In this document: one piece after another, positions 1-64,000 of the stretch
Layout of the letters: every line of letters begins with the position of its first letter
How positions within the stretch are numbered: position 1 is the first letter of the stretch
Source: Oopsacas minuta
Taxonomy: Eukaryota; Animalia; Porifera
Length of the DNA: 64,000 nucleotides
Direction of reading: 5' to 3'
NCBI GenBank assembly: GCA_024704765.1
Contig: JAKMXF010000332.1
Coordinates: 731,886 to 795,885 of the forward strand
Program-made: the position numbers and the translations under genes
The notes under the pieces: model-generated
Databases searched by the model: none
What the model was told of the DNA's origin: nothing
The model's input: the letters and a program-made list of their open reading frames with translations, nothing else

Positions 1-854
1 GTTTTCTAATGTATCCGTCTGCTCAAGTAATTGAACTTAGAAAGATTATAGCAGAGATTATTTTAGAAAATTGATAATAATAAGGATTTATTTCAAGATT
101 TTTATAATGGATCATCCCGAACCAAGCTTGTAAAATTATCTTGCGCTGTAATAGAGAATGAACAAGGTGAAATATGGAGGATTTGGTGTAATTTAATGTG
201 TCTCATTGGGAAATATTAAGAAACTATGACGAACTTTTTCTAATTGCATTCTTTTTGAGAAGGTTAAAACATTTAATGTGTTAGTATCAAGTAACAACAA
301 CACTAAGCTTAAGAAATATAACTAATGTATTTGTGAATTCTTCTAGTTTTATCACTGACTTCAAATCTCCAATCTAAGCTATATGAAGAGTGTAATGGTC
401 TATCTATCTATCAAAAGTAATATTTAAGATATTAGCTTATGGTATTAGAATCAGTTTGATACTTTATAATTTTTTGTATTTCTTTGATATTATATTTTGG
501 AATTAAACAATCTCTCACTACCTAGTAATAATTAGCATTTTGGTAGTGTACTAATAGGGATTCGTGAGCTTAGTAAGAATTGATCTTAGGAGGTTCCCAA
601 TTAACTACTAACCAGTTTTGGGCATATGACTTTGTTATGTCTTACGAAAACAGAATATTTCTTGATCTGCAATAATATAGTTAATGTATAAATTTGAATA
701 TATGAGTGCATCCATGGTCCATATAAATTGGTGTCTGCCATTGCCTTAGTGTATAGAATACAATGGCCAAATGTATTCAAATGTGACTAAACAAATCTTC
801 CAAATTTCTAAATGCGAAAACTGTAAAATACGCGTGTTACTAATATTGCTACTA

Positions 855-2145
855 CAAGAGTTGTTCAATAAATAATGAGACATTTTCCATAATTTGTATA
901 GTAAACCTATACTTATCATAATTGATTATCAAATGTTTCGATGAATTCCCCCTTTAACTTTATACATCGTTTCCATCGTTCTGGTAACTTTCCGGCCCAG
1001 TGGTATAGGATTATTTAGGGATTCATTTTCCCACTGTTGTATTTCATACTCAAGCCATTTGAAATCTCTTCTCTGAAAGGCGTCTCTTCATCTTTCCAAA
1101 TAGCCAGTAGTCGCTGGGAGCCAGGTCTGGACTATACGGGGGATGAGGGAGGCATTCGAATCCTAAGTCGTCAATTGTAGCCATTGTCTTGGAGCTTACA
1201 TGGGACTTGTGTTGTCATGATACTGCAATACGCCACGTGTTAACCTGCCCCGCCTCTCACGTTTAATCGCTTGACGCAATTCTTTCAATTCGTCAACGTA
1301 ATAATCACTGTTTATGGTGGTCTTCTCAGGTAACCAGTCGAGGTATATAATTCCTTCCCTATCCCAAAATACTGTTGCCATTCTCTTCCCTGCTGATTTT
1401 CCGGCCTTTGCCTTGATGGGTACAGGTTCATCACGTCTCTTCCACTGCTTCGATTGAGTTTTGCTCTCTGGTTCATAATAATGAAACCAAGTTTCATCCC
1501 CCATTACTATACGATCCAAAAAGTCTTCCTCTGCCTTGTATCTTAAAAGTAATTCTTTGCTAACTCTGACCCTTTCGTGTTTGCGTTATTTTGAAAGAAG
1601 TTTTGGGACCCAACGCGTAGTTACCTTCGACATTTCCAGATCTTCAGTGATAGTCAAATGTAATGTGGCTTTATATACCTACCCGCTCTTCTAACTCCCG
1701 CAGGGTTATTCGTCTGTCCTCGTACAAAATTGTTTGGATCCTCTCGATATTACTGCGGGTTTTTGAGGAAGTCGAACAACCTGGACGAGGGTTATCGTTG
1801 AGGTCCTCATCGCCATTATCAAAACGTCTGATCCATCTATATATGGTGGCTTTCATAGGACATTCATCACCGAAAATATCCTGCATTTCACGAAGCCAGT
1901 CTTCCCCTTTTTCCACTGGTACTAAATTATTTGTCGTTTTCCTTCTTTGCTAAAATCCATTAGTTGATAAAAGTAGCCTATACAAATGAAAATTTATACT
2001 GAAGAATATGTTAGTATAGTAAAGAGTATATTGTATTTAGGTTAGACAATCAAGTTAGGCTTGTAATCTGATATTAGGCTTAGAGCTATATTAACTAGAA
2101 TATGAATTCGATAAATTAGTCTCATTACTTATTGAACAACCCTTG
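855..2145 (-). mobile_element. mariner (DD34D-type) transposon, full length but decayed
   Basis: TIRs caagagttgttcaataaataatgagac (855) and its near-complement ending at 2145, both flanked by TA; 1291 bp; internal mariner transposase. Confidence 0.92.
916..1960 (-). pseudogene. mariner transposase pseudogene
   Basis: MDFSKEGKRQII* start; motifs GDETWF, HDN, PHPPYSPDLAPSDYWLF and RWKRCIKLKGEF across stops and frameshifts (ORFs 1671-1916, 1196-1519). Confidence 0.9.
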
Positions 2146-2769
2146 TAACTATCACAGAAAACCATTAAATGGAATTTGGATAGGTCATGGATAATAAAAA
2201 AATATAATGTCCACAAAAATTAACCTCGAGGGATATAGAGCTGAGTATATCCCAAATATTTGGACATACACAAAGGAGGTGCCATGAATGCATTAGAACG
2301 AGGTAATCCGTAGCACATAATATGATTTAATAGTATTAAGTTCAGTTACAAGTCCTAAAATAACACAAAATTTGTGAAAACTAGAAAAAACACTTGGCAC
2401 TAGCAATGGGAACTGACAATTTCATTGGCACTGAACAGGCTAAATGAAGTTTGCGAATCCGCTACGTATTCCGTCGCTAAGATAACATTCATCATTAATT
2501 TGCGCTGTCACACACCAGCCTGGAGCGTACAGTCATTCTTGAGACAGTGCTCACCAAGGAGTACATGTAGGTGTCATGGATACGTAAGACGTCACACTAA
2601 AATATTGATTGAAATGTCTATATATGATATCAGATACATTGTTATAGGTCAGGGGTGTTGGTAGTAACTAAGAAGCATGGCTGCTCGGTGAGTGAGTATT
2701 ATTTAGATTGTCGGCCCAGCTATTTCAACTTTTTGCTTACTTTGTAAAAACGACATTAAATTTACATAT

Positions 2770-3030
2770 GAGAAACTTGAAACTGCGAAATTCGGATTCA
2801 GCGTAGTTGATTACCCTAAATTTAGATATGATGAATTCAAAATGGAAAAATTTGATTCAGCTAATGGTTACTTTCTTGGTAAACACGATAAATGCCTAGA
2901 TAGGCGACCTCTCAGGATTGAAAAATTCTACTTCAATATAGAATTCCATAAATCCTTTGCTTAATAACGAACAATCAAACAGACAGACAGAGAGATAAAC
3001 AAATTTGGCTGCAATTTAAGAATAAGATAC
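2770..3030. repeat. dispersed non-autonomous repeat with CAGA microsatellite (possibly HINE/DINE-1-like)
   Basis: 47-bp block 2770-2816 matches 44955-45001 at 42/47; acagacagacag tract near 2978; related pieces near 43470 and 63030-63340. Confidence 0.5.
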
Positions 3031-3709
3031 GGTTTTAACGACTATTCCAGGGGTCTGAATAAAAGGAGAGTTGGAAAATTGGAAATTGAATAAAAGAGGG
3101 GTGTGCTCAGTTGAATACTACACTAACTTCACAATCGTATACATTAATTTCATCAAAAAATACCTGTAGGCCAATACAGAATTCATTTTGCATGAACCAT
3201 TCATATTCTTTAGAAAATGTATGTATCCCTTCATGGTGAATTGAAGAGAATTCCAAATGGAACGGATTAATACGAGAAAGAGCCTTAGGAGAAAGTAGCC
3301 GATGTTTATCATTGCCAAAGTATCTGGATTCGTCAGTAGCAGACATGATGAATATGTACCCAAGATGGAACAATTATGATAATAAAATATTTCAGAAGCT
3401 AACAGAGAGAGGGAGGGAAATAAAGATTAGATCATGTTATATTGACAACATTAGAGATAGGAAAAATAAAAAGGGTAAAAAATTAATTCAAGTTCATTCT
3501 TATTACAAAATGGCGATGCGGGTACTCAGGTAATCTAAAAGATACAGTGAAAACGGTTGTTGACAATGCTATATGCCCTGGAAATAATTATCCCAATTCA
3601 ACTAATAAACTATTATAAACTTCGAGGATGAACTTCTTAGCTTCGGTTCATCGAGTTAGTGTATATGGTAGAGAATACAAAACCAATAAGTATACTAACC
3701 AAACAATTA

Positions 3710-4438
3710 CAGTGAAACCTCTGGAATCGGGGCATGCGGAATACTAGGAAAATTTCTGACGCCCCGATTGTGGAAATTCCCCGATTCTGGATTTCAGTGT
3801 GGTATTGTGTCAAAATCACCATTTTCCGTATATATGTAGTTCATATTATGTCATACTATTGTTTCGTGTTGCTAGTCACACTGTAACGTTAAAATATTTC
3901 ATTCTGCTACATATTGCTAATCCTGAACACCTCTAAAGTGAAAATCTTGCTGGTTCCAAAGTTGTTCACTTTTTAGAAATTATACTGTTACTCGCATAAT
4001 AGAATATTAATTTCTACGCTACATTTTGCCCATGAAGAAGGCTAGGAACGATCTCTCTGTTCTGGATAAGGTGGCAGTGACGAAGGAATTGCAGGCAGGT
4101 GCTCGCAAAGTTATTGTAGGTTCTGTGTAGCACATATTTACCCTCAGAGGCGGATTGAATTGATTTTTTGTTCACTTAGGTAACATTTATATTGTGTTGT
4201 ATTCGATAGTTATTGCAAAAAAATAATTATTGAGTTGATTTCAGTATTGATGCCCCGATTGCGTAGGGGATTTTAGTATTAGTTCTAGCAAGCTGAAAGA
4301 ATTAGATTTTCAGGGTTCGCCCCGATTCTCCGATTGTCGCTATTTCCCCGATTCCAGAGGTTCATTTGTATGGGAAAATATTTTCGCGAAATTCAAGTGC
4401 CCTGTTTTCAGAGTTCCCCGATTCCAGAGGTATCACTG
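3710..4438 (+). mobile_element. pogo/Tigger-type deletion derivative (MITE-like)
   Basis: TA|cagtgaaacctctggaatcgggg and ccccgattccagaggtatcactg|TA; internal gccccgatt subrepeats; N-terminal remnant MKKARNDLSVLDKVAVTKEL near 4031. Confidence 0.8.
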
Positions 4439-5218
4439 TAACAATATTTCATTATTTTGAGCAATGAAAATTGCACTCGAAATAAGGAAATGTTGATCGT
4501 TGACACATGTAAGAGAGCAAGAAACATAGGAGGAAAATAACTTGAATGAAAATCCGTTAAAGAGGTTTTAAGACGAATTGAAAGATTTGAATAAATTCGT
4601 TTATTTCTGTTCGACATATTGGGCAGGACACGTTCTCCAAAATAAAATGCTGGGACCACCAGAACTGAGCTTGTAGGTTCCTCTCTTGGTTGGCAACAAA
4701 TTATGCAATTATTGGTTTTAGGGATCTACATGCAACGTTTCCAGGTCGATCCTGTACTGTATTCCTGAGTATCGAAGCACCAAATACTGACCTTCAACTA
4801 AATATGCGTCTCCCATGTGATATAATCGGCGCCTTTTGATATCCTAGTTGTCCAGACTTGTACATATTAACATCATATGAAATACGAGAGATGCATAATA
4901 AATGTTGAAATTTCATAGTAAAAGAGGGATACCACCATATTCAATACTTTTTAGCTATAAATCGAAAGAAAATAAGCTTTTACATATGTAAACGATACTT
5001 ACACAAACATTGGATAATATAAACTATATTACCACGCGCGTACAATAAATTCTGAGCACTGTGTTGCTGTGGAGATTTATAACACAACTATAATAAATTG
5101 ATATTTGATTATGAATATTCAATCCTCTATCTACAAGCTAGTATTGATTTTTCAATATAACTTGAAAACTCAAAAGTTATATCAAATTTTACAACAGGTC
5201 TTTGTATACTATACCTTT

Positions 5219-6290
5219 ATGGCATCACTTGGCAAGAATTCTAAAATCGAGCAAAGAGCTTTTGTCAAGATTCGTACTCTCCTCGGGCAATCTGCACACG
5301 AGATACATCTTGATTTAGTTCAATTCTACAGCACAAAAGGTGCTCTGTCCTTTCCAGGAGTCAGAAGATGGACTCACCGGTTCAGGCTGGGAAGAAAGTC
5401 TATCGAAGATGACCCTCGGTCTGGAGCACCAATTACGACTGCATCTCCCATTAAATTTAACGATATCAAGAAGCTGATAGACCTAGACCCACATATAACT
5501 ATCAGGGAACTTTCTAATAGTATTGGCATCTCGATGGGAAGTGTAGACCACATTTTAAGATCACAGCTGAAGTTGACGAAGGTTTGTGCCAGATTGGTCC
5601 CACATTACTCACAAAGGCCAAAGAGACAAGGGTGAGATGTTATCGTAATCTACTGAATCCTACAAAGAATGCGATCTACGAAGATTATTTGAGATAGTGA
5701 CTGGTGATGAGACATGGGTTCGGTATAACACACATTTTCCAAACAAACAAATAAGGTGTGGATAGGAAAGCACTCGGTCCCTCCGATCATATCGCGTCCA
5801 GATTTCAGATCATCAAGGATCATGTATTGCATATTTTTTTATGCATGTGGCCCTATGGCCCAGGTGATAGTTCCAAATGGACAAACTGTTAATGGAAGCT
5901 TCTACACTAATAATTTTTTTGGTGCAGTCGAAGAGAGCTTGTCGAAGAGGAGGGAAAGGACTGGTGCTAAAGGGTTGAAATTATTACATGATAATGCCAG
6001 TCCTCGCTAAACCAAGCAGGTCAAAGAAAAAGTCTTAAAGATGGGGATGATTGAGCTTGAACATTCACCCTACAGACCAGATCTAGCTCCTTGTGATTTC
6101 TAGCTCTTCCCTAAGCTAAGGAAGGCCTCTCTTGGCGTCATTTCAGCAACAGCGCAGAGCTATGATCGGCGATTTTCCAGTATCTTAAACAGATACAGCC
6201 AGGAGACTATAAAGATATTATTGGAAAAGGTTGGAGAGTCTTCAAAGCTGTATAAATAACGGTGGGGAGTATTTCGAAAAGTTAAACATT
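5219..6290 (+). pseudogene. mariner transposase pseudogene
   Basis: ORFs 5105-5635 and 5756-6010 plus frameshifted C-terminus ending GEYFEK. Confidence 0.88.
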
Positions 6291-6338
6291 GATTGTTTGT
6301 GTGCAACATAATCTGGGTACTTTGGGGGTAGTGATCAG

Positions 6339-7763
6339 CAGTGATGGTTCCAGCACAAAATATCTGGGAGGCGCAATGCCCAGCGGCGAGACAGCAAGCC
6401 GAATCTGAGCTGGGGTTATTTAACTATCAATTAATCAACTAAGCATTTATTATTGTAAATTAATAGATAATTTATAATTATAGAGGCACCCTTCTTTCTG
6501 TCAGATTGAAGATAGACCCTCTGAAAGACGTATGAGCCCCATTAATCTTTCAGCTGGAACAGTTCCTGAGCAATATCTTACACATAAACAAAGCTGCTCA
6601 TAGCCGCTGACATCCTTAGCTTCGTCTAACACTAATGTGTAGAACTTTGTTTGAGCAATCTCTCTTGCAATAATTTTCCTAATCTCGCGAGCCATGATTG
6701 AGATAAATTCTTCGTAGACCGTCTTACTGAGGTAATCTGTGTAAATTGAGTACTGCTCCATAATAGACTTCTTCTGGGCTAGGAATTCGGGATGCAGCTC
6801 GAATTCGATTTCAAGAAGTTCTCTGAAGTTTCCTCTATAGGCTGATCCGACATCGTGTTCCTCCTCACCTCGAAAAGCGACTTCCTGAAGATAAAACCAC
6901 CTGATATAGCTGACAAGTTTACCGAAATAGATTCTGTTTTGCTCAACCTGCATGAGACGATTAGGATTAAGTCTTTCCTGGATCTCGACAGGGTTAAACT
7001 TTTAGTTTTCCCATTTCATAATAGCTATAATGTGGGATTCACACCTAGCATGCTTGTCTAGCCCCTTGTTTTTGTCTCCAACTGCAACTTGCCAATTATG
7101 AAATCCCTTTTTTGTAAACCTGTCCTGTAACTTTGTGATGCTGAAGTGTATACATGGAAAACAAAATGCTTTGTCTTGCGATTCGCTGTTAGTGATCCAG
7201 GGGTGTTTACTATACCACGATGCCTGGAATCGGTTTGTTTTTCGTTTGTTACAATCAGATTTAGCAGGGAAGGGGGTTAGCGGTTGGGCAGGTCCATCTT
7301 TCTTACAACCAATGTCTTGAGGCAGAGACCAGTCGGTGTTTATATCTAGAAAATTTAGTACGTAAATTTAGCTGTGCGTTTGAAAACCTAAAACTTACCC
7401 TGTATCATCCCAGTAGAGCTGTTAATCTCAAGCACACTGTTATCTACTGTCTGTTGTTCAGTATGCATGTAGCATGGATATTCGTCTTCGCAACTATCTG
7501 GTCTGTTGTTGTCTCGTTTGGATTGAAAATAATCCCGTGTAAGTTGGTTTTCACTTGTCGTTTCATATAAGTACTTAACAGGTTGACTTGCAAGATATTC
7601 AATATTAGGCTATTTAGTTAATAATTATATTCATATAATTATGTTAAGTACAGTGCACATTCATTAATCATGGGCATTTATACATATATAATTAAATTTA
7701 GTTAATAAGCCAATATGGGGGGGTGCGCACCCCCCCCTGAACCCCCCGATGGATCCATCACTG
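6339..7763 (-). mobile_element. internally deleted hAT transposon (ZMYM1/DUF4371-like transposase fragment)
   Basis: TIRs cagtgatggttcc / ggatccatcactg (12/13); perfect 8-bp TSD gtgatcag (6331-6338, 7764-7771); fragment AFRGEEE..GNFRELL..LVLDEAKDVSGYEQL. Confidence 0.92.
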
Positions 7764-7859
7764 GTGATCAGAAATTATTGACTATAATGTTGAACTAGTT
7801 GTATAATTTCTAAACTAATAATAGAGTTAAATAAATCCAAATATTTCCATAAAGAAGCG

Positions 7860-8900
7860 CCTTCGCGTTCCCCCTCGTTCCTCCTAGAAGTTAACGTAAG
7901 CGTACGGCGTTCCCACCGTTTCCCCAATACACCCCTGCCGACAAGGTCTTTCTTTAGTCTTGAGAACAACCATAAATCGCATGAGGCACGCTCAGGTGAG
8001 TAGAGTGAAGGTTCTTGCTCACTCACCTTCATCCTTTCCTATACAGACTTCACGAGCCTAGTTTTGTAAGGCCTAACATTTTCATACATTAGCTTGAGTC
8101 CTCTTGTTCTTGTCTTAGGTTTCGCTCCCATTAGTGATTTTCTTCTTCTGATAGGCAGTAGTTCGCATAAAAATCTGCAATATTGTTGGTCCCTTTGACA
8201 CTATAATCTGGGAAACTGGATCTTATGCATTGAAAAATTTGATCAAATAAGCTACTACCCCCTGAAGCCCGCACTTGGATTTAGTGAAGGACCATCTCCT
8301 TTCACTACCCAGAACTTTTTCCTTCGACAAGGACTTGTCATACCTCATCCAGATTAATCGCTATTGAGTATTTCGTACAATGTCCCTGGACATGCGTGTT
8401 CATACTGTGGGAGGAGATTCTAGGGCACATTACACGATTGTCTTTCTAAGCATCTGTCAGAGAATGCGAGATCATCTTGGAACAAATATTGCTAGTATTT
8501 ACTCATTCTAAAGTACAGCTTGAGATACTCCCGTTGAAATCCCAATATACATTGCTATCTCTTCCACCGTTATATGAGGATCATCTTCCTCCAGCCACTC
8601 AACTTCAAGGACATTTTCGCTGGTGGAGACCGATTTGGACTGCTGTCTCATCTTCCAAAGATTCTTGTCTCTTACGAAAACGCTTTGGCCAGTACTTTAT
8701 GTTGGAAGATGAAGGACTGTCATCTATATAAACAATCCTGAGTTCAGCTAGAATATCATGTGGCAAAGCCCAAGTATCGCATTTTTTATTATTTAGCCCT
8801 TTACCCAAGTTTAAAACCAGTTTCTATCATCAAGGAATATTACAAATATATTCAAAATTTTATGTATTTAATTGACCACAGCTGAATTAATAATTGACTT
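7860..8900 (-). pseudogene. highly decayed mariner transposase
   Basis: Fragments HDILAEL..YWPKRF..ESLEDE (8605-8808), RGLKLMYENVRP (~8060-8110), LYSPERASCDLWLF (~7960-8010); ends approximate. Confidence 0.7.
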
Positions 8901-9469
8901 AGCGATATCTACTCAGTAGCGTTTGTTAGACAAGTATTATGGATAAGTAATATGGCAGTTTTGCTAAAGTGTGCTAACTTAGATTAGGGTCTCGGAATTA
9001 GGGCTTAAAAGCCTAAAAGTTATTGAACCTCCGTTGTACTAGCGCCTCTACTTGCTAGGTCGCTGCGCAACAGGCGGTCGTATACTCAGTACTTCGTTGC
9101 TCGAATTTAGTTAAGTATACATTGGCTACATTCTTAGTGATTTGGATCATAACCCAAGGGATATATTCGGAACTACTTGGCTCGAGTTCAGGAAATAGAG
9201 GAAAAATTTCGAATTTGTTATCCATTGGTCCAACTAAAGGAACTAATAAAGCTTTCAGTAGTCACACTACAGCAGCTAAGCTATGAATCTCACCAATACG
9301 TGCTTCTATGATTATCAAATTATAAGAAAATGTCGAAATTCAAAAATTTTCATTTCGGATGAAGTACAAATTCAGCTGAGTTATTTGGTCAAAGTAATGA
9401 CTTTGAGACAATTGACACATTGAAGGGTACCCGTGACTCAAATTTCAACAATCTAACATTTGTTATATA

Positions 9470-10824
9470 CAGTGCCGGTCAAAAAGAATTGCTCAAAATG
9501 AATGTATACAGTATAGTAAATGTCAAATTGTATACACTGACCAGATAGTTGAATTCTTGCGAAACCATACTCAGCCATATGTATTTTGACAAGTAACACA
9601 CCAACACAGCTAATCCATTCATTATATTTGCACAACTTACAGTTTTTATTTTGTATTCTTTATTTTCCAATTTATCTGTTTTTATCGAATTTTCAATGCC
9701 TTCTAAACCCCTAATTTCCATTGAAAATCGAGCCAACCTGATCCTACTTTCAGAAAGTGGCCATACTCAGAGGGAGGTAGCTAAAATGGTTGGGTGTAGC
9801 CAAAAAAGTGTAGCTGATATCCTTAAGAAACACAGGCTGACTGGCACGGTAAGAGACCTCGCTATTCCGGGTAGGCCTCGTGTCACAACCAAAAGGCAAG
9901 ACAATTTATTGGTCAGAAAATGCAAAAAGGATCGATTTAAGACTGCTACTCAGATCAAAGCTGAAGTGTTATCAGAATATTCGATAAAACTTTCCACTTC
10001 AACAGTTCAGAGAAGGTTACGAGGGGCTGGACTGTTCGGACGAAAACCGCAAAGGAAGCCCCGCCTTACTACCAAGCACAAAAGAGACCGACTTTCCTTC
10101 GCAAGATCGCACAAGAATTGGAATACTGAAGAATGGGCAAGAGTTGTGTTCAGTGACGAATCTAGGTTCCTTCTGTATACTAATGACGGGAGAGCCTACG
10201 TCAGGAGGATGAAAGGGGAGGAGTTCTCAGAGAGGTGTCTTCAAAAAACTTGCAAGTTTGGTGGAGGTGGCATCATGGTTTGGGGATGCTTTTGCTGGAG
10301 TGGCGTAGGACTCTTGTGGAAAGTATCTGGGAACCTCAAGACAAATTCCTACATTGATATATTGGAAAATGCACTAATCCCAAGCGTTGATTTGCATTCT
10401 CTACATTCTGACTGGACCTTTCAGCAAGACAACGCCCCATGCCATAAGTCAAAGGGTACTAAGCAATGGTTTGGTGAGCAAAAAATAGAGGTTATGAATT
10501 GGCCTGCTCAGTCACCTGATCTAAATCCGATTGAGAATCTCTGGGATCACATTTCCCTCAGAATTCAAGAGAAAAGCCCATCCAACCACTCAGAGTTGTG
10601 AAATGCCATATTAAGCACTTGGGATAGCATCGACATTAACAGGCTCCATACTCTAATTGAGAGTATGCCGCAAAGATGTAAAGCTGTAATTCAAGCAAGA
10701 GGAGGTACTACTAAATACTAACAACAATTTACTTGATTATAATAAAGCATTATTGTTAAAATCAGTCATAGATATAAGAATTTGGGGTAAATTTATTCTG
10801 AGCAATTCTTTTTGACCGGCACTG
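9470..10824 (+). mobile_element. Tc1 (DD34E) transposon, full length
   Basis: Perfect 26-bp TIRs cagtgccggtcaaaaagaattgctca, TA on both flanks, 1355 bp. Confidence 0.96.
9696..10721 (+). pseudogene. Tc1 transposase, 341 codons, with one premature stop (TGA 10599-10601)
   Basis: FSDESRF, FQQDNAPCH, SPDLNPIE give D-34-E spacing; the frame continues after the TGA as NAILSTWDSI..RGGTTKY*. Confidence 0.93.
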
Positions 10825-11074
10825 TATATTTATATTTAAATTGGCTGGGCAGTGGGGGATAATGTGATTTTGAAATACCAAAGGTGACAGGTATGTCATA
10901 ATATCGTAATAGATGTGAGTTTAGGGAATTTGAATATCTTTCAGTTAATCCAAAACGAATACACTAATCCGTTATTATGAGGGGTAAAATTTCTATCGGC
11001 CATCCATTTCATACCAAAATCCAACAATTCATAAAGTAATTTCACTGATAGATATTTGTAGAAGTTGACAACTA

Positions 11075-11187
11075 CAGGGTGATTTTCTAAAGGTGTAACT
11101 TTACAATTTTTGTATTATATCTAGATTTTTTGTAATTCAATTGTTTCCTTTTGAGAGAATGATCCTTTTTCACATACATTTTCTATA
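11075..11187 (+). mobile_element. 5' end (TIR and leader) of the rosa/DD41D element whose body is at 18474-19715
   Basis: TA|cagggtgattttctaaaggtgtaact matches the TIR at 18474 at 23/26, in the same orientation. Confidence 0.8.
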
Positions 11188-12392
11188 CGAGGGTCAGTCC
11201 AAAAGTTTTGTCGTACAAATGTTCTATTTTGTCTTCAATCAAATAAATACAACACTATACAGTCATGAGACAAAAGTATTCGACCACACAAATATATTGT
11301 CATAAATTGTATACTCTTTCCCGCTCCTATATATTGTGTAGTCTATATTCGTAGCTGCAATCTAGTAATTTGCATAGAATAACATGTTTTTCAAGAATTT
11401 CAAAAAATATTTTCGATTTACACTTTTTGAAGGTGTTAATTATTAATAATTATTAGATTTTTATTGATAATCAAAATATGTGGTAATTCAAATCTTATTA
11501 AGAATCTATAATTTCTGACTTGATATTTGAATTCTACTTAGGCGAGTTACCCCAGATAGAAATTTCCAATGGGATTAAACAATTTTACCAAAGTTAAAGA
11601 AGAATTTCAATTTGTGCCACTACAAGGAAATAAACTAGGGTTATGAGGAATAAATCAAAGTAATATTTTCGAATGATATGACTATGCTAACCCTTGAATT
11701 CTAAAATAACCTCTTGGTAGCGGCCACTTGTGCCACCTTGGGCAAAAGTTGGCACAAATTGAACAAATTGAAATTCTTCTATAACTTTGGTAAAAATTGA
11801 TCAATCCCATTGGAAATTTCTATCTGGGGTACCTCGCCTACATAGAATTCAAATATCAAGTCAGAAATTATAGATTCTTAATAAGATTTGAATTACCACA
11901 TATTTTGATTATCAATAAAAATCTAATAATTATTAATAATTAACACCTTCAAAAAGTGTAAATCGAAAATATTTTTTGAATTTCTTGAAAAACATGTTAT
12001 TCTATGCAAATTACTAGATTGCAGCTACGAATATAGACTACACAATATATAGGAGCGGGAAAGAGTATACAATTTATGACAATATATTTGTGTGGTCGAA
12101 TACTTTTGTCCCTTGACTGTATACTTAGATATATATAATGGCTCTGCTATTAATTTGAGCCATATTCAACACTTATTTCCTGAGTAACGCTATTTTATCC
12201 ATAAGCCTATACACAGATTCTATTATTACTGAATGGAACTGGAAAAAAGGGATTTTAGAGCCATGATGTTTTATGACTTTATGCGTAAGATATCAGTGGA
12301 GCAGAGTCATGATAACTTGGTGGAAGCTTTCCAAGATCAAGCTCCATCTAAGCGTACAGTGGAGCGTTGGTTCTAGATTTCAGGAGGGGTAG
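11188..12392 (+). mobile_element. 5' half of a mariner (TIR, leader, N-terminal transposase), interrupted by a foldback MITE
   Basis: TA|cgagggtcagtccaaaagttttgtcgtaca is identical to 19718; MELEKRDFRAMMFYDF..APSKRTVERW from ~12232. Confidence 0.85.
11260..12119. mobile_element. Tc1-type foldback MITE with ~360-bp inverted arms
   Basis: Arms ~11260-11618 and ~11745-12119 are near-perfect reverse complements; termini cagtca...tgactg; TA TSD; no ORF. Confidence 0.92.
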
Positions 12393-14108
12393 TGTCACAA
12401 CAGTTTCTTCATAAATTGGTGATTTCTTAGTCCCTAAAAAGTTTTCATCTAAAGATTTGAATGAACTCCATGCTGCTTTCTCGACAGAATTTAGACATGC
12501 TTCGAAGCTTAGATCCTTGAATAGTTCTCTAATTTGGGGTCCTATAAATACCTCTTCCTTGATTTTAGCATCGTTGACCTTTGGAAATTTGTCCTTGAGG
12601 TATTTGAAGCCTTCTCCTTCTTTATTATATTTTACTATTGCCTTTACGAAGTTTTTCATCAAACCCAGTTTTATGTGTAGAGATGGTAACAGAATTTTCT
12701 CCGGATTTACTAAGGACTGACAACTTACTCTTTATACCAGCAGTTAATTGATGCCTTAGAGGCCACTCCTTAACTATATATTGGGATTGCCTTGCTCTAC
12801 TATCCCACTCACACAGAAGCAACAATATTTCGTGTATCCAGGTTGCATACCCAACAAAAGTCCAATTACCTTCAGATCACCACAGATGTGTCAATTGTAA
12901 GAGTCATGTCTGATCAGTTCAATAAGATATCCATATTCTCATGAGACTCCTTCATGTGTACTGAATGACCTATCTGTATGGATCGTAATACATTACCTTT
13001 GTGAAGTAAGAATGCCTTGAGGCTGTACTTAGAAGAATCAATGAAGAGAAGTCACTCTAATGGTTCGTGTTGAACACCTAATAACTCCGTCACACGACCC
13101 ACATTGTTACAATAACAAAGAGACCCCTGTATTTCAAAATGTACAGAGAAATCACTTTGGTGGGTTCTGAAAATGAAACTTTATTTCCTCATCCAATAAG
13201 TTCCAACCTTTCAATCTTGACCGAAGCAATTCACTTTGATCTTTTGTCAAATTCAAGTATCTAACCAAATCATTCAGCTCACTTTGATTAATGATGTGGG
13301 GAAGTCTTTTTTTATCAGGTGGCATAGGCGGAGGTATAATTTCCTCATCATCTTGATCTAACATAGCATATTTTACAGTATCGTCATCAAAGGAAACTTT
13401 CTTAGGCTTAGGTACTTCCAATCTGTAGAATGCTCAACAGGACGAATCGCAGATTGAAGATTGGGATAACATATATTCTTTTTGGTCTTAGAAGTGATTC
13501 CTATTATATCAGTCAAACAGAAATAACAATCAGTATAATGATCTCTTGGTTCCCCCCATATCATGGGAGCAGCAAATTGCATTGAAGTACGTGAGCCATT
13601 TAGCCATCTACTAAGTTCTATTGCCCATTTTAAGCAACAAAAATGTGGTGCCCAAGGCTTATGTGATCACCAATCTTGCAACTGAAATATTGCTCATATC
13701 CCTTGTTGTGTACTAGGGGAGACATGTCTCTTAGCTGAAATTTTGTAGTAAATTCTCTAGAAATATAACAGAAAGAATCGGTTGGGCTTGAACATCGACG
13801 AGACATTATTGAAAGAAAGAAATACAAATACAATCAGATAATCTCCTCTTGAAAGAGCAAATAATATTCTATTTATTTTTAAGAAAATTTGAAATGTTAG
13901 ACAATATATACGGAAGGTGTTAATTCATATACAATTATACACTTTATAGAGGTCTATGGAAATATGATTTTGGAAATTTCCGAATTTTACAGAATCTCTG
14001 CATGATAGAGAAAAACTGATTGGATATTTGGAATCAGGGTACTGGAATACATAAGAAACACTACCCTGTATCCCAGAAACAAAAATGATGAAAATTTGTT
14101 GGACAGTG
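12390..14108 (-). mobile_element. 5' portion of a Chapaev3-like (CMC) transposon, decayed
   Basis: CAC-starting long imperfect TIR ending at 14108 with TTA flank; fragments MSRRC..DSFCYI, WGEPRDHYTDCYFC, FLLCEWDSRA, KEEVFIGPQIR. Confidence 0.8.
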
Positions 14109-14111
14109 TAA

Positions 14112-15951
14112 TCGATAAAGATTCTCAAATCTCCACTCTTTTTCGTTACAAATACAGCAGGAGAACAATATAGACTGCTCGATTCTGTTATGATACCTCT
14201 CTCCAACATTTCAGAAATTTGCTTCCTTATCTCGGCCCTATAATTCTGAGGAATGGGTCAAGCAGGTAATTTACGGGCAACCTATCGGTGACAGGAATTC
14301 TGTGAGTAGTGATTTGTGTAGTTCCTGGAATGGATGAAAATAACTCCTTACAGTGGGACAATATGTCACTGTAATCTTCGAATAGGGGGTATCTCATAAG
14401 TTGCCATCTTGATATACATCGGAACCATGCAACCCTCCTTTAGTTCATCGTCATCTGTAGTTGAATAGACAATTATAGTGCCCTGATCCTCTTCCGTAGA
14501 AACATATACGTATTCTCTATCCCTCTCACATGCTCCGAGCATCTTGGCTTTGCTCAGTTGGTGACTCTGTATGCAGTCCTTGTTGAAGTCCAATTCCAAT
14601 TTATTTTCCATTATAAAATCTACTCCCAATAATAAGTCACAAATTATAGTTGGAGTTATGAAAAGATCTTGATAGACCTCCAGTAATCCCATGGTTACTT
14701 GAAGCTGACTCTTCCTTGAACAGGCAAATTTCCATTTGTTGTGACAAGACTAGGAAATGTTTTGTTAGTAGAATTGCCACTTCTTGCTAACAATGCTAGA
14801 TTCTTCGTTATCAAACTGATGATCCAGAATCTAGCATAAGGGTAGTAATGATTGAGTTGACTTTACCAGAAACCAGAACCGTTTTCGTAGCCACTTTTCT
14901 CGAGCCACTGATGAAACTTCTTCCCTTGTGTATCTTTCTTGAGCCAAATGTATTGATTGCGTATCGGAATGGCGGCTTAACATTTCGATCCTTTCATGTT
15001 TAAAGGAATGTGTGGGCAATCTTTGACTAGATGAGGAGAACTACAGCAAGTTAAGCATGTAGCATATGATCTAGCATCTTACACCACCCTTGTTCTACTG
15101 TTGCGTGCGATACAACCCTTTCTTCCACATTTGAAACATACGATTGATTTCCTGTTATTTGATTCGGTTACAGCTGCTGTAGACATTGGCCCTGTAACTG
15201 TAGACGACCCTTCGGCCTTTAGAGTTTCTAATTGATGGGGTAGTTCTGAAATAGATTGATCCAAATTGGCAATCGTGTCTCAGGACTCTGAATTTCTAAT
15301 GCTTCTTGGATTAGCCTGTCCTTCCTGAATTTTTGATTCTTTAATCGCTGAGCCTATAATTTCAGATTGTTTCTCTCGTAAGTCATTAATACTTTCGCTT
15401 TTCCAACTGCATCTTTGAGAGTCTTTATCGAGGTGTTCAACTCAATTTCTCTGGACATTTGTGGCGGCAATCCCATGATAAATCGATGGAATAAGAGTTG
15501 TTCTTTGGCTTCTGCTGCTAAATCAGGGAGTGCCCGATTATTCAATTTTTTCAATTCATAAGCCTATAGTTATACTGACTCTCTGGGAAATAAAAATCTC
15601 TTGGTAAACGAGTCCATTACAATGAATTTCTCTTCTTCTGTCACTAGAGCTTTTGAAAAGCAGCAGTGACTAATCCGTAATCTTTTCCATCATCCATTGG
15701 AACGTCCTTATACGCAATTAATTTTTCACCTTTAAGTCTGGTTGCCAATTTGAGTGACCTTTGTTCCCGTGTCTATCCATTAGCCATTGAACATATTTCG
15801 AAGTGTTCTAACCATTCGTTAAATCTCCTGCTCAAAGATGCTGGGCATTGCTAACTGATTTTCTGCCATTTCGAAATATCGACTCTCTGCTACCAATGTT
15901 ATGTACCCAAGTTACTGAAGTTAATCAATTACAATAATTTATACATATAAC
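14112..15951 (-). mobile_element. 5' portion of a Gypsy LTR retrotransposon (LTR edge, PBS, gag, protease, RT start), decayed
   Basis: PBS at 15885-15895; gag ATG 15869; knuckle CFKCGRKG; protease MLDSGSS (~14830); RT SPAVFVTKKSGDLRIFID. Confidence 0.85.
15885..15895 (-). promoter_or_regulatory. primer-binding site complementary to initiator tRNA-Met
   Basis: TGGTAGCAGAG on the minus strand, 1 nt after an LTR-like ...TAACA end; complements the tRNA-iMet 3' end CTCTGCTACCA. Confidence 0.8.
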
Positions 15952-18473
15952 ATTAAAAGCTCATGACAAATAACTACATGAATATGTCTAGTTATTACTC
16001 CATAATTTCCAATAGAGAATAACTTATCTCAGTTAATTTATTCAATCGACTCTGTTACACAATGATAGAATGAAATTAGTATTCAGCAACACTTTAACAA
16101 TATTAGGCGGAATTATAAATGGGGGACTGTAATTGAGCATATTATGTTTGGTACATTAGCTCACATTAATGTAAGTTATGTAAATGCATCTGATATAGAT
16201 CCATCTAAGTAGGTGATAGCTGATGTTTATAATTAGAATAAAGTGGGTATACAAAATGATGCGATCTTTGAAAGCAAATCACTGACCGTATACTTTTCTG
16301 GAACATCTCGTAATCTTTACCGTGCTGTGTACCCTAGTTTATTTAATTCACTTCAAACTACAAGATTGATAACTCTCTTAGCCCTTGTTTCATTTATAAT
16401 GGGTTCAAATAATTATTATATATTGCATTAATTAGTTGTTATTTCACTTTGTTTCTGGATAAGATTCGACGAATGACCTATGATTAAGTGTGCGAGTATT
16501 TGGCTCCTAGAGGTGTACTTTAGGCATTGACCATATCTCATGATAAGTGTGCCGGCATTTGGCTTCTCTTCGGTGGAGTGTGCTGTATTTGCATTTGGCT
16601 TATTTTGAAATATGATTAGTTCGTGATTCTCTGGACCATTATTAGTAACTAGGTTTGATGCAATTATATACAGTATTGATGATAATGACTTATACGAATA
16701 TAATTATGATGACTTGGGCCCATTAATAATAAAATTAAGATTTTTATGGACTCTAGATAAGGTGTAATATCTGGCCTAATTTTTTAGTATCTATATATTA
16801 CACCTAATAAATCTATATTTCCTATTTAGGCAATTCATAAATGTAATGAGGTGGGTCCAAAGCGCACCCATTGATTTTTATCAACAATCCTGAGGGCAGA
16901 AATTACCTTAAGTTAGAATTGTACTAAATATCAAGAATTTTTTATATAATAAGTTAGAATGTGATGAAGAACAGATATTGATATTACTATTGTAATTATT
17001 AAGAACTTTAGTTAACTGAAGTTAGAGACTCAGATAGTCAAATTTGAGGAGGGCATATAAATCTAATGCAACTGACGTATGGGTGGCTGAAGGAACTGTT
17101 TCAGGCAAATAATTTTGACTTGAAGGAGGGAGAGCTGAACGAACTAATGAAATTGTAGGGACGACTAGGGGAACTGGAGCTAAGGGGGTCGCAACAGAAG
17201 CAACTTCATTGTCGCCAAATAACTATTGGAAACAAATTGAACATTATTTGGAGTGGATAATCAGTGTAAATTGTAAATATATTATTCGATGGATTTAAAT
17301 CCGAGCGAAGCGAAGAAAACATAAAAAATTACAACTTGTGCCAACAGCTTGGTCCATTAAAATCAATTTGTTTAATATGGGCACTATGTGTAATGAGATT
17401 ATAACTAACCTCTCATTGTGCCTCCAATTAATAGTGCCACTTTGAAAACAAATATCCTTTAATAGACTGAAATGTTGGCGCAGGTTGAATTATTAGATAT
17501 TGTCTACTGTGCTGACTATACTTTAGTATAGTGGCCCAGTATTGAAATGGTTGCCTATATTTTCATTTTTTCTCCGTGATAGCCCTGCGTCCAAAACTGG
17601 ATAGAATTAAAGTGATATATGGTGTGAGAATTATTGAAGTTATTCGTCGGATGTGGTTCTCCCCTTTGCTAATCGATCGGAAATCAAGTGCGACTATTTC
17701 ACATTGGTCGAACTTTTGTCTGGCCTCTAGCAAAAATTTTGAAAGGAAAGGTGCCAAAATTTTCTCACCTATCGAAAGTGAAAAAATCTACAACTTCATA
17801 CTCTTCTAGAATAATATATTGGTTATTTGTTTTTGCTCAAAGTAAATGAAAATTATTCATTATATAGCACTTTGTCATCGGTAATATTTCTATTGTTCTT
17901 AGATGTTTAATATTTATTAGTTAAACAATAGGTATTTTAGGTCTGTATATAATCTGGATTCATTGAATATCTACATTTAACGGTAGCCTGAATTACATAT
18001 ATAATATTTTTCAAAGTAATGATGAATAATTTACAATGTATGTATTTCTCCGAATATATAACCCTTGAATAATCATAGAAGATTGTACCAAACAGCAAAA
18101 GGGCGTATTTCAAACCCTGATTAAATAATGAGATCTGTGCCATGGAAAGGGATACAAGCTAAAATCAATGGATAATGAAGTCAATAAGATTATAGAAATT
18201 AAAAAATCAAAATTTTGATATCATTATAGCAAACTGAATTTGAATACTAGATCCACAATGACACTGTTTAGAACTTACCCACAATATCAGCCTGACAATA
18301 AATTAGGGTGTCAGAGCCATATTGTAAAAGGAGGATTGGAGGCAGGGCCGGATTTAAGTAGTTCGGGCTCTAGGCTATTGCTGGGCCTATTCAAAACACT
18401 ATTCTTTAATATTAGAAAATATGTTAACAGTTTACTTGGTAGGTGGTCGATCTTTAATCTTTATTACTACATA

Positions 18474-19715
18474 CAGGGTGATTTTTTGAAAGTGTAACTT
18501 TTAAACTTTTCTGAACGTGAATTATCTCACAAATTTGAAGCTCTCAACCTACTCTACTATCCTTCCTAAGATATGTAAATTTAATAATTAACCTGAACCA
18601 TAATTAACTAATCAAGTTGATGTTCAAAGTGACTACCTCCATACTTCACACAAGTTACCGCTCTTTTCATAAATTTTCCACAACTTTATGCAACATCTTT
18701 AAGTCCATATTACTTGCTGTATCTTCAATTACTTGTCTTAATTCGTCTATACTCTTGGGTTGCTTTTCAAACACCTTTTGTTTGCATAGCCCCAGAAAAA
18801 GTAGTCGAGAGGGTTTAAATCAGGTAAATATGGTGGCCAAATTCTATCGGTTAAATTTGATAGAATTCCTCCATGAAACTTTTCTCGCAGAAAATCCAAA
18901 ACTGTTTTGCATGTATGTGGTCTAACACCATCTTGTTGAAACCACAATCCCTTATGTGTCGAAATATACGGAATTTGAGGCTAAAGCACTTCCTTGAGCA
19001 TTTTGAAGTAAGACTCCCCATTCACAGAAACTGTTTTTCCCTTTAGATCGATAAACCAATGGACTTTGAGCATTTTTCCATCCACAAAGCCTGCCCAACA
19101 CATAATTTTCTCCCCATGAAGCCTCCTAGATGCCACAGAAATATTGGGATTGATCGGAGCCCAAATCCTGTCGTTTGTTGATTAGAAGATTGCTGGAGTA
19201 CGAACTATTACTCGTCACTGAATATTAATTTTGGAAAAATTCTGGAGATTGTTGGATCACCCACGAACAAAATTCCATTCTTTCAGCATGCTCTGTTCAG
19301 TTATATGGTGAACTCTTTGAGCACGATAAGGCCTCCATTTTAATGTTCTTTCAAGATTATTGTGAACTTTGGAATAGCTGAACTCTAGTTTCCGGCTCGC
19401 ATTACGAATTAATCCTTGGTTTTTCTTCAATGTGAATTCTAACCTGATTGACATGTTCAGGGGAAGAATCCTACCACCTTTCTTCTTAGGTGACTTGAGA
19501 AAATTTGTATACACTCTAGCGAAATGAATGAGTCTGTACTTTAGGCGATTTCGTCCTTTGATAGCAAAACGTTGACAAAATTTCCTTTTTACTACTGTTG
19601 GAGACGGATTTTGTCCGAATTCTAAAATGATAAATTTTAGTTTTTGCTTTGTAAAGGTTGAGTTAATTTGTCTTTTTCTCATCTGGATCACAATGAATAT
19701 CAAAAATCTATTTTA
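18474..19715 (-). mobile_element. rosa/Visitor (DD41D) Tc1/mariner body and 3' TIR, decayed
   Basis: WFQQDGVRPH..WPPYLPDLNPLDYFFWG has D-41-D spacing; N-terminus MRKRQINSTFTKQKLKFII; TIR TA|cagggtgattttttgaaagtg. Confidence 0.85.
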
Positions 19716-19717
19716 TA

Positions 19718-20647
19718 CGAGGGTCAGTCCAAAAGTTTTGTCGTACACAAAAAGTATAATAACAAATTTAATCAAACTTTCACAGTTTCTCAAAGTAACG
19801 ACCACAACAATCCATGCAAAGTTGCAAACGATGAAACCAACTGTCGAAATAACTATGCCATTTTTCCTCTGGCAGGCTCCAAAGGGCTTGTTCAAATGCC
19901 AGACGAGCCTCTTCATGACTCTCATACCTTATTCCACGGATCTTTTCATTGATTGTTGGGAACAAGAAAAAGTCGCATGGAGCTAAATCTGGACTGTAAG
20001 GTGGATGCGATACCAACTGGACCGAGTTTCAGCCAGGAAGTCCAATGTTTTGGCTGCTGTGTGTGCAGATGCATTATCGTGGTGAAGGAGAAGTCCTCTG
20101 ATACCGGTCTTAGGGTGACGAGAACTCCAAGCTTCGAAAGCCTTGGGTAGGCAATTGTTAATGTACCAACCAGCATTGACGGTACGACGATCCTCGAGAG
20201 GAATTATTGCTACTGGGCCAGTCTTACAGAAAAAAGCAGTCACCATCTTCTTCCCAATGCTGCGAGCCCGGCGAACCTTAACAGGGGGATCTTCGCCAGG
20301 AAACACCTAGATTGAAGATTGCCGCTTTGTTTCCGGATCGTAGTGATAGATCCCTGTCTCACCACATGTTAGTATGTCGTAAACTCGTTTAGGCTCTCCT
20401 CCTTTAAATTTCTTGAGCATAAACTTGCACCATTCTACCCTTGCCTCTAATTGCATTTCAGAGAGATTATGAGGATCCATCGGGCCGCAAGCCTTCTGAC
20501 ACCAAAATAATCATGTAGAATAGTATTGATGGCGGCTTTCCTGATCTTGAGGGTCTCAGCAAACTGCTCATAGTTAATGCGGCTATCCTCTCTGATTAAT
20601 GTCTCAGCAGCAGCAATTGTCTCTGGAGTGACGGCGGTTGATGGTCG
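19718..20647 (-). mobile_element. 3' half of a mariner (DD34D), decayed
   Basis: RPSTAVTPETI, HHDNASAH, HPPYSPDLAPCDFFLFP, GRYFEKL*; TIR at 19718 flanked by TA. Confidence 0.9.
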
Positions 20648-21157
20648 TTGATGCATTCAGAACAATGGGATGTAACATGTCTCTAAAAATACACTATCTT
20701 CACTCACATTTGCAATTCTTTCCCGAAAATCTAGGTGCTGTGAGTAATGAACATGGTGAAAGATTTCATCAAGATATAACACAATGGAAAGGCGTTACAA
20801 TGGAAAGTTTTTTTCAAACATGATGGTTGATTATTGTTGGTCACTAAAAAGAGATATTCCTGATGCCACATACAAAAGAAAATCATATCCCAAGCATTTC
20901 TAATTAGTATAATAAATGCTAAACCAATTGACAATTTTCATTGTAATTAAATCATAAGTATGCATTTGATTAGCCAAGCTGAAGAGATATATTTATAGGA
21001 ATACACTGGGGCAATGATAAAATCAAAATATTGAATTTTTCAAAATCTTTGCCTCATAGAGAAAACTGATTGGATAATTGGAATCAGGGTGCTTGAATAC
21101 ATGAGAAACACTAGTGTATTCCAGAAGCAAAAAATGATGAAAATTTGTTGGATAGTG
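20647..21157 (+). mobile_element. 3' portion of the Chapaev3-like transposon
   Basis: VDAFRTMGCNMSLKIHYLHSHL..SNEHGERFHQDI; TIR ...ttggatagtg|TTA, homologous over ~110 bp to the TIR ending at 14108. Confidence 0.85.
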
Positions 21158-21160
21158 TTA

Positions 21161-22063
21161 TCGTCGACTTAATGCCAAAACCTACAAGGATTCTTATCCT
21201 TTACCCTACCAGACGAAGTATAAGAAAGAATCGAGGGTAGTAAAGTATTCTCAAATTGGGTCTTAAAATCGGTTACTGGCAGGTTCCACTACATTGTCAT
21301 GATCGTGAAAGTCAGCGTTTTCTCCAGGTCCAGGAATGGGATTATATCAGTTTAATGTAATTCCATTTGGACTTACCAATGCTCCTGGAATATTTCAAAG
21401 AATGATGGATTCTGTTTTACGATGGCTGGAAGAATTTAGTTTCCATTTGTTGACGAGATTTTGATATTTTCGCCTGATGTTGCACAACGTCCAAATCATT
21501 TGTCTAGAGTTTTAAGAAGAATTCAAAAAGCTGGTTTAACCCTGCGAGGATCTAAATGTGAGGTTGAATATTTGGATCACGTATCTTTTCAAAAAGTGTT
21601 ATGGCTCCGAACCCTTCCCAAATTTCGGCAATCTGAGAATGGTCTCGTCCTCAATATTTCAAGGATGATCGTCAATTTCTTGGACTAGCCAACTATTACC
21701 GTCGTTTTGTGAGGAATTTTTCATATATTGGGAGTCCATTGAATCAGCTACTTCAGAAGAATACATCTTTTGATTGGGATTCAGAATGCGAGAACTTAAG
21801 TATTGTTTAGAGAACGCTCCAGTTCTAAGATGTCCATCTATTAATAAAGAATACTCATTGCATACAGATGCTTCAGGGGTTGGTATTGTAGCCATCTTGG
21901 AAGAGTGTGATAGACTTATCGCTTATTCGATTTGAACATTGAGTTGATGCAGAAAAGAAGTATTCAACAATTGAAAGCGAATGTTTGGCACTTGTGAATA
22001 CATTGAAGAAGTTCAGACAATACCTATTGGGAAAACATTTTACGTTATGCTGTGACCATAGAT
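21161..22063 (+). pseudogene. Gypsy RT (C-terminal part) and RNase H remnant
   Basis: RRLNAKTYKDSYPLP, FNVIPFGLTNAPGIFQRMM, LHTDASGVG, YSTIESECLA, KFRQYLLGKHF..CDH. Confidence 0.9.
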
Positions 22064-24502
22064 CAGGTGTTTTCAACCTTGTGCACCATACGCCCGTCTT
22101 ATTGATGTGGGAAATACTCACGCCCCTCATAATAACGATACCAAATTAAATATTAGAGCTTATACTTAATATGACATATAATCATACATACATAATTATG
22201 AATGAAATTTTCATTTATGTCCTTAATGTGAGGATTGAAACTGTTTTTTTTTCAACAAGTTGAGAAATCCTTGGCTCGGGTTTAAGAAAGAAATCATCTT
22301 AATTCATGTTCAACATCCAATCTAGTTCAATTTTCGTTTTAATTATTAGTAGACTGGAGAAACCTGTTTCACTTAAGTAGGTAGAAGGAAATGGTAGTAG
22401 TGCCTTAATTGCGATTTGTGATATCAATGGATAGGTGTGTAACATGGAACACCAAAACTGTGGAACACTCATCGTTGAAAATACAACCTTTGCTCCCGAG
22501 TCATTAATCAAATTTATAAATTCCTCTTGGGCTTCATCCTGATCATCGGTAATACAATCTTCCACTTTTTGCATAAAAGGGTTTCGAACTAAATTATAGT
22601 CTGATTCCTAATTTCTGGGAAATATCGCGTAAAATCATCGTTCATAGCTTTGAGGTGTAAAATAATTGCATCTCTCAACTCTTCAGGTAATCGATGATCA
22701 TGGATTTCAATCAAATTTGTGACCCTAGAAAACATGCCCATTCTCCCATCTTCGATTTTCCTTATCCACAGGTCGAGCATACTTTGGAAAGCAGTTAGCT
22801 TCTCCACAAAATCCATAATGTAACTTTCTCTTCCTTGTAATGAAAGGTTGAGGATATTTAGCTTTTTGAAGATATCAGCGAGAGAAGAGAGGGTCAGGAG
22901 CCAAGAATTATCGTTAAATAGTGCTATAGTCTTCTTTATTTTGTATTTTGAAAAACTCATTAACTTCTACATGCAAATCAAGAAGACGCTTAAGTACATT
23001 TCCCTTTAACAACCAACGAACCTTTGTTTGGTACAAACCGTTATGTGCGTCGCATCCCTATCAAGGCAAAGATTGCCGAAAAGCCGTGTATTCAGAGCAG
23101 TTGATTTAATGTAATTTACAATTTTGATGGAAACTTGTAAAACACATTTCAGTGCATCTGACAAAGTCTTTGATGCCAATGCTTCTCTATGTATCATACA
23201 GTGATTTCCTGTAACATACGGTGCAGATTCTTTTATGTGCTTCATGAATCCCAAACGACAACCAAGCATTGCTGGAGCACCATCTGTGCAAATAGATAAT
23301 AATTTTTCATATATAAGGCCTTCACGTTCGATAAAGGAATTTAATTTATTGTAAATATCGATTCCACGTGTTTGCTAGTCAATTTGTTCACAAAATAAAA
23401 ATTCATCTTTAAAATCCGATTTATAGATGTACCGTACGAAAACAAGGAGTTGAGCACATGATGCACCATCTGTAGGCTAAACCATCCTGAGAGGGATTCT
23501 TTAATCTCTCCCACAACCTGATTCTTAATATCCTCAGAAAGATCCATAATTCGACGCTGCACAGTGTTATCGGACAAAGATATTTTATTAAGTTTTCTCT
23601 CTGCATCAGTGCAATCATAAGGCGTACAATGTCTTTTGTGCATGGAAGTATTAATTCTTCTCCAATTGTATGAAGTTTCTTTGCTTTTGTAATCCGTAAT
23701 GATACAATATAAGATGCTTCTAGAGCTGATTTTGAACTAGTACGAAAATCACCAGTAGCATCGAGCTTAGTCCTCTTTACAGTGTTCACCTTTTGTTGAA
23801 AGAAAGAAAGAACTTTATCCTTATAATTGGAATGTTCCTTTTCAAAATGTCTTATTTTAGCTGGAATGGTTTCATAGATTCAGCTGACAATACTTTGAAA
23901 CAAATTACATATTGTGGCTTTACAATACCACGACTGTTGATACTCTAAATCCAAGTTTTAAATAGTCTTCGGAATAAGTTCGCTTTTTAATGTTGCTTTT
24001 CCAGCCATCTTAGCAGTGGTTTTTGAAAGCTGGATTTTGTAAAAATTGAAGTACGAAGATAAAATGAGAAATATCAAAGGATATACGTAACAAAATATAC
24101 CTAATTGGAGTATTTATAGATTTAACTTGTGAAATATCCATGTATAGTCAGTATGGAAATGATTCCTATTGTTTCCTACTGTTGATATTAAGTCTAGACA
24201 CCTCAAGTTCTAATGGATAAGATGCCAGTATTGTCAGGAAATACACTAACAATGTCATATAAACGTAATTAAAACCATTGTACATGAACTGAAAGCACAT
24301 TGCGCGCGTATATAGCATGTACATTGCACATAGCAATGCACACGCAATACACGCACAATGCATTTTAAATTCAGCTAAAAATTGATAATTTAAACAATTT
24401 TTGACTTATTAATAGGTAAATTTTAACGATGTTATATAAATTATCTGAACTTTTCGCGACCCACCTAGAAAGCCTTAGCGATCCCCAGGTTGAAAACACC
24501 TG
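22064..24502 (-). mobile_element. hAT Buster/Charlie-type transposon (ZBED8/SCAND3-like transposase), decayed
   Basis: Perfect 16-bp TIRs caggtgttttcaacct; transposase ~24008-22223 with ASYIVSLRI, HCMIHREALASK, LPFPSTYLSETGFS; 8-bp flanks differ. Confidence 0.92.
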
Positions 24503-24604
24503 ATCTAAATCAAATATATCACTTCTATCATGATAAGTTTTCTTGTAACCAGAAACTTGTGTGCACATATTCATTGCTTCAAATTCATTTGGATGTACAT
24601 TGGG

Positions 24605-24904
24605 TTAAACTACATCAGGAGTAAAAATTTGAATTGGCTTATGATCACTAAAGTACGAATAATAAGACTTACACGAGGTTACAGAATAAGAAATTAACAC
24701 ATAGTCCACTGTTGCTATAATTATTTGAATATCAGATTTCGCTCGGCAAAATCCTTTTGCTGAGCAGAATTGCAGAAGGTTTGTATAACATGGACATTCA
24801 TCAGATACATCTACGTTAAAATCGCCTGTATTTATACATTTAGTCTCGATTCGTAATATAGACATATAGTATTGTACGTACATTGGCTTTATAAGTATAT
24901 GCAC
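24605..24904 (-). pseudogene. APE-like (EEP) endonuclease fragment
   Basis: TGDFNVD, VDYVLI and YFSDHKPI motifs, followed shortly by a stop. Confidence 0.55.
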
Positions 24905-27012
24905 GTTGTATATTCTGTTAAAAAGCCAGGTGCTGTGGATTCAAAATGGGGAAAATTTCATTGGCAAATTAGTAAATCAATTACATTTCATTAATTAGAC
25001 TGATCAAGTATGGCTTCCTGGAATGTGCCAGGACGGGATTGAGGGAAGTGGGGGCTTCAAGCCCAAATTATTGATTGCGCTTCATCAGAATTTGAATACA
25101 CTGACATAATATCCTAACAAATTCATTAGAAATTGTTTTGCTTCTAATTTCGAATTTAAAACTGTATTTAGGGCTAGCCATTATTATCCTAGTTCACTCA
25201 GCCTAATAAGAGCCCCAGATGCATAAGTCGTGAAAAGGTGGTTATCCAAAAGTTGAGGTCCAGTAGCTGAGCCGGTAATTCCTGATGGAGGATAATCCTC
25301 CATCTTGGTTCTAGGTAGGCACTCCAGTGGGGTCTAAGGAAGCAGCCCGAATAAGGTAAGGAATAATTTATACATATTAAATTAGTTACCTTTGTACCGT
25401 CACATGACTATCACACTCATGCACATCGCATTAAAGGAGCGCCCCTATTGATGATTCAGGAGCGGAAGGTGTAGGGCGCTCAATTTTCGAAGGTGCACGC
25501 TTCTGTTAATTCCAATAATTTACAAATTTTCATCGGAGTTTTTTGTATAAATTTCAGTATTCTAGCTATAAAAGTGGAGGCTAAGACACTTTTGGAAAAT
25601 TTCACAATCTAGTGAAATGGTTTGACGATGCACGTTTAAGCAATTTTCCGAAAGTACGATGGTTAAATTCAATCCTGATAACTTAAAATACTTGCTATGT
25701 AAATAAGAAAAAATGAAAAGGAGCGGGATTGGAGATAATATAGGTAATTATGCGATTCCCCATATATGTTCTTTCGTATATATCGCTGTCTCTGGTCCAA
25801 AGTTTCAATAAACTATCATTGCCTTAATGTATAAAATGATCTGTCGTAATATTTAAAGTTATCGAGTTATTGGTGAATATGTGGGTGCTAATCGAATCGA
25901 ATCGAATCGATGCATTTATTGATTGGCATTAGTGTTAGGTATATTGAAATCACGGGAAATTTCCAGAATTATGTCAAGTTATTCAAATATCAGGTAATCT
26001 ACAGTAGAAACAGAAGAGGTAGGGGTAAGAATCGAACCGAGGTCAGCAGGTTATACGAAATGATCTTGGCAATAATACTAGTGAACACAATGGTCAACAA
26101 CTACTGAATGCGACATAAAACCTCAAGCCCACATAAAAATAGCATGCAAAACTAATAACACAATAAGGAAGTATGTTCAATTAATCGAAACAAAATTCCC
26201 ATCAACATGAAACCCAGAACAAAATACACAGGCTCTTTTATGATATACCGCAATATACTCAACACTAATATAGACGAAAATCTGTGCTCTAGTACAGTGC
26301 TTCTAAAACTTTACTATGTCGTCCCCCAAATTTCTTCATCATAATTCCACGACCTCTGCTTTGTAGCCTCATTTTTTAGTAAATATAAATTGCTATTATT
26401 ATTGAATTATAAATATATCAGTGTTATCAATTAACTTACCTTCATCAGATCCCGAAATGTCTTGACAATCTGTATAGAGGCTATTATTCTTAGTTAGGTA
26501 AGTATCTAACTGTCCTCGCTTTCGTTTGGCCATAAATATCTTTTTCAAAGATACCAAATTAATAACTAAAATGATAATAGATATTGGAAAGGGACGCATG
26601 CATCTGTCCGACTGAAGTATGCATTTGTCCGACGAAAGTAAGGCCTAAATGAAGGAAACCGAAAGAAACTAGTGTTAGATAAGAGCCCTGGGCCCAGTAT
26701 GAAGTGAGAATGAAAGTCAAAACCTGTGCAACGAGAATACTAGTAACTAATGACGATAAATCTAAACCTGAGATTTGTAGTGTTGAAAATCTCATTAATC
26801 AGGGCGATATTTACAACTATTGCAGTCGAACTAGTTAAATGCGGTAATAGAAACGATAAAATCGACAGTAAATTTGAATAGAAATCCCGTGAAGTCAATT
26901 ACACAGGAAAATGCGAAAATATCAGAATCCCCAATTTTCAACACGAATATTCAATAATACTATAAGTATTCCATCCTGAGAGCAATGTGAATTGAAATAC
27001 TGAATCGACATA

Positions 27013-29363
27013 CAGGGTGCGATTCAAGTTCTGTCCCCAAATTCGAATACCCAAGCATTTATACATAACCAATGTATTAGTTTACATACAAGCTTATTTA
27101 AGTTATAACAACACTTTACTGTAAGGATCCTAACTTAATTCCACCAAATAAACAGATTCTGAAAATATATTCCTGATTGAGCAAGAGAAGGGGGGAATTA
27201 TTGAATTATTCAAAACCTGGATGACACACACAAATAATGAAATAGTTGAATTTCTTCGATAAAGGCGAAAGTTTGTACATCGTACCATTAGTAGGTGCAA
27301 GGAGACCAGAGAAGTGGTAGACAAGGCAAGAATTGGTCATCGCGTTCAATAAGGACTCCACAACTCAAGAAAGAAGTGATGGAGCAAATTCGTCGAAATC
27401 CCACGTCGTTTGATGAGAAAAATGGCTCTAGAACTCAAAGTTTCCGAATTTTCAATCCGAAAAGTTGTAAAACCGACTTAGGTATGGGATCTTACAAGAG
27501 AAAGAAAGTTCATTACTTAGCGAACAGTTAAAATGAAAAGATTACTGAGATGTAAAGGGGAACTTGGTCGACACGCTAATAGTGATCTGGAAAATATGTT
27601 GTTTTCAGATGAGAAAATCTTCACAATCCACGAGGGTTCCAATAATCAAAATGACAGGATAATATCATCCATTACATGTAGCAATAAAGAAATGCTCAGA
27701 TATGTCTCTCGGATGCAAAACCTCAGTCAGTGATGGTTTGGGCTGGAATATCCGCTAGTGGGCGGACACCTTTGGTTTGTTCCCATATGGGGTTAACATC
27801 AATGCTTCTACCTACCTTGAGTTGATTTTAGGACCGGTTGTGAAGAATATAGGCCAAGAGTGTTCAATGGGAGTTCCTTCGTCTTCCAACAAGATGAAGC
27901 CCCTGCCCATACCCAAAATGCGACTCAAAATTGGCTTCACAGGAATATCACAGGGTTTATCAACTGGGGTGTAGTGTGTGGGAAGCGGTGGGGAGCGGCG
28001 CTCCCCCATTACAAATTCACGGGGGGGAGGCGCTGCCTCACTTCAACTTGATTATTTTAATTTTATTATAATATGGTAGATTAAGTTTTCCGGAGTTGCC
28101 CTTCTTTCGTTCTTTAGTCAACTCCACTTAATGGGGTAACATCTGCATCGAAGAAGGACAACATCATTTGTAATTATTTTATGGTATATTACTCGTAATG
28201 TGGATTACAACATGTTTCTTTGATGGAGTAATAACTTTGTTTGGGGAATCTGCAATTGGTAGACTTTTGTATGTTTTGCCAAGGTTTCGTCTAGTCTGAG
28301 ACTACACACATTCAAGCTATGAAATTTACACTGAGCATCCTTTCTTTTATATAAATACGAGTATATCCAAAACCGAAGTTGGAATTTGGCCCAAAAATGA
28401 TGTCTCAATTTGACCCAAAATGTTAGCATGGGGGAGCCTGTTTTATAATGATTAATTAATTAATTAAGTATAATGAACACTTTTGTTTTCTAAATGGATA
28501 TATAGAAACGAGGACGTGATAGGACAGTTTTTATTGTATAAATTAGAAACCCTTTACCATTGGGAGGGGAATAGGGATTTAGTTCACTACCTTATTGGCC
28601 TGAGAATTTCATTTGTACTCGCTATTAACCTACCTAGAGGCGGTGATGCGGACTCCAGGCAAATTTTGATCTGGGATGGAATTATAGTGAATCAATTATT
28701 GGAAACCGTTTTCATATTCGACTCTCAATTTATTTTGTGTCAAATTCCAACATTTTTTGGGTCTAAATTCCTGCCTCCCCTTGTAAATCTAAATTCAAAC
28801 AATAGTGTAGGGTCTATTGAGATATCCACAAAATGTCCAAATGAAATAGTCGACTCATTCCAAACCATAAAGTAATGGACCAATTGCAAACCAGAAAATG
28901 TTCGACAAATTGCAACCATAGACTAGTCGACCAATTGCAAGCGCTTCCTATGTTTAACCAATTGTTGCGTAATATATTCTTTTATAAGCACTCCCTACTA
29001 GAAATTAGAGCAGCACACCCCTGTTTATCAGTAAAGCACCATGGCCTCCCTACAGCCCAGATCTAAGCCCCATTCTCGAAACAAATGCCTCTAGTAAATC
29101 TCACAAAACTATAGAGTCTTTGAAGAGATCTTTTCTAGCAGAATGGCAGAATATTCCCAAAAGGTCCAACGTGTTTCGGTAGGAGCTTTGCCAAACAGAA
29201 TAATAGCCATAATTAAGAACAAAGGTGGAGATATTGAATAGCCATTCATAATTCGTATTGTAGTATAAGATATAATCTATATGAGAATTTCAATGGCAAA
29301 GAATGATAATTTACAATGTTATGAGTTATCATATTTGAGGCAGAACATTTAAATTGGACCCTG
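27013..29363 (+). mobile_element. maT-like (DD37D) transposon, decayed, split by a hAT MITE
   Basis: TIR TA|cagggtgcg with partner ending 29363; FSDEKIFT..NQNDR, FQQDEAPAH, WPPYSPDLSP; removing the insert implies D-37-D spacing (third D deleted). Confidence 0.82.
27964..29023. mobile_element. non-autonomous hAT-type insertion
   Basis: Ends ctggggtgt / acacccctg; 8-bp flanks tttatcaa and tttatcag; removal rejoins the maT frame GFI-SKAPWPPYS. Confidence 0.8.
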
Positions 29364-32300
29364 TCTTTCTGGTATACTGGAGACACTTTGAGTACAAGTC
29401 ATCTATCAATTATTAGTGACAAAATATCATATGAATAACAATGCTTACTTCTGTCAGGCAATGCAAACTACAAAATTGGACAAATGCAGCTCCTCCATTA
29501 GCAAAGGTACAATCTATTTAAACAATTTCAATTGTAGTCCTACTTATTCTTAACACAGGATGATTGTTGCATTTAACTTAACGCTCTAAAAAGGTTTTTC
29601 GTAAATCACTTTCCATAGCCATCTCGCGGACCACAGTTTGAGTACCACTGCTCTAGTAGAGCTCGGCTCTAAATACATTAATCCTAATACATATTCGGGC
29701 TAAAGTATGCCATTTAAATACTATCGCCCCATTGACTGAAATTACTGCAGATTGTAGTGGCTGAGTAATGAATAACAGAGAGGCCGGTTTCATAAAACTC
29801 CTAATGCATAATTAACCCTCAAATTGTTTGTGAATTCGAGTTATTTAGTGTGAAATTTATGAGGAATCAGTTCAAACTTTCTAAAAAATTCAAATAGCCG
29901 TCCTCCATCCTCGTTTAGGCGCATTCAAATCATAAAATCAGAATCCAAATCTCATCGAAATTCAAAATATCATATTTCGTTGAATTTAGTCCTCTATTCA
30001 TTCATACTGTATAATTAATTCAGTACATTTCTTTTGAATCGATTCTCTATGAGATTTTTGTTTCATTATTTTGTGTCATCCTACATTAAGATATCATTCT
30101 ACTATAAAGCTATCGTTAAAATGGATTATCTAGAGTTTGAAGTGCATCAACAAATTTAAACAAGCATAAATTTGGAGAAAAATACATTACTTTTCTCACT
30201 CGTAAAATACGCCTAAACTTGTGAAGCATGGCCGTTGAACATTAGGTAATCTTACCTGATTCCATATTTTTTTCCCTAGATAATTGCAATCATAAACTTT
30301 GGAGGGCTAATTCAACATTTGCAAGATTTATATAACTGGCCTCTCATTCATATGCCTTGCATGGGAACATTCCTATCTCTATTATATAGTAATTCTGTCG
30401 CAACTACTAGAGTTCCTAGATTGACTTGAAGTACCCCTCGTCCAAGACCACCAATTTGTACCATTCCCATATTGTATAGAAGGCTAAGCTAGAACTTATC
30501 GAGCTAGTCTACTTCTAAGGAAGGAATTTGTTAGTTTAACTTGGTCAAAGATATTTACTTTTCAGTGTATTTCCACCATCAGCATTTTTCCAAACATAGT
30601 AATTCAACGTTTCGTTCTGAATGAATAAGTATTTCGTTGTTATGGTGATGGATATTAACCTGTTTCTTGTAATCAGAATTTTGGCCGAATCTACAACAAA
30701 AATTTGATAATTTTGAAAACGTTTTTTCGCCCTTCGCAGGAAATATTTGATTCTGAAACTTGTTGTACCAATTCATGCGGTGAATCCTCAATGGCATTTA
30801 TATGTAGGTTTTGATAGTACAATGAAAAATATAATAGTTTAGAGCCGCCCAAGTGCGTTGAAGTGCTTTCCTTACATATATATGCCTGTGACTCATTAAA
30901 CACGGTATCTTAATAATACATTCCATTAAATCTATTCATATCATCGATAATAGCGTGGATTTTGGGGTATTGAAGGGCAAAGCGGCATATACCGAATATA
31001 TACTTGTGTTTAATCACTTCTTTTTGTTTCTATTAACTGATAGCAGATGCTCGAGACTGAATACATTATATTCAAAGTATTAAAATAGAAATTCCACAAA
31101 ACAAAATGAAATATATCACTACTAAATCGTCGATTTGGCTAAGTATTGATAGTTTCTGAATTAGCTCATCTTATCACAACATTTTTCGATATATTATATT
31201 AGATTAAGGTGGAAAACTCTATGGAAACTAGAAATTTTCCAAGGGTCCCCCTTTTTGATACTATTTTTAAATCATGGGTTACCAATGTATATATATTGTA
31301 TATTACCATACCTTATTAACAAATTATCTTAAATCACGGTCAAATTGTGTCAATAGTGCTCCTAAATTTTGACGTTTCCAATCAATATTCTATCGATTTG
31401 CAGATATTAAAAGTAATCAAGAGTGTGATTCATCGTGTAATTTAGCGCGCACTGAACTACCTTAGCGATGGATTCGCGTGCCTTATCCATGCGCTGAAAA
31501 ATTTTACTACTAAACTCGACATTTTTTGCCAACAACCAATTGAGGATTTTGTATCTTTCGTAATGTGCATAATAAACCACATAATTATATTACTACTTCC
31601 TAGAATTTCTTAGCAAACCTACTAGAGACTTCAGATATTACTGTTTATCTCTCGTCCCACAGAATACAACAACGCTTCAATACCAATTGCATGAACATTT
31701 GATCTACGTACTTTAGCCAAAATAGATAAATAGAGACAATCTCTATGAAACAAAACTAACAAAGAGAAAATACCGAAAATGACTCGAGCGAATGCTAAAG
31801 ACGCAACTGTAAGGATTTACGTTCAGTTTACTAAAGAAGAAGTGGGAATTATCCTACTAACAATGGTAATATTTCTGTGATCGTGAGTGAGCCATTCAAT
31901 GAGTTTACAACAGCCATAGGAAAGAGATCCTCCGAGTAATGCTGAATTCAGCCTCTTCGAAATTCTAGGATGTAGAGCCAAATCGATTCGTCAATCCCTC
32001 GACTACATGACACAGAACTATCCTTTGCAGTAAATTAAACAGACATTACTATTTATTCAATTGATCGATTACGTCACTTATTAACTTCTGCTCTCATAAA
32101 ATCTCTGAGTTAATATTAGATCAGTATAGCTACTCTTTTATTATTTATTATATTGAATTAATCTAACCCGTCACGAATTGACGAATTAATTTACCTCATG
32201 TCGAATATTCATATAGCAATTGGGAAATATGAAATCGGGTTCAGCATACTGAATTAAGATTATATAACATTTACGCAGTTTAGTGTAAGTATCAACGACT

Positions 32301-33969
32301 ATTTTGAAAATTTCTTAATATGCAACAAATAAATTTACATATGACAAAATCGAATTTTGTTTATGCTTGCTAATTGAAATTTGAATATTTACTGTTAGAA
32401 AGTGCGAATACACATTCAAGATTTAGATACATACTATATTACCAATATTAACATTCAAAGTGAGCTAACAAAGAACAATGAATCAAAATAAATAAGTATC
32501 AAAATATGTAGGAATTAATTAATTATCATACTCAAATACCCAAAAATAATTGATTTTTCAGTGTTTCATTTCTATTTTCTAAGAAAATCCAAGATTTTTC
32601 TAAAATAGGAGACGACATTAAATCGGTGGTTTTAGAAGGGCACATTGCTTCAGTTTCTTCAGAATACCGTGACTTTAATCCCAGGATTTATCTCCACAAC
32701 ATTGTACCTATCGGGAGTCTACCTCTGTACATCCCTCACAGGATTTATTTTCACAACCCTGTACCTATCAAGATAATGTTAACAGTAGCAATTTAGGACT
32801 GGAAATGGACATTCAAGATTATCTTACTACGATTCTCATTCCCATCCTAATCCTACGGCAACCCTTGTGAAGAGTTCAAATTCAAATTTTGACTGAATGA
32901 ACGTTTTATCAATACTGACTTAATTTATTCACATTTTGTATTGCACAATTATTATTTAGCTCATCTTACTTATCAATTCCTTAAACTTCTTGGCCTTCAA
33001 AATATCATCGAGGGACAGATTGAGTATGGACCTTACACCCACAATAGTATCCCAATACATAATGACACAACTCGTGACCATTGGTTGGTTAATGTGCAAA
33101 TAAGGGTGGTAAAGTTTCTCGGTACGACGGTTCCTTCTTTGAAGAGACTTCTGAAATAGTAGAAATTCAACTTGCGCAGAATTATTATCAAAGAAATAAG
33201 TTAACATGCTCTATTGAACGGATACAACAACAGAAAAGCTATAGGTGTACAAAATGCTACGGGTTCAATATAAAATGCACGACACCTTGGTCAGTGTATT
33301 CGAAATCAACGTATAACCTTATTCACTGAAATCCTGTCTAGCCATACAACAGTGGGTAGGATTCGAATACAACAACAAAAATTGGTAAACGTTGATCTTC
33401 ACAGCACTTGTAACATCCCAGAAGTTTGGAATATCTACATGCTCAAATTTAAGGCATGTGGTTCTGGTATCATAATCCTTGTGGTTGGATACTCTGATGA
33501 GCATCATGTAACGCATGCAATAGGCAGACCATATAGATGTTCCAATTGTATTATTAAACCATATCTATCTTGTATTTTGTGGGAGGCACATAAAGTTATT
33601 ACTTGTTACCAAAAATCAGTTTCTAAGAATTGGAGAGCGGCATTTTAATAGGGAAGCTTCTTTAGAAGATGCCCTAAGGTTAAGGAGGCTGTGCGAAGGA
33701 TGTTCATCTGACCGATGAAGTAGTTGAATACTCCATCGCGACGTTCAGGTCCAATTGAACGTAGCTTTTGATCAAAAGTTGTCATTACATTAGGTAAAAT
33801 TTAATGAACAATAATAGCAGACGGGGTAAATGATTGGGACGGGATAAAACAAGTTTGTTAGTTTTTATTTATTGTTTATTAATAATGTCTCAGCACCGTA
33901 CAATAATTCTGATTCTACGTTAATAATCTTCACATTTTGTCAGTCACTTAGATTACATCAGCTTCGCTA

Positions 33970-35225
33970 TTGCATCAAGATTAGAGTGCTGTAAAATATT
34001 GTTAGGTAGAATACGTTCTCAACTTTCATGTAAGATAGTTGAGGAGATTCGTCTCATCCCAGAATGTAACTGCTCTCATACTTGAGAGTTGATCGTTTAA
34101 ATATCCCTGATACTAAAGGGACGCATTGAATAGACGGGGCTAATTTGTGATTGATGGAATGGAAACGATCAACCAAGAAAGTGATTCTACGAAATGTTGT
34201 TGGATCTCTAAAAAATCTTTCATTAATAATCAATAAAAGCTTTGGAAAACCCCAAAAATATACCTGAATAAGCAGATCGTATCCAAGTTATACGCATTGT
34301 CATATATAATATAACTCTTGTTGTGGAAAATACCCATGTGTATAGAATATAGTGATATTTGATTCTCCAGAAGAAATTTAAACCCGTAGCAAGTGCCATG
34401 TCGCCAGGACATAGTCATCCCAGGAGATAGATTTCTGTTTTGGATGCACCTTTTTTACATCCTGTGGATGTAGAATGTTCTGGATCATGGTCTGATTAGT
34501 AGCTTGGTAATCTAAATCTAGATCAAAAATCATTTAGCTCTATATAGCTAAGGTAAAGTTGTGTAACTGTATTAGTTTAAGGTAGGAAAATATTCTAGAA
34601 ATATTTTTTGAACCTCGAGGGGAATAGGTTTCCATAAATACTAGGATAGATATTTTGGATATGCTTGAATAAAGGACAATAACAGTGCAGACACATCCGA
34701 TGTAGACGCAACAAACTTGAAGAAAGTATTTCGAAGTTAGACAACGTAAATAGTGTTTATAAATTCACCAACTTCGCATATGGAAGCCCTATCTGATTAA
34801 TTTCTTCATGCTGACCACATGCGAAACTCCATGCAAGCCCGCCATTTGAGGTTGAAATTATCATCCTTTGAAGCCATAAATTGAACAGTAGGTATGAATT
34901 GACTACGCGGAATTATCTCAAAAAACCATAATTTGTATTGAAAAAGCTTGAAACTTTCAGTATATGGAGTTTAACTATATGTGCTTATAATATATGAAAG
35001 TTAGATATATTACTTGACTAATTCCTGAGATATAACATGACCCGCAAGACGTATTGGACGCCCTGATACCACATAATGCGTAGACAGGATCATTCCAGCC
35101 CTTATTAGCATGCTACACTCATGTAACAGTCCGTGATGTATCAGATAACAATTATATACATTGAGGAGAAGATCTGCATTCCCTTGGTACAAGCATTCAC
35201 ACACGCAAGGACCATCGCATATCAC
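33970..35225 (-). pseudogene. decayed CxC-associated KDZ (Kyakuja-Dileera-Zisupton, HMGXB3-like) transposase
   Basis: Ordered motifs across frames: LSPGMTMSWRHGTCYGFKFLL, YIIYDNAYNL, VDRFHSINH, INSQV*EQ, QLSYMKVENVF; upstream Cys-rich CVCECLYQGNADLLLNV. Confidence 0.62.
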
Positions 35226-37169
35226 TCGATAAACTAAAAATATCCGTCCATAGTTTAATTACAGTTAAACACTAAAGGAATACTTAAAGTTAACAAAATG
35301 GCGCATATGTATTATGAATGTTAACCTGGTTATAATGCACTGAATTTGTTAGAATATGAGAATCTCAATTGAATTAAAAGAAACTATTACCTTTGTGTGA
35401 TCTGGGGAGAGATAACAGCGCTTTCATTTTCAGTTTAAACAATTATTCCTTTGGGCGAAACGCTAACGCAGTAATCTGCTAGAAATCGGAAATTACATTT
35501 ACATTCTGTAGCGAATGTCTTCAATTTTTCAGACAAATTTAACCTCTCATTGATATGTGAAAATGTATACCGAAAGGAGTTGGTTGTGACTGTCATAAAA
35601 TGAATAAGCTAGTATTCGTGATTAGGCACCTGAGTCTCGAATGATTGTTGATATTGAACAAGCACTTGAATTTCTGGGCAAACATCAGTACAATTTGTAC
35701 AATGCAACTTGTTTCCAATAAACTTCAATATATGATAAAGGTATCATATAATATCCAAACGAACTTATTAGAGAAATGTTTGAGGTATCTCGTGGAGAAA
35801 TGAATTGGATATATAAACTTCAAAGCTACTTTCTTTCCGAAGCGATTGAAAATGCTTTCATAGTAGGCAATTTGCAGAAGTGCATTGCATACACAACGAA
35901 TTTTTCACATCTACAACACGTCTTGGTATAAGTTTGAGTAGTCCTAGATGATAAAATATAATAATATTTTAGAGAGGCTAAAGAGTTTCGTAAATGATAC
36001 TAGATTCATACCAGAAATTGTAATTTCATAATAATACATCAATGTGATTTCAGTTTCTTCAAGTCGTTTAATGCAAGAGTTGTGGATAAGAATTAACAAA
36101 TATTTTCCTCAGGATCTGATTCCAGTGTAGAGAACAACCAATCTATCTTGATCAGTGTCTCCTAAATCAGATCCAGATTGATCTGTAATACCGCAATATT
36201 ATAAATATAGTGTACTTGTTTGCTAATAATAAGTATAGTAAAGGCTTTCAGATTGGTGGTGAACACTGGGATATTGGAAACTGTCGAGGAGTGGTCAGGT
36301 TATGGATAGACTATCTGCACCATTGATCAAGCGGACCCCACGGATTTAACTTATTAAAATACATTTTATGAAGCCTTAAGTAGGGTGAAAAAGATATCTT
36401 GAGACGTATGGACAATTCTTCTTGGATCCATTCGATCCAAGAAGAATAAATATATTATTATTTGCTATAGAATAAATAAACAAGCTCAATTTGAGTACTA
36501 ACTAAACATAGTACGCGGACGTATGACTGTCACACAAGTGGAATTAGGTTATATTTGCACATTAAAGTTGAAGTACTCACCAATGTCAAGCTCTTAATTT
36601 CCAACATCCAGCTGATGATTATCTTGAGAATATGTAGGAGAAATGTCTATATCCCGCATTAAATAGTCTGCCATCAAAGGAATGGTTCAATATAAATAAT
36701 GTACTATTTATGTTGTTTTGTTCTGTGAGTCTTGCTTAATTCTCTATATAAATCATATAATTCCATATATATACATCCTTTGTGGCATTGGTATTCAAGT
36801 GTCATGCTATTCTCTAGGACGAGTGATAAACACAGTAATGTTTGAAGCCTCCAGTCTCTTTACTAATAAATCTAGTAAGTAGTAAATAATTATGTGGTGT
36901 ATTTATATTGACAAGAATACACAAGCACAAAAACAAACACATTATTATGGACAGATAAATATCATCTATAGATTGCTGGCTAAGAAATATCGAGTTTAGT
37001 AGTAAAAGTTTCTAGTTCGTGGATAAGATACTCGCTAAGGTATATTCATTGTACGCAAAGGGACTCACTGAACTACGTGCCGAGTCCTTTAAGTATATGT
37101 GAATTTTCGCATGCATGACTAATATTTACATATCAATTTCCACTAAATTTTCAGCCACTGTACACAAAA

Positions 37170-38040
37170 AGGGGTGTATACATACACTAAGAAGACAAAG
37201 GATTGCAACAACAAAATATACAATTGTATATCTTGGAAATACGGCTAATATTTGGATATTCATACGATAATTAATTGAAAGAACTATTGACTATGTTAGT
37301 TGACATTGTACTCACTGAATCGAAGGATATTTTTCGAATCACAAATTCTCAAGCCTGACTTTACTCACTAAATAGATAATGAGTAGAAATATATTCTATT
37401 CCTAAATGACCACAATTCAAACGAGATGGAGCAATCCTCATAGCAATTTCGCAATCTACGGGTGTGTAATACCCCAGAATCAACTTTTGAACTGATTAGA
37501 GCAAATATTCTTGACTTATTGGCATTTTCATCTTGGTGGCAGAGGTGGCACACCTCTAAAATATTGGCACACTAATGAAATACTGTATGAGAGTCATTTG
37601 AGAGTCTCCAAACAGATTTGGAAATATTTGGATAGTTGGGATAAGTCGATTTTTGGAACATATAATTAACTTACGAAGTGGTGCAGACATACTTCGAATG
37701 TGCACAAATATGAAAATGACAATATTTCAACATGGTTTGTTCCAAACAGTTCGAAATATTCATACTGGGGTATTACACACCCACAGAATTCGAATATGCT
37801 ATCAGAATCGCTCTATCTCATTTGAATTTTGTACAATTAGGAGTTTAATATATTCCAAGTTCATCATCTATAAATGAGTAAAGTCAAGCTAGAAAATATG
37901 CAATTCGAAAATTTTGTCAGGAAAATGTCACTATCTTAGGCAGTAGTTCTTTGAGTAATATTATCGTATATTTCCAGGAGTTACAATTGTATACATTCTG
38001 GTGAACAAGTACTTGTGTTCATTAGTATATAAATAAATAT
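37170..38040. repeat. old, diverged foldback (inverted-repeat) element
   Basis: ~37170-37510 is an imperfect reverse complement of ~37745-38040 (shared ctggggtattacacaccc and gagtaaagtca cores). Confidence 0.6.
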
Positions 38041-38587
38041 ACCTTAGTTCAAATGGCCGTCTTTAGGGGTGGCTGTATTAGTGTAAATTATTTCAAATTG
38101 ATTCAGAATTCGATTATAATAGTGGTGTTTGTATTGTGCTGGGTTTCAGTACCCTATGTCCCGTTTTTGCTCAATTTTGGGGAATAGTGAATAATGTAAT
38201 TATTTCAGGGATTGAGATCTGAAAACTTAGTTTCGGGTGTTTTATGTCGGTTATTAATACTTTTTGATGGCAAATCGTGTACTATTCAGAAATGAATCTG
38301 CTAATTGGATTTTCATCCGAAATACCCACATCGTACTATCAAGATATTGGATTATTTTGTCCAAATCTTTGCACCTAATTATCCCGAACGACAAAATGTA
38401 CATGTTAGATTTACATTACAAAATAGCATACAATACCATGTATAATGTCATTTTAGCATGAAGTTTACGCAAAATAAACGGATAAGACAGAATAATTTAA
38501 TGACAAAATAATCCGATTTTGGCTGTATATACATTTTATACTTTTACCAGTTTCTTCAGATATTTGTTTTCTCCATACTCTCCCTTT

Positions 38588-40561
38588 ATGAATCATAACC
38601 TCCCCATTTCCCGTTCTAAAGAAAGTATTTATAAGGAGATTTTATCAAGTAATATTCTTATAGTTGCAGGAGAAACTGGATGTGGAAAAACAACACAGAT
38701 TCCTCAATTTGTCAGTGATATATTGTCCCAAAACAGCCAATCTCAATCCAAAGTTTGTTGTGTCCTGCCGAGAAGAATTGCTGCTATAAAAGCGGCCGAA
38801 TACGTTGCTATTGGAATGCATTGTGAAGTTGGGCTAAAGGTGGGTTACCAAGTACGGTTTGAAAACGTTACTTCCCCTCTAACCACTATCTTCTTTAAAA
38901 CTGATGGGGTTCTATTTAGAGAGCTGATTCAAGACCAATATCTTATGAATTATTCTGCTGTTATTCTGGACGAAGCTCATGAAGGGACTATCTATAACGA
39001 TGTCCTCATGTCTTTTCTAAAACAAGCAGTATTACATCGAAAAGTTTCACATTCACCTTTGAAATTGATTATCATGTCAGCTACAATCAATGTTTTGGAG
39101 TTTTCAAAATTCTTTGATAATTGTAAAGTCCTCTATATTACAGGGAGACAGTATAATATAGACATTGTATTTTCTGAATTTCCACAATCGTCTTACATTA
39201 AATCTTCTCTGATCACTGCGATTAACATCCATAAAGAAGATAACTTTTCTAATCATTTGGGCTTTGGATCTATTTTAATATTCCTCACAGGTGAGGAAGA
39301 AATCAATACTGCAGCTAAGCAACTTAAGTGCATGAGTATTATATTCGCAAGGGATTTTCCATTATGTCCCAAGATAAAAATTTGTGTTTTATATGCAAAT
39401 TTAGCCAAGAAACATCAACAAGAATCTATATCATTGTCTAAACATAATGAACGAAAGATCATTATTGCAACTAACATTGCAGAGACAAGTTTAACTATCC
39501 CTGGGGTTAAATTTGTTATCGATTGTGGAAAGATAAAGCGGAGACACTTCAATCATTTATCAGGCTTAGAATCATTGAAGGTTTGTAGTATCTCCAAAGA
39601 ACAGGCAAATCAGAGAGCTGGAAGAGCAGGTCGAGATCAACCTGGAAAATGTTATCGTTTGTATACTTCAATTGATTGGGATGATATGGATACTTCCAGC
39701 AAACGAGAGATTTGTTGCTGTGACCTAACAAGTATTATTTTCGAAATCATTGCAATAGGTGTTAAGGATATCCAAAATTTCAGTTTTTTTACGTCTCCAG
39801 GATCTGGTGTGATTAGAAGATCCTTGAATAATTTACTTGCATTGGATTGTATTGCTAAAATTGATGTTATTTACTCCAATGACTTTTTTCAACTCAATGC
39901 ACTTGGAAAACAAATGGTTCAATTTCCTCTCAATCCTTATTTTTCTAAGCTTATCTTACAATCAATTGAATACCATTGTACCAAGGAAATACTCATAGTT
40001 GTTTCATATTTATCTCTAGAAGCTATTTATAATTCATTTGAAAAAGTGGACGATTTCTATAAGATTACAAATTCATTCGACGGAAATGCTGGAGATCATA
40101 TTCTTTATATAAATATCCTAAAGGGATGGATGAGTTCAAATATTAATTGCCATTCGGAAGATTTTCACTTTCTTTCTTTTAGAATTATTGAAAATTTTAG
40201 AAAAGTCTTCGAACAGTTAGCAGATATTTTTGCGAAAAATGTATCTCTACCAATTTGCTCTAATCCTAATATAATTGATATTCAAAAATGTTTACTTTCG
40301 GTATATTATCTGAATTTGTGTGAGCATAAAGGAAATGGAAGATATTTTGCTCTTAGTTACGGAACTATTTTTTATATCCACCCTTCATCATGTTGCTTCC
40401 ACCAACAACCAGACTTTCTCATATTCTCGAATATAATCACTACCACTAAACCATTTTTGAAATTCGTTACCCCAATCAACAAGGACTTTATAGGAGATTA
40501 TATTGAGAAAATCCGAAAGATAAATAATAAGGGTATATTTACATTAGATGTTCTTGTTTGA
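38588..40561 (+). CDS. DHX33: DEAH-box ATP-dependent RNA helicase, DHX33/Dhr2-like, intronless, 657 aa from the first ATG
   Basis: GETGCGKTTQIPQF, DEAH, MSAT, ATNIAETSLTIPG, QRAGRAGR, GKCYRLYT, then HA2 and OB-fold region (IHPSS); orthology is judged by eye and less certain than the family call. Confidence 0.82.
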   Translation: MNHNLPISRSKESIYKEILSSNILIVAGETGCGKTTQIPQFVSDILSQNSQSQSKVCCVLPRRIAAIKAAEYVAIGMHCEVGLKVGYQVRFENVTSPLTTIFFKTDGVLFRELIQDQYLMNYSAVILDEAHEGTIYNDVLMSFLKQAVLHRKVSHSPLKLIIMSATINVLEFSKFFDNCKVLYITGRQYNIDIVFSEFPQSSYIKSSLITAINIHKEDNFSNHLGFGSILIFLTGEEEINTAAKQLKCMSIIFARDFPLCPKIKICVLYANLAKKHQQESISLSKHNERKIIIATNIAETSLTIPGVKFVIDCGKIKRRHFNHLSGLESLKVCSISKEQANQRAGRAGRDQPGKCYRLYTSIDWDDMDTSSKREICCCDLTSIIFEIIAIGVKDIQNFSFFTSPGSGVIRRSLNNLLALDCIAKIDVIYSNDFFQLNALGKQMVQFPLNPYFSKLILQSIEYHCTKEILIVVSYLSLEAIYNSFEKVDDFYKITNSFDGNAGDHILYINILKGWMSSNINCHSEDFHFLSFRIIENFRKVFEQLADIFAKNVSLPICSNPNIIDIQKCLLSVYYLNLCEHKGNGRYFALSYGTIFYIHPSSCCFHQQPDFLIFSNIITTTKPFLKFVTPINKDFIGDYIEKIRKINNKGIFTLDVLV

Positions 40562-40843
40562 CATTAGCCATATTGAATGGATTTTCTGGTTCCCCGCATT
40601 TTTTGCAATATCTACAATAGGAATTGAAAATTTAATTTAGATGAATTTATTGAAAATATTCCGATTAGGTTTACTTCTCGATTAAGAAATACATTGGATG
40701 CCGGATATAAGAACCACAACTTGAATGACGGAATCTTTTGTATTGTACTCCATGGAATTTTCCCGGGTGTAAGAACATTCTTAGTCTAGTACTAAATTGG
40801 TTCTCATTACCAATATGTTTGTATAATTCAGCATAAATTGGAT

Positions 40844-41813
40844 CTGTATATTTTGATCGAATTTTATGTAGAACTTTGATCAAATTTTCTTATGTCGAAC
40901 TTTGATCGAATGATGAAAAAGGCAAATTTTGATCAAAGTTCCACTAAATTGTCTCCAGTCGAACTTTGATCGAAAAATTGTAGAATTTTGATCAAAAATG
41001 GGAACTTTGATCGAAAATGAGAACTTTGATCGAAATTGGAGAAAATATACCAAAAAAATCCAACGATACGCCATTTTACAAGGATTAATAATAATCAATC
41101 CACAAAAAACTCCATCCAATCATAAAATTAGCATAAATTCCACACTCCCATTCTTTAGTAGCTAATAACGAACACAAATAAATACTCCCAGAGCCATAAA
41201 TTAGCAAAATAAATCCCTAATCCTCTCCCAATTGTACTCTTTCCAACTAATAAAATATAAAGTTAGTGTGGAATTTATGCTAATTTTATGATTGGAAGGA
41301 GTTTTTTTGGATTGATTATTAATAATCTTTGTAAAATGGCGTATCGTTGTATTTTTTAGTTGGATTTTCTCCATTTTCGAACAAAGTTCTCATTTTCGAT
41401 CAAAGTTCCCATTTTCGATCAAAGTTCCCATTTTCGATCAAAGTTCTCATATTCGATTAAAGTTCCCATTTTCGATCAAAGTTCTCATATTCGATTAAAG
41501 TTCCCATTTTCGATCAAAGTTCTCATTTTCGATCAAAGTTCTCACTATCGATCAAAGTTCCCATTTTCGATTAAAGTTCCCATTTTCGATCAAAGTTCTC
41601 ACTTTCGATCAAAGTTCCCATTTTCGATCAAAGTTCTCATTTTCGATCAAAGTTCCCATTTTTGATCAAAATTCTACAATTTTTCGATCAAAGTTCGACT
41701 GGAGATATTTTAGTGGAACTTTGATCAAAATTTGCCTTTTCCATCATTCGATCAAAGTTCAACATAAGAAAATTTGATCAAAGTTCTACATAAAATTCGA
41801 TCAAAATCTACAG
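40844..41813. mobile_element. foldback element with modular inverted arms
   Basis: Left arm 40844-41146 and right arm 41265-41813 are reverse complements around a 118-bp spacer; ends ctgta/tacag, both flanked by AT. Confidence 0.85.
41372..41675. repeat. tandem array, 16 x 19 bp (cattttcgatcaaagttc[c/t])
   Basis: Counted directly; the opposite arm has 3 units at 40982-41038. Confidence 0.95.
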
Positions 41814-43561
41814 ATGCACTATAACCTGCATCTACTACACAACATACCAGTTATAAGAACATTATTTCCAATTCCCGACGATGTTCTCATAACCGGCATT
41901 CACTGTATTTTCAAAATGTATCCATTACATACAGTACAACCTAGAATCAACCTCTACTGTGATTTCTAACATATACATTATACGACTCTCCCGACCTTTG
42001 TCAAGATTCTCTTCCAAACTGAGATCAATCTTTTATTAATTAATTACATAATTAAAATTAAATAATGCGAATATTTTCTTTATGGCATTAAATCAATTTA
42101 TATAAGTTATTATATTATTTTACCAAATCATTAAACATTAGTGCATAGTATTGTATCTTGTAAATTAATTGTATATATGCAATCCACAATTGCAGTGGTT
42201 CTCAACTGTACATTAAGCTTTGTGGATGATCTTTAATACTTAGAATATCGGGATAAAATAGTCCAAATCGGGGTGAAAAGCTCCAACATACCATCATGGG
42301 TTGGTATATTTAAACAAGTCGGTAAAATACAGACAAATAGAAAAATATTTATTTACCTTGTGGAAATCGGGATAATATACCTCCCAGAGGTACTTATGTT
42401 AGCAATCAGGTTATTCGAACAAAATCGGGGTTATCCAGACTTGTTCGGGAGGGTGGATAATATGCATTTATACCATTGCGGTATTTGCTCTATACATAGT
42501 ATTTTGAGATTCTTGTATTAAGGAACACCATGGACACACTCATCGTAGTATTTTGAGAGGAGTGTAGAACTATGAAATTTAGGTATGTAACACGAATTGT
42601 ACATGTGATTCTTTGTAATACTCAATTATCTATATTCTAGAGATGTAATATACCTTACAAATTACAATATTTCGCCTATATATAATACAGTACACAAAGT
42701 AACATTTATTCACTAACTTTTGTTTCACAAAATGACTGAATAACATTTTATTAATTTTAATAAAGTCAATAAGAGTTTCAAGGAGTGTGCATGTATACAT
42801 GAAACGTTACTATATTAAACGATCCATTTTGTAAACGAAAAACATTTCTTCCTCACTGATCTAATGTTGTCTTAATTAAACAAAATTTCGGAACAAGATA
42901 CCAGGGTTCAATGAATTAATAAATATATACGAAATACATAAAAATGAAATATTAAAACAAACATGTAATTTTCCAATAAGAAGGTAAAATGTACATAAAT
43001 TAACGTGAATTGTGATTAAGAAAAATTAAGCAATCATTTGAGAACTCGGCTCAATTATTTATTCATACTTCAGTGTAATTGTATAGGACTGTATATGCCA
43101 TAATCAAATAGGCTATATATGTAGGTGTACGTCCGTTTGTTGGCTCCCTGCGGCTGTTCGTTATCTAGAGTCCGATTAGCTTGGTACATACATATCAATA
43201 TGCACGAGCCTTTGGCTCTTCACTTCGCGATGAACTCTGCCCATTGTGCCTCAAGATATCCATTATTCTCCGAATTAATGGCCCCTTTGAGTATTATAAT
43301 ATAGATATATTTAGAACAATGTAATGCACAAATATACGTAATAGGCATATATATTATCGGATTATTTTGTAAGATTAACCCCCTTGTAGCCGTTGAGAGC
43401 AAGATCTACGTGTATTTTGAGATTTTGCTAATTTGTTTACTTTTATCCTAAAAACAACAATAAATTTGCTTATGAGAAACTTGAATATGCAAAAATCAGT
43501 TGAGAGCAAGTCTCTATGCACATTTTGAGATTTCAACTATTTGTTTACTGTATAGTATTTA

Positions 43562-44927
43562 CCGGGTGGCCCAAAAATACGGGCCCGTAAATTTCAACTC
43601 CAATCACCAATTATGTATCCTACAATAACCCAAATATTTTTGTTCCCTTGTTTTATGATACTTTAGCTTTCCAAAAAATGAAACAATGGAGTGTTATTCA
43701 AAGATCTTGGTGTGTCCAGCATTATTTCCAAACTCAATCTTTCAAGAAGATGCGAGAAGAATTTTTGCATAGATTCGATGTCCAAAAAGCACCTTGTAAA
43801 TCTAGATTACAGGATTGGGTGAAAAGTTCCAGACTGGAGGGACTGTTAATTACCTAAATTGTAAGTCTGACGTTCGGAAAAGTCATTCTGGAAGAAAGAC
43901 TCTGCGTAATCAGACCGTTATCTCTAATGTACGTGATTCTGTTGCCCAATCTCCAAAAAGATCAACGAGAAAGAGAGCTCAATGTTTAGGTTTATCTAGG
44001 ACTACCCTTCAAAGGTACTTAAATATGATCTTAATCTTTTCCCATACAAGATTCAGACACACCTAATGCTCAAACATGCTGATGAATTAAGGAGAAAAGA
44101 GATGACTACTGTTTTGATGGAGAAAATTGAGAGCACCAAATCCTTTTTGTCCCATCTCTGGACAACTGACGAAGCCCATTTCCACCTATATTGTCAGGTG
44201 AATTCTAAAAACAACATCTTTTGGGGCTCTTCACGACATGATGAAGTTAATGGAACGCCCTTGCACTGACAAAAAGTCACAGTGTGGTGTGCTCTCTCAA
44301 TGAAACTGATTATCGGACCGCTGTTTTTCGAGGAAAGTGTACAAACAGTAACAGTCACGAAGGAACGGTATGTTGATGTGCTGAATAAATTCTGGAATGA
44401 ATTGGAAACAAGGTGTCACACATATATACCCAAATCTTGGTTCCAGCAAGATGGTGCTACACCTCATACAGCCAATATCACTATCAATTGGCTCAAGGAA
44501 CACTTCAAACACCGTGTTGTTAGCAAGCGTTACAAGATTGGTTGGCCTCCCTACTCCCCTGATCTTAGTCCCCCAGATTTTTTTCTATGGGGCTATTTAA
44601 AAGATAGGGTATACAAGGACAGACCAAAAACTATCACAGATTTAAAGCAGAAGATTAAAGATGAGGTAAAGGGAATCAAACGATCAGTCTTGGAGTCGGT
44701 GATGGAAAATTTTACTCTGAGGATGCAAAAATGCAAAAATCAAAGTGGTTGTCACCTAGAACATCTCCTCTGAACTTAGAATATATTTAAGCTTGAATGC
44801 AATTATTTTGCACATCACTTACATACCTACTAAGATTATTAACAGTGAACTATCATTAATCTATAAATCAATATTATGTACTATTGCGGTAAAATATCAT
44901 GGGGCTTGTTTTTTTTGGGCCATCCAG
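43562..44927 (+). mobile_element. rosa/Visitor (DD41D) transposon, full length, frameshifted
   Basis: TA-flanked TIRs ccgggtggcccaaaaa / tttttgggccatccag (14/16); transposase 43678-44773 with TDEAHF, FQQDGATPH, WPPYSPDLSPPDFFLWG (D-41-D). Confidence 0.92.
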
Positions 44928-45269
44928 TATATAAACAACAATAAATTTAATTATGAGAAACTTCAAAATGCGAAATTCGAATTCAGCGTACTGGATTACC
45001 CATATAACTTGCATAAAATAAATAAAACAAAACAAAATTATGAAAGTTACAAATTGCTGTAGTTGTGCTCAATGGGGAAATTCACTTACGCTATACGCAT
45101 ATAAACGGTTGCTTACGCGTGCTCCTATGCGTTCCGATTAACGATTTAAAGTAATAATGACTTCCGTTTAGAATGTTTTATCTCTGCTAAGAATCATCAG
45201 TTGCGTTTCCAGCCCCGCAATAAACTTTAGACGGATGTATTGGTGGTATGTTTCTCGTGGCAGAAGAAT

Positions 45270-46160
45270 TCATTGAACTGTAGACACATAATCAGATTTA
45301 ATTCCATAGGTAAGACTAGGGCTGTCCAACGTTGATGTCACAGGCTCATAATTAAGGCCGTAATTAGTTATGTATATAGAATTGCTTGGATTGTTACTTG
45401 CGCGGAGTAAGCTCCATTCAACCTTGCGACAAAGAGATCCCCGTTCGGGATAATCGTTGTTAGCGATGAAAATACCAACATCCAAAATGGCAGAAGCGGC
45501 CATAATCTCTACATCACTTCTTCATATTCCTACAAGTTGGATGTGAATTTGGTCTAATAAGTATGTGGCGGTTTTATCTCTTTCTGATGGAAATACCACT
45601 AAAGGTATGTTGTCCCCTCACTTGCAATAAATCGCGAAATGATGGATCTAAGTTCAATGTGACGATTTTGGCTTCCTGCGATAATTTGAGAGACAACGGA
45701 AGAGGCAATTCCCATCTTTAATCATGGGTGTAGTCTCTCAAGGGATAATTATATTTACCAAGAGGTTGTCCAACTAATTCATCGATTGCTGGATCGGGAA
45801 TCAAATTTAGGCCCTAACTTCGCATAAGCATCTCTCTACCATCTTTCCGACACTATAAAATCTTTGAAATTCCAGTGAAAAATCGGTTACGGTCTTGTTA
45901 ATACCTCAGAAAAGGTTTCACAGAGCAAGTTTTGCCGATGTCGCGCAGCGGCTGGCAAGCATGGATGGTAATGCAATCCAATCAATACAATTATCGATTG
46001 TCCAATAGTTTATCACCAGATAACATTTACTGCCGACCTCGATACATGAAAAATATCTGAAACAAACCTCTGCGATTTGCCCTTCTGTAGTTTTGCTATG
46101 ATATTCAGCTTTAACTCGAGAATAATTGCTTGATGTTTCTTTTTCTTTGATGATGTACAT
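45270..46160 (-). pseudogene. OTU-family cysteine protease remnant, probably TE-borne
   Basis: DGNCLFRCLSQII at 45716, EIMAASAILDVGIFI at ~45510, IYITNYGLNYEPV at the C-terminus; broken by stops and frameshifts. Confidence 0.65.
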
Positions 46161-48900
46161 GCAGTTGCCATTATTCTAATAATATGTAATAAGGAACAAT
46201 ATATTTCCCACCCATAAACATACCATTATTAGGTATAGGTACGTGATCGGAAGTCATAGCAATAGATAGATGATAAAAATGGATAATGTCCGGATCTTAG
46301 AGAGTATAAATTTTGAACGGTCCGGTTCTGAATATAATTTAATTCAGTGACGCAAACATATACCATAAACCCAACCAATTACTCTCCACATGCTAGTCAT
46401 CACACCGTTTTGCGGGTTATTGCAAAATACAAAGAAGGAAAATAGTTTCTGTGAAAATATGACCCTAGGATAACATTGAGTGGATAATTTGCATAATTTA
46501 CTAGAATAAATCAAAGATTTAATATTTCGTAAGACAATGTTTTGCTAAAATTGCTGGTTACTTGGGGTGTATGATATACATGTAAAATGATTGAAATAGA
46601 AATCGTTAGGACACAATTATGGGCAAAATCTAAATGGATAATGTCCGGACCTCAGAAAGTAGAAATTTGTACGGGATTGACAGGTTTCGTATGTAGCACT
46701 AATGAAATCCTGAGATCCGGACACTGTTCGGATCTCGAAGGTTCTACTGCATAAGTGAATTCAGCTTAATCAATTTTTAGGCTTTCCCTAAATTCAATAA
46801 TTGATCCCTATCAAACTTTCACGGTGTTGCACTTTGGGGATTGACCAAATTACATAACAATTTCGTCATTCAAAAATTATATTTTGGATCCTTAGAATGG
46901 TCAGGATATGAGGAAAGTTTTAGGTAGAAAAATCTTCTGAAGTGATATCAGAGAAATTAAAAGAATTTGGAATGAATTTAGAATCGGATATTAGGAATAA
47001 CAACAAAAGGTTGTGTAATGATGGAAAAACTAGGACGGATGCACTAAATCGTAAAAATCATGAAAATATTATGTTAAGCTTATCTTAGTACAGATCAACT
47101 ATTTTGTGAATTTCAGTCGCTACACTTCAGATAGCATCTCCAAAAATAGATTGGATTTCTGTAATATTGTGATCAACTTCAGGGGTGGTCAAAAGATTCA
47201 AACAATCCCATTTACGGTACTTATTGGTACATATTACTCTTTTTCATGCATCCTTCCAATGTGGTAAGGTGTAAAATGTACACGATTATTGTAAAGTGGC
47301 GAATGCTGATGCACCAGGAAGGTAGAGATACAACCTCGCTAGTGCAAATATGGATACTGAAGCTAATTGAGATTTGATGTGTCAGTTTCTTAAAATTTGG
47401 ACGGGACTTGTTGCTAGAAAAGACCGACTCTCCCGCCATTTGGTACAAGTTTCTAAATTTGATGCTAGATCAACACTCTCGAAGTAGAAAGATGCGACTT
47501 TAGCAGCCGCACCTTCCAAAAACTAAGCTCTCTGATCATTCTTTCAGTATTTATAGTTATTTTAGATGAAACATTCGTAAAATTTGAAATCGATCTTAGT
47601 TTGATTTACTGAAAAAAATGTTCGGAGAGCTTTACACCTATGTTTTAAAAGTTGCACCTATGGTGAACATATAGTGTTCGCAAACTGTGCAGAGCAGCCA
47701 AGCGAAGCGCCTGAATTTGTAAAAAATATTCATGTCTTTCAGTTCCATTCACTTAGTATATTATGGCATCGACTTCATCTATATTCCTTGCTGCACCATT
47801 GACTCATTTATTTTTCCCCACAGTAATGAGTACTGCTACTGTTATGGAGTTTTATGGTCTGAAGTGGTGTTGTATTCTATAACAAACTGTATGATCGTAA
47901 AGATGGATGAAGAGTTCCAGAACTATGCAGGGCCAACTGGTTCACACTCAAACTTGGCTGGGCCGACTTTAATATGTGAAAATGGAAAATCACTCTCACT
48001 GTTGGTGCTAATGTGCAGCTGGCCAACTAGAAATTGCAATTCGCCAAGTGAAAAATAGACCGCTACTGTGTAATTAATACAATAGAAAGAAGTTGGTATT
48101 GTGAGGATCACAAGAACAAGTTGAGGAGGGGTGAGAGGAAAACAGAAAGGGTGCAGGGAGACCTGCAGCCTTTATCTCACCACCCGATTCAACTAGTACT
48201 ACTCGTCACGATTTAACTAAAAGCCTTATAGTTCAGGCTGAGGGTGCTGGACGATTAAATCAATTGGTGAGAGCAGGAGTAAGTCCCAATTGAAAATCTA
48301 GAGATCTTCCCAAAGGCGCATCCCTTGAGTTCTTGGGTAATCAAGACAGAGCAACTACATTTCAACCAGCAAATTCCATCCAAAGGCGGACAAAGCTTGT
48401 TGTTCCAACACTTTTCATCCAACAGCTGCAGTTGGCAACCACGACCTCTAACTCCTCGATGGAAAGCCTTATGAATTATCAATCAAACATTGGTTTAGAA
48501 CCCATCAAGTGTATCATAACTCAACAAACATGATTTTTGGAGGAGAAATCCCATCACGATTTTTGGGAGGTGTTTTCTGAAGCGTTTGGGCTAAAAGCCA
48601 CAAAACAGTGTATTCTTACTAAGATAAGCTTACCTTAATTTTGTAGTGTTGTTCACGATTTAGAGTGGACGTTCAGATGATACAAACATTTCAGCAATTA
48701 TGTTATGCCATGGTCTACAACTTGCAATTCAAGCTGAATTATATGTTAAAAATACAGAAGAACTCTCCTATCACTCGGGTGTTATTGAAACTGATGAAGA
48801 TGAACTAGATATAATGAATGAGAATGAAATTGATGGGTTAACTGTAGATTCTTGCCAAGGGAATAGGAAGTGTCTATGCCTTTATATTCTTGACTTAATG

Positions 48901-51291
48901 CAGTAGTTCTCAACCTTTTCTGGCCTTCCCCTCCCATGAAGTTTGCTCTCCCTTTTGGCCCCCCCCTCTCCCCAAATACTTTGAAATTAGTTTTTTAATT
49001 CAAATTAACAGTAATTAATGCGAACCTTGTAATTGCTTATTAGATGCTAATATTTAATTATCTGGACTATAACTTGATGCTGATATCCTTAAATCTTCCC
49101 TGAAGTCAAGTCGCCTGCGATGTTTTGACCTAAGAAAATTTGCTGAAGAAAACGTTTTCTCACAAAAATATGTTGTTAGAAATGGAAGCAAAAACAATCT
49201 TTCAGCTGTTTTGAAAGATTTGGTTCTATCCCTTCACCAAAAACCAGAATTTCGTTTTGTTAGCACAAGAATATTTAGCTTTTGCCTCCTCATTCGCCTG
49301 TAAATATAACAACTCGTCTACTAGGATGTCGTCTAAGTCCATCATATCTTCCAGTGACATATCCATCGGGGTTAGAAGGTATTTAGGGATTGATGGAACG
49401 TCCGAAAAGCGATTGGAAAATCAGTAACTAGATTCATCAAATGTTCTTCCACAAGGGGAGTAAATTTAACTTCAAGATGTGGTGAAGGAGAGAATTGCCT
49501 CTACACGTGGGAATATGTTCCATTGGTTGCTCAGTATACGTAAACGAAAGAATTTCAATTTATTTTGAAATGTAGTCACATTTTTCCATAGCCGCTGGGA
49601 GAAAAATCCCATCTCCCTGCAATCTAAGATTACTCAGGTCATATAGTAGAGAAGATTTCAGTAAGATAAGCTAATTTCAGTTTGAAATAGATGGATGAAA
49701 ACTCTTCTGTCTCGAAGAAATGTTTCTGATCTAGAAATTCACACAACTGATCATAAATAGAATATACTCGTTCAAGAGCTTTTCCTCTACTAAGCCAGCG
49801 AACTTCTGTGTGGAAAAGGAGGACGTCGTGTTCTGCTTCCGAATCTTCACATAGTTTTTTAGTGTACGTTCGTTCAAAGGACTTGATTCGACAAAGTTCA
49901 CAACTTTGATGACAAGGTTAAGTGTTTCATGAAGTTCAGGCTGGAGACTTTTAACAGCTAACGCCTGTTTATGAAGCATACAATGGATAAAACTGCACTG
50001 CGGTACTTCCCTTTTAAAACATCCCCAGAATCCAGTATCTCTACCAGTCATATTTCCAGCTCCATCTGTACTAACACTAACAACTTGGCTTAAACTAATC
50101 TGATGTGAGTCAAAATAGGATCTAACCATCTTGAAGATATCTTGTCCAGTGCAACGACATTCAAAATAATCAACGAAAAGCAATTCTTCCTTTATGCAAT
50201 CGTTATCGATGAAACGCATACAGACAATAAGAGTAGATTCTGCTCCAAATATTGACTCATCTAATTGAATGCTGATAGGAATTTCCTTTATAAGCCGAAC
50301 CAATTTATCTTCTAAATTCTGTGAAATTTCATTAATCCTCTTTACTGTATCATTAGATAACGTGATTTTGTTTAGTTTCTCAGCTGCCGCACTTCCCAGA
50401 ACATGCTTGGCACAAGCCAACAGTGAAGGTTTGATTAGAGTTTCTGCATCTGTGTGAGGTTTTTTAAGCTTTGCGATTAGAAAAGATACTTCATAGGATG
50501 CCAAAGTATAACATTTCAAATCGGTAGACTGAGTGAAGAGAGAAAAAGATTTCTCTTGATTCAAATAAACTTTCTTTTTCTGCGGAAAGTACTCTATTGG
50601 CTGCCCCACCTCTGTGGGATGTTTTGAAAATTGATGCGCTTTTAAATGATGAGGCCTCATAGAATCATTCGCCGAGCATACATGACCGGTCAAGCAAAGG
50701 GGTTTTAATTCGTCTGGACTAGAAATGAATCCAAACTTCAGGTAAGAGGGATCATAATGTCGAATTCTGCGTTTTGCATTTGGTTCGGACATAATCTTCT
50801 GATTGTATAGTAAAGTCTTGCAATGATAGGATTGAAAATGAATTAATGTAGATGCAGTTCTATGCCATATTTATGTAAATTGTAGAATGAAAATTGTATT
50901 GATCAATAGGATGCCATATTATTCATATTATTGGAATCACACATCGATGACGTATTCACAATCGAATACATAGTATTTATTGTCATACAAAAGCAATTTA
51001 TATTTGTCAGATGCATGGCATCTTTTCGAACCCTTACAAAGTATTAACAATAATTATATCTGAGTACTAACTTTATCGACGTAATATGCAAATGGGTTTT
51101 TAAAAGAGCGAGAAATTGAATACAAAGATATAAAATAAGTAGCAGTAGCGATGAGCCTCCTCTGACTAGTTTATTTACGCACACCCCAAGTATAGATTGT
51201 TCTCTTCGGATATGTATCCCCTATCTATCCCCCCTCTTCGGTATTGCCATCCCCCCCCAATGGGGGATATCCCCCTGGTTGAGAACTACTG
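48901..51291 (-). mobile_element. hAT Buster/Charlie-type transposon, full length
   Basis: Perfect 15-bp TIRs cagtagttctcaacc; perfect 8-bp TSD acttaatg; 2391 bp. Confidence 0.96.
49015..50792 (-). pseudogene. Buster-type (ZBED5/SCAND3-like) transposase, frameshifted
   Basis: 353-aa ORF with YLKFGF, ASYEVSFLIAK, SIQLDES, TDGAGNMTG, HCMLHKQALA; shifted C-terminus ends QLQGSH*. Confidence 0.9.
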
Positions 51292-52235
51292 ACTTAATGG
51301 ATAAATTAGGTAAGATCATCAAGATATTTAAACGATCCGCCTTGAAAAAGAAAATTCTACAGCGCTATGTGAAGGAAATATACCCAAACGGTTAAAACAC
51401 ACTACGTAACAAATTTGTATGAAATCTTTGTTTGGCTTGATACTTTGATTGTTTATGGATAATTTTGAGGCGCTGAGTCCGAAAATGCAATTAGTTTTTT
51501 CTATCATCGATCGTTAACTTTCAGGAAGCCTATTTGTCTGAGCAGGTTACACGCTTAGCCATCCCAGCAAAAACGTACGTCACAATCAAAATCTTTTGTG
51601 CTATAACAATAAAGATAACAAACATTGCATTCCCTTCTCTGTCTCTTGTCTTTTTAAACTCTGGGAGACACTTAAAGTGTCTGCGAATGTACAGCTTAAA
51701 CTGCATCAGAATTCCAGGCTGGGGTAGGATTGTAAAACTTAGAAATTTCGTTCTTGTGTATAGTTTATTTGCTATCTAGTACCTTTACTTGGAAAGTATT
51801 TACTTATATTAATAGTAAAAGCTACCAGCAGCTAGTATAAGCATAAGTATAACTGCCGTTAGCAGAGAAGGCAGGAACAACTTGCTGCAGGTTCCACGTT
51901 AAATTAGTGATTTCAAATTTAGAAATTGCAATGGCTAGTAGGCAATGCAAGAATTCACCTGACTCATTTTGCTGTGTTTGTGGATATTAAGTTGGTGGCA
52001 AACATGTTTCAAATAAAATATCAAAAGAGGTTAAGTATTGGGAAGCGTATAGACTGTATTTTGGGATGTTCATTGGGGACCAGGAAAGGCCTGGGCCCCA
52101 CATGTAATTTGTGGCAGCTGTCGATCTAATCTTGAAGGTTGGTTGAGGGATTCCACTAGAGTTATGCCATTTGCTATTCCAAGAGTTTGGAGAGAGCCAT
52201 AAAACCATCATGATAATTGTGACTTTTGTATGATA

Positions 52236-53769
52236 CAGGGGCATTCAATATATACTAATCACCGTATATTTTTAATGAAATAGCAGTTCTAAGCTAGTAT
52301 TTCTCAGTGCAATTATATAGAACCATATTTCAACTTTCTAACAAAACTTAGAGAGAGTTGATCACTTAATTATTTCCTAAGTTTCAGTTATTTTTAGAAA
52401 CCTACATTTTCTCCTTTACATTTTCATGGCTTCTTGTCCAAATTTTTCGGAACTTGAACAACGAACGTACATCAAATTTCGCACCATTCTCGAAATCCCT
52501 CCAGTCTATTCATAACGAGTTGGCAACGATATGTGGAGAAGATACTTTATCGTATTCAACTGTCAGAAGGTGNNNNNNNNNNNNNNNNNNNNNNNNNNNN
52601 NNNNNNNNNNNNNNNNNNNNNNNNNNNNNNNNNNNNNNNNNNNNNNNNNNNNNNNNNNNNNNNNNNNNNNNNNNNNNNNNNNNNNNNNNNNNNNNNNNNN
52701 NNNNNNNNNNNNNNNNNNNNNNNNNNNNNNNNNNNNNNNNNNNNNNNNNNNNNNNNNNNNNNNNNNNNNNNNNNNNNNNNNNNNNNNNNNNNNNNNNNNN
52801 NNNNNNNNNNNNNNNNNNNNNNNNNNNNNNNNNNNNNNNNNNNNNNNNNNNNNNNNNNNNNNNNNNNNNNNNNNNNNNNNNNNNNNNNNNNNNNNNNNNN
52901 NNNNNNNNNNNNNNNNNNNNNNNNNNNNNNNNNNNNNNNNNNNNNNNNNNNNNNNNNNNNNNNNNNNNNNNNNNNNNNNNNNNNNNNNNNNNNNNNNNNN
53001 NNNNNNNNNNNNNNNNNNNNNNNNNNNNNNNNNNNNNNNNNNNNNNNNNNNNNNNNNNNNNNNNNNNNNNNNNNNNNNNNNNNNNNNNNNNNNNNNNNNN
53101 NNNNNNNNNNNNNNNNNNNNNNNNNNNNNNNNNNNNNNNNNNNNNNNNNNNNNNNNNNNNNNNNNNNNNNNNNNNNNNNNNNNNNNNNNNNNNNNNNNNN
53201 NNNNNNNNNNNNNNNNNNNNNNNNNNNNNNNNNNNNNNNNNNNNNNNNNNNNNNNNNNNNNNNNNNNNNNNNNNNNNNNNNNNNNNNNNNNNNNNNNNNN
53301 NNNNNNNNNNNNNNNNNNNNNNNNNNNNNNNNNNNNNNNNNNNNNNNNNNNNNNNNNNNNNNNNNNNNNNNNNNNNNNNNNNNNNNNNNNNNNNNNNNNN
53401 NNNNNNNNNNNNNNNNNNNNNNNNNNNNNNNNNNNNNNNNNNNNNNNNNNNNNNNNNNNNNNNNNNNNNNNNNNNNNNNNNNNNNCCTGATATAGCCCCA
53501 TGTGACTTCTGGCTGTTTAGAAAACTCAAAGATAACCTCTCCGGACGCGAATTTGAGGATCGGCTCAGCCTCGGTCGGGCAATTTACAGATACCTTGAAG
53601 TCATTCCCAAGGATGAGTACAGAAAGACATTTGAAAATTGGATTAAAAGGCTAGATTCAGTTGTAGCGTATAAAGGAGACTACTTTGAACATTCATAGCA
53701 AAAATTACCAACTTTACACAAGTATCTATAGTTTTAGATGGTATGATTAGTATTTATTGAATGCCCCTG
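52236..53769 (+). mobile_element. mariner transposon spanning the assembly gap
   Basis: TA-flanked TIRs caggggcattcaata(t/a)atactaatca; MASCPNFSELEQRTYIKF at 52426; PDIAPCDFWLF..GDYFEHS* ending at 53698. Confidence 0.9.
52573..53485. other. assembly gap (913 N)
   Basis: Run of N. Confidence 0.99.
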
Positions 53770-55946
53770 TAAATATTGCTAAGTACCGCAAGGTTAAGGG
53801 AAGAAGAGCACTGATTTATCCAAGTATACCTTCATCCATTGCACCTGTTCCTCACAGTGAAACTTTACCAGTTCCAAAACCACCAGCAACTGTAAGTAGT
53901 TTTGTTTTTTAATATTAGGCTACGCTAGCTTATATGCTGTAAGGGTGACCTACAATCTGCATCTTATGTTTTATTCTTGTCATTTTAGTTGGAGTTTAAT
54001 ACTGAATGTGATGACTCGATATCAGGTTAAACTTCGGATGTTGAGGAGGAGTATCTCCAATCAACAAGTGCAGATCGTCATTATCCTCCTAGGAGAGAAT
54101 TAGATAACTTAATACGAGATCTGCAACTAACAAAATCTGCAGTAGAGCAATTGACGTCAAGATTAACCGAGTGGAATTTGCTGCGTGATGATTGAAAATA
54201 ACTGCTTACAGGAAGAGGCACTTGGACTATTCTGTTTACTTTGATGTAATACAGGATCTGTGCTATTGCAAAGATGTGAATAGTTTGTTTGATGCTGCTG
54301 GAATTGAACATGACCCTCCTCAGTGGCGACTTTTTATTGACAGTTCCACCAAAAGTCTTAAAGGAGTTTTATTTCATAATGGGAACAAATATCCGTCAAT
54401 TCCACTTGCTTATTCAATACAAATGAAAGAAGACTATGAAAATGCCAAGCAACTACTGCTTAAAATGAACTATGCTGAATTTAACTGGCAGCTCTGTGGT
54501 GATTTTAAGATGTTGGGGTTTTTGTTGGGACTGCAGGGTGGTTACACCAAATATTCATGCTTTCTTTGTTTGTGGAACAGCAGAGCTGATGGAGAGCATT
54601 ACAGGAAGATTCAATGGCCGCCAAGAAAAGAATTATGCCAGGAAAGTACAATGTCATCAAAGAGCCACTTGTAAGCCGGGAAAAGGTTTTACTACCACCT
54701 CTTCATATAAAAGTAGGTCTAATAAAGCAATTTCTTAAAGCTTGGATTTTGAAGGAGAAGCTTTTCAAGAAATCCGTGCAATGTTTCCAAAATTATCAGA
54801 TGCTAAACTAAAAGGAGGAATATTTGTTAGCCCCCAAATAACCACCATGTTAAAGTCAAGAACCCTGGAGGATAAAATGACCGAAACAGAAAGAAAGGCA
54901 TAGCAAGCATTTCGAGATGTAGTTAATGGCTTTTTAGGAAATAACCAAGAGCCAAATTATGAAGAGATAGTGAGTACTCTGATCTACCAAAATATGGGAT
55001 GTCGCATGTCGTTGGAACTTCATTTTCTATCCTCTCATCTTTACTTCTTTCAAGAAAATTTGGAGGATTTCAGCGAGGAACATGGTGATAGATTTCATCA
55101 AGATATTCAGCTAATGGATAGAAGGTATCAAGGCCGCTGGGATAGTACAATGATGGGCGATTACATGTGGTTTTTGATAAGGGAAGACATTTCTGGTCAC
55201 AAAAGTAAAGCTCGTTCAACAGTTCATTTTTGAAGTATTTTAACTCTCTAACATGAGTGCGTTTTGTATTCTCTAGGACTTGTAATCAGCAATGTACTGT
55301 TTGGTAGTGATTTTCATGTTCAAATACAATTATCACCACATCACTACGTGTTTAAATCTATTACAAGAGCTGTAGATAAATTTGCATATAATGAACAACA
55401 CAACTTGTTGAGAGAAAGCAAAAAGTGTAAATAGGTCAAAAAGCATTGAAAATATGGAAAACTAACACAATTCTTGATTTCCGCGACCCAAAAAACATAA
55501 GGAGACATCAAAAATTGAAGCCAAACAAAAATTGTGTTACGTAGTGATATGATTCTGAAATCCGACACCAGGTGGAGTTCACAGTTAAATAGGTTGAACG
55601 GATAGTTAAGATCAATGTTCCTGTTCAAAAATCATAGCTAGGCCTTCATGAAATCTCAGGAATTTTCCAATCTCTGACCCCAATAAAATCAGCGATAGAT
55701 GCATTATGCAGACGTGATGCAAATTTGATTATGTCAGAGGCAATTTTCAAGTTTTAATTGGATGATATTCAATGTTTTCATTCATTTTTTAGTGGGAAAG
55801 TCCAGGGAGCTATTGAGCGACGCATTGTATAGGAGCTTTATAAATATGATTCTATAATTTTGCAATACTTTCATAATCCTCAAGCACAACTATAACTGGA
55901 AAGAAAGTCCAGCTGACAGATAGATATTACTGCTCAAGGATATGTA

Positions 55947-56180
55947 CTGTGAAATGGGCAATTTTGGCCCACTGTATTTACATTAACCCAAATATTGAAG
56001 TTTTCAAGACATATCGAAATGATTCTGTAGTAACCCTGAAAATGATCATACCAATTTATGGAAATGTTAAAATAAGTGTTATCATTTTGAACTTTATTTA
56101 CAAATCATATCGATAGGTTAAAAAACTTCAAAATTTGGGCTAAAGCAAGCCCAGTGGGCCAAATTAGCCCCATTTCACGA
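55947..56180. mobile_element. pogo-type MITE
   Basis: TA-flanked imperfect inverted arms (gtgaaatggg..tttggcccactg); a related end starts at 61812. Confidence 0.65.
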
Positions 56181-56421
56181 TATTTTGTTCTTCCCACGGT
56201 GATACACCCTCTCAACCCTCCCAAGTAAATGCCACAATGCACCGGAACCGACAGATTTTGGGCTCGTGGAACTGATAAATATCTCAGGATATTCCTTTTT
56301 AATCGTCCACTTAGGTACTTCATCTATCCTCAAATCCTAGGGAAAAATTCGAATAGTTATCCTACAATTGCTCCTGCCTAGCTTTTGAAAACATCTCTAT
56401 CATCTATTAGAAATATGTACA

Positions 56422-56855
56422 AAAGGTGTGAAAATATGATAAATTATGTAAATATAATTTAAAATGACAAATTTGGAATCTATATACTCGATTACTCCTA
56501 GATAGTAGTTACAACGAAATCTCTTGTTTGATTTGAAAATAGACAGGAAGGTGTGAAATATGATCAATCATATGATATATTATTTAGATATAGAATTGAA
56601 ATTGTGAAATTTGAAATCCACATGCTTGATTACTCCTTAATAGCAGTCAAAACGAAATCTTTAGGATGATTTTGAGTCATGTAAATGATGTGAAAATTTG
56701 AGTATTTATTTGATGAATCTGAAAATTTGTGACTTTCAGGCTCAAATTCTAAAAATCGCATTCTACGCCCCCAATTACCCTGACATCATGTTGAATCCTA
56801 ATCTCTAGTTGATTTTGTAATTATATAGAAAGGTGTGAAAATATGATTAATCACT
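56422..56855. repeat. diverged ~125-bp direct repeats
   Basis: aggtgtgaaa(a)tatgat recurs at ~56423, ~56549 and ~56830; the first two share the gattactcc..acgaaatct downstream block. Confidence 0.6.
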
Positions 56856-59073
56856 AAAAAGTTGTGAAATATTCAAGAAAATAATGAAGTGGACAAATCT
56901 CCGACCCAATATGTATATGTATGCAATTTTCATGTTCATTCGAAGACTGGATTTCGCACAGCCGCGCGCGGATGGACTTACGGATGTACGGAACTCGCAC
57001 ATCGTCCATGCCATTAGGGCACTCCCTATAGGAGCTGCACAAAACGAGGTCTGATAATCTCATTTTGTAACGATTTGCTGTCCAGATTCATCCTCAAATG
57101 GAGAAAGAAGAAGTATTGGGTTAAATTGACAATGAGTTGAATGCTTCTACTTCACAAAATCGAGATCTAGGCGAATTACCAGTAGCAAAGTAGCTCAATT
57201 AGTAATTGAAATATCACTACATATATCGAACACAGATAATCACGAATGAAAGTGATGTTGTCCACCCTGAAGTTTGAACTCACTCGCTGAGCAGATAAGT
57301 GAAAGGGGGAATTTATTGGAAACCATTTATCTAATCTTACTTAGCGTTCCTCAACATCTGTAGAGGGAGAGCGAGTATTTTATTCTTCGCATACCTTTGC
57401 AATACATTTAGAACTAGGCTTGGCGATAAAACGCTTGATATCCTTTGCTTTATACGTAGAAATCAACCTCACCTCGAATGAACACAAACTAACGATTTTT
57501 CAGTATTTTCTTTACTTCATATTATTACACTTCAGTATTTTCTCTACTTCTTATTTATTACACTAGGGTATATTGTTTCTTTACTACCATTCATGTAATG
57601 CGAACTATTCAACCCGGGATTAGTACATCTCTTCTAGGATTGCAAATCCTAGTAAAATATTACATTAGAGAGAACCTTTAGAATTAATGTTGATTTCGTT
57701 TATTACTATCACGAAATACAAATCATGAATTACAGATTATGAACCTGGACAGTAGTTATGTTAGAAAAGAATCCCTGGACAGTTAGATAGTATGATTACT
57801 CTTCAGTGTACCATTGCGCATTGAATGATTGCAGAGAACAGTTGGATTACGGAGGCATAATTTCCAACTCTTGTTATTGAATCCTAGGAACTGGGTTAAA
57901 CTTCATACACATTTCCAGAGCTCTTGAACCCCTAAACGTTTGCTCGCTCACTATGTTCAAAAGTTGATAATCAAGTGCCTAATGCAAATACTATGGAATC
58001 TCCAATTCACCCACTAACATTTAACTTAAGATAACCTCCAATGCAGTTGACCCACATTTCAGAACGGCTTGAAGAAGATGTATTTGTAACATATGCTCAA
58101 ATTTCATCTCAACAGGGATTTTTGCACTTTTTTAGTACGAATCTTTCAAATTAAGTGAGCATTGAAGGCCCATTAATTTATACTATACAAACGCGAGTAA
58201 TGAATGTATTTATATTTGTATGTTCGGAATTGATTTAAGAAACTGGAAGGCATCCAAGGCTGACTTTTGGCGCAGAGCAGTATTTCTGGTCTGGCTCGGA
58301 CAAGTTCGAGTCTTGGAAGAAAATTCATAAATGACGAAATTACGACATAATTGTTACCGAAAATCACAAAACCCTTCAATATGTCACACGTTCTGAAGTA
58401 ATTACTTTGAAAAAATTGCAAACACACCATGGAATTATTACGTCATGATTAGTATACAAAATAAGTTTTCCACGTTTTTGAATACCTTGAGAAATTTTAA
58501 CGCGAGCGATTAAATAGAGATGCGGATACTTCATCTGGATAAAATTATGAAGTGTGCAAATTCCAACTCCCGGACGATCAATTTGTTTGAGTAAAATAAA
58601 TGGCCGCTATATCCTAGTGGCTGCTAAGTAGATTTTACAGTACTATTTACCTGTAGTGGACATTTTGCCATACATTGAATTCTATTCGGAACAAAATCTT
58701 TCTACACATATTCCTAATTTTGCAGTAAAAGAGTCAAAATTTAAGTGATGACAGCTTTGCTAAATATGTTTATCACAAGAAGCAGAAAATGTTGAATAGT
58801 ATACAATGTGATCGACATTTGTAAGAATTAAAAACTAAAATTTGATTTGCATTCTGTTGAACCAAGAAACAACTGAAAGAACTCGTGAATATAAAAAGAT
58901 CAAACTGAATTTAAACTTTATAAACTGGTCAGAGCCATGAATATAGGAGCTTATCTGAACTATTTGGTTACAATACAGCTACTTTAGATATGCAGATCAT
59001 TAAGCTTAATGTATGATCTGCATTGATAACATAAAAATTATTTAAAAATCTCCAAATTATATCACATTCCTCC

Positions 59074-60854
59074 CTATATAGGTAAGAGGGCGGTGTGGAG
59101 TCTCTTCATATAATTATATATTTGGTAGCAAAACTGATCATCAATACATTCCACAACCATATTAATAGGGTCAATTATAGCGGATCGGTTATCAACTTTC
59201 ACACAAATTCGAATACTGGGTGATTGATTTCGAATGACTGTAACCGCAGTTTGACCATAAATTTCAGAATACAAAAAGATAAGCTTTGAAGAAAATTGAC
59301 CAAATAAATAGTCTTCATTCGAGTGTGAAACATTGGAAGTTAATTTAATAGGAAGAGGGACAAGCGAAATTTGTAAAATTACTGTGAGGATTGCATCAGC
59401 ATATAAATCATGGGTTGCGCTACTAATCCACTCAATCACAATAGTTTCATCCTTCAAAGTTATACTAATCACATTAAATGCAATAAGTATATCTTTATTA
59501 TCAGTTTGGAAACACTGAATGCTACAAGTTAAATTATGTAAATGATCAGTCAATAATTGAAGAGTTCCTTTATATGAAATAGACAATTGCTGCTTGACAC
59601 AACCTATTCCAAGTTCAGTATAATTAGATAAATCCAGTGGATTCATCAAATGATGTTTAATTCCCCGTTTAACCAATATTCCCGATACAACAGAACCATT
59701 TTTTGGATAATTTGAGGCTAATCTCCCCATAACCTTCGCCATCTTTTCACCTCTAAATGACAACTTTATAGATTGTGTGTTTACAGGGCTGTGAAGAACA
59801 ATACAATAGTCATCGCTTTCCTCAAATTCCCTCTGAAGAGAATTCTTTAGACGCAATGTCTCCGTTGGTTCACCATGTACTAGAATAATTTGACTAGGTT
59901 TAAGTAATTTTATAAACTCGCTAGAACCATCAATATCAGTGTGCGCTGAAAAGGAAATATGTTCAATCGTGAGCTTCAAAGGTAGACGTTTTCCATTTGA
60001 GGCAATTATATCGTTTGGTTCATTCAATATTTGTCTTGCAAGAGTACCTTCGACACAATAACCCGCGATTATGACACCATTCTTGTTATCAGAACACCAG
60101 GTCTCAAATAAACCTCTACTGAGACCACTCTGCATCATGCCAGGGCTAGCCATAACAACAGATGCAGCGATATCATCAAAATGGTCGAAATTCTTTTTAT
60201 TAAATATGTGTTTGAAGCTAAATGGGTTCGAAGTCTGACTGTTAATTCTCTCATTCATTGCAGATAAAAATGTTTGGTATACAGACATGCATTTCTTGGC
60301 TAAGGATGATGCATAATATATAGGAATATCGTGTAATTCTGGGTGAATGCTCCAATATTCATCTAAAATTAAGAGTAATTCTTGAGCACGCCCTAGAGCA
60401 AAAACTGGTATAAGACATCTCCCACCACGGTTAACTATTGCATGAACTGAAGTGGTGAACCTGTTCTCACGTGTTTCACGTTTTTCATGACGGCTATTCC
60501 CATATGTAGATTCCATTATTAAGATATCTGGATTATAAGGAGGCTCCTCTGCAGCTCTCAAATGTCGATCTTCTTCCCGAGAAAAATCACCTGTATAGAA
60601 TATTTTTACACCAGCAATTTCAATCAAAAACATAGCAGCACCTAAGACATGGCCTGCTTGATAGCATTGGAACTTAATACCATTCACCTCGATTTCAGTA
60701 TGATAATTAATCACTTCAATCTTATCCATACTCTTCTCCAAATCCCGATCAGTATATAGCATCTCATCATCGTGAGATATATTGCTTACCTTTATATAAT
60801 CAGATAATAACCATCTATATATAGCTTTTGTAGGATGTGTCATAAAACATCTAC
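59074..60854 (-). CDS. CPSF3: cleavage and polyadenylation specificity factor subunit 3 (CPSF73), terminal exon, 5'-partial
   Basis: MTHPTKAIYRWLLSDY, AGHVLGAAMF, TGDFSREEDRH, ESTYG, PVFALGRAQELL, FSAHTD, LVHGE all intact; acceptor tatag|GTAGATGT at 60855/60854. Confidence 0.95.
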
Positions 60855-63800
60855 CTATATATTAATAAATAATAATAAAGATCGTGTTAAGCAACAGAGG
60901 AAGAATAACATATAATGCGTGGATTACTGATAGAATACATAAAGAGTTTTGCACAGAAAGCAAGATGAGTATGGGTGCACTGTAAAAACAAGCGTTAACA
61001 TACATGGCGAAATAGGCAGTGGAGGAGAGTGAGCAAAGTTAATAACCTTAGTTTTGTACATTGTAATCGAATTGGTGTTGTATTGTTATGGTTGTAGATT
61101 ATATTCAACTTCAAATTATATAAACAATTATTTTACAATAATCCTGAATAAATGTACGAATCGTTTACCTTTCTAGCTACACTTTGCTCATTAATTAGAT
61201 AATGAGCTAAGTAAATTAAATGGCAAATCCCACGAACCTCATACAATTTTCTGATAGTCTCTATTACCCTAGTATGAATATTTAGAAAAGTTTAAAAACA
61301 GTCGTATTGTCTTATCAATTTCATATTTGTGCCAGCAGTGGTACATATCAAGTATGTGTGCGCCACTTCGTACGTGAATGAAATGTTACAATATTCGACT
61401 TATTTCGAACTAGAAATTTATTTGTAAACTAGCTTAGAAAATCTCAAAATAATTTCACACTGTATTCCATTCTGATGACAATATTCTAGTGATATACCAC
61501 TTCTTCCACATGTGTCAAAGAATGTGCAAATGCTAGTAAGTCAAAGGGATATGCTCGACGCAATTCGAAATTTTATGATAGAAGTCCCGATATTGAAGAA
61601 GATCATCGAGAAGATATGGATGATCGCACATCAGAAAGTTTTCCAAGTCACCTGGGAAAATAAGAGAGAGAAGAAACATAGAGTGTACTAGAGAAAACCT
61701 CTTACGTGAGCAGTTGAAACAGAAAAAGATATCTAATCAATATGTTCATGAAAGGAGGTATGTTAATAGGATAATAAATTTATGAAATTAATTAAATATT
61801 CAGGTTATGTACAGTAAATTCGGTTACTTTGGCCCACTGGGCTTGCTTTAGACCAAATATTGAAGTTCTCAAGAAATTTCGATGTGATTCACCATCAACC
61901 AAAGACGACCGGGAAATTATGATTTTATGACGTCAATTGGGTGCTAATCTGGATTTTAGTGGAGAAATTGGTTAAAAGGAAGTGGTAAAATCTTAGTATC
62001 CCTTATTGTTACGAAAGTACACTTCGACCGTCAACGGTTATAGTATAGTAATATTGAATTTTATACGGTTATGAATTATGAAGCAGTCATTTGTGGACTT
62101 TCTATACCACATTCTGCGACGTTGTCATAGTAAAGAGCACCTGCCAGGTCGTCCTCATTTTCAATCTGAGAGAGCTTCTGCCTCTCAGATAGATTGAAAT
62201 TGCTTCCCAAAAATCATTATACAAAAGTAACAATTACTTATAGCGAATTTATTCGATAAATCTTGGTTGACAAAATAAACATTCATGGAAATTCATCCAT
62301 TTTAAATTACAGAAACTAAAGTTTATTGCAATTTTTGGATTATCGACGTAAATTGTGGTTGGAAACCAAAATTTGATGAACTAATAAAATATATATAAGA
62401 CAAGTATTCCAGTGTCAAAATGGGGAATACCGGCGCTCCAACCGGTATTGTTCCAAGTTTTTGAAATTCATTCTATCAATGAGTACAGTTTCAGTGACAA
62501 AATCAATAATACATTTCTAAATTAATTCTAACACAATGAAAATATAATTTTTGCAAATATCCAACTAAAATCAACATACAAAGTCCCACCTAGTATGTTA
62601 TTAGGGAAAAAATTGGCCTTAGGCCATTTCCATTTTAAATTACTTTGGGGAAACCTAGCAAAGACTTCACCTCTGTTTTCTCCATTATCCGAATACGGCG
62701 GGAAATGTGAGATTTTATGGCGTTAATTAGGTGCTGAAATTAAGAGTGGGCAAAATTTTATGTCCCATATGGTTACGAACGTACACTTCGGCCGTAATCT
62801 GTTAGCCTATATAATAATCAGACATATTTTAATCAAATATTAAAGTATGCTTAGTCATTTTGAAATTTAATTACGGATCATACACTATATTAAGAAATAG
62901 GTTTTCAAAGTGTTATACGGGGGGTGAGTATTAATTTACTAAATTTAGAATTCATAAATATAATATTTAAATTTTGTTGATACATATATATACGAGCCAA
63001 AGACTCGACGCATTTCGCCTCGAGGTATTCAACGAACAAACAGACGAACAACAATTGAGATTTAATCAGATAGATGTTGTTTACAATATTCACACTCAGC
63101 ATACTCCAGTATTATAGTCTTTGAAAGTACATATGGTTTATCCAAAAGTGTGAAATTAGGATTCAGCACGTTCGATAAATTTTAGTGAAGTTATACTGAA
63201 TTCTTGTACTTTGATAAACACGATAAATCCATAGTTGTGCTACAATTTCAAAATTACATACCGTAAATCTTTTGCTTGATAACGGACAAACAAACAAACT
63301 GACAGACAGACAACTATTGAGATTTAACAATGCAGATATATAATTATAGACAATAGACTATAAATTTCTTCATCCATGATTCAAACTTTGCGGTACCTTT
63401 GGTCGAGGTTGATCATTTTCAACATCTATACCCTAATCATGACCAAGTCATTGCCCCACTTAATGCTGATTGACTATTTGAGGGATGCTGTTTCCATCCC
63501 TGCGACATACCAAGCATGTCAAACAACGGTTTACCACCTAAAACTGAACTCCATTCGTCCCTGCAATATTTCTATGTAGCATAGGTTGCTGGAAGTTTTT
63601 TATTACAACCTAGGATACTGATTAAAGAAAATCTTAAATAAATTTGTATAATAACGGGTGAGCACTGTTGCGTAGGATTTTGACCCGCAAGTAGCAATTG
63701 CAAATCAAGTAATATCAACATTTCATCCCTAGTCACATAGTATTCGTATTTATACATGTGTGACTTCCTAAATGCACACACTAACATTTTACTTTGTTTC

Positions 63801-64000
63801 TAGATTTCAACAACAAACACTTATATTTACTTTTGGCATTTTTCATTATGGATGCGACAGAGCATGAAGTAATTCGTGGATACCCCAGACGAATATTATC
63901 CCACCAGAAATCAAGAGTGATCGCTACAGAAAGAAGAATTTTGTCAGAAAGTGCAAGGGGATTTACTTTCAAGAGAATAAGCTAATGAAGGTATATTCCT

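Follow-up and report, generated by a model that had tools for sequence, protein, structure and literature searches.

An apparent 8.3-kb inversion with breaks in two unrelated transposase genes of a glass-sponge transposon graveyard

Inversions produced by breakage and rejoining through non-homologous end joining (NHEJ) have been characterised at breakpoints in Drosophila and in humans. A second group, known from the Drosophila melanogaster and subobscura lineages, derives from staggered breaks and carries inverted duplications (PMC4965816), while transposon-mediated inversions by ectopic recombination are exemplified by Galileo in Drosophila buzzatii (PMC2775673). Here, we analysed a 64,000-nucleotide stretch (the window) of the glass sponge Oopsacas minuta (contig JAKMXF010000332.1), in which positions 12389-20647 (8,259 bp), within a transposon graveyard read in one assembly, appear to form an inverted segment. 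We regard this 8.3-kb inversion as a commonplace scar of breakage and rejoining within junk DNA.

Misoriented element pieces and the breakpoints

The original prediction held that three pairs of terminal inverted repeats (TIRs) lie in direct rather than inverted orientation, and this was confirmed within the window: the pairs belong to rosa (11073-11111 / 18472-18510, 85% identity), to mariner (11170-11217 / 19700-19747, with the last 30+ bases identical) and to Chapaev3 (13982-14114 / 21033-21163, in three blocks of 85-94%). In all three (3/3), one partner lies within 12389-20647 and the other outside; in other words, each pair straddles a breakpoint. The pieces were aligned to reference copies elsewhere in the genome (L003 for mariner, L014 for Chapaev3, L026 for rosa and L031 for the Gypsy-like element), and a flipped copy of the window was made solely for reading both junctions. 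Alignment to intact paralogs places the true breakpoints at 12388|12389 (J1) and 20647|20648 (J2), so that the segment exceeds the proposed 12390-20646 by one base at either end. A single flip of this interval restores the collinearity of all four elements with intact copies from the same genome, and the alignments to paralogs confirmed all four restorations. The pieces are as follows.

11075-11187, plus strand: left end of rosa (DD41D Tc1/mariner) with its TIR; 94% to L026 2854-2742 over window 11074-11187; TA duplication at 11073-11074.
11188-11259, plus strand: part a of mariner (DD34D), consisting of its 5' TIR and leader; 97% to L003 1122-1196 over window 11186-11260.
11260-12119, no strand assigned: 860-bp Tc1-like non-autonomous element (MITE) in the mariner leader, with ~360-bp TIRs (CAGTC...GACTG) and a TA duplication.
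12120-12388, plus strand: mariner part b, the transposase start (HTH_48), up to J1; 96% to L003 1191-1464 over window 12116-12388.
12389-14108, minus strand: 5' 1,720 bp of Chapaev3, now inverted; CACTG terminus at 14108, inner end at J1.
14109-16063, minus strand: Gypsy-like LTR retrotransposon, gag-protease-reverse transcriptase (RT) start, now inverted; 86% to L031 769-2712; frame ...DLRIFIDY at the Chapaev insertion point.
16064-18471, no strand assigned: intervening DNA moved with the inversion, made up of a region upstream of the Gypsy-like element, a pair of high-copy repeats (17219-18123) and, adjoining rosa, 348 bp of unique sequence.
18474-19717, minus strand: body of rosa together with its right TIR, now inverted; 94% to L026 2743-1500 over window 19717-18471; TA duplication at 18472-18473.
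19718-20647, minus strand: 3' 930 bp of mariner (catalytic domain, 3' TIR), now inverted; 96% to L003 1500-2431; inner end at J2.
20648-21157, plus strand: 3' 510 bp of Chapaev3, carrying the CAGTG terminus and, as H(4)H motif, KIHYLHSH; 93% to L014 3234-3751 from window 20648.
21158-22060, plus strand: Gypsy-like RT and RNase H continuation; 87% to L031 2710-3610.

These alignments support one inversion as the explanation of all misoriented pieces, with no inversion-free alternative apparent. Four broken transposons had been proposed, and all four are indeed restored by the flip, but the inversion itself would have cut only mariner and Chapaev3; rosa and the Gypsy-like element had already been split by guest insertions, the flip just moving their pieces apart.

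Cut elements and their hosts

Mariner elements of the DD34D type are ~1.3 kb long and are marked by 34 residues between the second and third catalytic D, a TA duplication and ~30-bp TIRs. The element in the window shares the TA overlap, measures 1,269 + 35 bp and matches the HTH_48 profile in part b (E=2e-12), and four copies of the family show the 34-residue spacing, a 1-nt frameshift being present in the one in the window. Deleting the MITE and one TA regains the L003 mariner sequence and gives the exact point of MITE insertion. This MITE lies outside the inverted segment, has arms of 344 nt that are 96% identical in a repeat search, and belongs to a family of which 40 or more copies were scored, with 252 candidates. 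The final mariner base before J1 is 12388 (...CAGGAGGG), and the first one kept at J2 is 20647 (CGACCATC...); the two halves are contiguous except for 35 bp, which are present in all of the copies compared (9/9). The predicted mariner join and its size of ~1.3 kb stand, but what is missing comes to 35 bp (11 and 2/3 codons) rather than roughly 10 codons.

As for the second cut element, Chapaev3 transposons end in 5'-CAC...GTG-3', insert between A and T with duplication of a 3-bp TWA target (PMC4079192), and encode a transposase marked by C(2)C, LH and H(4)H motifs (PMC4079192, citing Yuan and Wessler 2011). The site in the window reads A-TTA|CACTG...CAGTG|TTA-T, with copies of the TTA target duplication at 14109-14111 and 21158-21160, and TTA or TAA duplications flank four other Chapaev3 copies. 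CCFLC and PPLHIKLG are found in L014 and in the 5' half in the window, and KIHYLHSH in the 3' half; termini, target duplication and, by motif reading, transposase motifs thus place the element in Chapaev3 (CMC superfamily), while a Pfam search of its protein matched no model. The 5' half (12389-14108) is 92-94% identical to 11 intact copies and its end base directly precedes the other half (L014 3233|3234); against 9-11 intact copies, the halves occupy adjacent alignment columns (10-1743 / 1744-2261) and abut exactly, with 0 bases lost. The original prediction had the frame joining as YEETVVTL|VDAFRTMGCN with the TTA duplication on both sides. The exact join and the duplications held, but because the breakpoints shift by one base, the restored junction codon is not Val but Leu (C|TT), the residue that every family copy has.

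The two halves of each cut element have diverged similarly from their family majority (2.3% vs 2.9% for mariner, p=0.56; 4.9% vs 4.1% for Chapaev3, Fisher p=0.55). Rank correlation of the halves' identities as a subfamily test (mariner rho = 0.92, Chapaev3 rho = -0.03) is uninformative because both families are star-like, and the structural evidence carries the argument.

Of the hosts, rosa elements are ~1.3-1.36 kb with short TIRs. The DD41D group is distinguished by 41 residues between the second and third catalytic D (PMC5490172). The element in the window is 1,355 bp long, has a 39-bp TIR pair and transposase remnants with the 41-residue spacing, and matches the DDE_3 profile weakly in its body. 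Its left end stops at TA 11186-11187, the mariner insertion site, and its pieces are continuous on L026 once mariner is taken out, with the 2-bp TA overlap representing the mariner target; rosa does regain its 5' end at ~1.35 kb, as had been predicted.

Ty3/Gypsy retrotransposons are ordered protease-RT-RNase H, with integrase after RNase H and flanking LTRs. The Gypsy-like element has the order DSG protease motif, RVT_1, RT_RNaseH (integrase before RT would not fit), with RVT_1 (profile positions 111-193) and RT_RNaseH / RT_RNaseH_2 matched in 21158-22060. Its pieces are continuous once Chapaev3 is taken out, the 3-bp TTA overlap being the Chapaev3 target, in agreement with the predicted reading LRIFID-Y-RRLNAK. 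All copies of this element are decayed, and in the flipped version of the window it stays interrupted and decayed as well; an LTR pair and an integrase were looked for in the window and not found, and LTR dating was dropped for want of the LTR mate. Nearby, hAT-like ORFs at 22.3-23.8 kb gave no Pfam match.

Junctions, proposed history and rival explanations

Both junctions are blunt, with 0 nt of microhomology, no filler and every base unambiguously assigned, so that the predicted 1-3 nt of overlap was not observed. The loss amounts to 35 bp at the mariner break and 0 bp at the Chapaev3 break. As predicted, both breakpoints lie inside unrelated transposase genes, at non-homologous positions; no inverted match within +-100 bp of both breaks is longer than 8 nt (shuffled range 5-11). 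Blunt junctions, non-homologous breakpoints and the 35-bp loss at one break together support end joining and exclude repeat recombination, as originally proposed. Indeed, a one-interval flip, no inverted repeats at the breaks and 0-nt junctions with a small deletion are what a two-break end-joining inversion leaves. Such bluntness is not strict proof of classical NHEJ.

We propose that the ancestral locus lay in a transposon-rich region and held two nests separated by 6-8 kb: rosa with mariner inside it, and the Gypsy-like retrotransposon with its RT gene interrupted by Chapaev3. A double-strand break in the mariner transposase gene and another in that of Chapaev3 would have released the 8,259-bp fragment (window 12389-20647), which classical NHEJ would have put back reversed. 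The Chapaev3 break would have been rejoined with no base lost, and 35 bp would have gone from the mariner break via resection or trimmed staggered nicks; alternatively, since GGG lies on either side of it in most copies, this gap could be a separate, earlier microhomology deletion coinciding with the break. The nesting establishes the predicted order, with Chapaev3 entering the Gypsy RT and mariner entering rosa, and the inversion coming last. Divergence from the family majority is ~2.7% for the mariner copy and ~4.5% for the Chapaev3 copy, which would make the inversion younger than the mariner insertion. As no host gene is involved, the event was most likely neutral. Whereas geometry, breakpoints, blunt homology-free joins and order can be read off the alignments, the repair pathway and the presence of this arrangement in the animal's germ line are inferred; taken whole, we consider the account from nested elements to inversion by classical NHEJ probably correct.

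One rival is an assembly artefact, in which the 8.26-kb piece went in with the wrong orientation or chimeric reads created the junctions, the animal having the uninverted order. Both breakpoints do fall where assemblies are weakest, in repeats of 20-45+ copies that are 91-96% identical, and the assembly is a hybrid short/long-read scaffold (SPAdes / SSPACE / GapFiller). However, a misoriented scaffold piece would have gaps or repeat homology at its edges, and there is no N gap at J1 or J2, the sole N run (52573-53485) being distant from both. In a de Bruijn-graph assembler, a join requires reads sharing k-mers across it. Since the joined positions belong to unrelated, non-homologous elements, the mariner-Chapaev join does not stem from repeat collapse and would need real reads across it. 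The junctions are also reciprocal, keeping all Chapaev3 bases and all of mariner minus 35 bp, which two independent chimeras would not give. An uninverted allele (the ancestral Chapaev3 junction plus the private variant) was not found in the assembly, which yielded only family copies with the family variant. Counting against the inversion, an exact-sequence look-up of three junction-spanning ORFs matched only the J1 ORF, and only on the assembly's own 1.37-Mb contig. On balance, we judge an artefact improbable.

About equally improbable is a real inversion for which classical NHEJ was not responsible, but rather a pathway based on replication or on polymerase theta (template switching, MMBIR or synthesis-dependent microhomology-mediated end joining). 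At J2, a direct repeat of TTGATG spans the junction (GGTTGATGGTCG|TTGATGCATT) and could hint at templated repair, its mariner-side match arising from a private T-to-A change (0/9 family copies), and GGG triplets bound the 35-bp loss in most mariner copies. Yet one near-junction private substitution is not unusual for a 2.9%-diverged copy, both junctions are free of microhomology and templated filler, and the reciprocal, nearly conservative exchange is typical of two rejoined breaks and unlike template switching.

A transposon-packed region would suit an inversion through ectopic recombination (non-allelic, between inverted homologous repeats) or through a transposase acting on element ends, TE-mediated inversions being well known, for instance from Galileo in Drosophila (PMC2775673). 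We nonetheless give such an origin very little credence: inverted homology at the breakpoints is not above chance, which rejects repeat-mediated recombination, and reading of the junctions found no TA (the mariner target), TWA (that of Chapaev3), heptamer-like sequence or element terminus at the breaks, which rejects transposase- or RAG-like site-specific cutting; neither junction holds element copies or swapped target duplications. Finally, truncated copies of the same families do occur elsewhere, but that independent truncated insertions are complementary by coincidence, with no rearrangement at all, is scarcely credible, as this would require exact Chapaev3 abutment, 35-bp mariner near-abutment, matching TA and TTA duplications and both hosts continuous across their guests, all from the same two coordinates.

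Meaning and comparison with known inversions

Alone, a neutral rearrangement in decayed transposons matters little. This end-joining inversion nevertheless offers a base-exact two-break example whose ancestral state is readable from four independent witnesses with no outgroup genome, the nested elements supplying relative ages, and it may be used as a marker for assembly checking and sponge population work. It is also one data point on whether small inversions are unusually common in a compact sponge genome. That kilobase-scale end-joining inversions are unusually dense in the glass-sponge genome is, in our estimation, unlikely; if true, such inversions would be neither isolated accidents nor assembler habits, and would point to peculiar double-strand-break repair or germ-line/soma organisation in a syncytial animal.

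Like the Galileo inversions of Drosophila buzzatii, the sponge inversion has transposons at both breakpoints; unlike them, its mariner and Chapaev3 are unrelated, share no homology at the breaks and were apparently passive targets rather than substrates. With staggered-break inversions (PMC4965816) it shares a repeat-independent origin, and the 35-bp lesion could correspond to two nicks 35 nt apart, but filled-in staggers leave inverted duplications at both ends, whereas here 35 bp are deleted and nothing is duplicated. Compared with the NHEJ inversions of Drosophila and humans, the sponge case is, at 8.3 kb, far smaller, is confined to dead transposons, affects no gene and is known from one assembly; it resembles them in its two unrelated, non-homologous break sites, blunt joins, small one-sided loss and repeat-free junctions.

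Terminal repeats and extent of the inversion

A repeat search over window positions 9000-24000 recovered all three pairs of terminal inverted repeats (TIRs) that, according to the original prediction, lie in direct rather than inverted orientation.

Terminal-repeat pairs found by the repeat search
11073-11111 and 18472-18510, direct orientation: rosa terminal-repeat pair
11170-11217 and 19700-19747, direct orientation: mariner terminal-repeat pair
Spanning 13982-14114 and 21033-21163, direct orientation: Chapaev terminal-repeat pair, in three blocks

One partner of each pair lies within the proposed segment and the other outside it, so that a single flip returns all three to inverted orientation. 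Pieces of the window were then aligned to many same-genome copies of each of the four elements. The inversion itself stands, while its limits, given originally as 12390-20646, are corrected to 12389-20647 (8,259 bp). As the plus-strand base is G at both boundaries, the narrower flip preserved the reading frames but gave G where the families have C.

The 5' piece of Chapaev3 is found on the reverse strand, from 14108 down to 12389, and its 3' piece at 20648-21157. The last base of the former directly precedes the first base of the latter in every intact copy (e.g., 3233/3234 in L014, an intact same-genome copy), and the pieces occupy adjacent columns of the multiple alignment (10-1743, then 1744-2261). 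Over the break, the family sequence reads ...GACACTAC followed immediately by TTGATGCATTC..., while in the window ...GACACTAC lies on the reverse strand and stops at 12389, with TTGATGCATTC beginning at 20648. The predicted exact frame join of Chapaev is retained, with the family residue Leu replacing the predicted Val, the interval being one base wider per side. For mariner, the 5' piece has 12388 as its final base (...TTTCAGGAGGG) and the 3' piece, on the reverse strand, starts at 20647 (CGACCATCAACC...); between them, 35 bases present in nine of nine family copies are missing in the window. A loss at this join had been foreseen, and its extent is revised from about 10 codons to 35 bp. The two halves of a split element have diverged to the same extent from its family majority: 4.9% and 4.1% for Chapaev3, 2.3% and 2.9% for mariner (Fisher p ~0.55 in each case).

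The two host elements, rosa and the Gypsy-like element, were already split by the mariner and Chapaev3 insertions, and the flip only moved their parts apart. The rosa pieces (window 11074-11187 and reverse strand 19717-18471) match contiguous positions of L026, a same-genome rosa locus, with a 2-bp overlap that is the TA target duplication of mariner; rosa thus regains its 5' end on flipping, as predicted. The Gypsy-like pieces (reverse strand 16063-14109 and forward strand 21158-22060) match contiguous positions of L031, a same-genome Gypsy-like locus, and their 3-bp overlap is the expected TTA duplication of Chapaev3. With Chapaev3 removed, the reverse transcriptase (RT) frame reads through its site, as anticipated, as DLRIFIDY / RRLNAK, comparable to DLRICIDYRRLNAK in L031. 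All four transposons are therefore collinear once flipped, but only mariner and Chapaev3 were cut by the inversion itself. On these alignments, a base-exact inversion is very well supported.

Identities of the elements and neighboring repeats

The mariner (~1.3 kb) has an HTH_48 domain and a TA duplication, with DD34D spacing seen in family copies. Rosa is 1,355 bp long and has 41 residues from the second to the third catalytic D, a spacing that is the signature of rosa (PMC5490172). Chapaev3 has CACTG...CAGTG termini, and its TTA/TAA duplications are positioned between A and T both in the window copy and in most of four other copies checked; target duplications of this kind are described for the Chapaev3 group (PMC4079192). 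Its C(2)C, LH and H(4)H motifs were all found, and its protein matched no Pfam model. The Gypsy-like element shows the order protease motif, RVT_1, RT_RNaseH, and a search of the window revealed no LTR pair and no integrase, which makes its assignment tentative. The analysis of this element covered comparisons of its copies.

The mariner is itself interrupted, at 11260-12119, by a non-autonomous Tc1-like element of 860 bp, whose terminal inverted repeats are ~360 bp long and which has a TA duplication. Its family is very abundant, with 252 candidate places, of which at least 40 were scored (88-92%). As the element lies outside the inverted segment, it may have inserted before or after the inversion. 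An intact-looking Tc1 element at 9465-10829, possibly still active, is bounded by TIRs of 42 bp with 93% complementarity and contains a 316-aa ORF with HTH_Tnp_Tc3_2 and DDE_3. At 17219-18123, two high-copy repeats of ~620 and ~285 bp adjoin each other (72-87% across at least 40 copies); some copies match on both strands, hinting at a further foldback or MITE family. Just past the Gypsy-like RNase H end (~22060), an ORF run at 22300-23800 (minus strand) resembles a decayed hAT-type transposase; its pieces had no match in Pfam. A distant Chapaev-related fragment (54493-55106; 72-74% to the Chapaev3 element studied) adjoins an N gap. Elsewhere in the assembly, contig C177 carries many Chapaev3 fragments at ~640-735 kb, some with repeated identical query ranges (e.g., 1280-1725 at both 642440 and 734718), a pattern that may reflect segmental amplification of a block containing Chapaev3.

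Origin of the inversion

At both junctions, J1 (12388/12389, joining the 5' halves of mariner and Chapaev3) and J2 (20647/20648, joining their 3' halves), alignment to family copies gave 0 nt of microhomology and no filler, in place of the predicted 1-3 nt overlap. The breaks interrupt transposase genes that are unrelated to each other, at non-homologous positions. The data are best fitted by a pair of double-strand breaks, one in mariner and one in Chapaev3, after which the intervening fragment would have been rejoined backwards by classical end joining, given two reciprocal blunt junctions, full conservation at one break and a 35-bp loss at the other. A templated-repair variant is a less likely alternative: the mariner copy has a private T-to-A change, 5 nt from J2, through which a TTGATG direct repeat stands on either side of J2 (window 20636-20653; CGACCTTCAACC in nine of nine mariner family copies versus CGACCATCAACC in the window). 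This repeat could be coincidental or could be left over from such repair; one private change is unremarkable for a 2.9%-diverged copy.

That the inversion is an assembly artefact is improbable, since a k-mer graph assembly requires spanning reads to join non-homologous sequences, and J1 and J2 form a reciprocal, nearly conservative pair that chimeric reads would not give. The window's single N run (52573-53485) is also distant from both. The assembly holding the window comprises 61,460,524 bases in 365 contigs (~36% G+C); the published Oopsacas minuta assembly (365 scaffolds, ~61 Mb, 36% G+C) was built by hybrid SPAdes from Illumina and corrected PacBio reads, followed by SSPACE, Pilon and GapFiller (PMC10280926). 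An uninverted allele of the window's Chapaev3 copy was not found elsewhere in this assembly. J1 is crossed by a 103-aa ORF (12351-12659, minus strand) running from the Chapaev3 frame into 17 codons of antisense mariner; this predicted protein in NCBI/UniRef is recorded solely from the assembly's own 1,373,860-bp contig, and is therefore a junk chimeric ORF in public annotation.

Transposase action is not indicated, as neither break coincides with an element terminus or with a target site (TA or TWA). Inverted-repeat recombination is ruled out, because inverted matches in the 100 bp around the breaks reach no more than 8 nt, within the range of shuffled sequence; the original preference for end joining over repeat recombination is thereby upheld.

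The literature gives inversions two origins, either ectopic recombination or the repair of staggered breaks (PMC4965816). The inversion reported here is an ordinary rearrangement in decayed transposons, without any gene involved, and adds another example of an already known type. It is like staggered-break inversions in its class of breakage; filled-in staggered breaks, however, leave duplications, whereas this inversion has a deletion instead.
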